NCBI GenBank assembly: GCA_964385185.1
Contig: CAYLOA010000006.1
Span: forward strand, 1 to 45,231
Direction of reading: 5' to 3'
From: an uncultured Methanosarcinales archaeon
GTDB lineage: Archaea > Nanobdellota > Nanobdellia > Woesearchaeales > CALCXY01
DNA: 45,231 bases
Made by a program: the position numbers and the translations under genes. The stretch's first letter is position 1. Each line of letters begins with the position of its first letter. This document shows positions 1-45,231 of this stretch, piece by piece. A model generated the notes under the pieces. The model was not told the DNA's origin and did not search any database. It was given only the letters and a program-made list of their open reading frames with translations.

Positions 1-983
1 ACTTTTTTCTTTGGTCTGTGGCGGTCAATAGCTAAGAAGTTGATATATTTATCAATCTCATCGCTGGATGGCTTGTGACCTAATCTAGCGTTTACTTCAT
101 CAGTACTCCAGCCTTTTTTTAGTAAGTCACATGCCATGCCACTTCGTAGATCTTTCCAGGTGGGTTTGTCTCCTTTGGGCATACATACTATCTTGGATCT
201 TTGTACTATTCTGTCGAATATTTTCTTGGCTGAAGCATAATCAAATGAAAATAGTTCATTATTCTCGTTTAATCCAGAAAGCCACTCATCCAAGAGTTCT
301 ACGGTTTCATTGTAGTTTGTGATTTCTGACCTAGGCTTACGTGACCGTTTCAGTATTTCTTTGCGCAGATGTATCCTATACTCTCCTTCTTTTGTGTAGG
401 GATTCATCTGTTTAGTGCAATCATTTTTTCTTAATTGCAGCATAGCCCCTATATTCTTGCCTATATCCCAAGCTAACCACAGCAGCAACTTATGCTTCGC
501 CTTATAAGCATTTTTAACCATTTTCATAAAGGACTCTTCAGTTACAAATCTGACTTCCTTCTGAGCGAAGGGAATATACTTGATTATTTTTTTGGCTAGT
601 TTTGCCTTCCCAGCCATCTCAAATAGAGTACTTTTGAAGATTTTATTATAGTAGGTATCGGGTAAGGATTGATAAGGACCGCCATCTGGTCTGGTGATTT
701 TTCCATCCTCTAAGTCATCATAGACTTTCTGTATGTCTTTTTCTGTAAGACGGATAAATGGTTTGTTGTTAAACCACTTGTTCACATTATTGATTCGTGT
801 GATATATGTGTAGAGTGTTTGATACGAATTTGCATCCAGTTCTCTCAAACCGTTTATTCGTTTCAGTTTGTACTCTAATTCTGTGAAGTACTCACTACAT
901 AATTGTCTATTTTCTTTACAAATTGATTTGTCAGTTAGAAACCGTCTTATTCTTTTTTCATACCTTCCTTGGATTGGATCCAT
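1..983 (-). CDS. Tyrosine recombinase/integrase (3' end runs off the window; not in ORF track)
   Basis: Manual translation from ATG 983 (MDPIQGRYEKRIRRF...) stays open to position 1. Box I-like LAWDIGKNIGAMLQLRKND, box II-like TWKDLRSGMACDLLKKGWSTDEVNARLGH...IDKY. GGGTGA SD upstream; 70 bp downstream of tRNA-Glu. Confidence 0.85.
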   Translation of the reverse strand, partial: MDPIQGRYEKRIRRFLTDKSICKENRQLCSEYFTELEYKLKRINGLRELDANSYQTLYTYITRINNVNKWFNNKPFIRLTEKDIQKVYDDLEDGKITRPDGGPYQSLPDTYYNKIFKSTLFEMAGKAKLAKKIIKYIPFAQKEVRFVTEESFMKMVKNAYKAKHKLLLWLAWDIGKNIGAMLQLRKNDCTKQMNPYTKEGEYRIHLRKEILKRSRKPRSEITNYNETVELLDEWLSGLNENNELFSFDYASAKKIFDRIVQRSKIVCMPKGDKPTWKDLRSGMACDLLKKGWSTDEVNARLGHKPSSDEIDKYINFLAIDRHRPKKK

Positions 984-1052
984 GTTTTCACCCTTTTTTT
1001 AGAAATCATACTCCTTAATAAATACTGTATGCCAAAAGGGTACAAAAAGTAA
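1..1052. mobile_element. Probable edge of a tRNA-Glu-integrated element (provirus/plasmid/island)
   Basis: Integrase immediately downstream of the tRNA 3' end. The second att copy is not visible in the window. Confidence 0.55.
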
Positions 1053-1130
1053 TGGTGCCCCCGCCGGGATTTGAACCCGAGTCCTCGCCTCGAAAGGGCG
1101 AGATGATTGGCCGGACTACACCACGGGGGC
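1053..1130 (-). tRNA. tRNA-Glu(TTC), CCA encoded
   Basis: GCCCCCG...anticodon arm TCGCC-CTTTCGA-GGCGA...GGTTCAAATCC CGGCGGGGGC-A-CCA cloverleaf. Confidence 0.97.
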
Positions 1131-1198
1131 ATTATAAATTGGTTTGGATATTGTTTTATAAATGTTTCTAAGTATTTTAAAAAGTTTTTTGGATGTTG

Positions 1199-1237
1199 TA
1201 GCACCACCACCGGCACTCACAGAGTGCAGTGGTGCTA
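1199..1237 (+). repeat. ACA-triloop hairpin element, copy 1
   Basis: TAGCACCAC-CACCG-GCACTC-ACA-GAGTGC-A-GTGGTGCTA. Confidence 0.75.
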
Positions 1238-1265
1238 AATGAATGTTATTCAGTTGATTTATTTT

Positions 1266-1308
1266 GCCACAACAACTGTGCCCTGTGGGCACCGGTTGTT
1301 GTTGTGGC
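1266..1308 (-). repeat. ACA-triloop hairpin element, copy 2 (inverted relative to copy 1)
   Basis: Minus strand reads GCCACAACAAC-AACCG-GTGCCC-ACA-GGGCAC-A-GTTGTTGTGGC. Confidence 0.75.
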
Positions 1309-1355
1309 TTTGATATTGATTTTATTGTTTACATATTTTTATAAAAAGAAAAGAG

Positions 1356-1473
1356 TGGCCCAGGGGAGATTTGAACTCCCGACCTCCGGCTGTCTAAGCT
1401 TTTCTAAGGTGTTACTTTGGAACCTTAGTGGTCATATAAGACCGGCGCTCAAACCAAACTAAGCTACAGGGCC
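1356..1473 (-). tRNA. tRNA-Ile(TAT) with 43-nt intron at 37/38 (intron 1392-1434)
   Basis: GGCCCTG-TA-GCTT..GAGC-G-CCGGT-CT-TAT-A[intron]A-GCCGG-AGGTC-GGGAG-TTCAAAT-CTCCC-CTGGGCC-A. Intron has an internal CTAAGGT/ACCTTAG hairpin and a relaxed BHB. Confidence 0.88.
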
Positions 1474-1561
1474 AAGCACTTAGTTTAATCCATAGAGAAT
1501 CTTAGTTGTTTTTAAAGGTTTCTCAGCATAGATTTTTAAATTAATGTGGAATCCTGATTGT

Positions 1562-2173
1562 ATGCATTCAAAAGATCCTAGCAACCGTATTTTCAATATT
1601 ATGCAATTGGCATATTTATATGAAAGTTTGGATAATCTTGAAGTGGCTGTTGACCATGCTGAGCTAGCAAGACAAACAGATCAAACAAATTTGGAAGTTC
1701 AAATATTTTTGGCAGAATGTTATTTTGAGTTACGACAATATTCTGATGCTGCAGATAGATATGAGGATGCTTTTACTTTGGATCCTAAACCAGAATACGC
1801 TAATCATCAAGGAAAATGTTGCTTAAGAAACAATGATTTTCTTCGAGTTACTCAAATTTTCAATCAATCTATTCATGAAAATCCATCCGATTATGTGGCT
1901 TTAAATGGTCGAGGTGAAGTTTTGCGTCTAAATGGTAATTATGAAAAGGCTAGAGAAGATTTTAATTCAGCACTCGTCGCTATTCATGAGACAGAACGTC
2001 CTCAAGATGAAAAGGGAAGATCCCAGATTGATAAAGAGAAAAATAATGCTTTGTATTGTTTAGGAAGAATCGCTCAAGAGGAGGATAATACCCTACAGTT
2101 TTTCAGATATACTGTGCAACGATATGTGCATAATAATACAGGATTTTGGAGAAATATTCGTAATAAACAATAA
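1562..2173 (+). CDS. Tetratricopeptide repeat protein
   Basis: TPR-like repeats (LAECYFELRQYSDAADRYEDAFTLDP; ALNGRGEVLRLNGNYEKAREDFNSAL). Start placed at the ATG ~22 nt after a TTTAAA box (ORF track start 1544). Confidence 0.8.
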   Translation: MHSKDPSNRIFNIMQLAYLYESLDNLEVAVDHAELARQTDQTNLEVQIFLAECYFELRQYSDAADRYEDAFTLDPKPEYANHQGKCCLRNNDFLRVTQIFNQSIHENPSDYVALNGRGEVLRLNGNYEKAREDFNSALVAIHETERPQDEKGRSQIDKEKNNALYCLGRIAQEEDNTLQFFRYTVQRYVHNNTGFWRNIRNKQ

Positions 2174-2209
2174 TGTTTTTAAATAGTCTTTATTTCTTAA
2201 TTTGTAGAT

Positions 2210-2282
2210 GGGCTTGTGGTCTAGTGGCTATGACAGCGCCCTTACAAGGCGTTAATCGTCGGTTCGAGTCCGACCAGGCCCA
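2210..2282 (+). tRNA. tRNA-Val(TAC)
   Basis: GGGCTTG...GCGCC-CT-TAC-AA-GGCGT...GTCGG-TTCGAGT-CCGAC-CAGGCCC-A. Confidence 0.96.
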
Positions 2283-2327
2283 TTTATTATTTATTTGGCA
2301 ACTTTAGCATATGGTTTTTTTACTTAT

Positions 2328-2444
2328 GCAGTGGTGATCTAGTGGCTGCGCAAAAGGCATACGCCGTTTTGGCATGTGTCTAAGCGTCACATATGATTGG
2401 GCCTTGCCAAGGCTCACACCCGGGTTCAAATCCCGGCCACTGCA
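2328..2444 (+). tRNA. tRNA-Gly(GCC) with 45-nt non-canonical D-loop intron (2348-2392)
   Basis: Removing 2348-2392 gives GCAGTGG-TG-ATCT-AGTGGCTA-TGAT-T-GGGCC-TT-GCC-AA-GGCTC...CCACTGC-A. BHB: central GTGG/TCAC, bulges CT|G and AT|A. Confidence 0.92.
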
Positions 2445-2618
2445 TCCTTTTTTTCTAATATTATAGAAATTATATTTATGAATAAATTAACCCTTTATTT
2501 TATAAACTATACCTCATTTTCAGGTTCTATGGACACAGAATTTTTCCATACAAGGGGAGGTCTTTTCCTTAGAGATTGCATAATCCTTAAATACTAGCTA
2601 GACTTAACAATCGTTAAG

Positions 2619-3425
2619 ATGTTGGGAACTTTTTTAATAACTTCTAGAGAAACATTAGAAGCTAGTCTCGTTGTAGGGATTGTTATGTCTTATTTAGACA
2701 AAACTGACAATAGAAATTTGAGAAGTTCTGTCTATTATGGCATCTTTTTTGGGGTTCTTGTTAGTATTTTAGCTGCTATAGGATTTTCATTTATTGCAGG
2801 AGGATTTACTGGTAGAAGTGAAGCACTGTTTGAAGGAATTACTATGTTAGTTGGTGCAGTCTTGTTAACTTCTATGTTAGTTTGGATGCAGAAGCAGAAA
2901 CATGCTTTAGATATCCATACTAAATTGGATTCTCATTTTGAAAAAGGATATGGTAGGTTAGGAATAATTTTAGTTGTATTTTTGGCTATCTTACGAGAAG
3001 GAGTTGAAACCGTCATATTTTTACATGCAGCTAACTATGCATCTACTATTAGTGTGGTATCAGGATTAATGGGTATTTTAGTTGCTATCATTGCTGGATA
3101 TTTATTCTTTTTAGGGGCTAAGAAGTTTAAATTGAAATATGTCTTTGGTGTGAGTACTGTTTTATTGGTCTTATTTGCTGGAGGTTTATTTGCACATGGT
3201 GTGCATGAGTTGGAGGAAGCGTCTGTCATTCCCGTTACTTCAGTATTTTTTGATATTAATCATATTGTGTATGAAAAAGGAGTATTTGGTAGTTTTCTAA
3301 AAGGATTGTTTGGTTATAATGGTAATCCTTCTGTTTTAGAGTTTAGTATTTGGATATTGTATTTGGTGGGTATGTTGGGATGGTTCACTTATTCTACATA
3401 TAGTCCGAGAGGGCAAAAAGCTTAA
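2619..3425 (+). CDS. FTR1 family iron permease
   Basis: Two RExxE motifs (RETLE, REGVE), ~7 TM segments, HELEEA. Confidence 0.92.
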   Translation: MLGTFLITSRETLEASLVVGIVMSYLDKTDNRNLRSSVYYGIFFGVLVSILAAIGFSFIAGGFTGRSEALFEGITMLVGAVLLTSMLVWMQKQKHALDIHTKLDSHFEKGYGRLGIILVVFLAILREGVETVIFLHAANYASTISVVSGLMGILVAIIAGYLFFLGAKKFKLKYVFGVSTVLLVLFAGGLFAHGVHELEEASVIPVTSVFFDINHIVYEKGVFGSFLKGLFGYNGNPSVLEFSIWILYLVGMLGWFTYSTYSPRGQKA

Positions 3426-3456
3426 ATACTGTTAAACTGCATGTAGTATATTCACA

Positions 3457-4215
3457 ATGCAAGAAAAAGTATTCAAACTGTTATTAGAAGAGGATGAAGT
3501 TACTTGGCAGACTATTCTGTACAATTTAGTGAAAGAGCAAGGGATGAATCCTTGGGATGTAAATTTGACTTCTTTGACTCAGAAATATATTGATATTGTT
3601 AAGCAGATGAAAGAGGCAGATTTTCGAATGAGTGGTAAAGTTGTTTTGGCGGCTGCTATTTTATTACGAATGAAATCTACTCGTTTTGTTGAAGAAGATT
3701 TAGTAGAGTTGGATCGATTAATTAGTAGCACTGAAGATATGAGTTCTGAAGAGTTTTATGAAGAGCTAGAGAATATGCAAGCTCGAGATCTCACTCCAGA
3801 AGAAGCTAAGAAGTTAATTCCAAGAACTCCTCAACCTCGTAAGAGAAAGGTAAGTATTTATGATTTGGTTAATGCATTGGAACAAGCTTTAGAAGTGAAA
3901 AAACGAAGGGTTGAGAAAACTATTCCTTCAGACAATTTTGATTATACTCCTATTAAGATGGATATTGGTCTCATGGTAAGACAGGTGTATAATAGGGTGT
4001 TGACTTTTTGTAAGCTTGGAAAAAAACCTATCTTTTTTCATAATTTGTTGCCTGAGAATGCACAGAAGATGGATAAAGTGTTAACGTTTTTGCCAGTATT
4101 GCATTTGACAAACGATCGAAGCTTGGATATGGACCAAAAGGAGCATTTTGGAGATATTCAGATTTATCTTAAGAAGACTAAGGGTAAGGTAGAGAAAGAG
4201 TTAGGATTGGCGTAA
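3457..4215 (+). CDS. scpA: Segregation and condensation protein A (kleisin)
   Basis: MNPWDVNL..LT..Y, SGKVVLAAAILLRMKS, C-terminal FLPVLHL...Q.EHFGDI. Confidence 0.9.
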   Translation: MQEKVFKLLLEEDEVTWQTILYNLVKEQGMNPWDVNLTSLTQKYIDIVKQMKEADFRMSGKVVLAAAILLRMKSTRFVEEDLVELDRLISSTEDMSSEEFYEELENMQARDLTPEEAKKLIPRTPQPRKRKVSIYDLVNALEQALEVKKRRVEKTIPSDNFDYTPIKMDIGLMVRQVYNRVLTFCKLGKKPIFFHNLLPENAQKMDKVLTFLPVLHLTNDRSLDMDQKEHFGDIQIYLKKTKGKVEKELGLA

Positions 4216-4247
4216 AGCTTAAAAACCCCCCAATGTTCATGAATTCT

Positions 4248-4664
4248 ATGGCTGAAAATCCTAATGAGCAAGAGATGAAACAAGCATATATGGAGTACCA
4301 AATGGTACAACAGCATGTTACACAATTGCAAAAGCAAATTGAGACGGTTCAAGAGCAATTACAAGATATAGCTAATGTGATTGCAAATTTGGACGAGATG
4401 AAGAAAGTTAAAGAAGGTTCTGAAATGTTAGTTCCTGTTGCTAATGGTGTATTTATGAAAACTACTTTAGTTGACAATAAAGATCTATTAGTTAATGTTG
4501 GTGGAAATACAACTGTTAAAAAGAGTTTTTCTGAAGTAGGAGAGATGTTAGTAAAACAACAAAAAGAGATGGAAGAAATTTATGCACAATTAGTGGTTCA
4601 ATTTCAACAATTACATTCTCAATCTGAAAAGTTGGAACAAGGTATCCAAGAACTGGTAAAGTAA
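4248..4664 (+). CDS. pfdA: Prefoldin subunit alpha
   Basis: Coiled coils flanking EMLVPVANGVF...LLVNVGG beta-hairpins; conserved adjacency to ftsY. Confidence 0.92.
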   Translation: MAENPNEQEMKQAYMEYQMVQQHVTQLQKQIETVQEQLQDIANVIANLDEMKKVKEGSEMLVPVANGVFMKTTLVDNKDLLVNVGGNTTVKKSFSEVGEMLVKQQKEMEEIYAQLVVQFQQLHSQSEKLEQGIQELVK

Positions 4665-4665
4665 G

Positions 4666-5973
4666 ATGTTTGGTAAACTAAAAGATAAACTAAAGGGTGC
4701 AATCTTTGCTTTTTCTAAAGATGCTGAAGAATCTGAAGTTAAAGAGGAAGTTAAAGAAGAAGTTCCTGAAGTTAAAGAAGAACCAGTAGAAGAGAAAGCT
4801 CCCGAGCCAGAAGTGAGTGAAGAAGAAACATTAGTTGAAGAGAAAGTTGATGAAGAGCATGAAAAACCTAAGAAAGGGTTTTTTTCAAGATTTTTTTCTA
4901 AGAAAGATGAAGTAAAAGAAGAAGTAAAAGAGGAAACTCCTGAAGTTACTGAGGAAGTAAAAGAAGAAGTTAAAGAAGAAGAACCTGAAGTTAAGGAAGA
5001 TACTCCAGAAGTTAAAGAGGAGCCAAAAGAAGAGCCAAAAGTTGAAGAACCTGTTGAGGAGAAAGTAACTCCACCTAAAGTGGAAGCACCTGAAGAGAAG
5101 AAAAGTTTATTTAAGAAAATAACAGCACCTCTTACTACAACTACTATCACTGAAGTTAAGTTTGACGAATTATTTTGGAATTTAGAAGTTGTATTACTAG
5201 AAAATAATGTTGCAAGTTCCGTTATTGAAAAAATTAAAGCTGATTTGAAGCAAGAGTTAACAACAAAGCCTATTCCTCGTGGAGGGGTAGGAGATTTAGT
5301 TATGCAATCTTTAAGGAAAAGCTTAGATGCTATCTTAACCTTTGAACCTGTGAATTTAATTCAGAAGATTGAAAACAACAAACCATTTGTTATTTGTTTT
5401 ATTGGTGTTAATGGTGCAGGAAAAACAACTTCTATTGCTAAGGTTGCAAAAATGTTACAGAAACAAGGTAAAAAGGTAGTCTTAGCTGCTGCCGATACGT
5501 TTCGAGCAGCTGCTATAGATCAATTACAAAAACATGCAGATACCTTAGATATTAGATTGGTTAAACATGATTACGGAAGCGATCCTGCAGCAGTTGCATT
5601 CGATGCAGTTGAGCATGCAAAAGCAAAGCAAGTAGATTGTTTGTTAATAGATACTGCAGGAAGATTACATTCAAATGATAACTTACTTGAAGAGATGAAG
5701 AAAATTATTCGAGTTGCAAAACCTGATATGACATTATTTGTTGGTGAGAGTATTACTGGAAATGACTGTGTTGAGCAAGCTACTAAGTTTTCTGAAGCTG
5801 TTAATATTGATGGTATTATATTATCTAAAGCTGATGTTGATGATAAAGGTGGAGCTGCTGTATCTGTTTCGTATGTAACTCAGAAACCTATCTTATTTCT
5901 CGGAACTGGACAACAGTATGAAGACTTAGAAGTCTTCGATAAAGAGAAAGTATTGAGTAGTTTGGGGTTTTAG
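4666..5973 (+). CDS. ftsY: SRP receptor FtsY with long acidic, repetitive N-terminal extension
   Basis: GVNGAGKTT, DTFRAAA, DTAGR, GTGQ motifs; EEVK/EEPK-rich N-terminus. Confidence 0.96.
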   Translation: MFGKLKDKLKGAIFAFSKDAEESEVKEEVKEEVPEVKEEPVEEKAPEPEVSEEETLVEEKVDEEHEKPKKGFFSRFFSKKDEVKEEVKEETPEVTEEVKEEVKEEEPEVKEDTPEVKEEPKEEPKVEEPVEEKVTPPKVEAPEEKKSLFKKITAPLTTTTITEVKFDELFWNLEVVLLENNVASSVIEKIKADLKQELTTKPIPRGGVGDLVMQSLRKSLDAILTFEPVNLIQKIENNKPFVICFIGVNGAGKTTSIAKVAKMLQKQGKKVVLAAADTFRAAAIDQLQKHADTLDIRLVKHDYGSDPAAVAFDAVEHAKAKQVDCLLIDTAGRLHSNDNLLEEMKKIIRVAKPDMTLFVGESITGNDCVEQATKFSEAVNIDGIILSKADVDDKGGAAVSVSYVTQKPILFLGTGQQYEDLEVFDKEKVLSSLGF

Positions 5974-7043
5974 GCTTCTTCTACTTTGAATTCTATTCCA
6001 TTGCTAATTATCCTGATATTGTCTGATTCCATTTTCTCCCATATATAGCATGATGTAGGACAGGTTATTGATATATCAGCTTTTCTTATCCACTTGAATG
6101 TATTATGTTCTAGGAAGTTCACTCTATTTCCAACTGGTAGGAAAGCAGCCATATTCTTAGGGTGAAAAATTGCAGGGAATTTTCCTCTTAGGTTATGAGG
6201 AATCCATGCAAAGGGTTCTTCTTCATTGCTTACCCTTTCGAAAGTGTTTGAATGCCTAATCGGAAGTACGATTCCTTCTTTTGGAGTTATACCATAACAT
6301 TCAAATTTCCAAGGACTGGTAATTTTAAATGGTGAACTTTCAAATTTCTTGAATGGACGAGCTTGGTAAAATAACACATATTCTTTATCCGGAAACATAT
6401 TATTATGATTTACTCCAAATTCCATTTGAAAAGACATATCTGGCTCAATCCATTCTGTTTCTCTTATTTTCCGATATAATTCTACTATTTGTTGAACTGT
6501 AGTTTCTTTTGGACCTCCATATGATGACATCATATTTATGTCTCCATCTTCTACAATTACTTTTGTATATACGTTATCATCTATCCCCATGGTGGGTTCC
6601 ACGTAATCTATTAGAAAGACATTTCTTTTATGTGGATGCTCAATAATATTTCCCCTATCATGTGGTCCTTGAGGTTGAATCATTATGCCAATTTTTCCAT
6701 TATATGGTTGTCCTTCATATTCACTATATTCAAATACTGATGGGTGATTTGCTTCTTTTCTTATTTCTTTAATAACTCGAGGAAATTCTTTTTTTTCCTG
6801 TACACGATGTTCTGTATGTAATATATCTACTAATCCTTCATGATCATTTGGGTGTGTTGAACGAATGATATGGCGCCTATTCCAATCATTAAATTTATGA
6901 GCAATTTTTGAAAAATTTTCTTCTGGAGCAAGATAATCTAAAGGTAACATATGTTGTTCAAATCCACCCCATTCTTGAAGATAGAAGAAAGCACCTGCTT
7001 TTCCACCAAATTCTCTGATGTATGGTTCTGGGAGTAGGTACAT
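5970..7043 (-). CDS. Hypothetical protein with PEP/pyruvate-binding (PPDK-type ATP-grasp)-like motifs
   Basis: GGKA, IIRS, GIMIQ, QMEFG, YQARP in the order seen in PEP-synthase N-domains. Confidence 0.55.
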   Translation of the reverse strand: MYLLPEPYIREFGGKAGAFFYLQEWGGFEQHMLPLDYLAPEENFSKIAHKFNDWNRRHIIRSTHPNDHEGLVDILHTEHRVQEKKEFPRVIKEIRKEANHPSVFEYSEYEGQPYNGKIGIMIQPQGPHDRGNIIEHPHKRNVFLIDYVEPTMGIDDNVYTKVIVEDGDINMMSSYGGPKETTVQQIVELYRKIRETEWIEPDMSFQMEFGVNHNNMFPDKEYVLFYQARPFKKFESSPFKITSPWKFECYGITPKEGIVLPIRHSNTFERVSNEEEPFAWIPHNLRGKFPAIFHPKNMAAFLPVGNRVNFLEHNTFKWIRKADISITCPTSCYIWEKMESDNIRIISNGIEFKVEEA

Positions 7044-7165
7044 AAATAATACGAATTAAATCTCTTTTAAAAAAGTAACCTTTTCTCAACATGGTCTCGA
7101 ACAGTTACGTTTTTCGCTACGCTCCAAACATAACCTTTTTATATCATTCTTCATAAAATGAACTT

Positions 7166-7825
7166 ATGGATCTTATAGGAGCGTTAAAACGGCCTTTTAC
7201 CGATTGGAAGAAACTTTTAGTGGGTAGTGCTTTCTATATGGTGCCATATTTGAATTTGATCACTACTTTCTTCGCAACAGGGTATACTTTAGAAGCTGCA
7301 AAGAATACCATTGGTAATAATAGCACCTTACCTGAATGGAGAAATTGGGGAGAATTATTCTATAACGGTATTATTTCTGCTGTTGTTGGATTAGTCTATA
7401 TGATTCCTGTTATTATATTATTTTTAATACTAGGATTAGGGAGAGAGGTTTTAACCTTAGTTGAAGGGGGCAATCCTCTGGCTATTTTAAGTGGTTCTGG
7501 TCCTCTTTTATTGGTTGTCATGGCTCTTGCTATTGTTATTGCTTATATTACTCCTTATGCTGTATTATTATGGATCGATATGGACAGTTTTAAAGAAGCA
7601 TTTAGTATTAAACATGTATTTTCTAATGCATTCACCATGACATATTTCACTGCTTGGTTTGCAGGTCTTGTATACAGTTTAGTATTTGGAGTACTTATTA
7701 CGGTGATTAATTATTATATAGCGTTTACTGTTGTTATTCCTGTATTGTTATTAGGATTCTATAGATTTATTTCTGGAGTAACTATTATGACTTTGTTAGG
7801 AGAAGCATTTAGGAAGTTAAAGTAG
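7166..7825 (+). CDS. DUF4013-like membrane protein
   Basis: ALKRPFTDWKKLLVG...GY...LPEW.NWGELF..G. Confidence 0.8.
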   Translation: MDLIGALKRPFTDWKKLLVGSAFYMVPYLNLITTFFATGYTLEAAKNTIGNNSTLPEWRNWGELFYNGIISAVVGLVYMIPVIILFLILGLGREVLTLVEGGNPLAILSGSGPLLLVVMALAIVIAYITPYAVLLWIDMDSFKEAFSIKHVFSNAFTMTYFTAWFAGLVYSLVFGVLITVINYYIAFTVVIPVLLLGFYRFISGVTIMTLLGEAFRKLK

Positions 7826-7859
7826 GTTTTTGAGCTTCATAACCCCTTGTTTCTTCATC

Positions 7860-8156
7860 CTATATATCAGCCATTGTTTTTTCTCTTAATAGAATGGTAT
7901 ACTCACCGTGTTTATTTGAGTATTGAATTTTTTGATTATTTCTCTTTCCGGGTTGGTAGGGTAAAAATTTTTCCAGTATTTTGAAATTTTCATCATGAAC
8001 CAAAATTTCTATTTGCGGAATGGACATTTCATCTCTTTCATATTGAATATTGATAGCTTGGGCAACAGCTCCAGAAGTCTTGAGAATTCTTTCTATGTTG
8101 GACGTTAAGCTAAAAAGTCTTGTATTTTTGTGTTCAGGTCTTTTATTATCTGACAT
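7860..8156 (-). CDS. Hypothetical protein
   Basis: 98-aa ORF filling the gap, TTTAAAAA box upstream. Confidence 0.6.
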   Translation of the reverse strand: MSDNKRPEHKNTRLFSLTSNIERILKTSGAVAQAINIQYERDEMSIPQIEILVHDENFKILEKFLPYQPGKRNNQKIQYSNKHGEYTILLREKTMADI

Positions 8157-8230
8157 TATGCCTACAAATAAGGATCTATTTTTAAATGTACCTAGGCATG
8201 TTTAAATATAAAATATCTAATTCTTATGTT

Positions 8231-9499
8231 ATGAAGAAAATTGCTGTTATTGGTGCAGGTATTTCAGGGTTAAGTTGTGCATATAGCTTACAAAAAGCAG
8301 GTTTTTCTGTTGAAGTGTTTGAGAAAACTTCATTTTTAGGTGGTAGGATGTCTACTAACGTTAAAAATGGTTTCCATTTCGATATTGGGGCCGATCATTT
8401 GAGTAATTTGTATACAGAATTAATAGACTCATGTAAAGAATATGATGTAGAATGGGAGAAGATGAGGTTCTTGATCTATTCAACGTTTAGAAATGGAAAG
8501 TTAAAGCCAATTTTGAAATCTATTAGTATATTAGCTCGTATGCGGTTATTTTTCTATACTTTGTTTATTAAAAACAAACCTCTTGATTTTCTAAATTTGT
8601 CTACTACTACTGATTATGATACTGAGAATGCATATGACTATATGCATAGAACATTAGGACTTGAAGTTGTTGATTATGTTGTAGATCCTTTTATTTCTGC
8701 GTATCAGTTTCAAAGAGCAAAAGATATTAGTAAAAGTGCATTGGTGAGTGTCATGCAATCTCTTAAGTTTCAAAAAGATGATTGGTATCTACACAGGACT
8801 AAGGGAGGGATGATTGCATTGCCTGAAGCTTTGGCGAAAAAGTTTACTGTTCATCTGAAAACACCTGTTAAGAAAATTGAAAGTAAGAAGGGTAAAGTTA
8901 AAGTTGATAATAAAATATATGATGCTGTTGTATGTGCTTCAACAGCTGATGTAACTCATAAAATCCTTGTTAATCCCAGTGTTGCACAAAAGAAATTGTT
9001 AGATGCAGTTCGTTATTCTAGTACTATCAGTGTTGCATTTACCGTCCCTCAAGGGACTTTAGAGGGAATCGGTGTTGTCTGGGTACCTTTCAAGGAAAAT
9101 GGTTGTATTTCTTCATATATTAACGAAGAGATGAAGGGCGATGAGTGTATTCAAAACGGCCGATCCTTAGTTTCCATTTGGTTGCATGATGTGTATGCTA
9201 AGACTTTAATGAGTAAGTCACGTGATGAGATATTTTTAGCTGTACAGAAAGAGTTTTTGAAAGTGTGTCCTAATATTATAAATGAGAGTGATCTTAAACT
9301 TCATGACTTGCAGATTTGGGAAAAAGCAATGCCACTCTATTCACAAGGTTATTTGACCCATGTTAAAGAATTTTTAGATGAAGGTCAAGGAGAAGATAAT
9401 ATTTATTTTTGTGGTGATTATCTGAATAGTACTTGGACAGAAGGTGCATTTAGATGTGGACAGAGAGTTGCTGACCAGATTATCAAGAAGTATTCCTAA
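8231..9499 (+). CDS. FAD-dependent oxidoreductase (protoporphyrinogen oxidase/amine oxidase family)
   Basis: GAGISGL, E...GGR, DIGA, C-terminal GDYL...TEGA..G. Confidence 0.85.
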   Translation: MKKIAVIGAGISGLSCAYSLQKAGFSVEVFEKTSFLGGRMSTNVKNGFHFDIGADHLSNLYTELIDSCKEYDVEWEKMRFLIYSTFRNGKLKPILKSISILARMRLFFYTLFIKNKPLDFLNLSTTTDYDTENAYDYMHRTLGLEVVDYVVDPFISAYQFQRAKDISKSALVSVMQSLKFQKDDWYLHRTKGGMIALPEALAKKFTVHLKTPVKKIESKKGKVKVDNKIYDAVVCASTADVTHKILVNPSVAQKKLLDAVRYSSTISVAFTVPQGTLEGIGVVWVPFKENGCISSYINEEMKGDECIQNGRSLVSIWLHDVYAKTLMSKSRDEIFLAVQKEFLKVCPNIINESDLKLHDLQIWEKAMPLYSQGYLTHVKEFLDEGQGEDNIYFCGDYLNSTWTEGAFRCGQRVADQIIKKYS

Positions 9500-11129
9500 T
9501 TGCTGCTATAAATTCTTCATCTGAAGGAAGATTCTTAGGATCAAATACGATATCTCCTGTTAAGTCTTGATATAATTGCATACCTGTATTTACGGTTCCA
9601 TAAATTCCACCATACCCTGATGAAGCATTACACCAAAAGAAATTGTTCCAAGGTGTTTTAGATTTTAATCTTCCAATACCAATCTGTTCTGGAGTCATCG
9701 TTGAACCATATGCGTTTCCAAACGGTGCCATGACAAAATCCTCGTTTGTTGTAGGCGTTCCTACTATTTTTACTTCAATATGTTTTCTGAGGTCAGGAAT
9801 GTGATATTGTTCTACTAAATCTATTAATCTATCTGCTATTTTATTTTTTATTCTTACATATTTCCCATAGCTTTTATCCATTTCTTCCTTAAAGATATCA
9901 TAATTAACAAAGGTTTCAATTTCAACAATATGGCATCCTTTTGGAGCGGTGCCTGGATATTGTGAATGCATAGTTGGAGTTGAGATGAAAAACCAAGGCT
10001 TTTCAAAATTACCTTCCATCTCTTCTTTCCACATCTTATTCATATCCCATTGGGTCATATGCCAAATGTTATGTTTGCCTAGATTGTATTTTTTGGGATC
10101 AAATCCTTTTTTTAATCCTAGGTAAATCATAATTCCTGAAGGAGAATATTTGTAATTAAGACTTTTTTTGAAAGATTCTGGGAATTTTTCTTGTCCGATT
10201 AATTTGGAGGCTGCTTGAGGATCCATATTACAGATAAAATTCTTTGCTGTGAAAGTTTTTCCGTCTTCTGTTTCTACGCTGGTAACTTTATCGTTGTTTA
10301 TATTTATTTTAGAAACTTTTGTTTGGTAATATATATGTCCTTTATGGTCTGTGATGAATTTGGCTAATCTGTCGATGTAATATTTGAAGTGTTTTGTGGG
10401 ATAGTATGCACCGACATTGTAGCCGCCAAATAATGCTACATATCCAAAAATGGATAACTCATCAGGAGGGGATCCAAAATCTCCTGCTTGAGCACATAAG
10501 ACTGCTTGTGCTTCTTTAGAAAGATTACATTCGTCATATACATTTTGTAACGTTTTATTTTTGTATTTTAGTAAAGTGATGAATGATGGCCATAAGGTTG
10601 CGTATTCCCATAGTTTGATATTGTTAGGTGGGAATTTGCTTAATTCTGTTTTTATTTTAGTGAGGATATTACAAAACTTTTTCATATTTTCTTTTTGTCC
10701 AGGATATGCCTTTTCTACGTTTTCAATGAGTTTATCATAGCCAAAGGGAATCTTTACTCTTTTATTATCTGGCATGATCATATGATCGTATCCATCTGGA
10801 TTGTATAATTCGAACGTGATGTCTTTCTCTAAGTTGAGTTTTTTTAGAAATTCGTAGACTTTTCCACCTGGGCCACATCCCCAGATGTAATGTATTTGAG
10901 CGCAGAATGAATATTCTCCTCTTTTGAAGGTGTGTGCATATCCTCCAGGGATGTCATGTGCTTCTAACATGCAGATCTTTTTTCCTGCTTTTGCTAATAG
11001 TGATCCTACTGTTAATGCAGAATTACCTGAGCCGATTATAATGTAATCGTATTCATGCTTTTCTTTGTAGAGTGTATTTTGTTTTTCTATTTGTTCTTTG
11101 GTTAATGCACCTGTGCTATGTTTTTTCAT
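9483..11129 (-). CDS. Phytoene desaturase-like FAD/NAD(P) oxidoreductase
   Basis: GSG, EAHDIPGGYAHTFKR, TP.T......GNAYG, CrtI/COG1233-like layout. Confidence 0.82.
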   Translation of the reverse strand: MKKHSTGALTKEQIEKQNTLYKEKHEYDYIIIGSGNSALTVGSLLAKAGKKICMLEAHDIPGGYAHTFKRGEYSFCAQIHYIWGCGPGGKVYEFLKKLNLEKDITFELYNPDGYDHMIMPDNKRVKIPFGYDKLIENVEKAYPGQKENMKKFCNILTKIKTELSKFPPNNIKLWEYATLWPSFITLLKYKNKTLQNVYDECNLSKEAQAVLCAQAGDFGSPPDELSIFGYVALFGGYNVGAYYPTKHFKYYIDRLAKFITDHKGHIYYQTKVSKININNDKVTSVETEDGKTFTAKNFICNMDPQAASKLIGQEKFPESFKKSLNYKYSPSGIMIYLGLKKGFDPKKYNLGKHNIWHMTQWDMNKMWKEEMEGNFEKPWFFISTPTMHSQYPGTAPKGCHIVEIETFVNYDIFKEEMDKSYGKYVRIKNKIADRLIDLVEQYHIPDLRKHIEVKIVGTPTTNEDFVMAPFGNAYGSTMTPEQIGIGRLKSKTPWNNFFWCNASSGYGGIYGTVNTGMQLYQDLTGDIVFDPKNLPSDEEFIAAIRNTS

Positions 11130-11785
11130 TTGAATTCAACATCTCCTTCTAGGTAGACTCCTTTGTGGAGTGTGACAGGTCTCCAGGTATCTTCAATTAA
11201 CGTTGCTTGTAGCCATGTTGAAAGTTCTTTTGGATTACCAATAGTTGCTGATAATCCTAAGATTTGAATATTTTTTAGAAGTTGTCTTAAGATTGTGATT
11301 AAAATTTCTAGAGTAGGACCTCTACTGGGGTCGTTGAGTAAATGGATTTCATCAATAACTACTAATGAGACATATTTTAACCAAGGAGCTTGATGACGGA
11401 TTAATGAATCGAGTTTTTCTGCTGTGCAGATGATGAAGTCATATTCTGTTAAGTAAGAATCTGTTGAATCTATGTCTCCTATGGATAATGCTATTTTGAA
11501 GAATGGATTGTATCTTTTTTTGAGTTCTTTGAATTTTTCTGTTGCTAATGCTTTTAGGGGAACAATGTAGATTACTTTCCCTCTATTTTCTGTAATGTTT
11601 TTTATTGCGGCTAATTCAGCAATTAATGTTTTTCCAGAAGCCGTTGGTGTGCAGATTAATTGAGATTTGAAGTCAAGAAGTCCTTCTTCTATTGCCTTTT
11701 TTTGAGCGGGTCTTAATTCTTTTACTCCTGCTCCTTGTATTATTTTTTTGAAAGCATCTGGTATAGGAATATCTTTGATTTGCAT
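11126..11785 (-). CDS. Hel308/Ski2-like helicase, first RecA domain only
   Basis: Q motif LRPAQ, PTASGKT, PLKALA, DEIH, GLSAT, WRPV.L; ends after 219 aa. Confidence 0.85.
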   Translation of the reverse strand: MQIKDIPIPDAFKKIIQGAGVKELRPAQKKAIEEGLLDFKSQLICTPTASGKTLIAELAAIKNITENRGKVIYIVPLKALATEKFKELKKRYNPFFKIALSIGDIDSTDSYLTEYDFIICTAEKLDSLIRHQAPWLKYVSLVVIDEIHLLNDPSRGPTLEILITILRQLLKNIQILGLSATIGNPKELSTWLQATLIEDTWRPVTLHKGVYLEGDVEFK

Positions 11786-11858
11786 TAGATACGAATATGG
11801 TAAATGTTTATAAGCCTTAGGGCAAAAGTTTATATATTGATTTTCTTGAATTGGGGGT

Positions 11859-12158
11859 ATGGGTCAAGAATTAATTCCTGAAGATAAAGAATCTCTAGAA
11901 CCGGAGAGGGGGAAAGTATATAAGTATTCAGTAATCGAGGATTATATTAAAAATGGTTCTGCTCTAACAAGAAATGAGACTATTAAGACTGTTGTTCTGG
12001 CAGTGGTAGGTGCTATTGCAGTAGGATACATGGCATGGGAGATGATTTATCACCAATCCATGTATAGTTTAACAATGCCTACTTTTGATAAGGTACCTGT
12101 TGTTGAAGCACAGTTATACACAGGATCAGATACTACTATAGATAACACTGTTGAATAA
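11859..12158 (+). CDS. Hypothetical single-TM protein
   Basis: Leaderless ORF after TTTATATA (11829-11836), one hydrophobic segment. Confidence 0.6.
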   Translation: MGQELIPEDKESLEPERGKVYKYSVIEDYIKNGSALTRNETIKTVVLAVVGAIAVGYMAWEMIYHQSMYSLTMPTFDKVPVVEAQLYTGSDTTIDNTVE

Positions 12159-12218
12159 GTTATATTCTAGAATACCACTATTGCAAACGCTTATAAAGGA
12201 ACCTAGATTACTCTTTCT

Positions 12219-12563
12219 ATGGCAAAATTTGAAGGATATAAGAGTAGACGAGGAGAATCTGACAGTCGAGATAGACGAAGCGGTTCTGATCGAAGATTTG
12301 GTAATGATACTCGAGGCGGATTTAGTAGAAATCGAAATACTCGAGAGCTAGAGATGACTAGAGTCACTTGTTCTGGCTGTGGAGATGAATGCGAAGTTCC
12401 TTTTAGACCTACAACAAATAAACCTGTATTTTGTAGTCCTTGTTTTAAAAATAAAGAAAATCCTCGATCTGAGAGGGCACCTGCTCCTGACAATACAAGT
12501 CGAGAATTTGAATTAATTAATGAGAAATTGAATAAGATTATGAAACATTTAGAAATTGAGTAA
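12219..12563 (+). CDS. CxxC-x17-CxxC domain protein with Arg/Gly-rich N-terminus
   Basis: CSGCGDECEVPFRPTTNKPVFCSPCF. Confidence 0.9.
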   Translation: MAKFEGYKSRRGESDSRDRRSGSDRRFGNDTRGGFSRNRNTRELEMTRVTCSGCGDECEVPFRPTTNKPVFCSPCFKNKENPRSERAPAPDNTSREFELINEKLNKIMKHLEIE

Positions 12564-12608
12564 TTTTTTCTTAGTTAATTATTGAGTTTTGTTAAAAATA
12601 AATAGAAA

Positions 12609-12789
12609 CGCTGCCGCCCAGAACAACTACACAAGTTAGTTGACTCCTACGTCGGATAAGAGAATTGTACTTCGTCCAATCCTCTTATGCTCAAAAAAGA
12701 GTAGAACGCTGCCGCCCGGATTCCTTCTCGAGCAAGCTCTCGGAGTTGTCAAGTTACTTCGTAACATTGACACGAACCGGGAAATCCTT
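12609..12789 (-). repeat. Two tandem tRNA-Ser 3'-end fragments with hairpin inserts
   Basis: AAGGATTTCCCGGTTC[50 nt]GAATCCGGGCGGCAGCG at 12789-12707 and TCTGGGCGGCAGCG at 12622-12609. Confidence 0.8.
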
Positions 12790-12801
12790 AATAACAATAA
12801 A

Positions 12802-12885
12802 CGCCACCGCCCAGATTCGAACTGGGAAATCCTTTCGGAAACCGGCTCTCAAGGCCAGCGGAGTACCAGATTGTCCCACAGTGGC
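12802..12885 (-). tRNA. tRNA-Ser(TGA)
   Basis: GCCACTG...CTGGC-CT-TGA-GA-GCCGG, long variable arm TCC-GAAA-GGA, CCCAG-TTCGAAT-CTGGG-CGGTGGC-G. Confidence 0.95.
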
Positions 12886-13028
12886 AAATGTAATTTTTCA
12901 CGTGGGAAACCACAGACTTTGTCTGGGTGTGTCCCACAGCAGTGTATATAAAAGAGTACAGAATTCCTTTAAATATCTATTGTTTACTTTGCTAACTTTT
13001 ATAAATGATTTTAAACTTTCAAAAATGT

Positions 13029-13901
13029 ATGAGATCTAGAATACATTTTGATGTGACTGCAGCTTCAATAGAACATAAATTATTTTCAACAGAGGTAGTA
13101 GAAAACTTGTGTAATATTATTCAGATTTCTATGGCAGTAAAGATGGAAACAATGTATAAAGTTCATAGGGCCTTTTTTAGTGATGTTTTTCGATTGGATC
13201 CATTTGTTGCCCTCGGTGATGAGTATACTGTAGGGGGAGAGACAACAAAGTTTTTTCCGATTGTAAATCGAAACCATGTAGAGAAATTTTTAGATTTTAC
13301 ATCTATTCAAGATGTAGAGAGTAAAATTCCACTTCCTAAATTAGGAGAATATATGTTTACTCAATTGTTTGTACATACCCATCCCGGTGGGGATATTTAT
13401 CCATCTCATATTGATGATAAAGGAATATTCAATGGAGATCTGTCTACTTCGCAGTTGGATGTAGTTCGTAATTTATATCTGAGTGGAGTTTGGACAAGGC
13501 CTATTGATGTTATTGCAGGAGTTGTTGATTCACAGTATGTTCCCTTATTTTTTTACCAAAAAAAACGTGATAAAATGTACGAGATTCCGGAGATAAATGA
13601 TGGTGATGAATTTATGCGATTTTTTTTAGATCATGAATTGTGGAAGAAATCACCTCCTAAACAGGTTCCTATAGGCGTGCGAAATGGTCTACATTTGTAT
13701 AATGTAGACTTGGGTTTTTTAGATATGCATAATAAGAAGATTCTTTTTGAAAGATCTGGGAATCATTGGGATAAATTTGCATATAGGGCCACATATATTG
13801 ATGTTGATAGACCTTTTTTTTCAAAGCAAAAAAAATTAATGCATCATCTTTTAGGGTTGTCCTCTTCTGCAGTATTAGAAGCGTACAGAAAACGAAATTA
13901 G
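13029..13901 (+). CDS. Hypothetical protein with JAB/MPN+-like motif
   Basis: HTHPGGDIYPSHIDD resembles HxH-x7-S-x2-D. Confidence 0.6.
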   Translation: MRSRIHFDVTAASIEHKLFSTEVVENLCNIIQISMAVKMETMYKVHRAFFSDVFRLDPFVALGDEYTVGGETTKFFPIVNRNHVEKFLDFTSIQDVESKIPLPKLGEYMFTQLFVHTHPGGDIYPSHIDDKGIFNGDLSTSQLDVVRNLYLSGVWTRPIDVIAGVVDSQYVPLFFYQKKRDKMYEIPEINDGDEFMRFFLDHELWKKSPPKQVPIGVRNGLHLYNVDLGFLDMHNKKILFERSGNHWDKFAYRATYIDVDRPFFSKQKKLMHHLLGLSSSAVLEAYRKRN

Positions 13902-14944
13902 ATTTCTTTTCTTTCAGTTTCATATATATTCAAGAAGGTCAATAGTAAGGCAAAGATTAACGGTCCAATTAAAAAGCCCATGATACCAAATAGATAGAGT
14001 CCTCCTAATACTCCTACAAGGACTACAACCGGATGGATATCTGATTTTTTACCAATTATTTTAGGTCTTACAAAGTTATCAATATTTCCAATAATTAAAG
14101 TTGCTACGATTAATATCACTGTTGATTGCGTATCTCCTGCACCTAATGAGAATAAGATTGCCGGGACTAGTATTAATGCAGTTCCTCCAAATGGAAGTAA
14201 TGCAAAGATTGACATAATAACTCCCCAAAGAATAGGTGAGGGAATTCCTACAATGTAGAAGGTCAGACCACCTAAGAATCCTTGTAGCATTGCCGTAAGG
14301 ATGTATCCATATAATATTGCAGAAGTTACTTGTTTGAATTGGAGAGAAATTTCTGCTTGGTGTTTTTTATTCAAAGGGATAAGTTTTTTTATTTTCTTTG
14401 TGAGGTCATCTCCATCTCTAATTAAGTAGAATGTTGAGAAGATGATTATGAATAATGATAAGGCTAATCTTGGAATTGATAAGAAGAATTCTTGAGCCCA
14501 GGTGATGATTGCTTTCGTTGTATTTTTTAATGCTTCATTAATGTAGAACTGAAATTGGGGATCAGAAATTAAGGTTTTTACTAGGTTTGAAGATTTACAT
14601 AAGGTATTTGTTTCATCTGTACAGTTTACAGGAATAACTTCTCCTGATATGAATTTCTGTCTGGCAACTGAGTAGAAGACTTGAGCTTCATCAACCGATT
14701 GGTCAATAATGAAAAATGTAGGTAATGAGATTAGGGTGAGTATGATGATTGATATCAGTAAAGCCGCTAATGATTTACTTTTGATGTATTTTCTTGACCA
14801 TTTGTATAATGGGTTGAAAATAAATGCTAAGATAATTGCTATGAGTAATGGAGTTATGAATGGTTTTAATACTAGAAAGCTTAGGTATAATACTACAATT
14901 AAGAGAATTACAAATAGATATCTAACTTGATTCCCCCTTTTCAT
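13898..14944 (-). CDS. AI-2E family transporter
   Basis: Multi-TM; DNFVRPKIIG...HP...GVLGG...FG..G..IGP. Confidence 0.92.
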   Translation of the reverse strand: MKRGNQVRYLFVILLIVVLYLSFLVLKPFITPLLIAIILAFIFNPLYKWSRKYIKSKSLAALLISIIILTLISLPTFFIIDQSVDEAQVFYSVARQKFISGEVIPVNCTDETNTLCKSSNLVKTLISDPQFQFYINEALKNTTKAIITWAQEFFLSIPRLALSLFIIIFSTFYLIRDGDDLTKKIKKLIPLNKKHQAEISLQFKQVTSAILYGYILTAMLQGFLGGLTFYIVGIPSPILWGVIMSIFALLPFGGTALILVPAILFSLGAGDTQSTVILIVATLIIGNIDNFVRPKIIGKKSDIHPVVVLVGVLGGLYLFGIMGFLIGPLIFALLLTFLNIYETERKEI

Positions 14945-15007
14945 AGAGTGTAATGTCTAGTTTAGAGTATATAAAAGTTTCTAAGAAACTTTTGAGTCAA
15001 TAAAGTA

Positions 15008-15070
15008 GGTGGAGGGACTCACAGAGTCCCCACTCTCGCAGTCTTTCGACTGCGAGTAAGTGTTTGCACC
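15008..15070 (+). repeat. ACA-triloop element, copy 3 (with second hairpin)
   Basis: GGGACTC-ACA-GAGTCCC followed by CTCGCAGTC-TTTC-GACTGCGAG; weak GGTG/CACC closure. Confidence 0.65.
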
Positions 15071-15153
15071 ACTAGGCTTTGCCTTTGCATTTCAGGGTAA
15101 TGTCCTGAAATGCAGAGAGGCCGGTGCTCTGTGAGCACCATCAAGTCTAGTGG
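15069..15153 (-). repeat. ACA-triloop three-way-junction element, copy 4
   Basis: Minus strand: CCACTAGACTT-GAT-GGTGCTC-ACA-GAGCACC-G-GCCT-CT-CTGCATTTCAGG-ACATTAC-CCTGAAATGCAA-AGGC-A-AAGCCTAGTGG. Confidence 0.8.
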
Positions 15154-15199
15154 AGTCACAGCAAAGGTTATAAATGGCTTAGAGTTAACAAATTCTTAA

Positions 15200-15272
15200 G
15201 GGCCCATGGTCTAGTAGCTATGACATCGCCTTGACTTGGCGAAGATCCCCGGTGCAATTCCGGGTGGGCCCA
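15200..15272 (+). tRNA. tRNA-Val(GAC)
   Basis: GGGCCCA...TCGCC-TT-GAC-TT-GGCGA...CCCGG-TGCAATT-CCGGG-TGGGCCC-A; atypical A18, G55, T37. Confidence 0.9.
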
Positions 15273-15321
15273 TAGTTTTAATAGAAAACCTTAAAAAAAG
15301 TCTAGGAATCATATTCTATAC

Positions 15322-15434
15322 GCCCTTGTAGCAAAGTAGCCAACGCGTCACATTGGTAACTTCAAGCTTGGCTTGACGGCTTGGAACGAAGTTCAAAGAT
15401 GTGGAGATCCCGAGTGCAAATCTCGGCAAGGGCT
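15322..15434 (+). tRNA. tRNA-Thr(GGT) with 40-nt intron at 37/38 (15359-15398)
   Basis: GCCCTTG...TCACA-TT-GGT-A[intron]A-TGTGG...CCGAG-TGCAAAT-CTCGG-CAAGGGC-T; central helix TTGG/TCAA. Confidence 0.9.
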
Positions 15435-15472
15435 TGGAAACGGTTGGGTATTATTACCCTACCGTTTTTCCA
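15435..15472. other. Hairpin directly 3' of tRNA-Thr (terminator-like or inserted palindrome)
   Basis: AAACGGT-T-GGGTA-TTAT-TACCC-T-ACCGTTT. Confidence 0.5.
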
Positions 15473-15481
15473 CTTTTCATT

Positions 15482-15712
15482 CTAATTTGCAGTTTTATCA
15501 TAATTACTACTCTCTTTAACTGTATAACCAGCTTCTAAGAATTGTAATATATAAGGATAGAATTTACATTGTTGGACAGCTAAGCATCTTCCTGATAAAC
15601 CAATATTCTTCTCTTCAATAAAGATGGGGAAGTCAGAACAGGTCTTAGGTCTATCTTTATGTGTATGAATGATGCATTTATTATCTTTAAGACAGGTACA
15701 ACAATTCTTAGG
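15482..15712 (-). pseudogene. 5'-truncated YkgJ-like cysteine-cluster protein fragment
   Basis: Manual translation [30 protein letters not shown]...; no start codon, in-frame TGA just upstream. Confidence 0.65.
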
Positions 15713-15826
15713 TCACGCAGATATTAGTACAACAACAATCTATACTCACGTACAACCAGAAGATTTAATCAGTCAGATGTGGGAGTAAAATTCTCTATTT
15801 ACTAGAAATCATCGTCTTTTTTACCT

Positions 15827-16375
15827 TTATTTACATCTATAAAAATGATGATATGTTCGTTTTGCAGCCTCTAATTTAGGAATGAGATTTTTCCGTTCTA
15901 TTAAGTCATGCACTAACTCATGAGGAACACTTAAATCTAATTCTTTTACATACAGTAATTTAGCTGGATTCAGATTTTTTTGCGTCATTGTACTAAATGT
16001 AATCACACTTTCAATCCCTTTATAATTAAAAAACTGTGTAAATGAACGTCCTGAGCTTCCAGTTTCGTGACTTCCTGTGCCCTTACTATAGTGTTCACGG
16101 TATGTAAAATCATTAATTGATACAACAGAATGTGTTGTGAAGAGTCTAGTTCCCCAACTATTCATCTTATGATTTCCAGCTAATACTTGATACTGCTTAT
16201 GTTCATATTGGCGTAATTTTTCTTCTATCTCTTCAATGAGCAGTCTAGTCCTTTCTACATCATTTACTGGTTTTTCTAATCTACTCAGTCTGTCTTTTTC
16301 TTTCCGCACTTTACTTGCTTCATCATCAACAAACTTTTTGTGTGCTTTTTCAACATGGTCATCTATGGAACTCAT
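15827..16375 (-). CDS. Hypothetical protein
   Basis: 182-aa ORF with TTTATAAA box upstream. Confidence 0.7.
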   Translation of the reverse strand: MSSIDDHVEKAHKKFVDDEASKVRKEKDRLSRLEKPVNDVERTRLLIEEIEEKLRQYEHKQYQVLAGNHKMNSWGTRLFTTHSVVSINDFTYREHYSKGTGSHETGSSGRSFTQFFNYKGIESVITFSTMTQKNLNPAKLLYVKELDLSVPHELVHDLIERKNLIPKLEAAKRTYHHFYRCK

Positions 16376-16492
16376 AGTATTTGAAGTTTTATTGGCATTT
16401 ATAAATATAAGGTAAATTGGGAAAGTTTCTATACTGTACCACTATAGCATTCATCCTATTACTTTCCTATTTGACGTAGTATAGGAATGTTT

Positions 16493-16765
16493 TTATATGT
16501 CTTTTAAACAATTGTGTAAGTTGATATTAGGGGGTATAAAAGATGAAATGTAAACATTGTCAAAGACTGCCTGACCTTTTTGTCTAATTTTTTTACCAAT
16601 GCCTATTTTATCAAGAATTTCTAAACCTGAAGGCCATAGAAAAATAGAAAATCCAATGGTATCAAATCTAGGAGCATTATCAATGATAGTAATTTCATGG
16701 TCTTTTTCAAGAAAGTGGCAAGCTGCTAAGCCTGCAATGCCTGCGCCAACTATTAGGATTTTCAT
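16493..16765 (-). pseudogene. 3'-truncated FAD-dependent monooxygenase (UbiH-like)
   Basis: GAGIAGL Rossmann start and G.SI.LWPSG.EILDK.G, but only 90 aa. Confidence 0.7.
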
Positions 16766-16768
16766 ATC

Positions 16769-17251
16769 TTAATGCCCATACTTACCTGCTATATTAGCAA
16801 GTAATTGAACAAATGTTGCTACTCCTGATAATGCTAGTAATATAAACACATAGAATGCATACGGACAATAAAAGTGGAAAAATAACACAATCATTGCCAT
16901 CCAAACTCCTGTACACCAAGGGCAAGAAACTAATTGAGTTACTTTCCTCCTAATCCCTGATTTAGGACAGTGTCTTACAATTTTCAACATACCTGATTTT
17001 TTGTCTTTCTTTGTAACTTTATCTAAAAATAAGTCTCGAATAAATTGAGCAATTTTATCATAGACAAATAATCTAATTAATCTATATATTGCTAATACGA
17101 GTATAACAAATTCAAAAACAGTAACTGATAAATCTTTATTTCTTAAAACGTAAATGCCACCAATAACTAAGAGTGTCCATATTAATGTAAACACAGCAGC
17201 CATGATTTGTTCATCAGAAGATTCTATTTTCTCAACATTCAAGTTTGTCAT
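16769..17251 (-). CDS. DUF1360-like membrane protein
   Basis: LAIYRLIRLFVYDKI...IR; CPWCTGVW. Confidence 0.85.
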   Translation of the reverse strand: MTNLNVEKIESSDEQIMAAVFTLIWTLLVIGGIYVLRNKDLSVTVFEFVILVLAIYRLIRLFVYDKIAQFIRDLFLDKVTKKDKKSGMLKIVRHCPKSGIRRKVTQLVSCPWCTGVWMAMIVLFFHFYCPYAFYVFILLALSGVATFVQLLANIAGKYGH

Positions 17252-17331
17252 ATAGATACTCTAGAATCTATGTTATATAAATATTAGCATCAAGTCAGTA
17301 AGTTTTTATAAATCGAAGATATACTGATAGT

Positions 17332-17640
17332 ATGACTTTTTTTCAGCCTCAATCGGTAACAAGAGCATGTCAAGCGACAACTCTTGCTATGATTATTTAT
17401 GGTTCAGCGATATTACCTTCTACTGTGAAAAAATCAGTAGATCACGTAAGTAAAGTCATGTATTCTATTGGAGTTGGTGTAGTAGAATCTTCTATGCATC
17501 ACATGTATACTTCTCACATTCTTCCTGAATTACAACATCAGGTTGATAATATATTACAAGAGGTAGGGAAAAAATATTTCGAGAGAGCATTGAGAAATGA
17601 ATTGTATAGAAGAGCACATCCAGAAAAACTATTTATTTAA
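17332..17640 (+). CDS. Hypothetical protein
   Basis: Leaderless ORF after TTTTTATAAA. Confidence 0.55.
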   Translation: MTFFQPQSVTRACQATTLAMIIYGSAILPSTVKKSVDHVSKVMYSIGVGVVESSMHHMYTSHILPELQHQVDNILQEVGKKYFERALRNELYRRAHPEKLFI

Positions 17641-19528
17641 TCCTAATAACTTCCAAATTCCTAGGAGCATTTGTCTCAATTCTAAACCCTTTATGGATAC
17701 CAGAAGCTAAATCAAGACAAGCTTTATTCTCTCCGTGATTAAGAATGACTTTCTTAGGTCGAGGAGTTACATTTTGAATGTATTTCATTAATTGAGCTCT
17801 GTCTGAGTGGTTACTTACTTCTAATCTGTGGACTTCCATGTTTAATTCAATCATTTCAGTCTTATTTCCTTCTTTGAAGATTAATTCCCTTTGACCATTC
17901 ATAATCTTTCTTCCCATACTTCCTTCTCCTTGATAACAGCTAAACACTAATGAATGTTTTTTATCTGAAGCTAGATTTTTAAGATATTCAACAGATGGAC
18001 CACCTACAAGCATTCCTGAAGTTGCCAGAAGAACACAAGGTCCTCCTTCTTCATAGATCTCCATTCTTTCTTTCTTTGATCCCACTCTTTTGAAGATTTT
18101 TGATAAAAATGGATTTGCTTCTTTATGGAAAATGCTTTTCCTAATATCTTGTGTTAAAAATTCTGGATAGGCTGTATGGATTGCAGTAACATCCCATACT
18201 AATCCATCAATATATACAGGAATTTCATCTAATTCTCCTTTTCTGACCATGGACTCAATCATCATCATGATTTCTTGAGCTCTTCCTGATCCTAGGATTG
18301 GCATTAATACTTTTCCTCGTCTTCCAATCGTGTCTTTGATAATTTTCTTTAGATAATCATCAGATTCCGTTGGTGATGGCATTACTTTATCTTTTGATCC
18401 GTAGGTAGCTTCCATCATTAAGGTTTCTAATCTAGGAAATTGATCATTTGCAGGGTCTAACAACATGGTTTTACCATATTTCATGTCAGCTCCGTAACAC
18501 AAATTGTGTAATCCATTTCCAATATGAAGATGGCACATTGCAGAACCTAAAATATGTCCTGAATTGTATAAGGTAAGTCTAATGTCTGGAGTAATGTCTG
18601 AAACTTCCCCAAATTCTAAGGTGATGGTATGTTTGACAAACTCTCGAATATGTTCTACATCAAATACACTTTCTTTTTTATCATTCTTCATGATTTTTAC
18701 AAAATCTAGTAAAAGTAATGAGGAGACATCTCTTGTGGGAGCGGTACAGTAGACAGGACCATTATAACCCATCTTGAACAACCAAGGTAAAAAACCACAG
18801 TGATCGATGTGTGAGTGTGATAAAATAACAGCATCTAACTGACTGATATCAAATTCTGGAGCTTCTAGGTGTGGATAAGACTCTTCAGGAGTGTGTGCAG
18901 CAACGTTTACACCACAATCAAGTAATACTCTTGACTCTGGCGTTTGTAGAAGCATACATGACCTTCCTACCTGTCTTCCTGATCCGAAATAGGATAGTCT
19001 AATCCATTCATTTCTTCGCTCTCTAATCCATCCATCATAGATTCTATGACCGATTTTATCTAAGAACTTTCTTCGATATTCTGAATTTTGATAGAGAACG
19101 GCTCTAATATTTTCGATTAATTCTGATCTAATTGCTGGAGTTCTTCTTACTAAGGGTACCCAGAATGTTTTTGCTCTAATTTCTTTTAACAGTGCACCTT
19201 GTTTACCAATAGCTAAACCTGGTTTTTCTGTTTCGATAATAACAATACTTCTATGTTCATCAAAAATAATGTTTCCTACACCTGCTTCTTTAGGTAGAAT
19301 TTTCTTAATAGCTTTTTCTGCCTTCTCCATATCTAGAGTTATTTTGGGATCTGGCCGTAATTCTACTCTTTTCTTGATATCATCAACAATTTTCTTAATA
19401 ATACCTTTATTTTCTAGAAAGAACTCTTCGTCCTTAGTATACAATACAATGTTTGCGCCTTCAAAACATGCTTCAGAAATTTTACCGTCCGGAATATGCT
19501 TTAAGACTTCGTCAATAATTTTTACCAT
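17633..19528 (-). CDS. fttA: KH-domain beta-CASP ribonuclease aCPSF1 (FttA)
   Basis: N-terminal KH domains (PGLAIGKQG), HSHIDH, GHILGS, SNHSD; adjacent to psmB as is usual in archaea. Confidence 0.95.
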   Translation of the reverse strand: MVKIIDEVLKHIPDGKISEACFEGANIVLYTKDEEFFLENKGIIKKIVDDIKKRVELRPDPKITLDMEKAEKAIKKILPKEAGVGNIIFDEHRSIVIIETEKPGLAIGKQGALLKEIRAKTFWVPLVRRTPAIRSELIENIRAVLYQNSEYRRKFLDKIGHRIYDGWIRERRNEWIRLSYFGSGRQVGRSCMLLQTPESRVLLDCGVNVAAHTPEESYPHLEAPEFDISQLDAVILSHSHIDHCGFLPWLFKMGYNGPVYCTAPTRDVSSLLLLDFVKIMKNDKKESVFDVEHIREFVKHTITLEFGEVSDITPDIRLTLYNSGHILGSAMCHLHIGNGLHNLCYGADMKYGKTMLLDPANDQFPRLETLMMEATYGSKDKVMPSPTESDDYLKKIIKDTIGRRGKVLMPILGSGRAQEIMMMIESMVRKGELDEIPVYIDGLVWDVTAIHTAYPEFLTQDIRKSIFHKEANPFLSKIFKRVGSKKERMEIYEEGGPCVLLATSGMLVGGPSVEYLKNLASDKKHSLVFSCYQGEGSMGRKIMNGQRELIFKEGNKTEMIELNMEVHRLEVSNHSDRAQLMKYIQNVTPRPKKVILNHGENKACLDLASGIHKGFRIETNAPRNLEVIRIK

Positions 19529-19536
19529 TTAAGAAT

Positions 19537-20178
19537 TTATACCTCAATTTTCGTTGTAATCTCTTTATTTATTACTCTTTTCATACCACTTTCTGTGATA
19601 GTTACTACATCAATACCGTTTCCTGATGCTGAATCTCGTTGGATTGCAGCGTTAATACAAGCAACAGCCATAGTAACTCCTTCTTCTATACTCATATCAG
19701 GTTTCCACATAGTCTCTAAGACTCCGTAAGCCATAACGCTTCCTGAACCTGAAGAGATAAAATCTGGAATATCTTGAATAGAACCATCAGCAAATATTTC
19801 GTATAGGTGTGTACCTTCTCGGTCTTTTCCACCCATAAGGAAATGAGCAATTCCTGGAATCATGGACATTTTTCTGATGTTATTGTATACCATTCTTGCC
19901 ATTAAATTTGCTGTTTCTTTAACAAAGACTTCTTGACCCATTCTCATTTGTCTTAGTTTTGTTTCAGAGGAAACTAATCTAATGAGTAATTGTGCATCAG
20001 AAACAGTTCCAGCCATAGTGACTGCAATGTTTTTTGATATTTCTTCAACTTTTTTGGCTCGTTTACTAGCAATAAGGTGGCCAGAAGTAGCTCGCTTATC
20101 AGCAGCTAATACTACGCCATCTTTGCAGACGATTCCAACAGTTGTAGTTCCTGTTTTTAATATATTTTTTTGTTCCAT
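19537..20178 (-). CDS. psmB: Proteasome subunit beta
   Basis: Propeptide ...KTG|TTTVG, AADKRAT, GSGS, RDSASG. Confidence 0.96.
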   Translation of the reverse strand: MEQKNILKTGTTTVGIVCKDGVVLAADKRATSGHLIASKRAKKVEEISKNIAVTMAGTVSDAQLLIRLVSSETKLRQMRMGQEVFVKETANLMARMVYNNIRKMSMIPGIAHFLMGGKDREGTHLYEIFADGSIQDIPDFISSGSGSVMAYGVLETMWKPDMSIEEGVTMAVACINAAIQRDSASGNGIDVVTITESGMKRVINKEITTKIEV

Positions 20179-20282
20179 ATTAGAACTCTTATTCCTTAAG
20201 AATGTACTTATGTAGTGTGGGGTTGTTTATAAAGTTTATGGTTTTGTGTTGGAAAGTTAAAAAAAGAAAATAAAAAAAGTAA

Positions 20283-21350
20283 TTATTGCCGTTTTTTCAT
20301 GATAACAGCAATTAAACCAATTAACACAATTATTCCTACAATGTAACCTGCGATAATCCAGCCTAGGTTATTGTCTGAGCTTCTTCGTGCTGAAGGTGCT
20401 TGGACTGCTCCTGAAGTTGGTTGTACCGTAGTAATTGTTGGTACCGTAGGTGCAACAGTAGTAGGTGTAGTAGGTGCAATTGTTGTTGGAGTTGGCGCTG
20501 CTACAACAGGCGTTGGAGTAGCTACAACAGGTGTAGTATCACAAGTAACTGTTAAGTCCTTTGATACTGACTCCTTCTCTCGGCCATCTCTATACAACAC
20601 ATTTACAATAAATTGATAAATGTCTGGTTTAGTGTCTTTTGGTATTTTAACTGAATATGAATTACTAAATTCAGTGTCATCGTCTTCTCCCCCTTCTTCA
20701 AGGTCGAATACTTCAGCGAATCTGATATCTAGTTCTTCATTTCTAATTTCAAGCTCAACATCATCTTCGTCTTCTGCACCAATATTAAACACTTCTACCA
20801 ATAGTGAATTTGTTCTACCACATGCAATAGTATCTCTATCGAAAGTCACTCGATTAATCTCTAATTTGTGATTTTCTTTGTCGATTTCGATAGTAAAGAA
20901 TGCTGAATCGGTTTGTTTGATTCCAGAATCATTTCGTCCTTCAACAGTTATGTTTAGGTCGTAATCATCTTCTTCTACTCTTTCTGGAACTTTATATTCA
21001 ATTGTTACGGTATCTTTGTCACCGTTATCATCTAGATCGAATTCATCAGGCTCTTCATCAGGTTCAAGATCGTCACCATCGTCTAAATCTTCAATATCTC
21101 CAGTCACTTCAATATCTGTGATTTCAGTATTTGCGGCTGAAGATGGATAAATATTTTCAACTTTAAGTTTGATAGATATTTTGTCTCCAGGTTCGACGTT
21201 GTTAATATTTCCACCGTCGTTACCTACGTTTTCTTTGTCACCAGAAACTTTGACAGTTATGTCTACAATTTCTAGAAAACTTGCTGCAGCTGTTTGTGCT
21301 ACAAATAGCATCAATACAGCCATGATCGTCATTAGATATAGTTTTTTCAT
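20283..21350 (-). CDS. Acidic cell-surface protein (Ig/CARDB-like domains, Pro/Thr linker, C-terminal TM anchor)
   Basis: Signal peptide, V.NIG..DE.DV motif, PT-rich stretch, TM followed by KKR. Confidence 0.75.
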   Translation of the reverse strand: MKKLYLMTIMAVLMLFVAQTAAASFLEIVDITVKVSGDKENVGNDGGNINNVEPGDKISIKLKVENIYPSSAANTEITDIEVTGDIEDLDDGDDLEPDEEPDEFDLDDNGDKDTVTIEYKVPERVEEDDYDLNITVEGRNDSGIKQTDSAFFTIEIDKENHKLEINRVTFDRDTIACGRTNSLLVEVFNIGAEDEDDVELEIRNEELDIRFAEVFDLEEGGEDDDTEFSNSYSVKIPKDTKPDIYQFIVNVLYRDGREKESVSKDLTVTCDTTPVVATPTPVVAAPTPTTIAPTTPTTVAPTVPTITTVQPTSGAVQAPSARRSSDNNLGWIIAGYIVGIIVLIGLIAVIMKKRQ

Positions 21351-21488
21351 TATGAACCCTCCAATTATTAAATGTTATTTTTTAAAATCAACTAATGTAT
21401 ATAAGCTTTTTGCTCCTAGAGAATAGTAATGCAAATTGAATGTGAAATTGAGCAATGTTATTTATAGTTAATAGAATTAATATTTGTT

Positions 21489-21800
21489 ATGGTCGATGGA
21501 ATAATTCCGGAAGGTATGCAATTTAATTGGTGGGGAGTACCTGGTATTATGACATATGCAGTTTGCTCTGTGGGTTGGACTGCTGGTGCATTTATTGGAT
21601 ATTTTAGTCCAAGTATTGAAAAACATGTCAGGGAGCTAGCTGTTAAGAATTTTGAGATTCCCACAAAACGGATTAAGACTAATTGGGGCACCAATATTGC
21701 TTGTGCATTTACAGGAGCCTTAAATGGAGCTCCTTATGGTACTTATGGGATGATTTTCAGTGGTTTACTATCAGCGGGTGTTGCTGAATCATTGTATTGA
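21489..21800 (+). CDS. Hypothetical membrane protein, possibly cut by a premature TGA
   Basis: Frame stays open 44 further codons to TAA at 21933-21935. Confidence 0.55.
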   Translation: MVDGIIPEGMQFNWWGVPGIMTYAVCSVGWTAGAFIGYFSPSIEKHVRELAVKNFEIPTKRIKTNWGTNIACAFTGALNGAPYGTYGMIFSGLLSAGVAESLY

Positions 21801-21931
21801 ATAGGAAAACACATTTCTTGTCCTCAAGAAAAAAGCTCTTTAGAGAATACTGTGACCAAGGAAGAGTGTAATGATCAGACAATACGAAGAAATCTCATAG
21901 ATTCTTATGGTTCTGATAATCCTCCGTTAAA

Positions 21932-23362
21932 TTAATAATTCCTAGAAAAATAAATAACTACTTTTGCAGGTTTGGAACAATGGACGCATTTGCCATCTGC
22001 TGTTTCTTTGAAGGGGATACATCTTGACGTTGCAGTAGTCTTTTCTTGTATTTGAGTTTCACATGCAGTTTCACCACAATGTAACGTTTTAGCCATTTTT
22101 TTGTCTTTAATAGCGTCTTCAAACTCAGAGAAATTGGAAACTTCTACTATATTGTCTTTCATTTCTTTATCTGCTTTCTTGAACATGTCATTTTGCATGG
22201 TTTCTAGAGTTTTGTTAATTTCTTTTGTAATATCTTTAAGTGGGACAAACTCTTTTTTACCGGTATCTCTTCTAACAATAACACATTGATCTTTTTCAAC
22301 ATCTCTTGGACCAATTTCAATCCTTAGTGGAACTCCTTTCATCTCCCATTCGTTAAATTTCCATCCTGGAGTGACTTCTTCTCTATCGTCTAATATAGGA
22401 TTGAATTCTTTTAGAGTTGATTCAAGTTTTTTTGCAACCTTATCTGGTTCATCAGATTTTCCTTTGAATACTATAGGTACGATTACTACTTTGTTTTCTG
22501 CTGCATTGGGTGGGATGATTAATCCTTTGTCGTCAGCATGCATCATCACCATAGCTCCTAGCATTCTTGTGGAGAATCCCCAAGAGTTTTGCCAAGGGAT
22601 GGCTTTTTTTTCATTTTTGTCTAAATAGGATATTTCGAATGATTTTGCAAAACCTTGGCCTAAGTTGTGTGAAGTTCCCATTTGCAAGGCTTTTCCGTCT
22701 GGCATTAAGGATTCAAAGGTGTAAGTTGTTTTAGCACCGGGAAACTTTTCTTTTTCTGTCTTTGTTCCTGTTATAGAAGGTATTGCTAAGATGTTTTTTG
22801 CTAGGTTTTGATATTCATCTAATATTTCTAGTGTTTCCTTTTCACATTCTTCTTCTGATTCATAGACACAATGGCCTTCTTGCCAGAGAAATTCTCTTGA
22901 TCTTAAGAATAGTTTAACGTCAGAGACTTCCCATCGTAATACATTACACCATTGATTGAGTCTTAACGGTAGGTCTCTCCAAGATCTTACCCATTTACTG
23001 TATGCATCATACATGATGGTTTCTGAAGTGGGTCTGATCGCTAGTTTTTCTGCATCTTCTGATTTTCTATTTACCCAAGCTAATTCTGGTGCAAATCCTT
23101 CTGCATGTTCTGCCTCTCTTTTGAAGAATGATTCTGGGATTAATAATGGAAAGTATGCGTTTTGTACTTTGTATTTTTTTAAGGTGAGATTGAATTCATC
23201 TTGTATTTTTTGCCAGATTGAATATCCATTTGGTCTGATAATCATAAATCCGGAAACGGGAGAGAAGTCTGCAAGTTCTCCTTTAAGGACTACTTGTTCA
23301 TACCATTCAGGCATGTCATCTTCTTTCTTTATGGTTATTCCTCTATCTTTGTCTTCTGACAT
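21932..23362 (-). CDS. proS: Proline--tRNA ligase (archaeal/eukaryotic type)
   Basis: RPTSET, FLRSREFLWQEGH, QMGTSH.LGQ.F, C-terminal zinc domain ending in Y. Confidence 0.97.
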   Translation of the reverse strand: MSEDKDRGITIKKEDDMPEWYEQVVLKGELADFSPVSGFMIIRPNGYSIWQKIQDEFNLTLKKYKVQNAYFPLLIPESFFKREAEHAEGFAPELAWVNRKSEDAEKLAIRPTSETIMYDAYSKWVRSWRDLPLRLNQWCNVLRWEVSDVKLFLRSREFLWQEGHCVYESEEECEKETLEILDEYQNLAKNILAIPSITGTKTEKEKFPGAKTTYTFESLMPDGKALQMGTSHNLGQGFAKSFEISYLDKNEKKAIPWQNSWGFSTRMLGAMVMMHADDKGLIIPPNAAENKVVIVPIVFKGKSDEPDKVAKKLESTLKEFNPILDDREEVTPGWKFNEWEMKGVPLRIEIGPRDVEKDQCVIVRRDTGKKEFVPLKDITKEINKTLETMQNDMFKKADKEMKDNIVEVSNFSEFEDAIKDKKMAKTLHCGETACETQIQEKTTATSRCIPFKETADGKCVHCSKPAKVVIYFSRNY

Positions 23363-23443
23363 AGAGTTGTAATCATAATAGAAGTATATATAGGTTTTGT
23401 TGAATACCATACTTTTTTAAATTAAAATACATTCTCATCAATT

Positions 23444-24004
23444 ATGTGGGGGAAAGTTACAATACAATTCTTTATTGCGATAGCTGTTGTATTCTCAATG
23501 ATGTCTATAGCTTACAATGCAATTCCTGAAGTGGAACAAGTTCCTGTTGTATTTATTCAAGGAGAGCCAGATACTTTTGAAATTGGTCAGGCAAGCAATA
23601 GGGCCTTTACGGGCTGGGTTACAGGAGCACCCTTAGTTCAAGGAAGAAGTGTCCATGAAAGCTACAATCCTTATTATGGTAGAGGATATGACTATGATCG
23701 ATATGATGATAGGTACAATGATGGAGATAGAGGGTATTTATTCCGATCTGGAGATTGTAAATCGTATTATACTGATGAATTTCATCCACTGTATGGAGAA
23801 TGTCGTGACTTTACTGATATAGACGAGAATCCTCACCAAATTAGACGATGTGATAAGTTTTGTAGTTTTGATTTTAATGAAAAGTTTGATTTGTGCGAAG
23901 CTAATTATGCTGATGGAACAAGAGAATTAGGACAGTGTGTTGATCATTACATTTCTAAAGAGAATAATTATGATAGTATTTGTTTTAATGAATGTGTAGT
24001 TTGA
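23444..24004 (+). CDS. Secreted/anchored Tyr-Asp-rich, Cys-containing protein
   Basis: N-terminal hydrophobic segment, YDYDRYDDRYNDG, 8 Cys in the C-terminal half. Confidence 0.7.
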   Translation: MWGKVTIQFFIAIAVVFSMMSIAYNAIPEVEQVPVVFIQGEPDTFEIGQASNRAFTGWVTGAPLVQGRSVHESYNPYYGRGYDYDRYDDRYNDGDRGYLFRSGDCKSYYTDEFHPLYGECRDFTDIDENPHQIRRCDKFCSFDFNEKFDLCEANYADGTRELGQCVDHYISKENNYDSICFNECVV

Positions 24005-24048
24005 TTTTTTCTTTTGAATTTGAGATGTACTTGATTCTATACTTTGGT

Positions 24049-24135
24049 ACTGCTGGACTTTGAGGTGCTCACAGAGCACCAGCCCTTCTGCATTTGCCAC
24101 CATTAGAGTCAAATGCAGGGGCTTAGTCCAGCAGT
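24049..24135 (+). repeat. ACA-triloop three-way-junction element, copy 5
   Basis: ACTGCTGGACT-TTGA-GGTGCTC-ACA-GAGCACC-AGCCC-TT-CTGCATTTG-loop-CAAATGCAG-GGGCT-T-AGTCCAGCAGT. Confidence 0.8.
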
Positions 24136-24201
24136 GACTATTGTGATATGTATTTTCATTTCTCTATATTCTTTTAAATGTAAAAGCGTTTTACTCTCTG
24201 T

Positions 24202-24813
24202 ATGAAAGGAAAGTTTCTATTATCCACTTTATTGATGCTACTATTAGTAGCTTCTTCAGTAAGTGCATTAACGTATGTTATTGAAGATGAAAATCAATTA
24301 CCTACTAAGCCATGGAGTGTTAATCAAAAAGCAAAGTATGAATCTACAAGGATAACTGATACACAACCTGATATTAATTATAATATTCAATGGCAACATC
24401 ATCAAAGAAGTCGATATTATTCTGATTATTTGTATGACGATGATTATTGGGATGATAGATACGATAGATATAATGATTATGACAGATACAATGATGGTAA
24501 TCGAAGAACGTATTCAAGATATGGATATACAACTTCTAGCAGACTAAGTTATGCTGATAATTACCGATATTATGACAGATATCCTGATTCTCGATATTCA
24601 AACAGTAGGTATGGATACGATGATTATCACAGAGAAGCTTCAAGTTATTATAGAAACCGATTGTTAGACAGTAATGATTTGTATGATTACGCTCAATACA
24701 GAAGTCATAACCGATGTTATAAGACTTGTAATGATCAATATGATCCCTATCAAGATAGAAATGTTAATTCTTGTTCTCAAACTTGTAAAGGACCTTATTA
24801 TGGGTATTATTGA
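24202..24813 (+). CDS. Secreted Tyr/Asp/Arg-rich protein
   Basis: Signal peptide, YDRYND repeats, C-terminal twin CxxxC. Confidence 0.72.
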   Translation: MKGKFLLSTLLMLLLVASSVSALTYVIEDENQLPTKPWSVNQKAKYESTRITDTQPDINYNIQWQHHQRSRYYSDYLYDDDYWDDRYDRYNDYDRYNDGNRRTYSRYGYTTSSRLSYADNYRYYDRYPDSRYSNSRYGYDDYHREASSYYRNRLLDSNDLYDYAQYRSHNRCYKTCNDQYDPYQDRNVNSCSQTCKGPYYGYY

Positions 24814-24859
24814 AAATTAAAATTTTCAATTCCTCAACGTTCTAGCGAACATTGAGTTA

Positions 24860-25405
24860 TTAAAACTCATCCTGATCTTTTAACATTTGTTTTAATCCTT
24901 CTGGAAGCACTGGTTTGTGATTCTCAATTAAATATCTAAAAGGAAGGATAACAGACTCACCATCTTTCATGGGAATTTCTATTTCATCTTCAAATTCTAA
25001 TTTTTCTAGGGGTTTACCTTCTGAAATCTTTTTAGCAACCAATACTGCTGTATTTGTGGACATTTGTTTATTCCCTAAATTTCTTTTTTCAGCTTGTATT
25101 GTAATTTCAGCTGTTCTATCTTGTGGAGGGTCATCACCTAGAATACCTCCAAAGATAAGATAGTCAAAGGTATCATCCGGAGAGAGCGTTTTTTCAGCTC
25201 TCGGGTCTAGGATACATGCATTATTAGGTTGTATTTCATTTACCGATTCTTCTTTGATTTCTCCAAAGGGCTTTAATTTCAAGGAAGGTTCTGTAATATT
25301 GCTAAATATAATGTTTTCTTTACCCACAGTTTGAGAAATATGTTTGTATTCAATCATACACCATTTAGAAAGTTCTGGTTCAAGATGTTCAATAATATAT
25401 TTCAT
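24860..25405 (-). CDS. Sfm1-like SPOUT methyltransferase
   Basis: YIIEHLE, ILDP.A...L.P.D, FGGILGDDPP.DRT, LG.KQMSTNTAV, LPFRY. Confidence 0.88.
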   Translation of the reverse strand: MKYIIEHLEPELSKWCMIEYKHISQTVGKENIIFSNITEPSLKLKPFGEIKEESVNEIQPNNACILDPRAEKTLSPDDTFDYLIFGGILGDDPPQDRTAEITIQAEKRNLGNKQMSTNTAVLVAKKISEGKPLEKLEFEDEIEIPMKDGESVILPFRYLIENHKPVLPEGLKQMLKDQDEF

Positions 25406-25614
25406 CTTAAGAATCTCTTGGCTATTGCCCAAAGTCCCCAACCGATTAGAATAATTGCAACTAAAGGAAGATCTATTTCATAGAGTCTTTCTACAAGCCA
25501 GACGGTTCCCAAGAGGATTAAGAATAAGGGAAATCCAATTCCACCTTGTGAGATAACGTATTGTTGATTCTTTTGATGATACCCCACCGGTTTTGCTTCT
25601 TTAGGTTCTGTCAT
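25402..25614 (-). CDS. Small two-TM protein
   Basis: LILLG..WL...P...IL.G pattern; ATGA overlap with the next gene. Confidence 0.7.
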   Translation of the reverse strand: MTEPKEAKPVGYHQKNQQYVISQGGIGFPLFLILLGTVWLVERLYEIDLPLVAIILIGWGLWAIAKRFLR

Positions 25615-25656
25615 AGAAGTAATGGGTGTGGAAGAGTATAAAAATGTTACTTTTAA

Positions 25657-25785
25657 TTATCTTGCAGAAATAATTTCATTATATGTCTTGTCAAATCGAT
25701 TGGATGCATCATTTATTCTTTTCATGATTGCATTTACTTTTTCTTTTTTCTTTTCCACATATAATTTTCGTTCTTTATCAGTCAT
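25657..25785 (-). CDS. Small basic hypothetical protein (42 aa; not in ORF track)
   Basis: MTDKERKLYVEKKKEKVNAIMKRINDASNRFDKTYNEIISAR with GGAG upstream. Confidence 0.5.
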   Translation of the reverse strand: MTDKERKLYVEKKKEKVNAIMKRINDASNRFDKTYNEIISAR

Positions 25786-25829
25786 TTTTACTCCAATATC
25801 AATTTCAATTTAATCGTATTTAAATTTTT

Positions 25830-26225
25830 CTAAATGTGGTGGTTTTCTTCTAAAATTTCATGTATTTCTTGTTTTAATTCATCTGATTCTTGCAATAACA
25901 TTTCTTTTTCTTTTTTTAGATTGGTTACCTTTTGATCTAATATTTTCATACGAGATTCCATAACAATTTTATGTATTGCAAAAGTAAATAAAACCACTAA
26001 AACAAAATAGCTCACTTTCGGAAGTGTCAATTGTGCTGTAGCTCCCCAATATATTAAAATAGCTTGCTCTAGTGTATAGATTAATAGGAATAATACTTCA
26101 AGAAATGTTCGAGTGTGAAAAGCAAATAATCTAAACTCATTCCAGTTTCCAGACAATGATCTTAGAATTGTTCCTAGGAATACTATTTTCTTTTTAGAGG
26201 GAGTTATGGGGATTGTTTCACTCAT
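25830..26225 (-). CDS. Hypothetical membrane protein with coiled-coil tail
   Basis: Two TM segments; ATGA overlap with pyrC. Confidence 0.65.
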   Translation of the reverse strand: MSETIPITPSKKKIVFLGTILRSLSGNWNEFRLFAFHTRTFLEVLFLLIYTLEQAILIYWGATAQLTLPKVSYFVLVVLFTFAIHKIVMESRMKILDQKVTNLKKEKEMLLQESDELKQEIHEILEENHHI

Positions 26226-27454
26226 TCTTCCCTACCGTAGACATTTCCTCTTACGATTGTCATGGCAACACTTCCTGGAAAAGTAGTATTTTCAAAAGGA
26301 CTCCATCCTGCTTTGGATTTTACCTGGTCTCTTTTGAAGGTGTGTTTCTTTGCTAAATTGAGAACAGTCAATGAGCCTACAAAACCTTCTTCAATTTCAC
26401 CGAATTTTTCATCTTTAAATTCAGAAAAGATTTTACCTGGATTGTAGGAGCATACTTTGGTTATTATTTGTTCTGGAACCCCTTCTTCTAATAACCATGT
26501 TATGAATAATCCATACGTGTCTAATAAAGGTAAGCCCGAGATCCCTTCTTGGTTTTCTTCTAAGGTATGTGGAGCGTGATCTGTTGCCAAGTAATCTACA
26601 TTACCTAGTTTTAATTGTTCTAACAAATATGCTCTATCATCTCCTTTTCTTAAGGGTGGATTCATCTGCATAAATTTAGGATTATGAGTTTCTACTTTGT
26701 TTTCTTCATCAAAGTAGAGATGATGTTGGCAGACTTCTGCTGTAACGTCTTGTCCAAGTTTTTTTGCATCTAGGACTTTTTGCAATCCTTCTTTGGTTGA
26801 TAGATGAGCAACGTTCATTCTGATGTTATGTTCTTTACAGACATTAATGGCATGTTTGATAGCGTTAACTTCACAAATTTGTGGTCTTTGTCGTTCATGG
26901 GTAGATTCTTTTTCATATTCTTTTAATAGGTCTGCGGATTCGCAATGGAAAGCTATCCAACTATTCTTATACATAGGGATAACTTTGTCAATTTTTTCAT
27001 CTTTATCAAAAAATAGATCTCCTACTGATGGTCCCATGTATGCTTTGTAGGGAACTGGAAATGATAAAGGTGAAGTTTTAGGGCCAATTCCTGCGTATAA
27101 GAGGACATCGATTAATGCTTTATGTGTAAGTTCTTTTTTTGCTTTGTAAGATTTATCACTCACAGGAGCTTTTGGATTGTTTGGCATGTCCATCATGGCG
27201 GTAACGCCACCGTTAATAGCTGCTTGTGAAGCTGTTAAGAAATCTTCTTTGTAGGACTGCTTTTGTGAAGGGTCTTCTCTGCAGTGGACATGTAAGTCGA
27301 TAAAACCTGGAAATATTCTATGGTTGTTGTCGAAGGTGAAATCTGCTTTGCCTAAGTTGTCGCCTACAGCTACAATTAAACCTGTTTTTTCCTCTATTTG
27401 TACTTGAGAATGAAATGTTTTTTCATGTGTTACTAATGTTCCTTCGATGATCAT
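26222..27454 (-). CDS. pyrC: Dihydroorotase
   Basis: PGFIDLHVHCR, DMPN, MNPPLR, ATDHAPH, K.GWSPF; pyr gene context. Confidence 0.9.
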   Translation of the reverse strand: MIIEGTLVTHEKTFHSQVQIEEKTGLIVAVGDNLGKADFTFDNNHRIFPGFIDLHVHCREDPSQKQSYKEDFLTASQAAINGGVTAMMDMPNNPKAPVSDKSYKAKKELTHKALIDVLLYAGIGPKTSPLSFPVPYKAYMGPSVGDLFFDKDEKIDKVIPMYKNSWIAFHCESADLLKEYEKESTHERQRPQICEVNAIKHAINVCKEHNIRMNVAHLSTKEGLQKVLDAKKLGQDVTAEVCQHHLYFDEENKVETHNPKFMQMNPPLRKGDDRAYLLEQLKLGNVDYLATDHAPHTLEENQEGISGLPLLDTYGLFITWLLEEGVPEQIITKVCSYNPGKIFSEFKDEKFGEIEEGFVGSLTVLNLAKKHTFKRDQVKSKAGWSPFENTTFPGSVAMTIVRGNVYGREE

Positions 27455-27644
27455 ATTTATTTGATTATTTTATTGTTTTTAAGGTTTTATGTTATTGAGG
27501 GTATATAGTATCTCTAATGAATTCGGAAAATCTTTTACTCAATCTAAAAATATTCTGAACTCTCTGTAAATGATCCCGGAAACTTTCCGAACCACAGGAC
27601 AACTATGGCCAATATTTATATAGTTTTAGATCTCATACTATTTT

Positions 27645-27761
27645 ATGATATATGTTCAAAATTGGAGAGAAATTAACTGGATGAACTGGTTTATGACAGT
27701 AGTATTTCTATTTGTTATTGCTGTTTTTATTAAATGGTTGATCGTAGGTTTTCCACAATGA
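27645..27761 (+). CDS. Small TM peptide (38 aa; not in ORF track)
   Basis: MIYVQNWREINWMNWFMTVVFLFVIAVFIKWLIVGFPQ; TTTATATA ~30 nt upstream; ATGA overlap with 27758. Confidence 0.55.
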   Translation: MIYVQNWREINWMNWFMTVVFLFVIAVFIKWLIVGFPQ

Positions 27762-27988
27762 AGATTATTGACGTAATACTCAATGTTTTTTTAATTGGCA
27801 TGGGTATTCTATTAATTTATTGGTCTATGGAGTTATTGTTTGGTGGAAGTCCAACATTGCAGGATTTTCATATTGCTATTACTTTTGTTGTACTGGGATT
27901 CGTAGTTAAGATGAATAGGGAGATTGAAGAAATGAAAGTTGGTCTAAGACATGTGAGAGGAGAGATGAAGGATAAAATGGTTAGTTAA
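27758..27988 (+). CDS. Small membrane protein
   Basis: Two TM segments, FGGSPT. Confidence 0.6.
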   Translation: MKIIDVILNVFLIGMGILLIYWSMELLFGGSPTLQDFHIAITFVVLGFVVKMNREIEEMKVGLRHVRGEMKDKMVS

Positions 27989-29679
27989 ATCTCCTCTAAT
28001 TCGCCAGTCTTCTTTCTATGTAATTTACCAAAGAATTTACTTCTTTCTAAGAAGTCTTTTTTGAAAATAGTTCCATCAACACATGTCCTCATACCATCCA
28101 TTGAACAGATACCACAAATACCTACACCACATTTCATATATCTCTCCATAGAAGCTTCAATTTCTTTATGAGGATATTCTTTTACAATGTCAAATGCAGC
28201 TTTCATCATCTTTTCAGGACCACAAATATAATTGTAAGAAGTTTTTTCTTTATTATTCTGCAAATAATCTTCTAAAGCTTGTGTGACAAACCCTTTGAAA
28301 CCCAATGAACCATCATCAGTTGAGATATGTGTATGGGCTATTTTTCCAAACTCTTCAACTAGATAGATTTGATCAGCATTTCTTCCCCCTAAGAAGACAT
28401 GGATATTCTCTTTAGGAATTCCTTTTCTGTTTAATTCTAATGCAAGGTGATACAAAGGAGCAATTCCTGTTCCGCCACCGATTAAATGATATTGCAGGGT
28501 TTTGTCTTCCATGACAGTATATCCATTACCATACGGTCCTCTAATCATTATTTTATCACCAGGAATCATTTCAGACATTGCAGTTGTAAATTCACCCATT
28601 ACTCGGATTGCAAATGAAACGGGATCAATAGTTGCTGCTGCAAATGGTTTTTCCATTCCGCCAGGTTTCCAGAGAAAAAAGAATTGTCCAGGTCTGGCTG
28701 TTATTTTTTCTTTGTAATGGTGTAACACTAAATCATTTGCTTTTTTATCTACTTTTTCTAAGGTTAACTCACTAAATTTCATACAGTTATCATCAATCTT
28801 ACATTGAGGGCCTTTAATTGTGGTAGCATTGGCAAAGAATTGTTTGATTTCTATGGTTGATAATCCTGTTAAAGCTGTTCCTATACCTATAATGTTTGCT
28901 CCTGCTTTCTCATAGGCATCAATATCTTCTTTAGAGGATATTCCGCCCATTCCTATGATCGGAAGGTCTCTATTTATCTCCGTCATCGCTTCTTTGATGA
29001 GTTTTACTTTTTCTAATCCTATTTGAACTACTTCTTTCCCAGAGATGCCTCCTGTTTTGTGTGCTAATACAATCTCTCCAGAGATAGGTTCTTTGTATTC
29101 TTCAGGGCCCACTGTGTTTATTGCAGAAAATCCATCCGCTCCTGCCTGGATTAATGCAGAAGTTACTTCTTTGATGTTGTCGATATTAGGAGAAAGTTTA
29201 CAGAGAACTGGTTTGTCAGTTACTTCTTTAACTGCTTTGAGATAGGTGGATGCAATTTCTCCACTTGAACAGATGGCTTGACCTAATCCTTCTGCATGGG
29301 GACAGGAAAAGTTTAATTCTAATCCGTCAGCATAGGGTTCTACTGCTTTTGCTACTGTTGCAAATTCTTCAGGTGTTCCTCCGAAGATAGAGATTAATAG
29401 AAATTTATCTTTGGGTAATTCTAAGGTTGCTAGTTCTTTTGCAAAAGCTTCACATCCCGGATTTGCTAATCCTACTGCATTTGTGAACTTATCTTTGTTA
29501 ATTTGAGCATATACGGGTTCTGGATTTCCTAATCTGACTTCTGGACCTATAGATTTGGTTGTTAGTACTCCTATTTGTGGTATTTCTTCCGCTATTTTTT
29601 TTATTACGTCTAATGTTACTGTAATAATACCAGAAGGGATGGTAAACTTGCCTGAGATTGTTTTTCCGAGAAATTCCAT
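27985..29679 (-). CDS. pyrD: Fused dihydroorotate dehydrogenase family 1B catalytic + electron-transfer subunits (PyrD-PyrK)
   Basis: N-half TTKS, NAVGLANPG, LNFSCPH, KLSPN, GGISG; C-half RGPYGNG, GGGTGIAP, CGPE.MM, MKCGVGICGIC...C. Confidence 0.9.
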   Translation of the reverse strand: MEFLGKTISGKFTIPSGIITVTLDVIKKIAEEIPQIGVLTTKSIGPEVRLGNPEPVYAQINKDKFTNAVGLANPGCEAFAKELATLELPKDKFLLISIFGGTPEEFATVAKAVEPYADGLELNFSCPHAEGLGQAICSSGEIASTYLKAVKEVTDKPVLCKLSPNIDNIKEVTSALIQAGADGFSAINTVGPEEYKEPISGEIVLAHKTGGISGKEVVQIGLEKVKLIKEAMTEINRDLPIIGMGGISSKEDIDAYEKAGANIIGIGTALTGLSTIEIKQFFANATTIKGPQCKIDDNCMKFSELTLEKVDKKANDLVLHHYKEKITARPGQFFFLWKPGGMEKPFAAATIDPVSFAIRVMGEFTTAMSEMIPGDKIMIRGPYGNGYTVMEDKTLQYHLIGGGTGIAPLYHLALELNRKGIPKENIHVFLGGRNADQIYLVEEFGKIAHTHISTDDGSLGFKGFVTQALEDYLQNNKEKTSYNYICGPEKMMKAAFDIVKEYPHKEIEASMERYMKCGVGICGICSMDGMRTCVDGTIFKKDFLERSKFFGKLHRKKTGELEEI

Positions 29680-29714
29680 AAAGATTAGGTGAGTTAGGAT
29701 ATATTTAAGTTTTA

Positions 29715-29975
29715 TTACTCTTCATACATCATAATTCGGACTCTTAGATAGAGATATGTTGTATGTGCTACTTTTCTTTCAGGACTTTCTGGAACTGTAT
29801 CATCTTGATTTGTATTGTCTCTTTCCCATTTAGTAGCGGTATAGAATTTTTTAAGACAATTGGTATGGTTGAGACCGTCTAATTTTGATTGAGCTTCATT
29901 TAAGTAGATTTCATTTTCTGGAGTTTGTTTTATCCCTAATTTTTGTAACAGTGATTCCCTTGGTGTGCAGTTCAT
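29715..29975 (-). CDS. Hypothetical protein
   Basis: 86-aa ORF with TTTAAATA upstream. Confidence 0.55.
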   Translation of the reverse strand: MNCTPRESLLQKLGIKQTPENEIYLNEAQSKLDGLNHTNCLKKFYTATKWERDNTNQDDTVPESPERKVAHTTYLYLRVRIMMYEE

Positions 29976-30013
29976 ACCTTATCACAAAATTGGCCTCTAT
30001 TTAAACGTATTGA

Positions 30014-30967
30014 TTATATTTTCCAGTCTTCTGGGAGTTTATCACTAGCTTGTAATGCAGAAAGAATGTCATGTTTCATATTGATTGTTGCTGATCTTGC
30101 AGACTCAGCAAATTGCTCCGGATTAGAGTCTTTTTCATATGCGAAAATGATTCCTCTTGATGAATTGACTATTGCACCTGTGCCTTCGTTTGTAAAATTA
30201 TGAACAGTATCTGCACCAGCTCCTCCTTGAGAACCATATCCTGGAACTAAAAAGAATGTGTGTGGCATTAGTCTTCTTAATTTACTTGCTTGTTCAGGAT
30301 AGGTAGCACCAACAACAGCTCCTACACTCGAAAATCCTGAATCTCCAATGGAGTCTTTTCCCCAATTTTCAACAGCTCCAGCAACTACTTCAAATACTCT
30401 GTCATCATTTATTTTTTGATCTTGAAATTCTATACTTGATGGGTTAGATGTTTTTACTAATACAAAGACACCTTTATTTTTCTCTTTACATACTTCTAAA
30501 AATGAATTAATAGAATCAGAACCTAGATAGGGTCCAATGGTGATAATATCTGTATCGAACATTGATTTTGTTGAATCGTCTGGCAAAGGAGATTCTCCCA
30601 GGATTGATGAAGCGTATGCATCTGATGTAGATCCAATGTCTTGTCTCTTTGCATCTGCTATGATGATTAAACCCTTTTCTTTTGCATAGGCAATTGTTTC
30701 TTGTAATGCTTTTATGCCATCATGACCATACATTTCCCAAAATGCAAACTGTGGTTTTACTGCGGGAACTAAGTCATGGGTTTTATCTATGATCTGGATG
30801 AAGAAGTCTTTGAACGCTTCTGCAACAGCTTTTGGAATATTACCATGACGTTCTACATGCTTTTTTACTAAGAATTCAGGTATTTGTTTTAATCTTGGAT
30901 CTAATCCAATACAAATAGGAGATTGTTTTTCGTTTATTTGTTCTATTAGGGTGTCGAAGATGTTCAT
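30014..30967 (-). CDS. pyrF: Orotidine-5'-phosphate decarboxylase (subfamily 2)
   Basis: CIGLDP, KPQFAF, DAKRQDIGST, KTSNPS, PGYGSQG, NSSRGI. Confidence 0.94.
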   Translation of the reverse strand: MNIFDTLIEQINEKQSPICIGLDPRLKQIPEFLVKKHVERHGNIPKAVAEAFKDFFIQIIDKTHDLVPAVKPQFAFWEMYGHDGIKALQETIAYAKEKGLIIIADAKRQDIGSTSDAYASSILGESPLPDDSTKSMFDTDIITIGPYLGSDSINSFLEVCKEKNKGVFVLVKTSNPSSIEFQDQKINDDRVFEVVAGAVENWGKDSIGDSGFSSVGAVVGATYPEQASKLRRLMPHTFFLVPGYGSQGGAGADTVHNFTNEGTGAIVNSSRGIIFAYEKDSNPEQFAESARSATINMKHDILSALQASDKLPEDWKI

Positions 30968-31062
30968 ATTATATAGTGTAGTTTGATTCTTTTTAAGCAT
31001 TTCTTATTAATATCTTCTTGAGTAGCCAAATGTTTATTAATCATAAATATTGAGATGTGTAG

Positions 31063-31776
31063 ATGGATAAAACAGGCTTGACAACAGTTGAAAGAGTTGA
31101 TAGGGGTAATTGGGGAAATCATAATTGGCATTTTACAGAAGGGGACATTCGAACAGCATTTAGAAGAATTCATCAACCTGATAATTCTTATGTTATTTTC
31201 AAATCAGTTGCTAATCAGGAAGCTGTGGATTTGCTGATGAAGTATAAAGGAACACGAAAAAATATGAAGGATCCCTGGCAACTCGAACTTCGAGCTGAAA
31301 ATGATGATCTTGAAGTTGTTCCGGGTGCTAGTGATAGAGATAATCCTCTTTGTTTCACAACACAACTTCTGGAAAGGTACCACAGTGCAATTGACATTTT
31401 AGCTTCAGAATCAATATGGGAGCAAAATTTTTCACATTATTCAATGGTAGCAAGAACAGGTATTCCAGATGAAGATTATAATGATATATTTTGGCCTGAA
31501 ATTTATATGGTGAACGAGGCTCGTGCAGATGAACTGCAAGGCATAATTATGGATTTATCTAAAGCTGCTAGTTTGGCTTTTTTGAAGAAACAGGAATCTC
31601 CTCAAAACTATTATATGGGCGAGATTCAACTTCTTCATGATCAAAAAATTCCCCCTTTGATAATTCAAGAACCACAATTAACTTTTGGTGCTGCAGAATT
31701 AGGCCAATACATTGATTTCTTTGCCCAGATGAGTGAGTCCTATAGTTGGTCTGGACGAAGTCATGATGTAGATTGA
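31063..31776 (+). CDS. Hypothetical protein
   Basis: 237-aa ORF, no recognised motif. Confidence 0.7.
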   Translation: MDKTGLTTVERVDRGNWGNHNWHFTEGDIRTAFRRIHQPDNSYVIFKSVANQEAVDLLMKYKGTRKNMKDPWQLELRAENDDLEVVPGASDRDNPLCFTTQLLERYHSAIDILASESIWEQNFSHYSMVARTGIPDEDYNDIFWPEIYMVNEARADELQGIIMDLSKAASLAFLKKQESPQNYYMGEIQLLHDQKIPPLIIQEPQLTFGAAELGQYIDFFAQMSESYSWSGRSHDVD

Positions 31777-31810
31777 TTGCCCATACCTATTTAAAAAAAT
31801 AGTAAATTTT

Positions 31811-32581
31811 TCAAACACCATACATATCCATATAGGCATCGAATTTCTGTTTTATATTTGAGGGAATAGCTTGAGATTCTTTATTGATTAAAACTGGAAA
31901 CTTATTCTCATACAAATATTCAATAACAGGTCTTATTTTAACAACTGAGAATACAGGAACATTGGTTTTCTCAGCAAATTCTCCTAAGGCATTGGTTCCT
32001 TTCACACCAAGTTTAACAGTAGAGATATCATTGGAATCTTGATATAATGCTGTTGTTTGTTCTCTATCAACAGCTAATCCTAATCCAACAATATTAATTG
32101 AAATGCCTTCTCCTTTAGCTACATCTTGTAGTTTTTCTATGGCGGTATATTTTGTTGCTGCTGAAGCTGCAACATCATCCACCATAAAGATATTACATCC
32201 ATCAAATAATTTAGCACCTACTAATGTAGATTTTGCATTGGAGCCTTCTCCGTATGTTTTTATCTCTTTTCGATCAAAAACGATACCTAAATCAATTTCA
32301 TATTTTTGCCAAAGAGCATATCCTGTGGCTAGAGCGATTGGCATCCCTTTGTAAGCAGGACCGAAAATTAAGTCAATTTTCAAGCCTTTATCGATTTGCT
32401 CTTTAATCATGGCAGCATAATATTTTCCCATAGTCTCTGTGAGGGAAGCTTTTTCCCCAAATACGCCCATATTTACAAAATAAGGAGATGGACGTCCATC
32501 TTTGAGCATCAATCCTTCTTCAAAGAATAAAATATTATTTGTTGCTAAAATATTGGCGAATTCTTCTTGATATTGTTCCAT
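31811..32581 (-). CDS. pyrE: Orotate phosphoribosyltransferase
   Basis: LKDGRPSPYFVN, FGPAYKG, DRKE.K.YGEG, VDDV. Confidence 0.92.
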   Translation of the reverse strand: MEQYQEEFANILATNNILFFEEGLMLKDGRPSPYFVNMGVFGEKASLTETMGKYYAAMIKEQIDKGLKIDLIFGPAYKGMPIALATGYALWQKYEIDLGIVFDRKEIKTYGEGSNAKSTLVGAKLFDGCNIFMVDDVAASAATKYTAIEKLQDVAKGEGISINIVGLGLAVDREQTTALYQDSNDISTVKLGVKGTNALGEFAEKTNVPVFSVVKIRPVIEYLYENKFPVLINKESQAIPSNIKQKFDAYMDMYGV

Positions 32582-32637
32582 ATTTACCAAGTCAATTGGA
32601 TTCTATAAAAGGTTTATGGTGATAAAAAAGCGTAACC

Positions 32638-32668
32638 TTTATATAGTACTGTAGTCTATAGTGCTATA
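32638..32668 (+). promoter_or_regulatory. TATA box overlapped by an imperfect 13-bp-arm palindrome (probable antitoxin operator)
   Basis: TTTATATA then TATAGTACTGTAG-T-CTATAGTGCTATA (11/13 arm match). Confidence 0.6.
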
Positions 32669-32715
32669 GTACACTGGTTTGGCAGCCTTTACAGTGTGTC
32701 ATTGGCGTGACACGT

Positions 32716-32910
32716 ATGGTAACAACAATACAGGTGACGGAGGAGGTGCTTGATTACCTCAAACACTTTAGAGATCGTGCTAGTGCGGAATCCTATAATG
32801 AAGTGATTAAAAAAATGATCAAGCAAATTTCTAAGCAAGACAGTATGTATGGATATTTAGGGAAGAAATCGATGAAAGGTATTCTAAAAGGTTTGAGGGA
32901 TGCCGAATGA
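32716..32910 (+). CDS. vapB: Putative VapB-type antitoxin
   Basis: TTIQV.....L......ESYNEVI DNA-binding pattern; ATGA overlap with PIN gene. Confidence 0.75.
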   Translation: MVTTIQVTEEVLDYLKHFRDRASAESYNEVIKKMIKQISKQDSMYGYLGKKSMKGILKGLRDAE

Positions 32911-33302
32911 AATTAAAAATTCCTACAAAGGATAAATATCTTCTTGATAGTAGTGCTTGGTTGGCTTATTTCTATGGGGAAAATAAACAAGTTGCTGATT
33001 ATATTGAATCGGAATTAATTCTATTGAGTTCTAGTATTTCTTTACTAGAAGTTAAAAGAAAACTTAAAGTGGATAAAATAAGTGTAGAAAGAATTGCCAA
33101 AGTAGTTCAATTTATGTCTCAAAGAAGTATTGTGTTAGATGTTACTCAAGAAATTTCAGAGCAAGCTTCAGATATTTCACTAGAAAATGATCTTCCCGTT
33201 GTGGATTCAATTATGTACACTACTGCTACAGTGAATAAATCTATATTAGTAACCGGTGACCCACATTACAAAGATATAAAGAATACGGTGGTGATCTCCT
33301 AA
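32907..33302 (+). CDS. vapC: VapC PIN-domain toxin
   Basis: LLDSSAWL, E, DS...TA, LVTGDPHY. Confidence 0.88.
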   Translation: MKLKIPTKDKYLLDSSAWLAYFYGENKQVADYIESELILLSSSISLLEVKRKLKVDKISVERIAKVVQFMSQRSIVLDVTQEISEQASDISLENDLPVVDSIMYTTATVNKSILVTGDPHYKDIKNTVVIS

Positions 33303-35062
33303 TGGTATTTGCATACACTCAAGGATTGTGGGCATTGTTGATACTTATCCCTTTTATAATTTTATATCTCATTCGGCCAAAAATGATCAAGATGAAGATT
33401 CCATCTTTGATGTTTTTGCTCCATGATGAATCTAGTAAACAACAATTAAGCTTTTTACGGAAGTTTTTACGAGATCCTTTATTTTTGATTCAATTATTCC
33501 TAATCTTAGCTCTAGCGTTTAGTGTTGCTGAACCATTCATTATTTTACCTAAACAAGAGACTGCTACAAACACAGTCCTCGTATTGGATGGATCAGCTTC
33601 TATGCAAGCTGAGTTCAATGGTAAAACTCGGTTCGAGGATGCTGTTGATAGAGCTTTAAAGGATCGAGATGGAAGAGTGAGTGTTGTATTAGCTGGTCAA
33701 GTTCCTGAATTACACCTAGAGTCAAGTGGATCTACTCGTGCAGGACAGATTTTAAGAGGTTTGGATGCAAGAGACACAGCAACGAATTTGGCTGGAGCCA
33801 TGTTTATGGCAAAAGATCTCTTAAGGAATAAGAAAGGTCAAGTAATTGTTTATTCAGATTTCCTCACTACTAATTCAGAGGATAATGTGTTGATGGCTAA
33901 ACGATCTTTGAATGCAGAAGGTATTATTGTACGATTGGAGAATGTTGGATTTGAGACAGATAATGTAGGTATTGTAGACATGGATGTCAATAAAGTCAAT
34001 GTGTTAGCAACCGTGAAGAATTATGCAGATCAAGCACGAGAGGTGCAACTACAATTAGTTAAAGATGATAAAGTGCAAGAATCCAAACAAGTAAAAATGG
34101 GACCCAACAGTATTGAATCGGTAAGTTTCCCAACACTATCTGGTGTGAGTAGTGTGAAAGTAAATGCAAAGGATAATTTCTTGCTAGATAATACAGCTCA
34201 CGTAAGTTCTCCTCTAGGCGATAAAATCAAAGTGTTGATGATCACGAATAACAACAATAATTTCATCATAAAGGCAATGCAAGCTATTGGTATCTTTGAT
34301 ATTGAGACAAGGGCACCCCCTATTGTAAAAGCATTTGACTTAGATCACGATATTATTGTATTGGCAGACATAGAAAAAACCATTGTTCCAAGTGATGTCA
34401 TAGATATTAAACGATATATACAGAAAGGTGCTTTGGTGATTGTAGCAGGGGATGAGGATATTCCTAAATTAGGTTTACAAGATCTATTGCCAATTACTAT
34501 TGAAGGAACAGGAGAATCTACTGGGATAAATGTTAAAATTATTAATGAGTTTACTAAAGACAAGGATTTTGGTACGAGCAAAAAGCATATTATAGGAGCT
34601 CCTAAGGAAGGAGCTATCGTGTATGCTGTAGCTGATGATGACAGTCCTATGTTAGCAGAAATGAAAGTCAAAGATGGAACTTTACTATGGTATGGTATTA
34701 TTGATACTGGATCAGAGTTTAAGGCTACTGAAGATTATCCTATTTTTTGGTTTTCTTTGTTGACCACTTTACTCAATACGGAAGATATTAGAGAGTATAA
34801 TTTCAAATTGGAAGAACAGCCAGGACAGTATGAACAAGGAATTCATGAAGTTGATGACAAAATGATCGCTTTAAACTTATTACATGAAGGAGAATCAGAT
34901 ATCGGAAGAAGTTCTCAAATTATTGAGGAAGATCAAGCAGCATTCCAGAATAAGAGTTTCAAAGGATTTGCAAAGCAAGATTTTAGTGTTCCTTTGCTCA
35001 TCATTGCATTATTATTTGTGTTAGGAGAGATTTTTTATCTTAAATGGAGGGGTGATTTCTAA
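33302..35062 (+). CDS. BatA-N + vWA domain membrane protein
   Basis: ILYLIRP...PSLMFL (BatA N-domain), MIDAS DGSASM, YSDF, C-terminal TM. Confidence 0.88.
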   Translation: MVFAYTQGLWALLILIPFIILYLIRPKMIKMKIPSLMFLLHDESSKQQLSFLRKFLRDPLFLIQLFLILALAFSVAEPFIILPKQETATNTVLVLDGSASMQAEFNGKTRFEDAVDRALKDRDGRVSVVLAGQVPELHLESSGSTRAGQILRGLDARDTATNLAGAMFMAKDLLRNKKGQVIVYSDFLTTNSEDNVLMAKRSLNAEGIIVRLENVGFETDNVGIVDMDVNKVNVLATVKNYADQAREVQLQLVKDDKVQESKQVKMGPNSIESVSFPTLSGVSSVKVNAKDNFLLDNTAHVSSPLGDKIKVLMITNNNNNFIIKAMQAIGIFDIETRAPPIVKAFDLDHDIIVLADIEKTIVPSDVIDIKRYIQKGALVIVAGDEDIPKLGLQDLLPITIEGTGESTGINVKIINEFTKDKDFGTSKKHIIGAPKEGAIVYAVADDDSPMLAEMKVKDGTLLWYGIIDTGSEFKATEDYPIFWFSLLTTLLNTEDIREYNFKLEEQPGQYEQGIHEVDDKMIALNLLHEGESDIGRSSQIIEEDQAAFQNKSFKGFAKQDFSVPLLIIALLFVLGEIFYLKWRGDF

Positions 35063-37425
35063 TGCCTATGCAACACCCTGCTTTACTATGGTTAATCATT
35101 CCTGCAATTATTGGACTCTTGTTTATGTTACGATTGGATTTAGTTAAGTTTCACGATAAGAAGGAGCAAAAGCAATATGATAAACATAAACGAAAAAGAA
35201 GATTAATTGCTACCGTATTTACTATAGTCATTATTTGTTTAATTGCTATAGCGGCATCTTCACCCTTTACTACTACTTTAACTAAAGAGAAAGGAAACCC
35301 TCAATTGGTTATTTTGTCAGATAACTCGAGCAGTATGAATTTATTTGAATCAGGATTATCAAATGTATTAGGATCAAAGTTGGAGGGAGAGTTTCCTGTT
35401 ACTGTACGTCAGATTGGAGTTGGAGATAGAAGTGCTTTAGGAGATGGAATTTTAAATAATATGCAAGGTGATGATAGTCTTTTACTAGTAAGTGACGGTC
35501 AAAGTACTCATGGACGAGACTTTGGAGATATTTTACGATTAGCGTATGATTTGAACACAACAATCAGTGCTATGAACTTAGTTGCTCAGAAAAGTGATGC
35601 ATCTATTCAGATTTTAGGTCCTGATAAGCAGATTGAACAGTTAGATACTGAGTTTTTGGTGGCTGTGAACAAAGTTGGAGATCCAAGCTGTAGTATTACC
35701 ATAAAGAGCGATGGAAATATTGTCGTTCAAACATCCAAGTTAGAAGATTTTACATTTAATCGAAGATTTGGCCAGGGAGATCATAAATTACATGCACAAA
35801 TGGCTTGTCAGAATGATCATTTTTCTGCAAACAATCAATATTTTAAAACCATCCAAATAGTACCAAAACCGAAGATACTCTATCTAGCAAAGGAAGCTTC
35901 ACCACTTGATACTTCTTTCACACGATACTATCGATATGAAAGAACACCTACCATGCCGAGTTCATTATCATCCTACCAAGCTGTAGTGATTAATGATTTT
36001 AGCGCTCAAGAATTACTTCCCCATACACCATTATTACAAGATTATGTGGCTGAAGGAAATGGGTTAGTCGTTGTGGGAGGAAAAAATGCATATGATCAAG
36101 GAGGATACAAAAATAGTCTTTTAGAAGCGATGCTTCCTGTTCAAGTTGGTACTAGCGATAAATCTGAGGAAGGATCATTAAATATTATCATTGTTATAGA
36201 TATTTCAGGAAGTACGGGATCAGGATTTTCCTCTGGAGGAGATTCTTCCAAAGTGGATGTCGAGAAGAGTTTGGCTATTGATATCTTAAAAGATATTCGA
36301 GTTAATGATAAAGTAGGTGTCGTTGCCTTTAATCGACAAGCATATGATGTGAGTCCTTTGACCAGTTTATCAGAGAAGAGAGATATTACTACTAAGATTG
36401 CTCGTCTTCAAGATTCAGGAGGGACTGAAATCTTTAAAGGATTGAGAAGAGCTTCCCAAATGTTGGCTTTTGTTGAAGGTGGAAAGAATATTGTGATTAT
36501 TTCAGACGGAGAGACACAATTTGGTCCTACTGTATTATCATATGCAGATGTTTTAGCTACAGGCGGAATTAAGATTCATGCGGTGGGTATTGGAGAAAAT
36601 CAAAAACATGAGTTTATGCAAGCTTTAGCAAGGGTAGGAAATGGTGTCTACTTGAAACCTAGTGAACATGAACAACTTAAGATTTTATTTGATAATCCAG
36701 AGCCTGGACAAAAAGATAGAGATTCACTTACCATTGTCAATTCAAATCATTTTATTACTCAAGAATTAACGTTACAAGCTAAACTAACTGGATTTAATCA
36801 AGTCGTTGCAAAACAAAGTGCAAGAACCTTGGTTACGACGTTTGATGGGAGTACGATTGTTGCAGAGCATCGATTTGGGCTCGGAAGAATTGTGAGTGTT
36901 GCTACCGATGATGGAACCGCTTGGTCTGGTCAATTGTTTAAAGCACCTAATTCATTGTTGTGGACACGTATGGTGAACTATGCTATTGGAAACCCTACAA
37001 GAAAGAGTGACTTTACGGTTCGAATGGATGATGTCCAATTAGGAGATGTTGTAACCATTACTGTTCAAAGTGGACAATTTCCTACTCATAACTTAGTTAC
37101 ATTCAGTAAAGTAGGAGAAAATTTGTATGAAGGAACTTTTACACCCAAATCAGTTGGATTTTATGACTTTTTTGGAGGGAGTGTAGGTGTGTCCTATCCT
37201 AAAGAGTTTACTCAAGTAGGCGTTCATGATAATCTTGAAGGTCTTGTTGGAAGCACCGGCGGACAAATGTTTGATTTGAATGATGTAGAAGAGTTAAAAC
37301 AGTTTGTCCAGGAAAATTCCGTTCGGATTCAACAAACGGTACGATATTGGAGATGGCCTTTCATTATGGCGGCTTTAGGTTTATTCATAATTCAATTATT
37401 TATACGGAGATACTCAAAAAGATAG
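35062..37425 (+). CDS. vWA + glutamine-amidotransferase-like domain membrane protein
   Basis: DNSSS and DISGS MIDAS motifs, GNGLVVVGG...Y....LE.MLPV, G.GR.V, terminal TMs. Confidence 0.85.
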   Translation: MPMQHPALLWLIIPAIIGLLFMLRLDLVKFHDKKEQKQYDKHKRKRRLIATVFTIVIICLIAIAASSPFTTTLTKEKGNPQLVILSDNSSSMNLFESGLSNVLGSKLEGEFPVTVRQIGVGDRSALGDGILNNMQGDDSLLLVSDGQSTHGRDFGDILRLAYDLNTTISAMNLVAQKSDASIQILGPDKQIEQLDTEFLVAVNKVGDPSCSITIKSDGNIVVQTSKLEDFTFNRRFGQGDHKLHAQMACQNDHFSANNQYFKTIQIVPKPKILYLAKEASPLDTSFTRYYRYERTPTMPSSLSSYQAVVINDFSAQELLPHTPLLQDYVAEGNGLVVVGGKNAYDQGGYKNSLLEAMLPVQVGTSDKSEEGSLNIIIVIDISGSTGSGFSSGGDSSKVDVEKSLAIDILKDIRVNDKVGVVAFNRQAYDVSPLTSLSEKRDITTKIARLQDSGGTEIFKGLRRASQMLAFVEGGKNIVIISDGETQFGPTVLSYADVLATGGIKIHAVGIGENQKHEFMQALARVGNGVYLKPSEHEQLKILFDNPEPGQKDRDSLTIVNSNHFITQELTLQAKLTGFNQVVAKQSARTLVTTFDGSTIVAEHRFGLGRIVSVATDDGTAWSGQLFKAPNSLLWTRMVNYAIGNPTRKSDFTVRMDDVQLGDVVTITVQSGQFPTHNLVTFSKVGENLYEGTFTPKSVGFYDFFGGSVGVSYPKEFTQVGVHDNLEGLVGSTGGQMFDLNDVEELKQFVQENSVRIQQTVRYWRWPFIMAALGLFIIQLFIRRYSKR

Positions 37426-37434
37426 GTGATAACA

Positions 37435-37941
37435 ATGGCATACATGAAAAAAAATGTAAACATGATATTAATTTTGGTAGTGGTGGTGTTAGCACTCTCC
37501 TTTACTGTTTTTACAACAGTAACGCAGGAAAGTTACTACAATCTTACCGAGAGTTTTGACATGAAATCTAAAGAATTAGATCTTGTGACTAAAACGCTTA
37601 ACTTGGAGAAGAATAAGCTAGATGAAACTTCCTATCAATTAACTATTAAGAAATCTCGAGAAGAGAGCTTATCTAAGATTAGTGAGGAATTATCTCAAGA
37701 AAAAGGTAAGTTAGAGACAGAAAAATCAAAGTTAAATGCAGATTTGGCTCAAAAATCAACTGAATTAATTTCCGTTAAAGATGAATTGAATACATTAGCT
37801 GTTCAGGTATCCAATTTGAAAGATGATATTGTGGGATTAGAGGCTGATGTAGATAAATATAGAGACCGAGCAGATGATAGAACAAGTGAGAGGGATGAGG
37901 CGTGCGGATTAATCACCGTAGAAAAGCCGAGTTTTTGCTAA
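37435..37941 (+). CDS. TM-anchored coiled-coil protein
   Basis: AGGTGA SD, N-terminal TM, long heptad region, terminal Cys pair. Confidence 0.75.
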   Translation: MAYMKKNVNMILILVVVVLALSFTVFTTVTQESYYNLTESFDMKSKELDLVTKTLNLEKNKLDETSYQLTIKKSREESLSKISEELSQEKGKLETEKSKLNADLAQKSTELISVKDELNTLAVQVSNLKDDIVGLEADVDKYRDRADDRTSERDEACGLITVEKPSFC

Positions 37942-38741
37942 TGAAATCGTTTAAGTATGCCATCAATGACGTGAAAAAGCATTTAACCTATTTTATTGCT
38001 TTTGATTCACTGTTGACTTCGTTATTGATTTATCTCGGTGTGTATTTTGTCTTTGTTTCGATAGCTTTCAAGGGAGTGTTGGCAATTTTACCTGCTGGAT
38101 TGTATCTCTGGTATGATCTCAGATTAAAATTACGACAAAATGTGGTTCGAAATGTCGAGGAGAAGTACCCTGACATGGATGAACAGTTAATCACTGCTTC
38201 AGAATATCCACAGGATGAGAATAATCCCTTTGTTAATGAACTTCATAGAGAAACAATGAGTGAATTGAAGAAAGTTGAATTGAGTAGGTTTATTGATATG
38301 AATGTTAATTCCAAGAAATTAGGTGGGATTGTTGTGTTGTCATTATTGATAATCGTTTTTGCCCATTTTGGATTGTACTATGATGTTACAGGAAACTTTG
38401 GAGATATTGTTGATAAAGTGAAGCCAGTATTCTCTCAAGGGGGAGACGATTCAGGTAGTGGCGGAACAGAACAAGTAGTTGGAAAAGAAGGTGGATCAGA
38501 CATTTATGGAGAGGCAAGTCTTGCAGATTTAGGAGATGATGCTGTAGATCTGAGTTTGCTCAGTAATAATATGGAGTTTGACTCTACAAATATTTATGAT
38601 ATTCAAGAAAGACAATTCAAAGATGTGATGTTGTTTCCATCAGATATTCAGACGGTGGAATCGGATGTTTCAACACAAGGAGAAGTAAGTAAAGAACATG
38701 CAGAACTGGTGAAAAATTATTTTCTCCAGGCGGCGAGGTGA
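37941..38741 (+). CDS. Hypothetical membrane protein (MoxR/vWA operon member)
   Basis: TAATG overlap, three TM segments, VEEKYP...E.L.TA, LVKNYF C-terminus. Confidence 0.75.
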   Translation: MKSFKYAINDVKKHLTYFIAFDSLLTSLLIYLGVYFVFVSIAFKGVLAILPAGLYLWYDLRLKLRQNVVRNVEEKYPDMDEQLITASEYPQDENNPFVNELHRETMSELKKVELSRFIDMNVNSKKLGGIVVLSLLIIVFAHFGLYYDVTGNFGDIVDKVKPVFSQGGDDSGSGGTEQVVGKEGGSDIYGEASLADLGDDAVDLSLLSNNMEFDSTNIYDIQERQFKDVMLFPSDIQTVESDVSTQGEVSKEHAELVKNYFLQAAR

Positions 38742-38918
38742 TGATGATGGATAATCAATTTACAAATTTGATAATTACTGAGGTGATTCGAAAATGAAAT
38801 TATCTCGATCAAAGATCTCGAAACTTCATTTTCGCTTACATAATGTACTTAGAGGTGATCTATAATGAGCAAAACACATACTTTAACTTATATTTATACT
38901 GAGGTGATTCGAAAATGA
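38741..38918 (+). other. Three chained micro-ORFs (38741-38797, 38794-38865, 38865-38918) with a 23-bp direct repeat
   Basis: Each preceded by GAGGTGA and linked by TGATG/ATGA/TAATG overlaps; TACTGAGGTGATTCGAAAATGAA at 38776-38798 and 38897-38919. Confidence 0.65.
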
Positions 38919-39847
38919 AGTCATACAAAGCAACCTTCGACTCCGTTAAAAAGGAGATCAGTAAGGTCATTGTAGGTCAGGAACAGATGGTTGAGCAGGT
39001 GCTCATCTCTATTTTGGCAGACAGTAACGCCCTCCTGGAGGGTTTTCCAGGGCTGGCTAAGACATTAGCCATTAGAACATTATCTGAGTTGTTAGACTTA
39101 AAGTTTAGCAGAATTCAGAACACTCCGGATCTGATGCCATCAGACGTAACAGGAACCTATATCCTTGAAGAGTCTGGCGGAAAAAGAGAATTTAAATTTC
39201 AGCCTGGACCGGTGTTTGCTAATATTGTATTGGCGGATGAGATTAATAGGGCAACCCCTAAAACTCAATCGGCGATGCTTGAAGCGATGCAGGAACGGCA
39301 AGTAACGGTAGGAAATAGTACGTTTAAACTGGATGATCCATTTTTCGTACTTGCTACACAAAATCCTATTGAGCAAGAAGGAACCTATCCTTTACCTGAA
39401 GCTCAGGCAGATCGGTTTTTGCTTAAGATTCGAGTAGGATATCCAAATCCAGATGAGGAGTTGGAGATTGTGAATAAGTATACAGGAGAAGGAGGTCCTG
39501 CAAAGGTCAAGGTTATGCTGACCAAGAAGCATATTATTGCTTTGCAAGAGATGACTAAGAAAGTCCCTATTGCTTCCGATGTAAAAAAGAAAGTGGTCAA
39601 TTTAATCCAAAAAACTCGACAAAAAACTGATTTGATTCAGTACGGAGCATCACCAAGAGCATCAATTGGATTAGTTATGGCTGCTAAGGCAAGAGCTATG
39701 ATGGAAGGACGTAATCACGTCAGTTCAGAAGATATTTCAACTATGGCCTTACCTGTTTTGCGACATAGAATCATCCTTAATTTTGAGGCTGAGCGAAAAG
39801 GTATGACTACGGATGATGCAGTATTGGAGTTGTTAAAACACAAATGA
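38915..39847 (+). CDS. moxR: MoxR family AAA+ ATPase
   Basis: GFPGLAKT, RIQ.TPDLMPSD, LADEINRA.PKTQSA, ATQNPIEQEGTYPLPEAQ.DRF. Confidence 0.96.
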   Translation: MKSYKATFDSVKKEISKVIVGQEQMVEQVLISILADSNALLEGFPGLAKTLAIRTLSELLDLKFSRIQNTPDLMPSDVTGTYILEESGGKREFKFQPGPVFANIVLADEINRATPKTQSAMLEAMQERQVTVGNSTFKLDDPFFVLATQNPIEQEGTYPLPEAQADRFLLKIRVGYPNPDEELEIVNKYTGEGGPAKVKVMLTKKHIIALQEMTKKVPIASDVKKKVVNLIQKTRQKTDLIQYGASPRASIGLVMAAKARAMMEGRNHVSSEDISTMALPVLRHRIILNFEAERKGMTTDDAVLELLKHK

Positions 39848-39869
39848 GGATATGAATGGAGGATAGAAG

Positions 39870-40721
39870 ATGGCAATAAACTCAGATTTTTTACACCAGT
39901 TGGATAGGTTTGGCTTAGTGATCAATAAACGAATCACCTCGAATTTTATTGGTCAAAAGCGATCCACAGCTCTCGGTAAAGGACTGATCTTTAAAGACCA
40001 TAGAATCTATGCTCCAGGAGATGATCTTCGTAATCTAGATTGGAAAGTATTCGCCAGAACAGACGATCTCTTTATCAAAAATTATGAAGAAGAGAGAAAT
40101 TTAGCGGTGAATATTATTATGGACAGTAGTGCGAGTATGGATTTTGGAAGAGATCTAAAAAAATATGAGTATGGTGGAATGCTTGCACTTGGATTTGCGT
40201 ATCTATCTTTGAAAGGAAATCAAAAGGTGCAGTTTACCAATTTTGCGGACGATATTCAAGTGTTTAAACCGACCAAAGGGATGGCTCTTGTGGGAAATAT
40301 GGTGCGTCATATCAATGCATTGCAACCTCAAGGAAAGAGTGAGATTGATTTTACGTTTAAGAAAATTCGACATATGATCGGAAATAAAACCATGACGATA
40401 GTTATCAGTGATTTTTTAATCCCTATTGAAGAGATTGAGGCAGGATTAATCTCCTTAGGTAAACAAGAGTTAACGGTTGTCCAAGTATTAGATCCTGTTG
40501 AAAAGAAGTTAAAACTGGAAGGAGAGTATGATTTAGAAGATAGTGAGTCTGGATTAAAATTAAAGTCGTTTGTATCCACTCGAATGAGAAACGATTTTCA
40601 AAATAAATTGGATGCACATACCAACAAAGTTAAAGAGCTCGTTGAAGCATTAGGAGGAAAGTTCTTCCAATTTACATCTGATGTGGATGTATTTGATGCT
40701 TTTTTCGAGATGTTACGATAA
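39870..40721 (+). CDS. DUF58 family (vWA-like) protein
   Basis: F.DHR.Y.PGDDLR.LDWK..AR, DSSASM, ISDF. Confidence 0.93.
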   Translation: MAINSDFLHQLDRFGLVINKRITSNFIGQKRSTALGKGLIFKDHRIYAPGDDLRNLDWKVFARTDDLFIKNYEEERNLAVNIIMDSSASMDFGRDLKKYEYGGMLALGFAYLSLKGNQKVQFTNFADDIQVFKPTKGMALVGNMVRHINALQPQGKSEIDFTFKKIRHMIGNKTMTIVISDFLIPIEEIEAGLISLGKQELTVVQVLDPVEKKLKLEGEYDLEDSESGLKLKSFVSTRMRNDFQNKLDAHTNKVKELVEALGGKFFQFTSDVDVFDAFFEMLR

Positions 40722-40733
40722 GGAGATGATACC

Positions 40734-40793
40734 ATGAGACAGACTACAATGAGGGAATTTACAAGTTTAGATATTAAAGGTGATGCATTGTGA
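40734..40793 (+). other. Micro-ORF (19 aa) linking DUF58 gene to RDD gene
   Basis: GGAG upstream; MRQTTMREFTSLDIKGDAL*; GTGA overlap with the RDD start. Confidence 0.5.
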
Positions 40794-41257
40794 AACTACC
40801 CAAAATGCATGTAGCTAATAATGCACCATTGTTAAAGCGAATACTGGCTTTTATTGTGGATATGATTATAGTAGAATTATTTGTCATTAGTCCCTTTTCC
40901 CGTGTGTTGAAGGGAAGTATGGTGGAAGGTAGTTTCACTGAGGTATTGGATCATATCACGAGTAATGAAGTGCTGTTTGGTAATTTGTTGCCTGTTGTTG
41001 TGGCGGTAACGTTCATGACTTTAGCTTATTTTGCCATTTTTGAATTTAAATATCAACAAACTATTGGAAAGATGATTTTCAAATTGAAAGTTGTGAGTAT
41101 TTCAGGGAAGTTAAATATGAGTCAGTGTATTGTACGTGCGTTGATTGTATTGCCTTTCTACTTTGTGACTGTAGTTGATGTTATTTATGCATTGTTTAAT
41201 GCAGAGAATCAAAGAGTATTGGAGTATTTTTCAAAAACTAAGACGGTGGTGGCATAA
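40790..41257 (+). CDS. RDD family protein
   Basis: KRILAFIVD, QTIGK..F.LKV, R. Confidence 0.9.
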   Translation: MKLPKMHVANNAPLLKRILAFIVDMIIVELFVISPFSRVLKGSMVEGSFTEVLDHITSNEVLFGNLLPVVVAVTFMTLAYFAIFEFKYQQTIGKMIFKLKVVSISGKLNMSQCIVRALIVLPFYFVTVVDVIYALFNAENQRVLEYFSKTKTVVA

Positions 41258-42174
41258 TGGCAAAAACAAAAAGAAGATGGACAGGTATTGCAGGATTGTT
41301 AATAGCCCTATGGTTAGTTAGTTTTGTGATAAGTGCATTTATTGATGCAGAGATTCCTATTGCATCAGGAAATGTTTTAGTTATTTCCATAAAAGGAGTT
41401 ATTGTGGGTGATGATCCTGGAGGTTTTGGAAGTACTGCTTTGAGTGCGAACTCTGTTGTAGCAGATATTGAATCTGCGGCTGAGGATGATAATATTGATG
41501 CAATTGTTTTCGAGATTAACAGTCCAGGAGGGAGTGCGGTTGCTTCTGATGAGATTGCGCAAGCTGTTTTGGCTGTTGAAAAACCTACCGTGAGTTATAT
41601 TCGAGAGGTAGGAGCTTCAGGAGCCTATTGGGTTGCTGCTTCAACTGATAAGATATTTGTTAATCGGATGAGCATTACAGGAAGTATAGGAGTAATTGCT
41701 TCGTATTTGCAATTTTCAGACTTACTTGATGAACACGGAGTTACTTATGAAAGAATGGTCGCTGGAAGATACAAAGATATGGGAACACCTTTCAAAGATT
41801 TAAGTGATACTGAAAGACTTATCTTTCAACAAACTCTTGACCAGATTCATACCGAGTTTATCGAAGGAGTAGCTGAAAACAGGAATATGAGTGTTTCCGA
41901 AGTTCGGAAATTAGCTACTGGCCAAGTATATTTGGGTATAAAGGCTATAGAATTAGGTCTTGTTGATGCAATAGGTGGAAAGAACGAAGTAGAAGCTTAT
42001 TTGGAACAGGAGTTAAATGTTACTGTTGAACTTTTCGAATGGGAAAGAAAAAAGAGTATATTGGATTTATTAAGTCAGTTAAGTGGTGGCAATAGTTACC
42101 AAGTAGGTAGGGGGATTGGAGATAGTTTAGTGAAGACCCAAGGTGAGCCCAACATTCCTGTAGTTTGGAGTTAA
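41257..42174 (+). CDS. sppA: Signal peptide peptidase SppA (S49)
   Basis: INSPGGS, GASGAYW.A, GSIGV, YKD, GLVD..G. Confidence 0.93.
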   Translation: MAKTKRRWTGIAGLLIALWLVSFVISAFIDAEIPIASGNVLVISIKGVIVGDDPGGFGSTALSANSVVADIESAAEDDNIDAIVFEINSPGGSAVASDEIAQAVLAVEKPTVSYIREVGASGAYWVAASTDKIFVNRMSITGSIGVIASYLQFSDLLDEHGVTYERMVAGRYKDMGTPFKDLSDTERLIFQQTLDQIHTEFIEGVAENRNMSVSEVRKLATGQVYLGIKAIELGLVDAIGGKNEVEAYLEQELNVTVELFEWERKKSILDLLSQLSGGNSYQVGRGIGDSLVKTQGEPNIPVVWS

Positions 42175-42194
42175 AAGTTAATTAGGATAACATT

Positions 42195-45173
42195 ATGATG
42201 ATGAAAAAAAGGATGGTGTTGGTGTTTTTTCTCATAGTGTTACCTCTCTTTATTTTTGCTGAAGATGATGAAGTAGAAGTAAGTGAAGATGTTTTGGAAA
42301 TTGTTGAAGACGAAGGGGAAGTTGATGTTATTATTGTGATGAAAGAAGCGGAAGAAGGAATATTTAGTGATACTGAGGTTGAAGAACGTAAAGAGGAAGT
42401 ACTGGAAGTGTTGGATGATATTGATGCAGAAGTTGAAATTGAGCTTGAGACTGCTGTTGCTGCAACAGTAGATGAAGATCAATTGGAAGAATTATTACAA
42501 GATGATAATATTTTAGAGATTTATGAAGATCGGCCGATTACTGCTTTCTTGAGTACGGCAACTTCTCATATTAAAGGTGATTTAATTAGATCTTTACAAT
42601 ACAATGGAAGTAATATTACGGGTGCAGGTCAGACGGTGTGTATCATTGATTCAGGAATAGATTATACACATCCCAGTCTTGGCGGTTGTTTTGGTGCTGG
42701 ATGTCGTGTTGTATCTGGTTATGATGTTAGAAATGATGATGCTGATCCTCAGGATGATAATGGTCATGGAACACACGTTGCAGGTATAGCAGGAAGTAGT
42801 AATCTCACTTTGCCAGGAATTGCTCCAGGGATTCAATTTGCAGCTCTTAAGGTGCTTAATGCAGGAGGTTCTGGAAGCACTTCAGATTTAATTTCTGGAA
42901 TTGAATGGTGTACGAATAATGCTACAACGTTTAATATCTCAGTTATTAGTATGAGTCTAGGTACCAATAAGAAGTTTTCAGGAACGTGTGACGATGATGA
43001 TAGTCAATTAACTGCAGCTATCAATAATGCTGTTGCAGGGGGTATTTTTGTAGTTGCTTCTTCAGGAAATGAAAATAGTGATTCGAAAATGGGAAGTCCA
43101 GCTTGTATAACAAATGTTACTGCTGTAGCTAACGCAGATGAGAGTAATATTATGGTGAGTAGTTCTAATAGAAATGAGGAGACAGATATTATTGCTCCTG
43201 GATCATTGATTACTTCTATGTATAAAGACGGTGGGTTTGCTACTTTAACAGGTACTTCTATGTCAACTCCTTTTATTTCTGGAGCTGGAGCATTGTTGAA
43301 ACAATTTCATACTGCTCTTAATGGGACTGTACTTAGTACTGATGCCATTGTGGGTATGATGAATAGTACGGGTGATGATGTTGATGATACTGCAAATAGT
43401 GGTTTTGTCTATAAGATGATTAATTTAGAGAATTTATTTGATACTTTAGATGAGGAATCTCCTGTGTTGAGTTTTGTGAGTCCTACTGTTAATGGTACGA
43501 ATACTTCTTCGTATAGTTATATTATTAATGTAAGTGCAGATGAAACGTTGGCTGGATCTGTGTTGGAATTTGATGGAGTTAATCAAAGTATGAATGGTGG
43601 TGGGAGTAATTTCTATTTGAATAAAACTTTTGTATCTGATGGGACTCATACTTATAGAGTATTTGCAAATGATTCTTTTAACAATTCTGTAGTTAGTGAG
43701 GTATTTGATTTGAGAATTCAAAATGATGCTCCGAGTGTATCACAAGTTGTAATTAATACTAGTTTAGGCATTAACAGCTCTACTGGCGATTTACAATGTT
43801 TTGGTAGTGGAAGTGATACAGATGGTGATAGTATAATCGGGACAGTTCGATGGTTTAATGATTCAGTCGAGTTTGATCGGACTGATATTCAAGGGTCTGT
43901 ATTGGGTGTCCCTACTCTTATTGATACGATAGGAAGTGGAAATACATCAGTAGGAGATACTTGGACGTGTATGGTGAATGTAGGAGATTTGAAAGAAAAT
44001 AGTAATTTTGTGAATAGTTCAGTTGTGATTACGAATAACAATGTCAATGCTACTATTGATAGATTAGTTTTGAACAGTAGTTTAGGGTTGAATCGTACAG
44101 GTGAAGATGTGAGTTTGTATGCCACAGTATCAGATGCGGATGGAGACAATGTTGTTGTAAATGTTCGATGGTTTAAGAATACTTCAGAAGAAGTGTTATT
44201 TAATCAGACTTTTAACATTGTAGAAGGTGCATTTACCAAGTATGCAGTTATTGATAGTGACAATAGTTCAAAAAATGATCATTGGACAGCCCAGATTAGT
44301 TTAGATGATGGTACCGATGTTGTGAGGAGTAATCATACCCTTGTTGTAAAGGATACTCCCCCTGAACAAGTTGTAAATATATCAGATCAAAGTTGGGCAG
44401 TAGATACCAATATTTCGTTAAATTTAAGCGATTATTTTAATGATACAGATGGAGATTTAATATCTTATTCTGGTAGTAGTTTGAGTGATATTACTTTGAG
44501 TATCACAAACGATAATGCTAGTTTTATTCCTGATCCTAATGAAACAGTTACTACAAGTGTACTAATTACTGCTAGTACAGGAGATAGTTCTGTAGTGAGT
44601 AATAATGTGAGTTTAACAGTAAGTAATGATATAGATGGTGATGGATTTATTGCAGATACTCATGGTGGATTGGATTGTAATGATAATGCTGATAATATCA
44701 ATCCTAATGCTGCTGAGGCATGTTTTGATGGTGTAGATAATAATTGTGATGGAACAGTAGATGAAGGGTGTACGTCAAGCTCTAGTGGTTCTTCCGGTGG
44801 CGGAGGAGGCGGTGGAGGTGGCGGAAGTAGTTCAACAACTCCAGCTCCTGTTGCGGAAACTCCTGAAGTAGTGAATGAACCTACACCTAGTGTTCAAGCT
44901 CAGGAAGTTGTTCAAGAAAGTAATACTAACGAGGAAATTGATGAGATTGTTCAAGAGACTATTGAAGAAACCGTACAACAGCAAAGTTTCTTGAATCAAA
45001 TTGGTGGAGCATGGAATAACGTTGTAAATAGTCCTACAGCAGCTGTAGCTGTGAGTTTGACAAAGATTGAGAACTTTAGAGGAGTCATTATGTTACTGAT
45101 TATTACTGGTGGTGTAGTAGGTTTACAAATATATAAGAAAAGGAAATTAATAGAACAGGAATTTGATTTCTAA
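42195..45173 (+). CDS. Membrane-anchored S8 subtilase with Ig-like and Cys/Asp metal-binding repeats
   Basis: Signal peptide, acidic prodomain, IIDSG/HGTHVAG/GTSMS triad, DCND...NP.A.E.C.DG.DNNCDG..DEGC, Gly/Ser linker, C-terminal TM. Confidence 0.93.
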   Translation: MMMKKRMVLVFFLIVLPLFIFAEDDEVEVSEDVLEIVEDEGEVDVIIVMKEAEEGIFSDTEVEERKEEVLEVLDDIDAEVEIELETAVAATVDEDQLEELLQDDNILEIYEDRPITAFLSTATSHIKGDLIRSLQYNGSNITGAGQTVCIIDSGIDYTHPSLGGCFGAGCRVVSGYDVRNDDADPQDDNGHGTHVAGIAGSSNLTLPGIAPGIQFAALKVLNAGGSGSTSDLISGIEWCTNNATTFNISVISMSLGTNKKFSGTCDDDDSQLTAAINNAVAGGIFVVASSGNENSDSKMGSPACITNVTAVANADESNIMVSSSNRNEETDIIAPGSLITSMYKDGGFATLTGTSMSTPFISGAGALLKQFHTALNGTVLSTDAIVGMMNSTGDDVDDTANSGFVYKMINLENLFDTLDEESPVLSFVSPTVNGTNTSSYSYIINVSADETLAGSVLEFDGVNQSMNGGGSNFYLNKTFVSDGTHTYRVFANDSFNNSVVSEVFDLRIQNDAPSVSQVVINTSLGINSSTGDLQCFGSGSDTDGDSIIGTVRWFNDSVEFDRTDIQGSVLGVPTLIDTIGSGNTSVGDTWTCMVNVGDLKENSNFVNSSVVITNNNVNATIDRLVLNSSLGLNRTGEDVSLYATVSDADGDNVVVNVRWFKNTSEEVLFNQTFNIVEGAFTKYAVIDSDNSSKNDHWTAQISLDDGTDVVRSNHTLVVKDTPPEQVVNISDQSWAVDTNISLNLSDYFNDTDGDLISYSGSSLSDITLSITNDNASFIPDPNETVTTSVLITASTGDSSVVSNNVSLTVSNDIDGDGFIADTHGGLDCNDNADNINPNAAEACFDGVDNNCDGTVDEGCTSSSSGSSGGGGGGGGGGSSSTTPAPVAETPEVVNEPTPSVQAQEVVQESNTNEEIDEIVQETIEETVQQQSFLNQIGGAWNNVVNSPTAAVAVSLTKIENFRGVIMLLIITGGVVGLQIYKKRKLIEQEFDF

Positions 45174-45231
45174 CGTGATGCGTCCGCTTGACGTTCTACT
45201 TCTAACTTTTTAGAAATTACTTGAGAATCGT

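Follow-up and report, generated by a model that had tools for sequence, protein, structure and literature searches.

A structured element at two places on the contig

What is the element at positions 24049-24135? A sequence-only reading of this DNA had described it as a three-way junction with a twin at 15069-15153, and had proposed that the two belong to a real dispersed structured element, which could be a mobile element, a noncoding RNA or a protein-binding site. The window that we analyzed is the whole stretch of 45,231 nucleotides; it is contig C6 of a 1.30-Mb archaeal genome in 85 contigs, with 35% G+C.

On the + strand, 24049-24135 begins with a closing stem, ACTGCTGGACT, a TTGA linker, the hairpin GGTGCTC-ACA-GAGCACC and an A; it continues with GCCC, a TT bulge, CTGCATTT and a loop with CCATTAG; and it ends with AAATGCAG, GGGC, TT and the other side of the closing stem, AGTCCAGCAGT. 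The closing stem, P1 (24049-24059 with 24125-24135), encloses two arms. P2 (24064-24080) is a hairpin whose loop is ACA on the + strand and UGU on the - strand, and in P3 (24082-24122), nucleotides 24086-24087 form a 2-nt bulge and the apical loop lies within 24096-24110. The element at 15069-15153 has the same architecture on the - strand. Read along its + strand, P1 pairs 15069-15079 with 15143-15153, P3 (15081-15121) has the loop GTAATGT at 15097-15103 and the bulge AG at 15116-15117, and P2 (15123-15139) has the loop TGT. All the parts are therefore found in both copies in the order in which they had been described. The TGA-containing linker that was also part of that description is present as TTGA in the 24049 copy, but TGA is not conserved across the alignment of the family.

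The 17-nt hairpin had been described as identical in the two copies, and its only exact matches are indeed there. When we allowed up to 3 mismatches, we found 5 matches at 3 sites, while 0.05 were expected and none of 100 shuffles reached 5. The strand with the UGU loop has a predicted folding energy of -49.5 kcal/mol in the 24049 copy and -48.6 kcal/mol in the 15069 copy (z = -7.30 and -7.72), and the strand with the ACA loop has -47.2 and -43.6 kcal/mol (z = -6.38 and -7.36); for both copies, none of 200 shuffles matched the fold. The copies are 69% identical (60/87). Of the 34 base pairs, 23 are identical, 2 differ by wobble changes, 3 are unpaired in one copy and 6 are compensated on both sides, so the claim of compensated stems was correct.

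A family with a conserved fold

We refer to this element as module A. With a profile built from seven copies that carry the exact hairpin, nhmmer found 15 full-length copies of 85-95 bases in the genome. The same 15 were the only matches of a covariance model at E up to 0.01, with scores of 87-101 bits (100.4 bits for 24049-24135 and 97.1 bits for 15069-15153). Identity among copies of module A is just 52-81%, with a median of 67%.

The fold is nevertheless kept by compensatory changes. For the structure statistics, we used a plain MAFFT alignment of the 15 copies: bases pair in 94.9% of 507 pair cells, as compared to 77.5% in shuffles, and double changes are seen at 23 of the 34 pairs. None of 500 shuffles attained any of five covariation measures, and if the partners were slid by 1-3 columns, pairing fell to 31-44%. 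P2 itself covaries (GGTGCTC, GGCTCAC, GGTTCAC or GGGACGC), with a fixed C-loop-G closure. Another six copies, from a relative that is described below, have new compensated stems: their 178 cells include 170 Watson-Crick pairs, 5 G.U, 0 A.C and 3 others. With 15 full-length copies in the genome, 6 in the relative and covariation above every shuffled and slid control, this is a real dispersed structured element, as had been proposed from just two copies.

Some unpaired positions are conserved as well. On the UGU strand, these are the C-UGU-G cap, an A-R/U bulge (AA in 12, AG in 4 and AU in 2 of 18 distinct rows) and a 7-8-nt loop, C/U-UAAUGG. The junction strands vary in both sequence and length across the alignment of module A. 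Self-cleavage had been suggested, but the junction is not conserved and the suggestion has no support; no Rfam ribozyme (hammerhead, twister-sister and the like) matched the element. More broadly, Rfam had nothing for it, which agrees with the claim that no known family is present: at the gathering threshold, only tRNAs were found in the whole window; nothing matched 23950-24250 at E up to 10; and in 14950-15300 we saw only tRNA plus miRNA or plastid matches at chance level. The element is thus neither a copy of a known Rfam family nor an isolated pair without covariation.

The strand that folds

In module A, leaving out the two terminal pairs of P1, there are 29 G.U pairs and 1 A.C. A conserved U.G beside the 2-nt bulge is present in 14 of 15 copies; when it is dropped as well, the counts are 15 and 1. 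Because G.U far exceeds A.C, it is the UGU-triloop strand that keeps the fold: the - strand in the 24049 copy and the + strand in the 15069 copy. The sequence-only reading had favored the ACA-triloop strand, and these counts overturn that choice. The difference in folding energy between strands, computed for fixed 91-nt windows, was noisy and gave no usable signal.

Other modules and head-to-head pairs

ACA is the most common triloop among perfect hairpins of at least 6 bp in this genome, with 84 occurrences; AAA/TTT is next with 61, and the others have at most 31. The hairpin pattern GGNNNNCACAGNNNNCC occurs 36 times in the genome and its reversed control 0 times. Three types of module, A, B and C, share the hairpin GGNNNNC-ACA/UGU-GNNNNCC, which is G+C-rich, has 6-7 bp and is capped by C-UGU-G on the folding strand and by C-ACA-G on the complement. 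There are about 44 units of these modules in 1.3 Mb.

Module B (21 copies) is a double hairpin: a hairpin of the shared type is followed by ACT and then by CTCGCAGTC-TTAC/TTTC-GACTGCGAG. In the UGU sense, the second loop is GUAA in 12 copies, GAAA in 7, GAAG in 1 and a long insert in 1, which makes 19 of 21 GNRA loops. In module C, a long bulged hairpin carries CACAG at the apex of a (YAC)n stem; this module has no strand asymmetry (27 G.U versus 21 between strands).

Modules that lie within 160 nt of each other are inverted in 11 of 11 cases, always with the ACA form before the UGU form, whichever strand is read. Only about 10-20 nt separate the two members of a pair. The copy of module A at 15069-15153 is paired in this way with a module B at 15014-15056 on the - strand, which is made of GGGACTC-ACA-GAGTCCC (15014-15030) and CTCGCAGTC-TTTC-GACTGCGAG (15035-15056) and whose second loop reads GAAA, a GNRA loop, on the - strand. 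The 24049 copy is solitary. The window also has an inverted pair of C type between two tRNA genes, at about 1200-1306: the first member, at about 1200-1236, has its ACA form and CACAG apex on the + strand, and the second, at about 1264-1306, has its ACA form on the - strand. The flanking genes are tRNA-Glu and an intron-bearing tRNA (1355-1473), which ARAGORN called Ile in a run on the whole genome.

Distribution and turnover

The system was seen in just one narrow lineage, which belongs to tiny marine archaea. The covariance model found no copies in 40 relatives, including a genome of the same genus that is 77% complete and that we also searched at E up to 1. The module B motif was absent from 400 other genomes of the order, the hairpin pattern was at the control level in the 40 relatives, and neither the pattern for module A nor the motif for module B matched any viral contig. 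In a species collection, a pattern made from the conserved columns of module A gave two matches, neither of which fits the covariance model. In metagenome contigs, the same pattern gave 24 loci. Eighteen of these are the same genome (99.8-100% identity), and the remaining six are from a relative at 77-91% identity (about 80%); all six fit the covariance model, at 74-106 bits. Literature searches on MITEs in DPANN archaea, and on hairpins or noncoding RNA in Woesearchaeota, turned up no description of this family.

Comparing the genome to this relative shows that modules are kept at some sites and gained, lost or swapped at others. Module A is at the same site in both in two cases (relative L052 and genome C7; L034 and C41). 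The L052 and C7 copies differ at 26 of 86 positions, with 9 compensated pairs, 1 wobble change and 3 pairs that are unpaired in one copy. At two other sites (L045/C23 and L036/C11), the relative has module A and the site in the genome is empty. At a further two (L047/C21 and L044/C30), what comes after the orthologous C hairpin is module A in the relative and module B in the genome, in the same orientation. We saw no target-site duplication or target motif at the one filled/empty site that could be aligned, and inspection by eye of the ends in the module A alignment gave no target motif.

Orientation relative to GC skew

GC skew in this genome is about ±0.2. In the ten largest contigs, its sign stays constant over most of the length of each, and the skew persists within genes of either strand. 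On nine of these contigs, 52-67% of coding bases are on the G-rich strand; on C7, it is 44%. Such a pattern would be expected if the G-rich strand is the leading strand, as we presume in this assembly of 85 contigs.

Solitary modules are strongly oriented relative to the skew: 29 of 33 have the ACA form on the G-rich strand (P = 1.1e-5), including 10 of 11 for module B, 9 of 10 for module C, 9 of 11 for module A and one unclassed module. It follows that the sense that tolerates G.U is mostly on the C-rich strand. Since mutation driven by the skew would be expected to give the opposite asymmetry, the excess of G.U is probably not a by-product of skew. We saw no link to gene strand: in 5 of 11 copies of module A and 6 of 15 copies of module B, the folding strand was the one that predominates among the local genes.

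Promoters and neighboring genes

Base composition upstream of 849 start codons has AA at -34/-33 and TTTAWAWA at -30 to -23. A BRE/TATA-like signal this close to the ATG implies that most genes are leaderless. We built a promoter weight matrix from this signal and surveyed 19 copies of module A, namely the 15 in the genome and the 4 full-length copies of the relative. Except for one 6.1-bit site at -178, none of the 19 has a forward promoter of at least 6 bits within 200 nt upstream. Twelve of the 19 have a promoter that points the other way and belongs to a divergent neighbor, and in 15 of the 19, the promoter of the next gene lies 13-50 nt downstream, between element and gene. Units are not enriched for promoters of their own, as the best forward score upstream averages 2.2 bits for units and 1.5 bits for random intergenic windows. 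By eye, there is no T-run downstream of the 15 genomic copies. At C7, C41, L045 and L052, the distance between a TATA box and the start of the element is 27-33 nt, which equals the spacing from TATA to start codon in this genome.

In the 15069 region, promoters lie on both sides. To the left, a BRE/TATA at about 14962-14976 on the - strand (GAAACTTTTATATAC, 15.2 bits) belongs to the leftward gene for an AI-2E transporter (13898-14944) and points away from modules B and A. To the right, the BRE/TATA of tRNA-Val (15200-15272) is at about 15160-15174 on the + strand (GCAAAGGTTATAAAT, 8.2 bits), between module A and the tRNA. Farther right is 15827-16375 (-), an open reading frame with no Pfam match at E up to 0.001.

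All copies of module A are outside of real genes, and for many of them, a gene on the same strand begins 30-120 nt farther downstream. The genes downstream of the copies encode GrpE, an HD hydrolase, an AlaX-like editing protein, ABCE1, a LOG-like protein, a sugar dehydratase, a tRNA-intron endonuclease, GatC, a histone, a DUF4145 protein and tRNA-Val. They are unrelated in function and do not form a regulon. The 24049 copy lies between two genes on the + strand, 23444-24004 and 24202-24813, and its folding strand is antisense to both. Neither of these genes has a Pfam match at E up to 0.001.

More broadly, 36 units were in divergent, tandem or convergent regions 17, 17 and 2 times, as compared to 12.0, 18.8 and 5.2 expected from intergenic length (P = 0.12). 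This test left out 8 of the 44 units, which are inside crude ORFs of at least 100 amino acids that are apparently over-extended calls. Whether copies point the same way as the gene downstream is uninformative in divergent regions, where either orientation matches one neighbor; in tandem regions, 4 were co-oriented and 2 were anti-oriented. Adjacency to tRNAs was not clearly enriched: of the 44 units, 5 have one of the genome's 30 tRNA genes at a distance of no more than about 150 nt, and a rough estimate puts the expectation at about 9%. No gene family recurs beside the modules; in the best cluster, 3 of 7 members adjoin one.

The genome has intron-bearing tRNAs, and a second one in the window, at 15322-15434 (+), was missed both by ARAGORN and by the Rfam run on the whole window. 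It scores 41.8 bits, has a 42-nt insert in the region of the anticodon arm and is preceded, about 30 nt upstream, by a BRE/TATA of 12.1 bits.

Candidate enzymes

The sequence-only reading had suggested a partner of the Y1-type HUH or reverse transcriptase kind, which our searches did not support. The genome, which is scored as 100% complete, has no matches to PF01797 (Y1-HUH), PF00078 (reverse transcriptase), PF07282 (TnpB) or PF01548 (IS110 DEDD). A control search with PF01797 was positive in 6 of 14 known genomes. There is one DDE_Tnp_1 gene, on contig C58, and the census of module apices has none on that contig.

Tyrosine recombinases have five matches in the genome: two full XerA-like genes plus fragments. 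The full genes are paralogs (G000:C16:141-959, + strand, and G000:C34, L065:1468-2283, - strand) that score 209 and 224.6 bits against an archaeal XerA cut-off of 220. Against the integron integrase model TIGR02249, they score 192 and 207 bits, below the cut-off of 265, and match in two pieces. Neither the DDE gene nor any of the recombinases is beside a module. Two tyrosine-recombinase matches are in the window. At 15681-15758 (+), directly after two tRNA genes, there is a C-terminal fragment of 24.8 bits, below the cut-off, which looks like the remnant of an integrated element. At the end of the contig, 63-536 (-) matches with 33 bits in an open frame of 332 amino acids and abuts tRNA-Glu (1053-1130); the larger interval around it, 3-1058 (-), contains a stop.

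Comparison with known systems

We compared the modules to known families of structured repeats, as these are described in the accessible portions of the papers cited. Like REPs, BIMEs and REPINs, they are lineage-specific, intergenic, G+C-rich structured repeats with dozens of copies per genome. In BIMEs, successive REPs alternate in orientation, and the inversion of 11 of 11 adjacent modules gives similar composite units (PMC2817692). REPINs are non-autonomous and are copied by RAYTs (preprint 10.1101/2022.05.22.493013), and the modules share the non-autonomous character. However, RAYT subclasses were seen only in Bacteria, and Archaea were reported to have only the IS200-type Y1 enzymes (PMC6006769); our genome has no RAYT or any other Y1-HUH gene. 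A REP palindrome is tagged with GTAG or CGTC at one end (PMC3733652, where "archaea" occurs in the reference list only), whereas by eye we saw no invariant tetranucleotide, of this or another kind, at either end of P1. Also, a REP is a palindrome of 20-40 nt, whereas module A, at about 88 nt, forms a three-way junction, and its copies are 52-81% identical and have no master sequence. The partners in a pair are different modules, so that the pair cannot form one long hairpin as a REPIN does. Given the lack of a RAYT and of an end tag, the three-way junction and the heterologous partners, module A is not a member of the REP, BIME or REPIN families.

The attC sites of integrons are similar in that the fold rather than the sequence is conserved, only one strand functions and bulged bases are at fixed positions. 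The R-box of attC is RYYYAAC...GTTRRRY. Unlike attC sites, the modules have, by eye, no R-box at the base of P1 and do not form cassette arrays, and the genome has no integron integrase. In 25 of 30 sedentary chromosomal integrons, the attC bottom strands are on the leading-strand template, where the folding strand of the modules presumably also lies in most cases (PMC5371416). Integrons do occur in Archaea, including GTDB Nanoarchaeota (PMC9668308).

The end hairpins of IS200/IS605 elements are also recognized by structure in single strands and have a replication-linked orientation, but their active strand is on the lagging-strand template, the polarity opposite to that of the modules (PMC6006769). 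Also in contrast to these elements and their miniature derivatives, our genome has neither TnpA nor TnpB and we saw no target motif. As for archaeal MITEs, P1 of module A amounts to a terminal inverted repeat. A MITE census that detects inverted ends counted 105 per Mb in a Woesearchaea genome, one of the highest densities among archaea, but its accessible portion does not describe this family (PMC11602168). Compensated internal stems and asymmetry in G.U are not properties of DDE-type MITEs. Finally, RepRanger found intergenic stem-loops across bacteria and archaea; this is a generic census with examples from Euryarchaeota and Crenarchaeota, and in what is accessible of it there is no defined family, no covariation, no mosaic of modules and no DPANN genome (PMC12306157).

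What reads the fold?

Genomes of tiny symbiotic archaea are streamlined. In such a genome, folds that are preserved at about 44 loci through many compensating changes imply that something reads the fold. In our preferred interpretation, which we hold with about even confidence, the element is module A of a lineage-specific set of mosaic intergenic repeats that fold as a single strand, are like REPs, BIMEs and REPINs, and need a factor that acts in trans. A protein would recognize the shared hairpin in single-stranded nucleic acid and would add or exchange modules, preferentially beside existing hairpins and coupled to replication. Copies would persist mainly if their better-folding strand is on the C-rich strand, the presumed leading-strand template, where folding is expected to be rare. 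The protein is not a Y1-HUH transposase, TnpB or reverse transcriptase. This narrows the choice between a mobile element, a noncoding RNA and a protein-binding site, with a REP/BIME-like element as the best reading, and resolves it only in part. Several observations count against a REP-like element: we found no mobilizing enzyme, no recurring family of flanking genes and, at the one site that could be aligned, no target-site duplication; the polarity is opposite to that expected for the IS200/IS605 type (PMC6006769); and GNRA loops, a conserved U.G and a 7-nt loop are typical of RNA. At 52-81% identity, the copies show no sign of a recent burst, and selection at each locus accounts at least as well as selfish spread for the 9 compensated pairs that keep the fold between L052 and C7.

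Those RNA-like features raise the question of whether a lineage-specific protein binds module A, and module B in the same sense, as small structured RNAs or as domains of RNAs, with dispersal and polarity as secondary effects. We consider this unlikely, but the GNRA loops (19 of 21 copies of module B, all in the same sense), the conserved U.G and a fold that has survived 9 double changes at orthologous loci keep an RNA role in play; the 29:1 ratio of G.U to A.C, the 7-nucleotide loop CUAAUGG and the four elements (C7, C41, L045 and L052) that start 27-33 nt from a TATA box fit it too. Transcription would have to come from read-through or from reverse use of a divergent neighbor's TATA, as forward BRE/TATA signals are not enriched (2.2 versus 1.5 bits), the strong TATA boxes have a BRE that points away and, by eye, no T-run follows the 15 genomic copies. 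Moreover, head-to-head modules that are about 10-20 nt apart cannot both be sense on one transcript, the GC-skew polarity has no rationale in RNA, and the family was not found outside of one narrow lineage. A cis-regulatory leader (a riboswitch or a protein-binding 5' UTR of the downstream gene) deserves almost no credence and is already contradicted: many copies do lie 30-120 nt upstream of a same-strand gene, but genes here are leaderless (BRE at -34/-33, TATA at -30 to -23), a promoter separates element and gene in 15 of 19 copies, the genes downstream have no function in common, the junction varies, and the 24049 copy is antisense to both of its neighbors.

The modules could also act as DNA. 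That they are structural elements kept by the host, which form cruciforms or hairpins, bind a chromatin or topology factor, as BIMEs do in E. coli, and are not mobile today, seems improbable to us. This would account for the fold being kept in all 21 copies of module A despite 52-81% identity, for its conservation at two orthologous sites and for the intergenic location of all copies, often between divergent promoters; and REPs and BIMEs have been described as binding sites for several proteins (PMC2817692). Yet binding to a duplex or a symmetric cruciform does not predict the 29:1 asymmetry, placement by region type (17, 17 and 2) is as expected from length (P = 0.12), and filled or empty sites and A/B swaps between close relatives indicate turnover. 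It is more doubtful still that these are folded single-strand recombination sites, of the attC kind, for a XerA-like tyrosine recombinase. The conserved structure with variable sequence and fixed bulged bases, the presumed leading-strand template (PMC5371416), the two full XerA-like genes in this genome and the presence of integrons in Archaea, including GTDB Nanoarchaeota (PMC9668308), agree with such sites. What disagrees is that units are scattered among housekeeping genes rather than arrayed as cassettes in the same orientation, that no R-box was seen by eye at the base of P1, and that both recombinases fall short of the integrase cut-off of 265 (192 and 207 bits, in two-piece matches) and neither adjoins a module.

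A further step is conceivable, which we put forward tentatively: a DPANN system of an undescribed kind, in which a protein would read the C-UGU-G hairpin on one strand and would install, exchange and maintain modules A, B and C beside one another along with replication. If the modules are instead RNA components of a lineage-specific ribonucleoprotein, that would be equally new; either one would be the first REP-like system in Archaea that is mechanistically distinct. Because RAYTs are not reported in Archaea, in the accessible portion of PMC6006769, and none is found here, finding the factor could reveal a new system for recognition of single-stranded DNA or RNA. Testable handles are given by the clear strand asymmetry, the rule of head-to-head pairing and the polarity with replication, and the modules mark strain-level differences between close relatives. 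With its strong skew and its leaderless BRE/TATA signal at -34 to -23, this genome is well suited to analyses of strand polarity.
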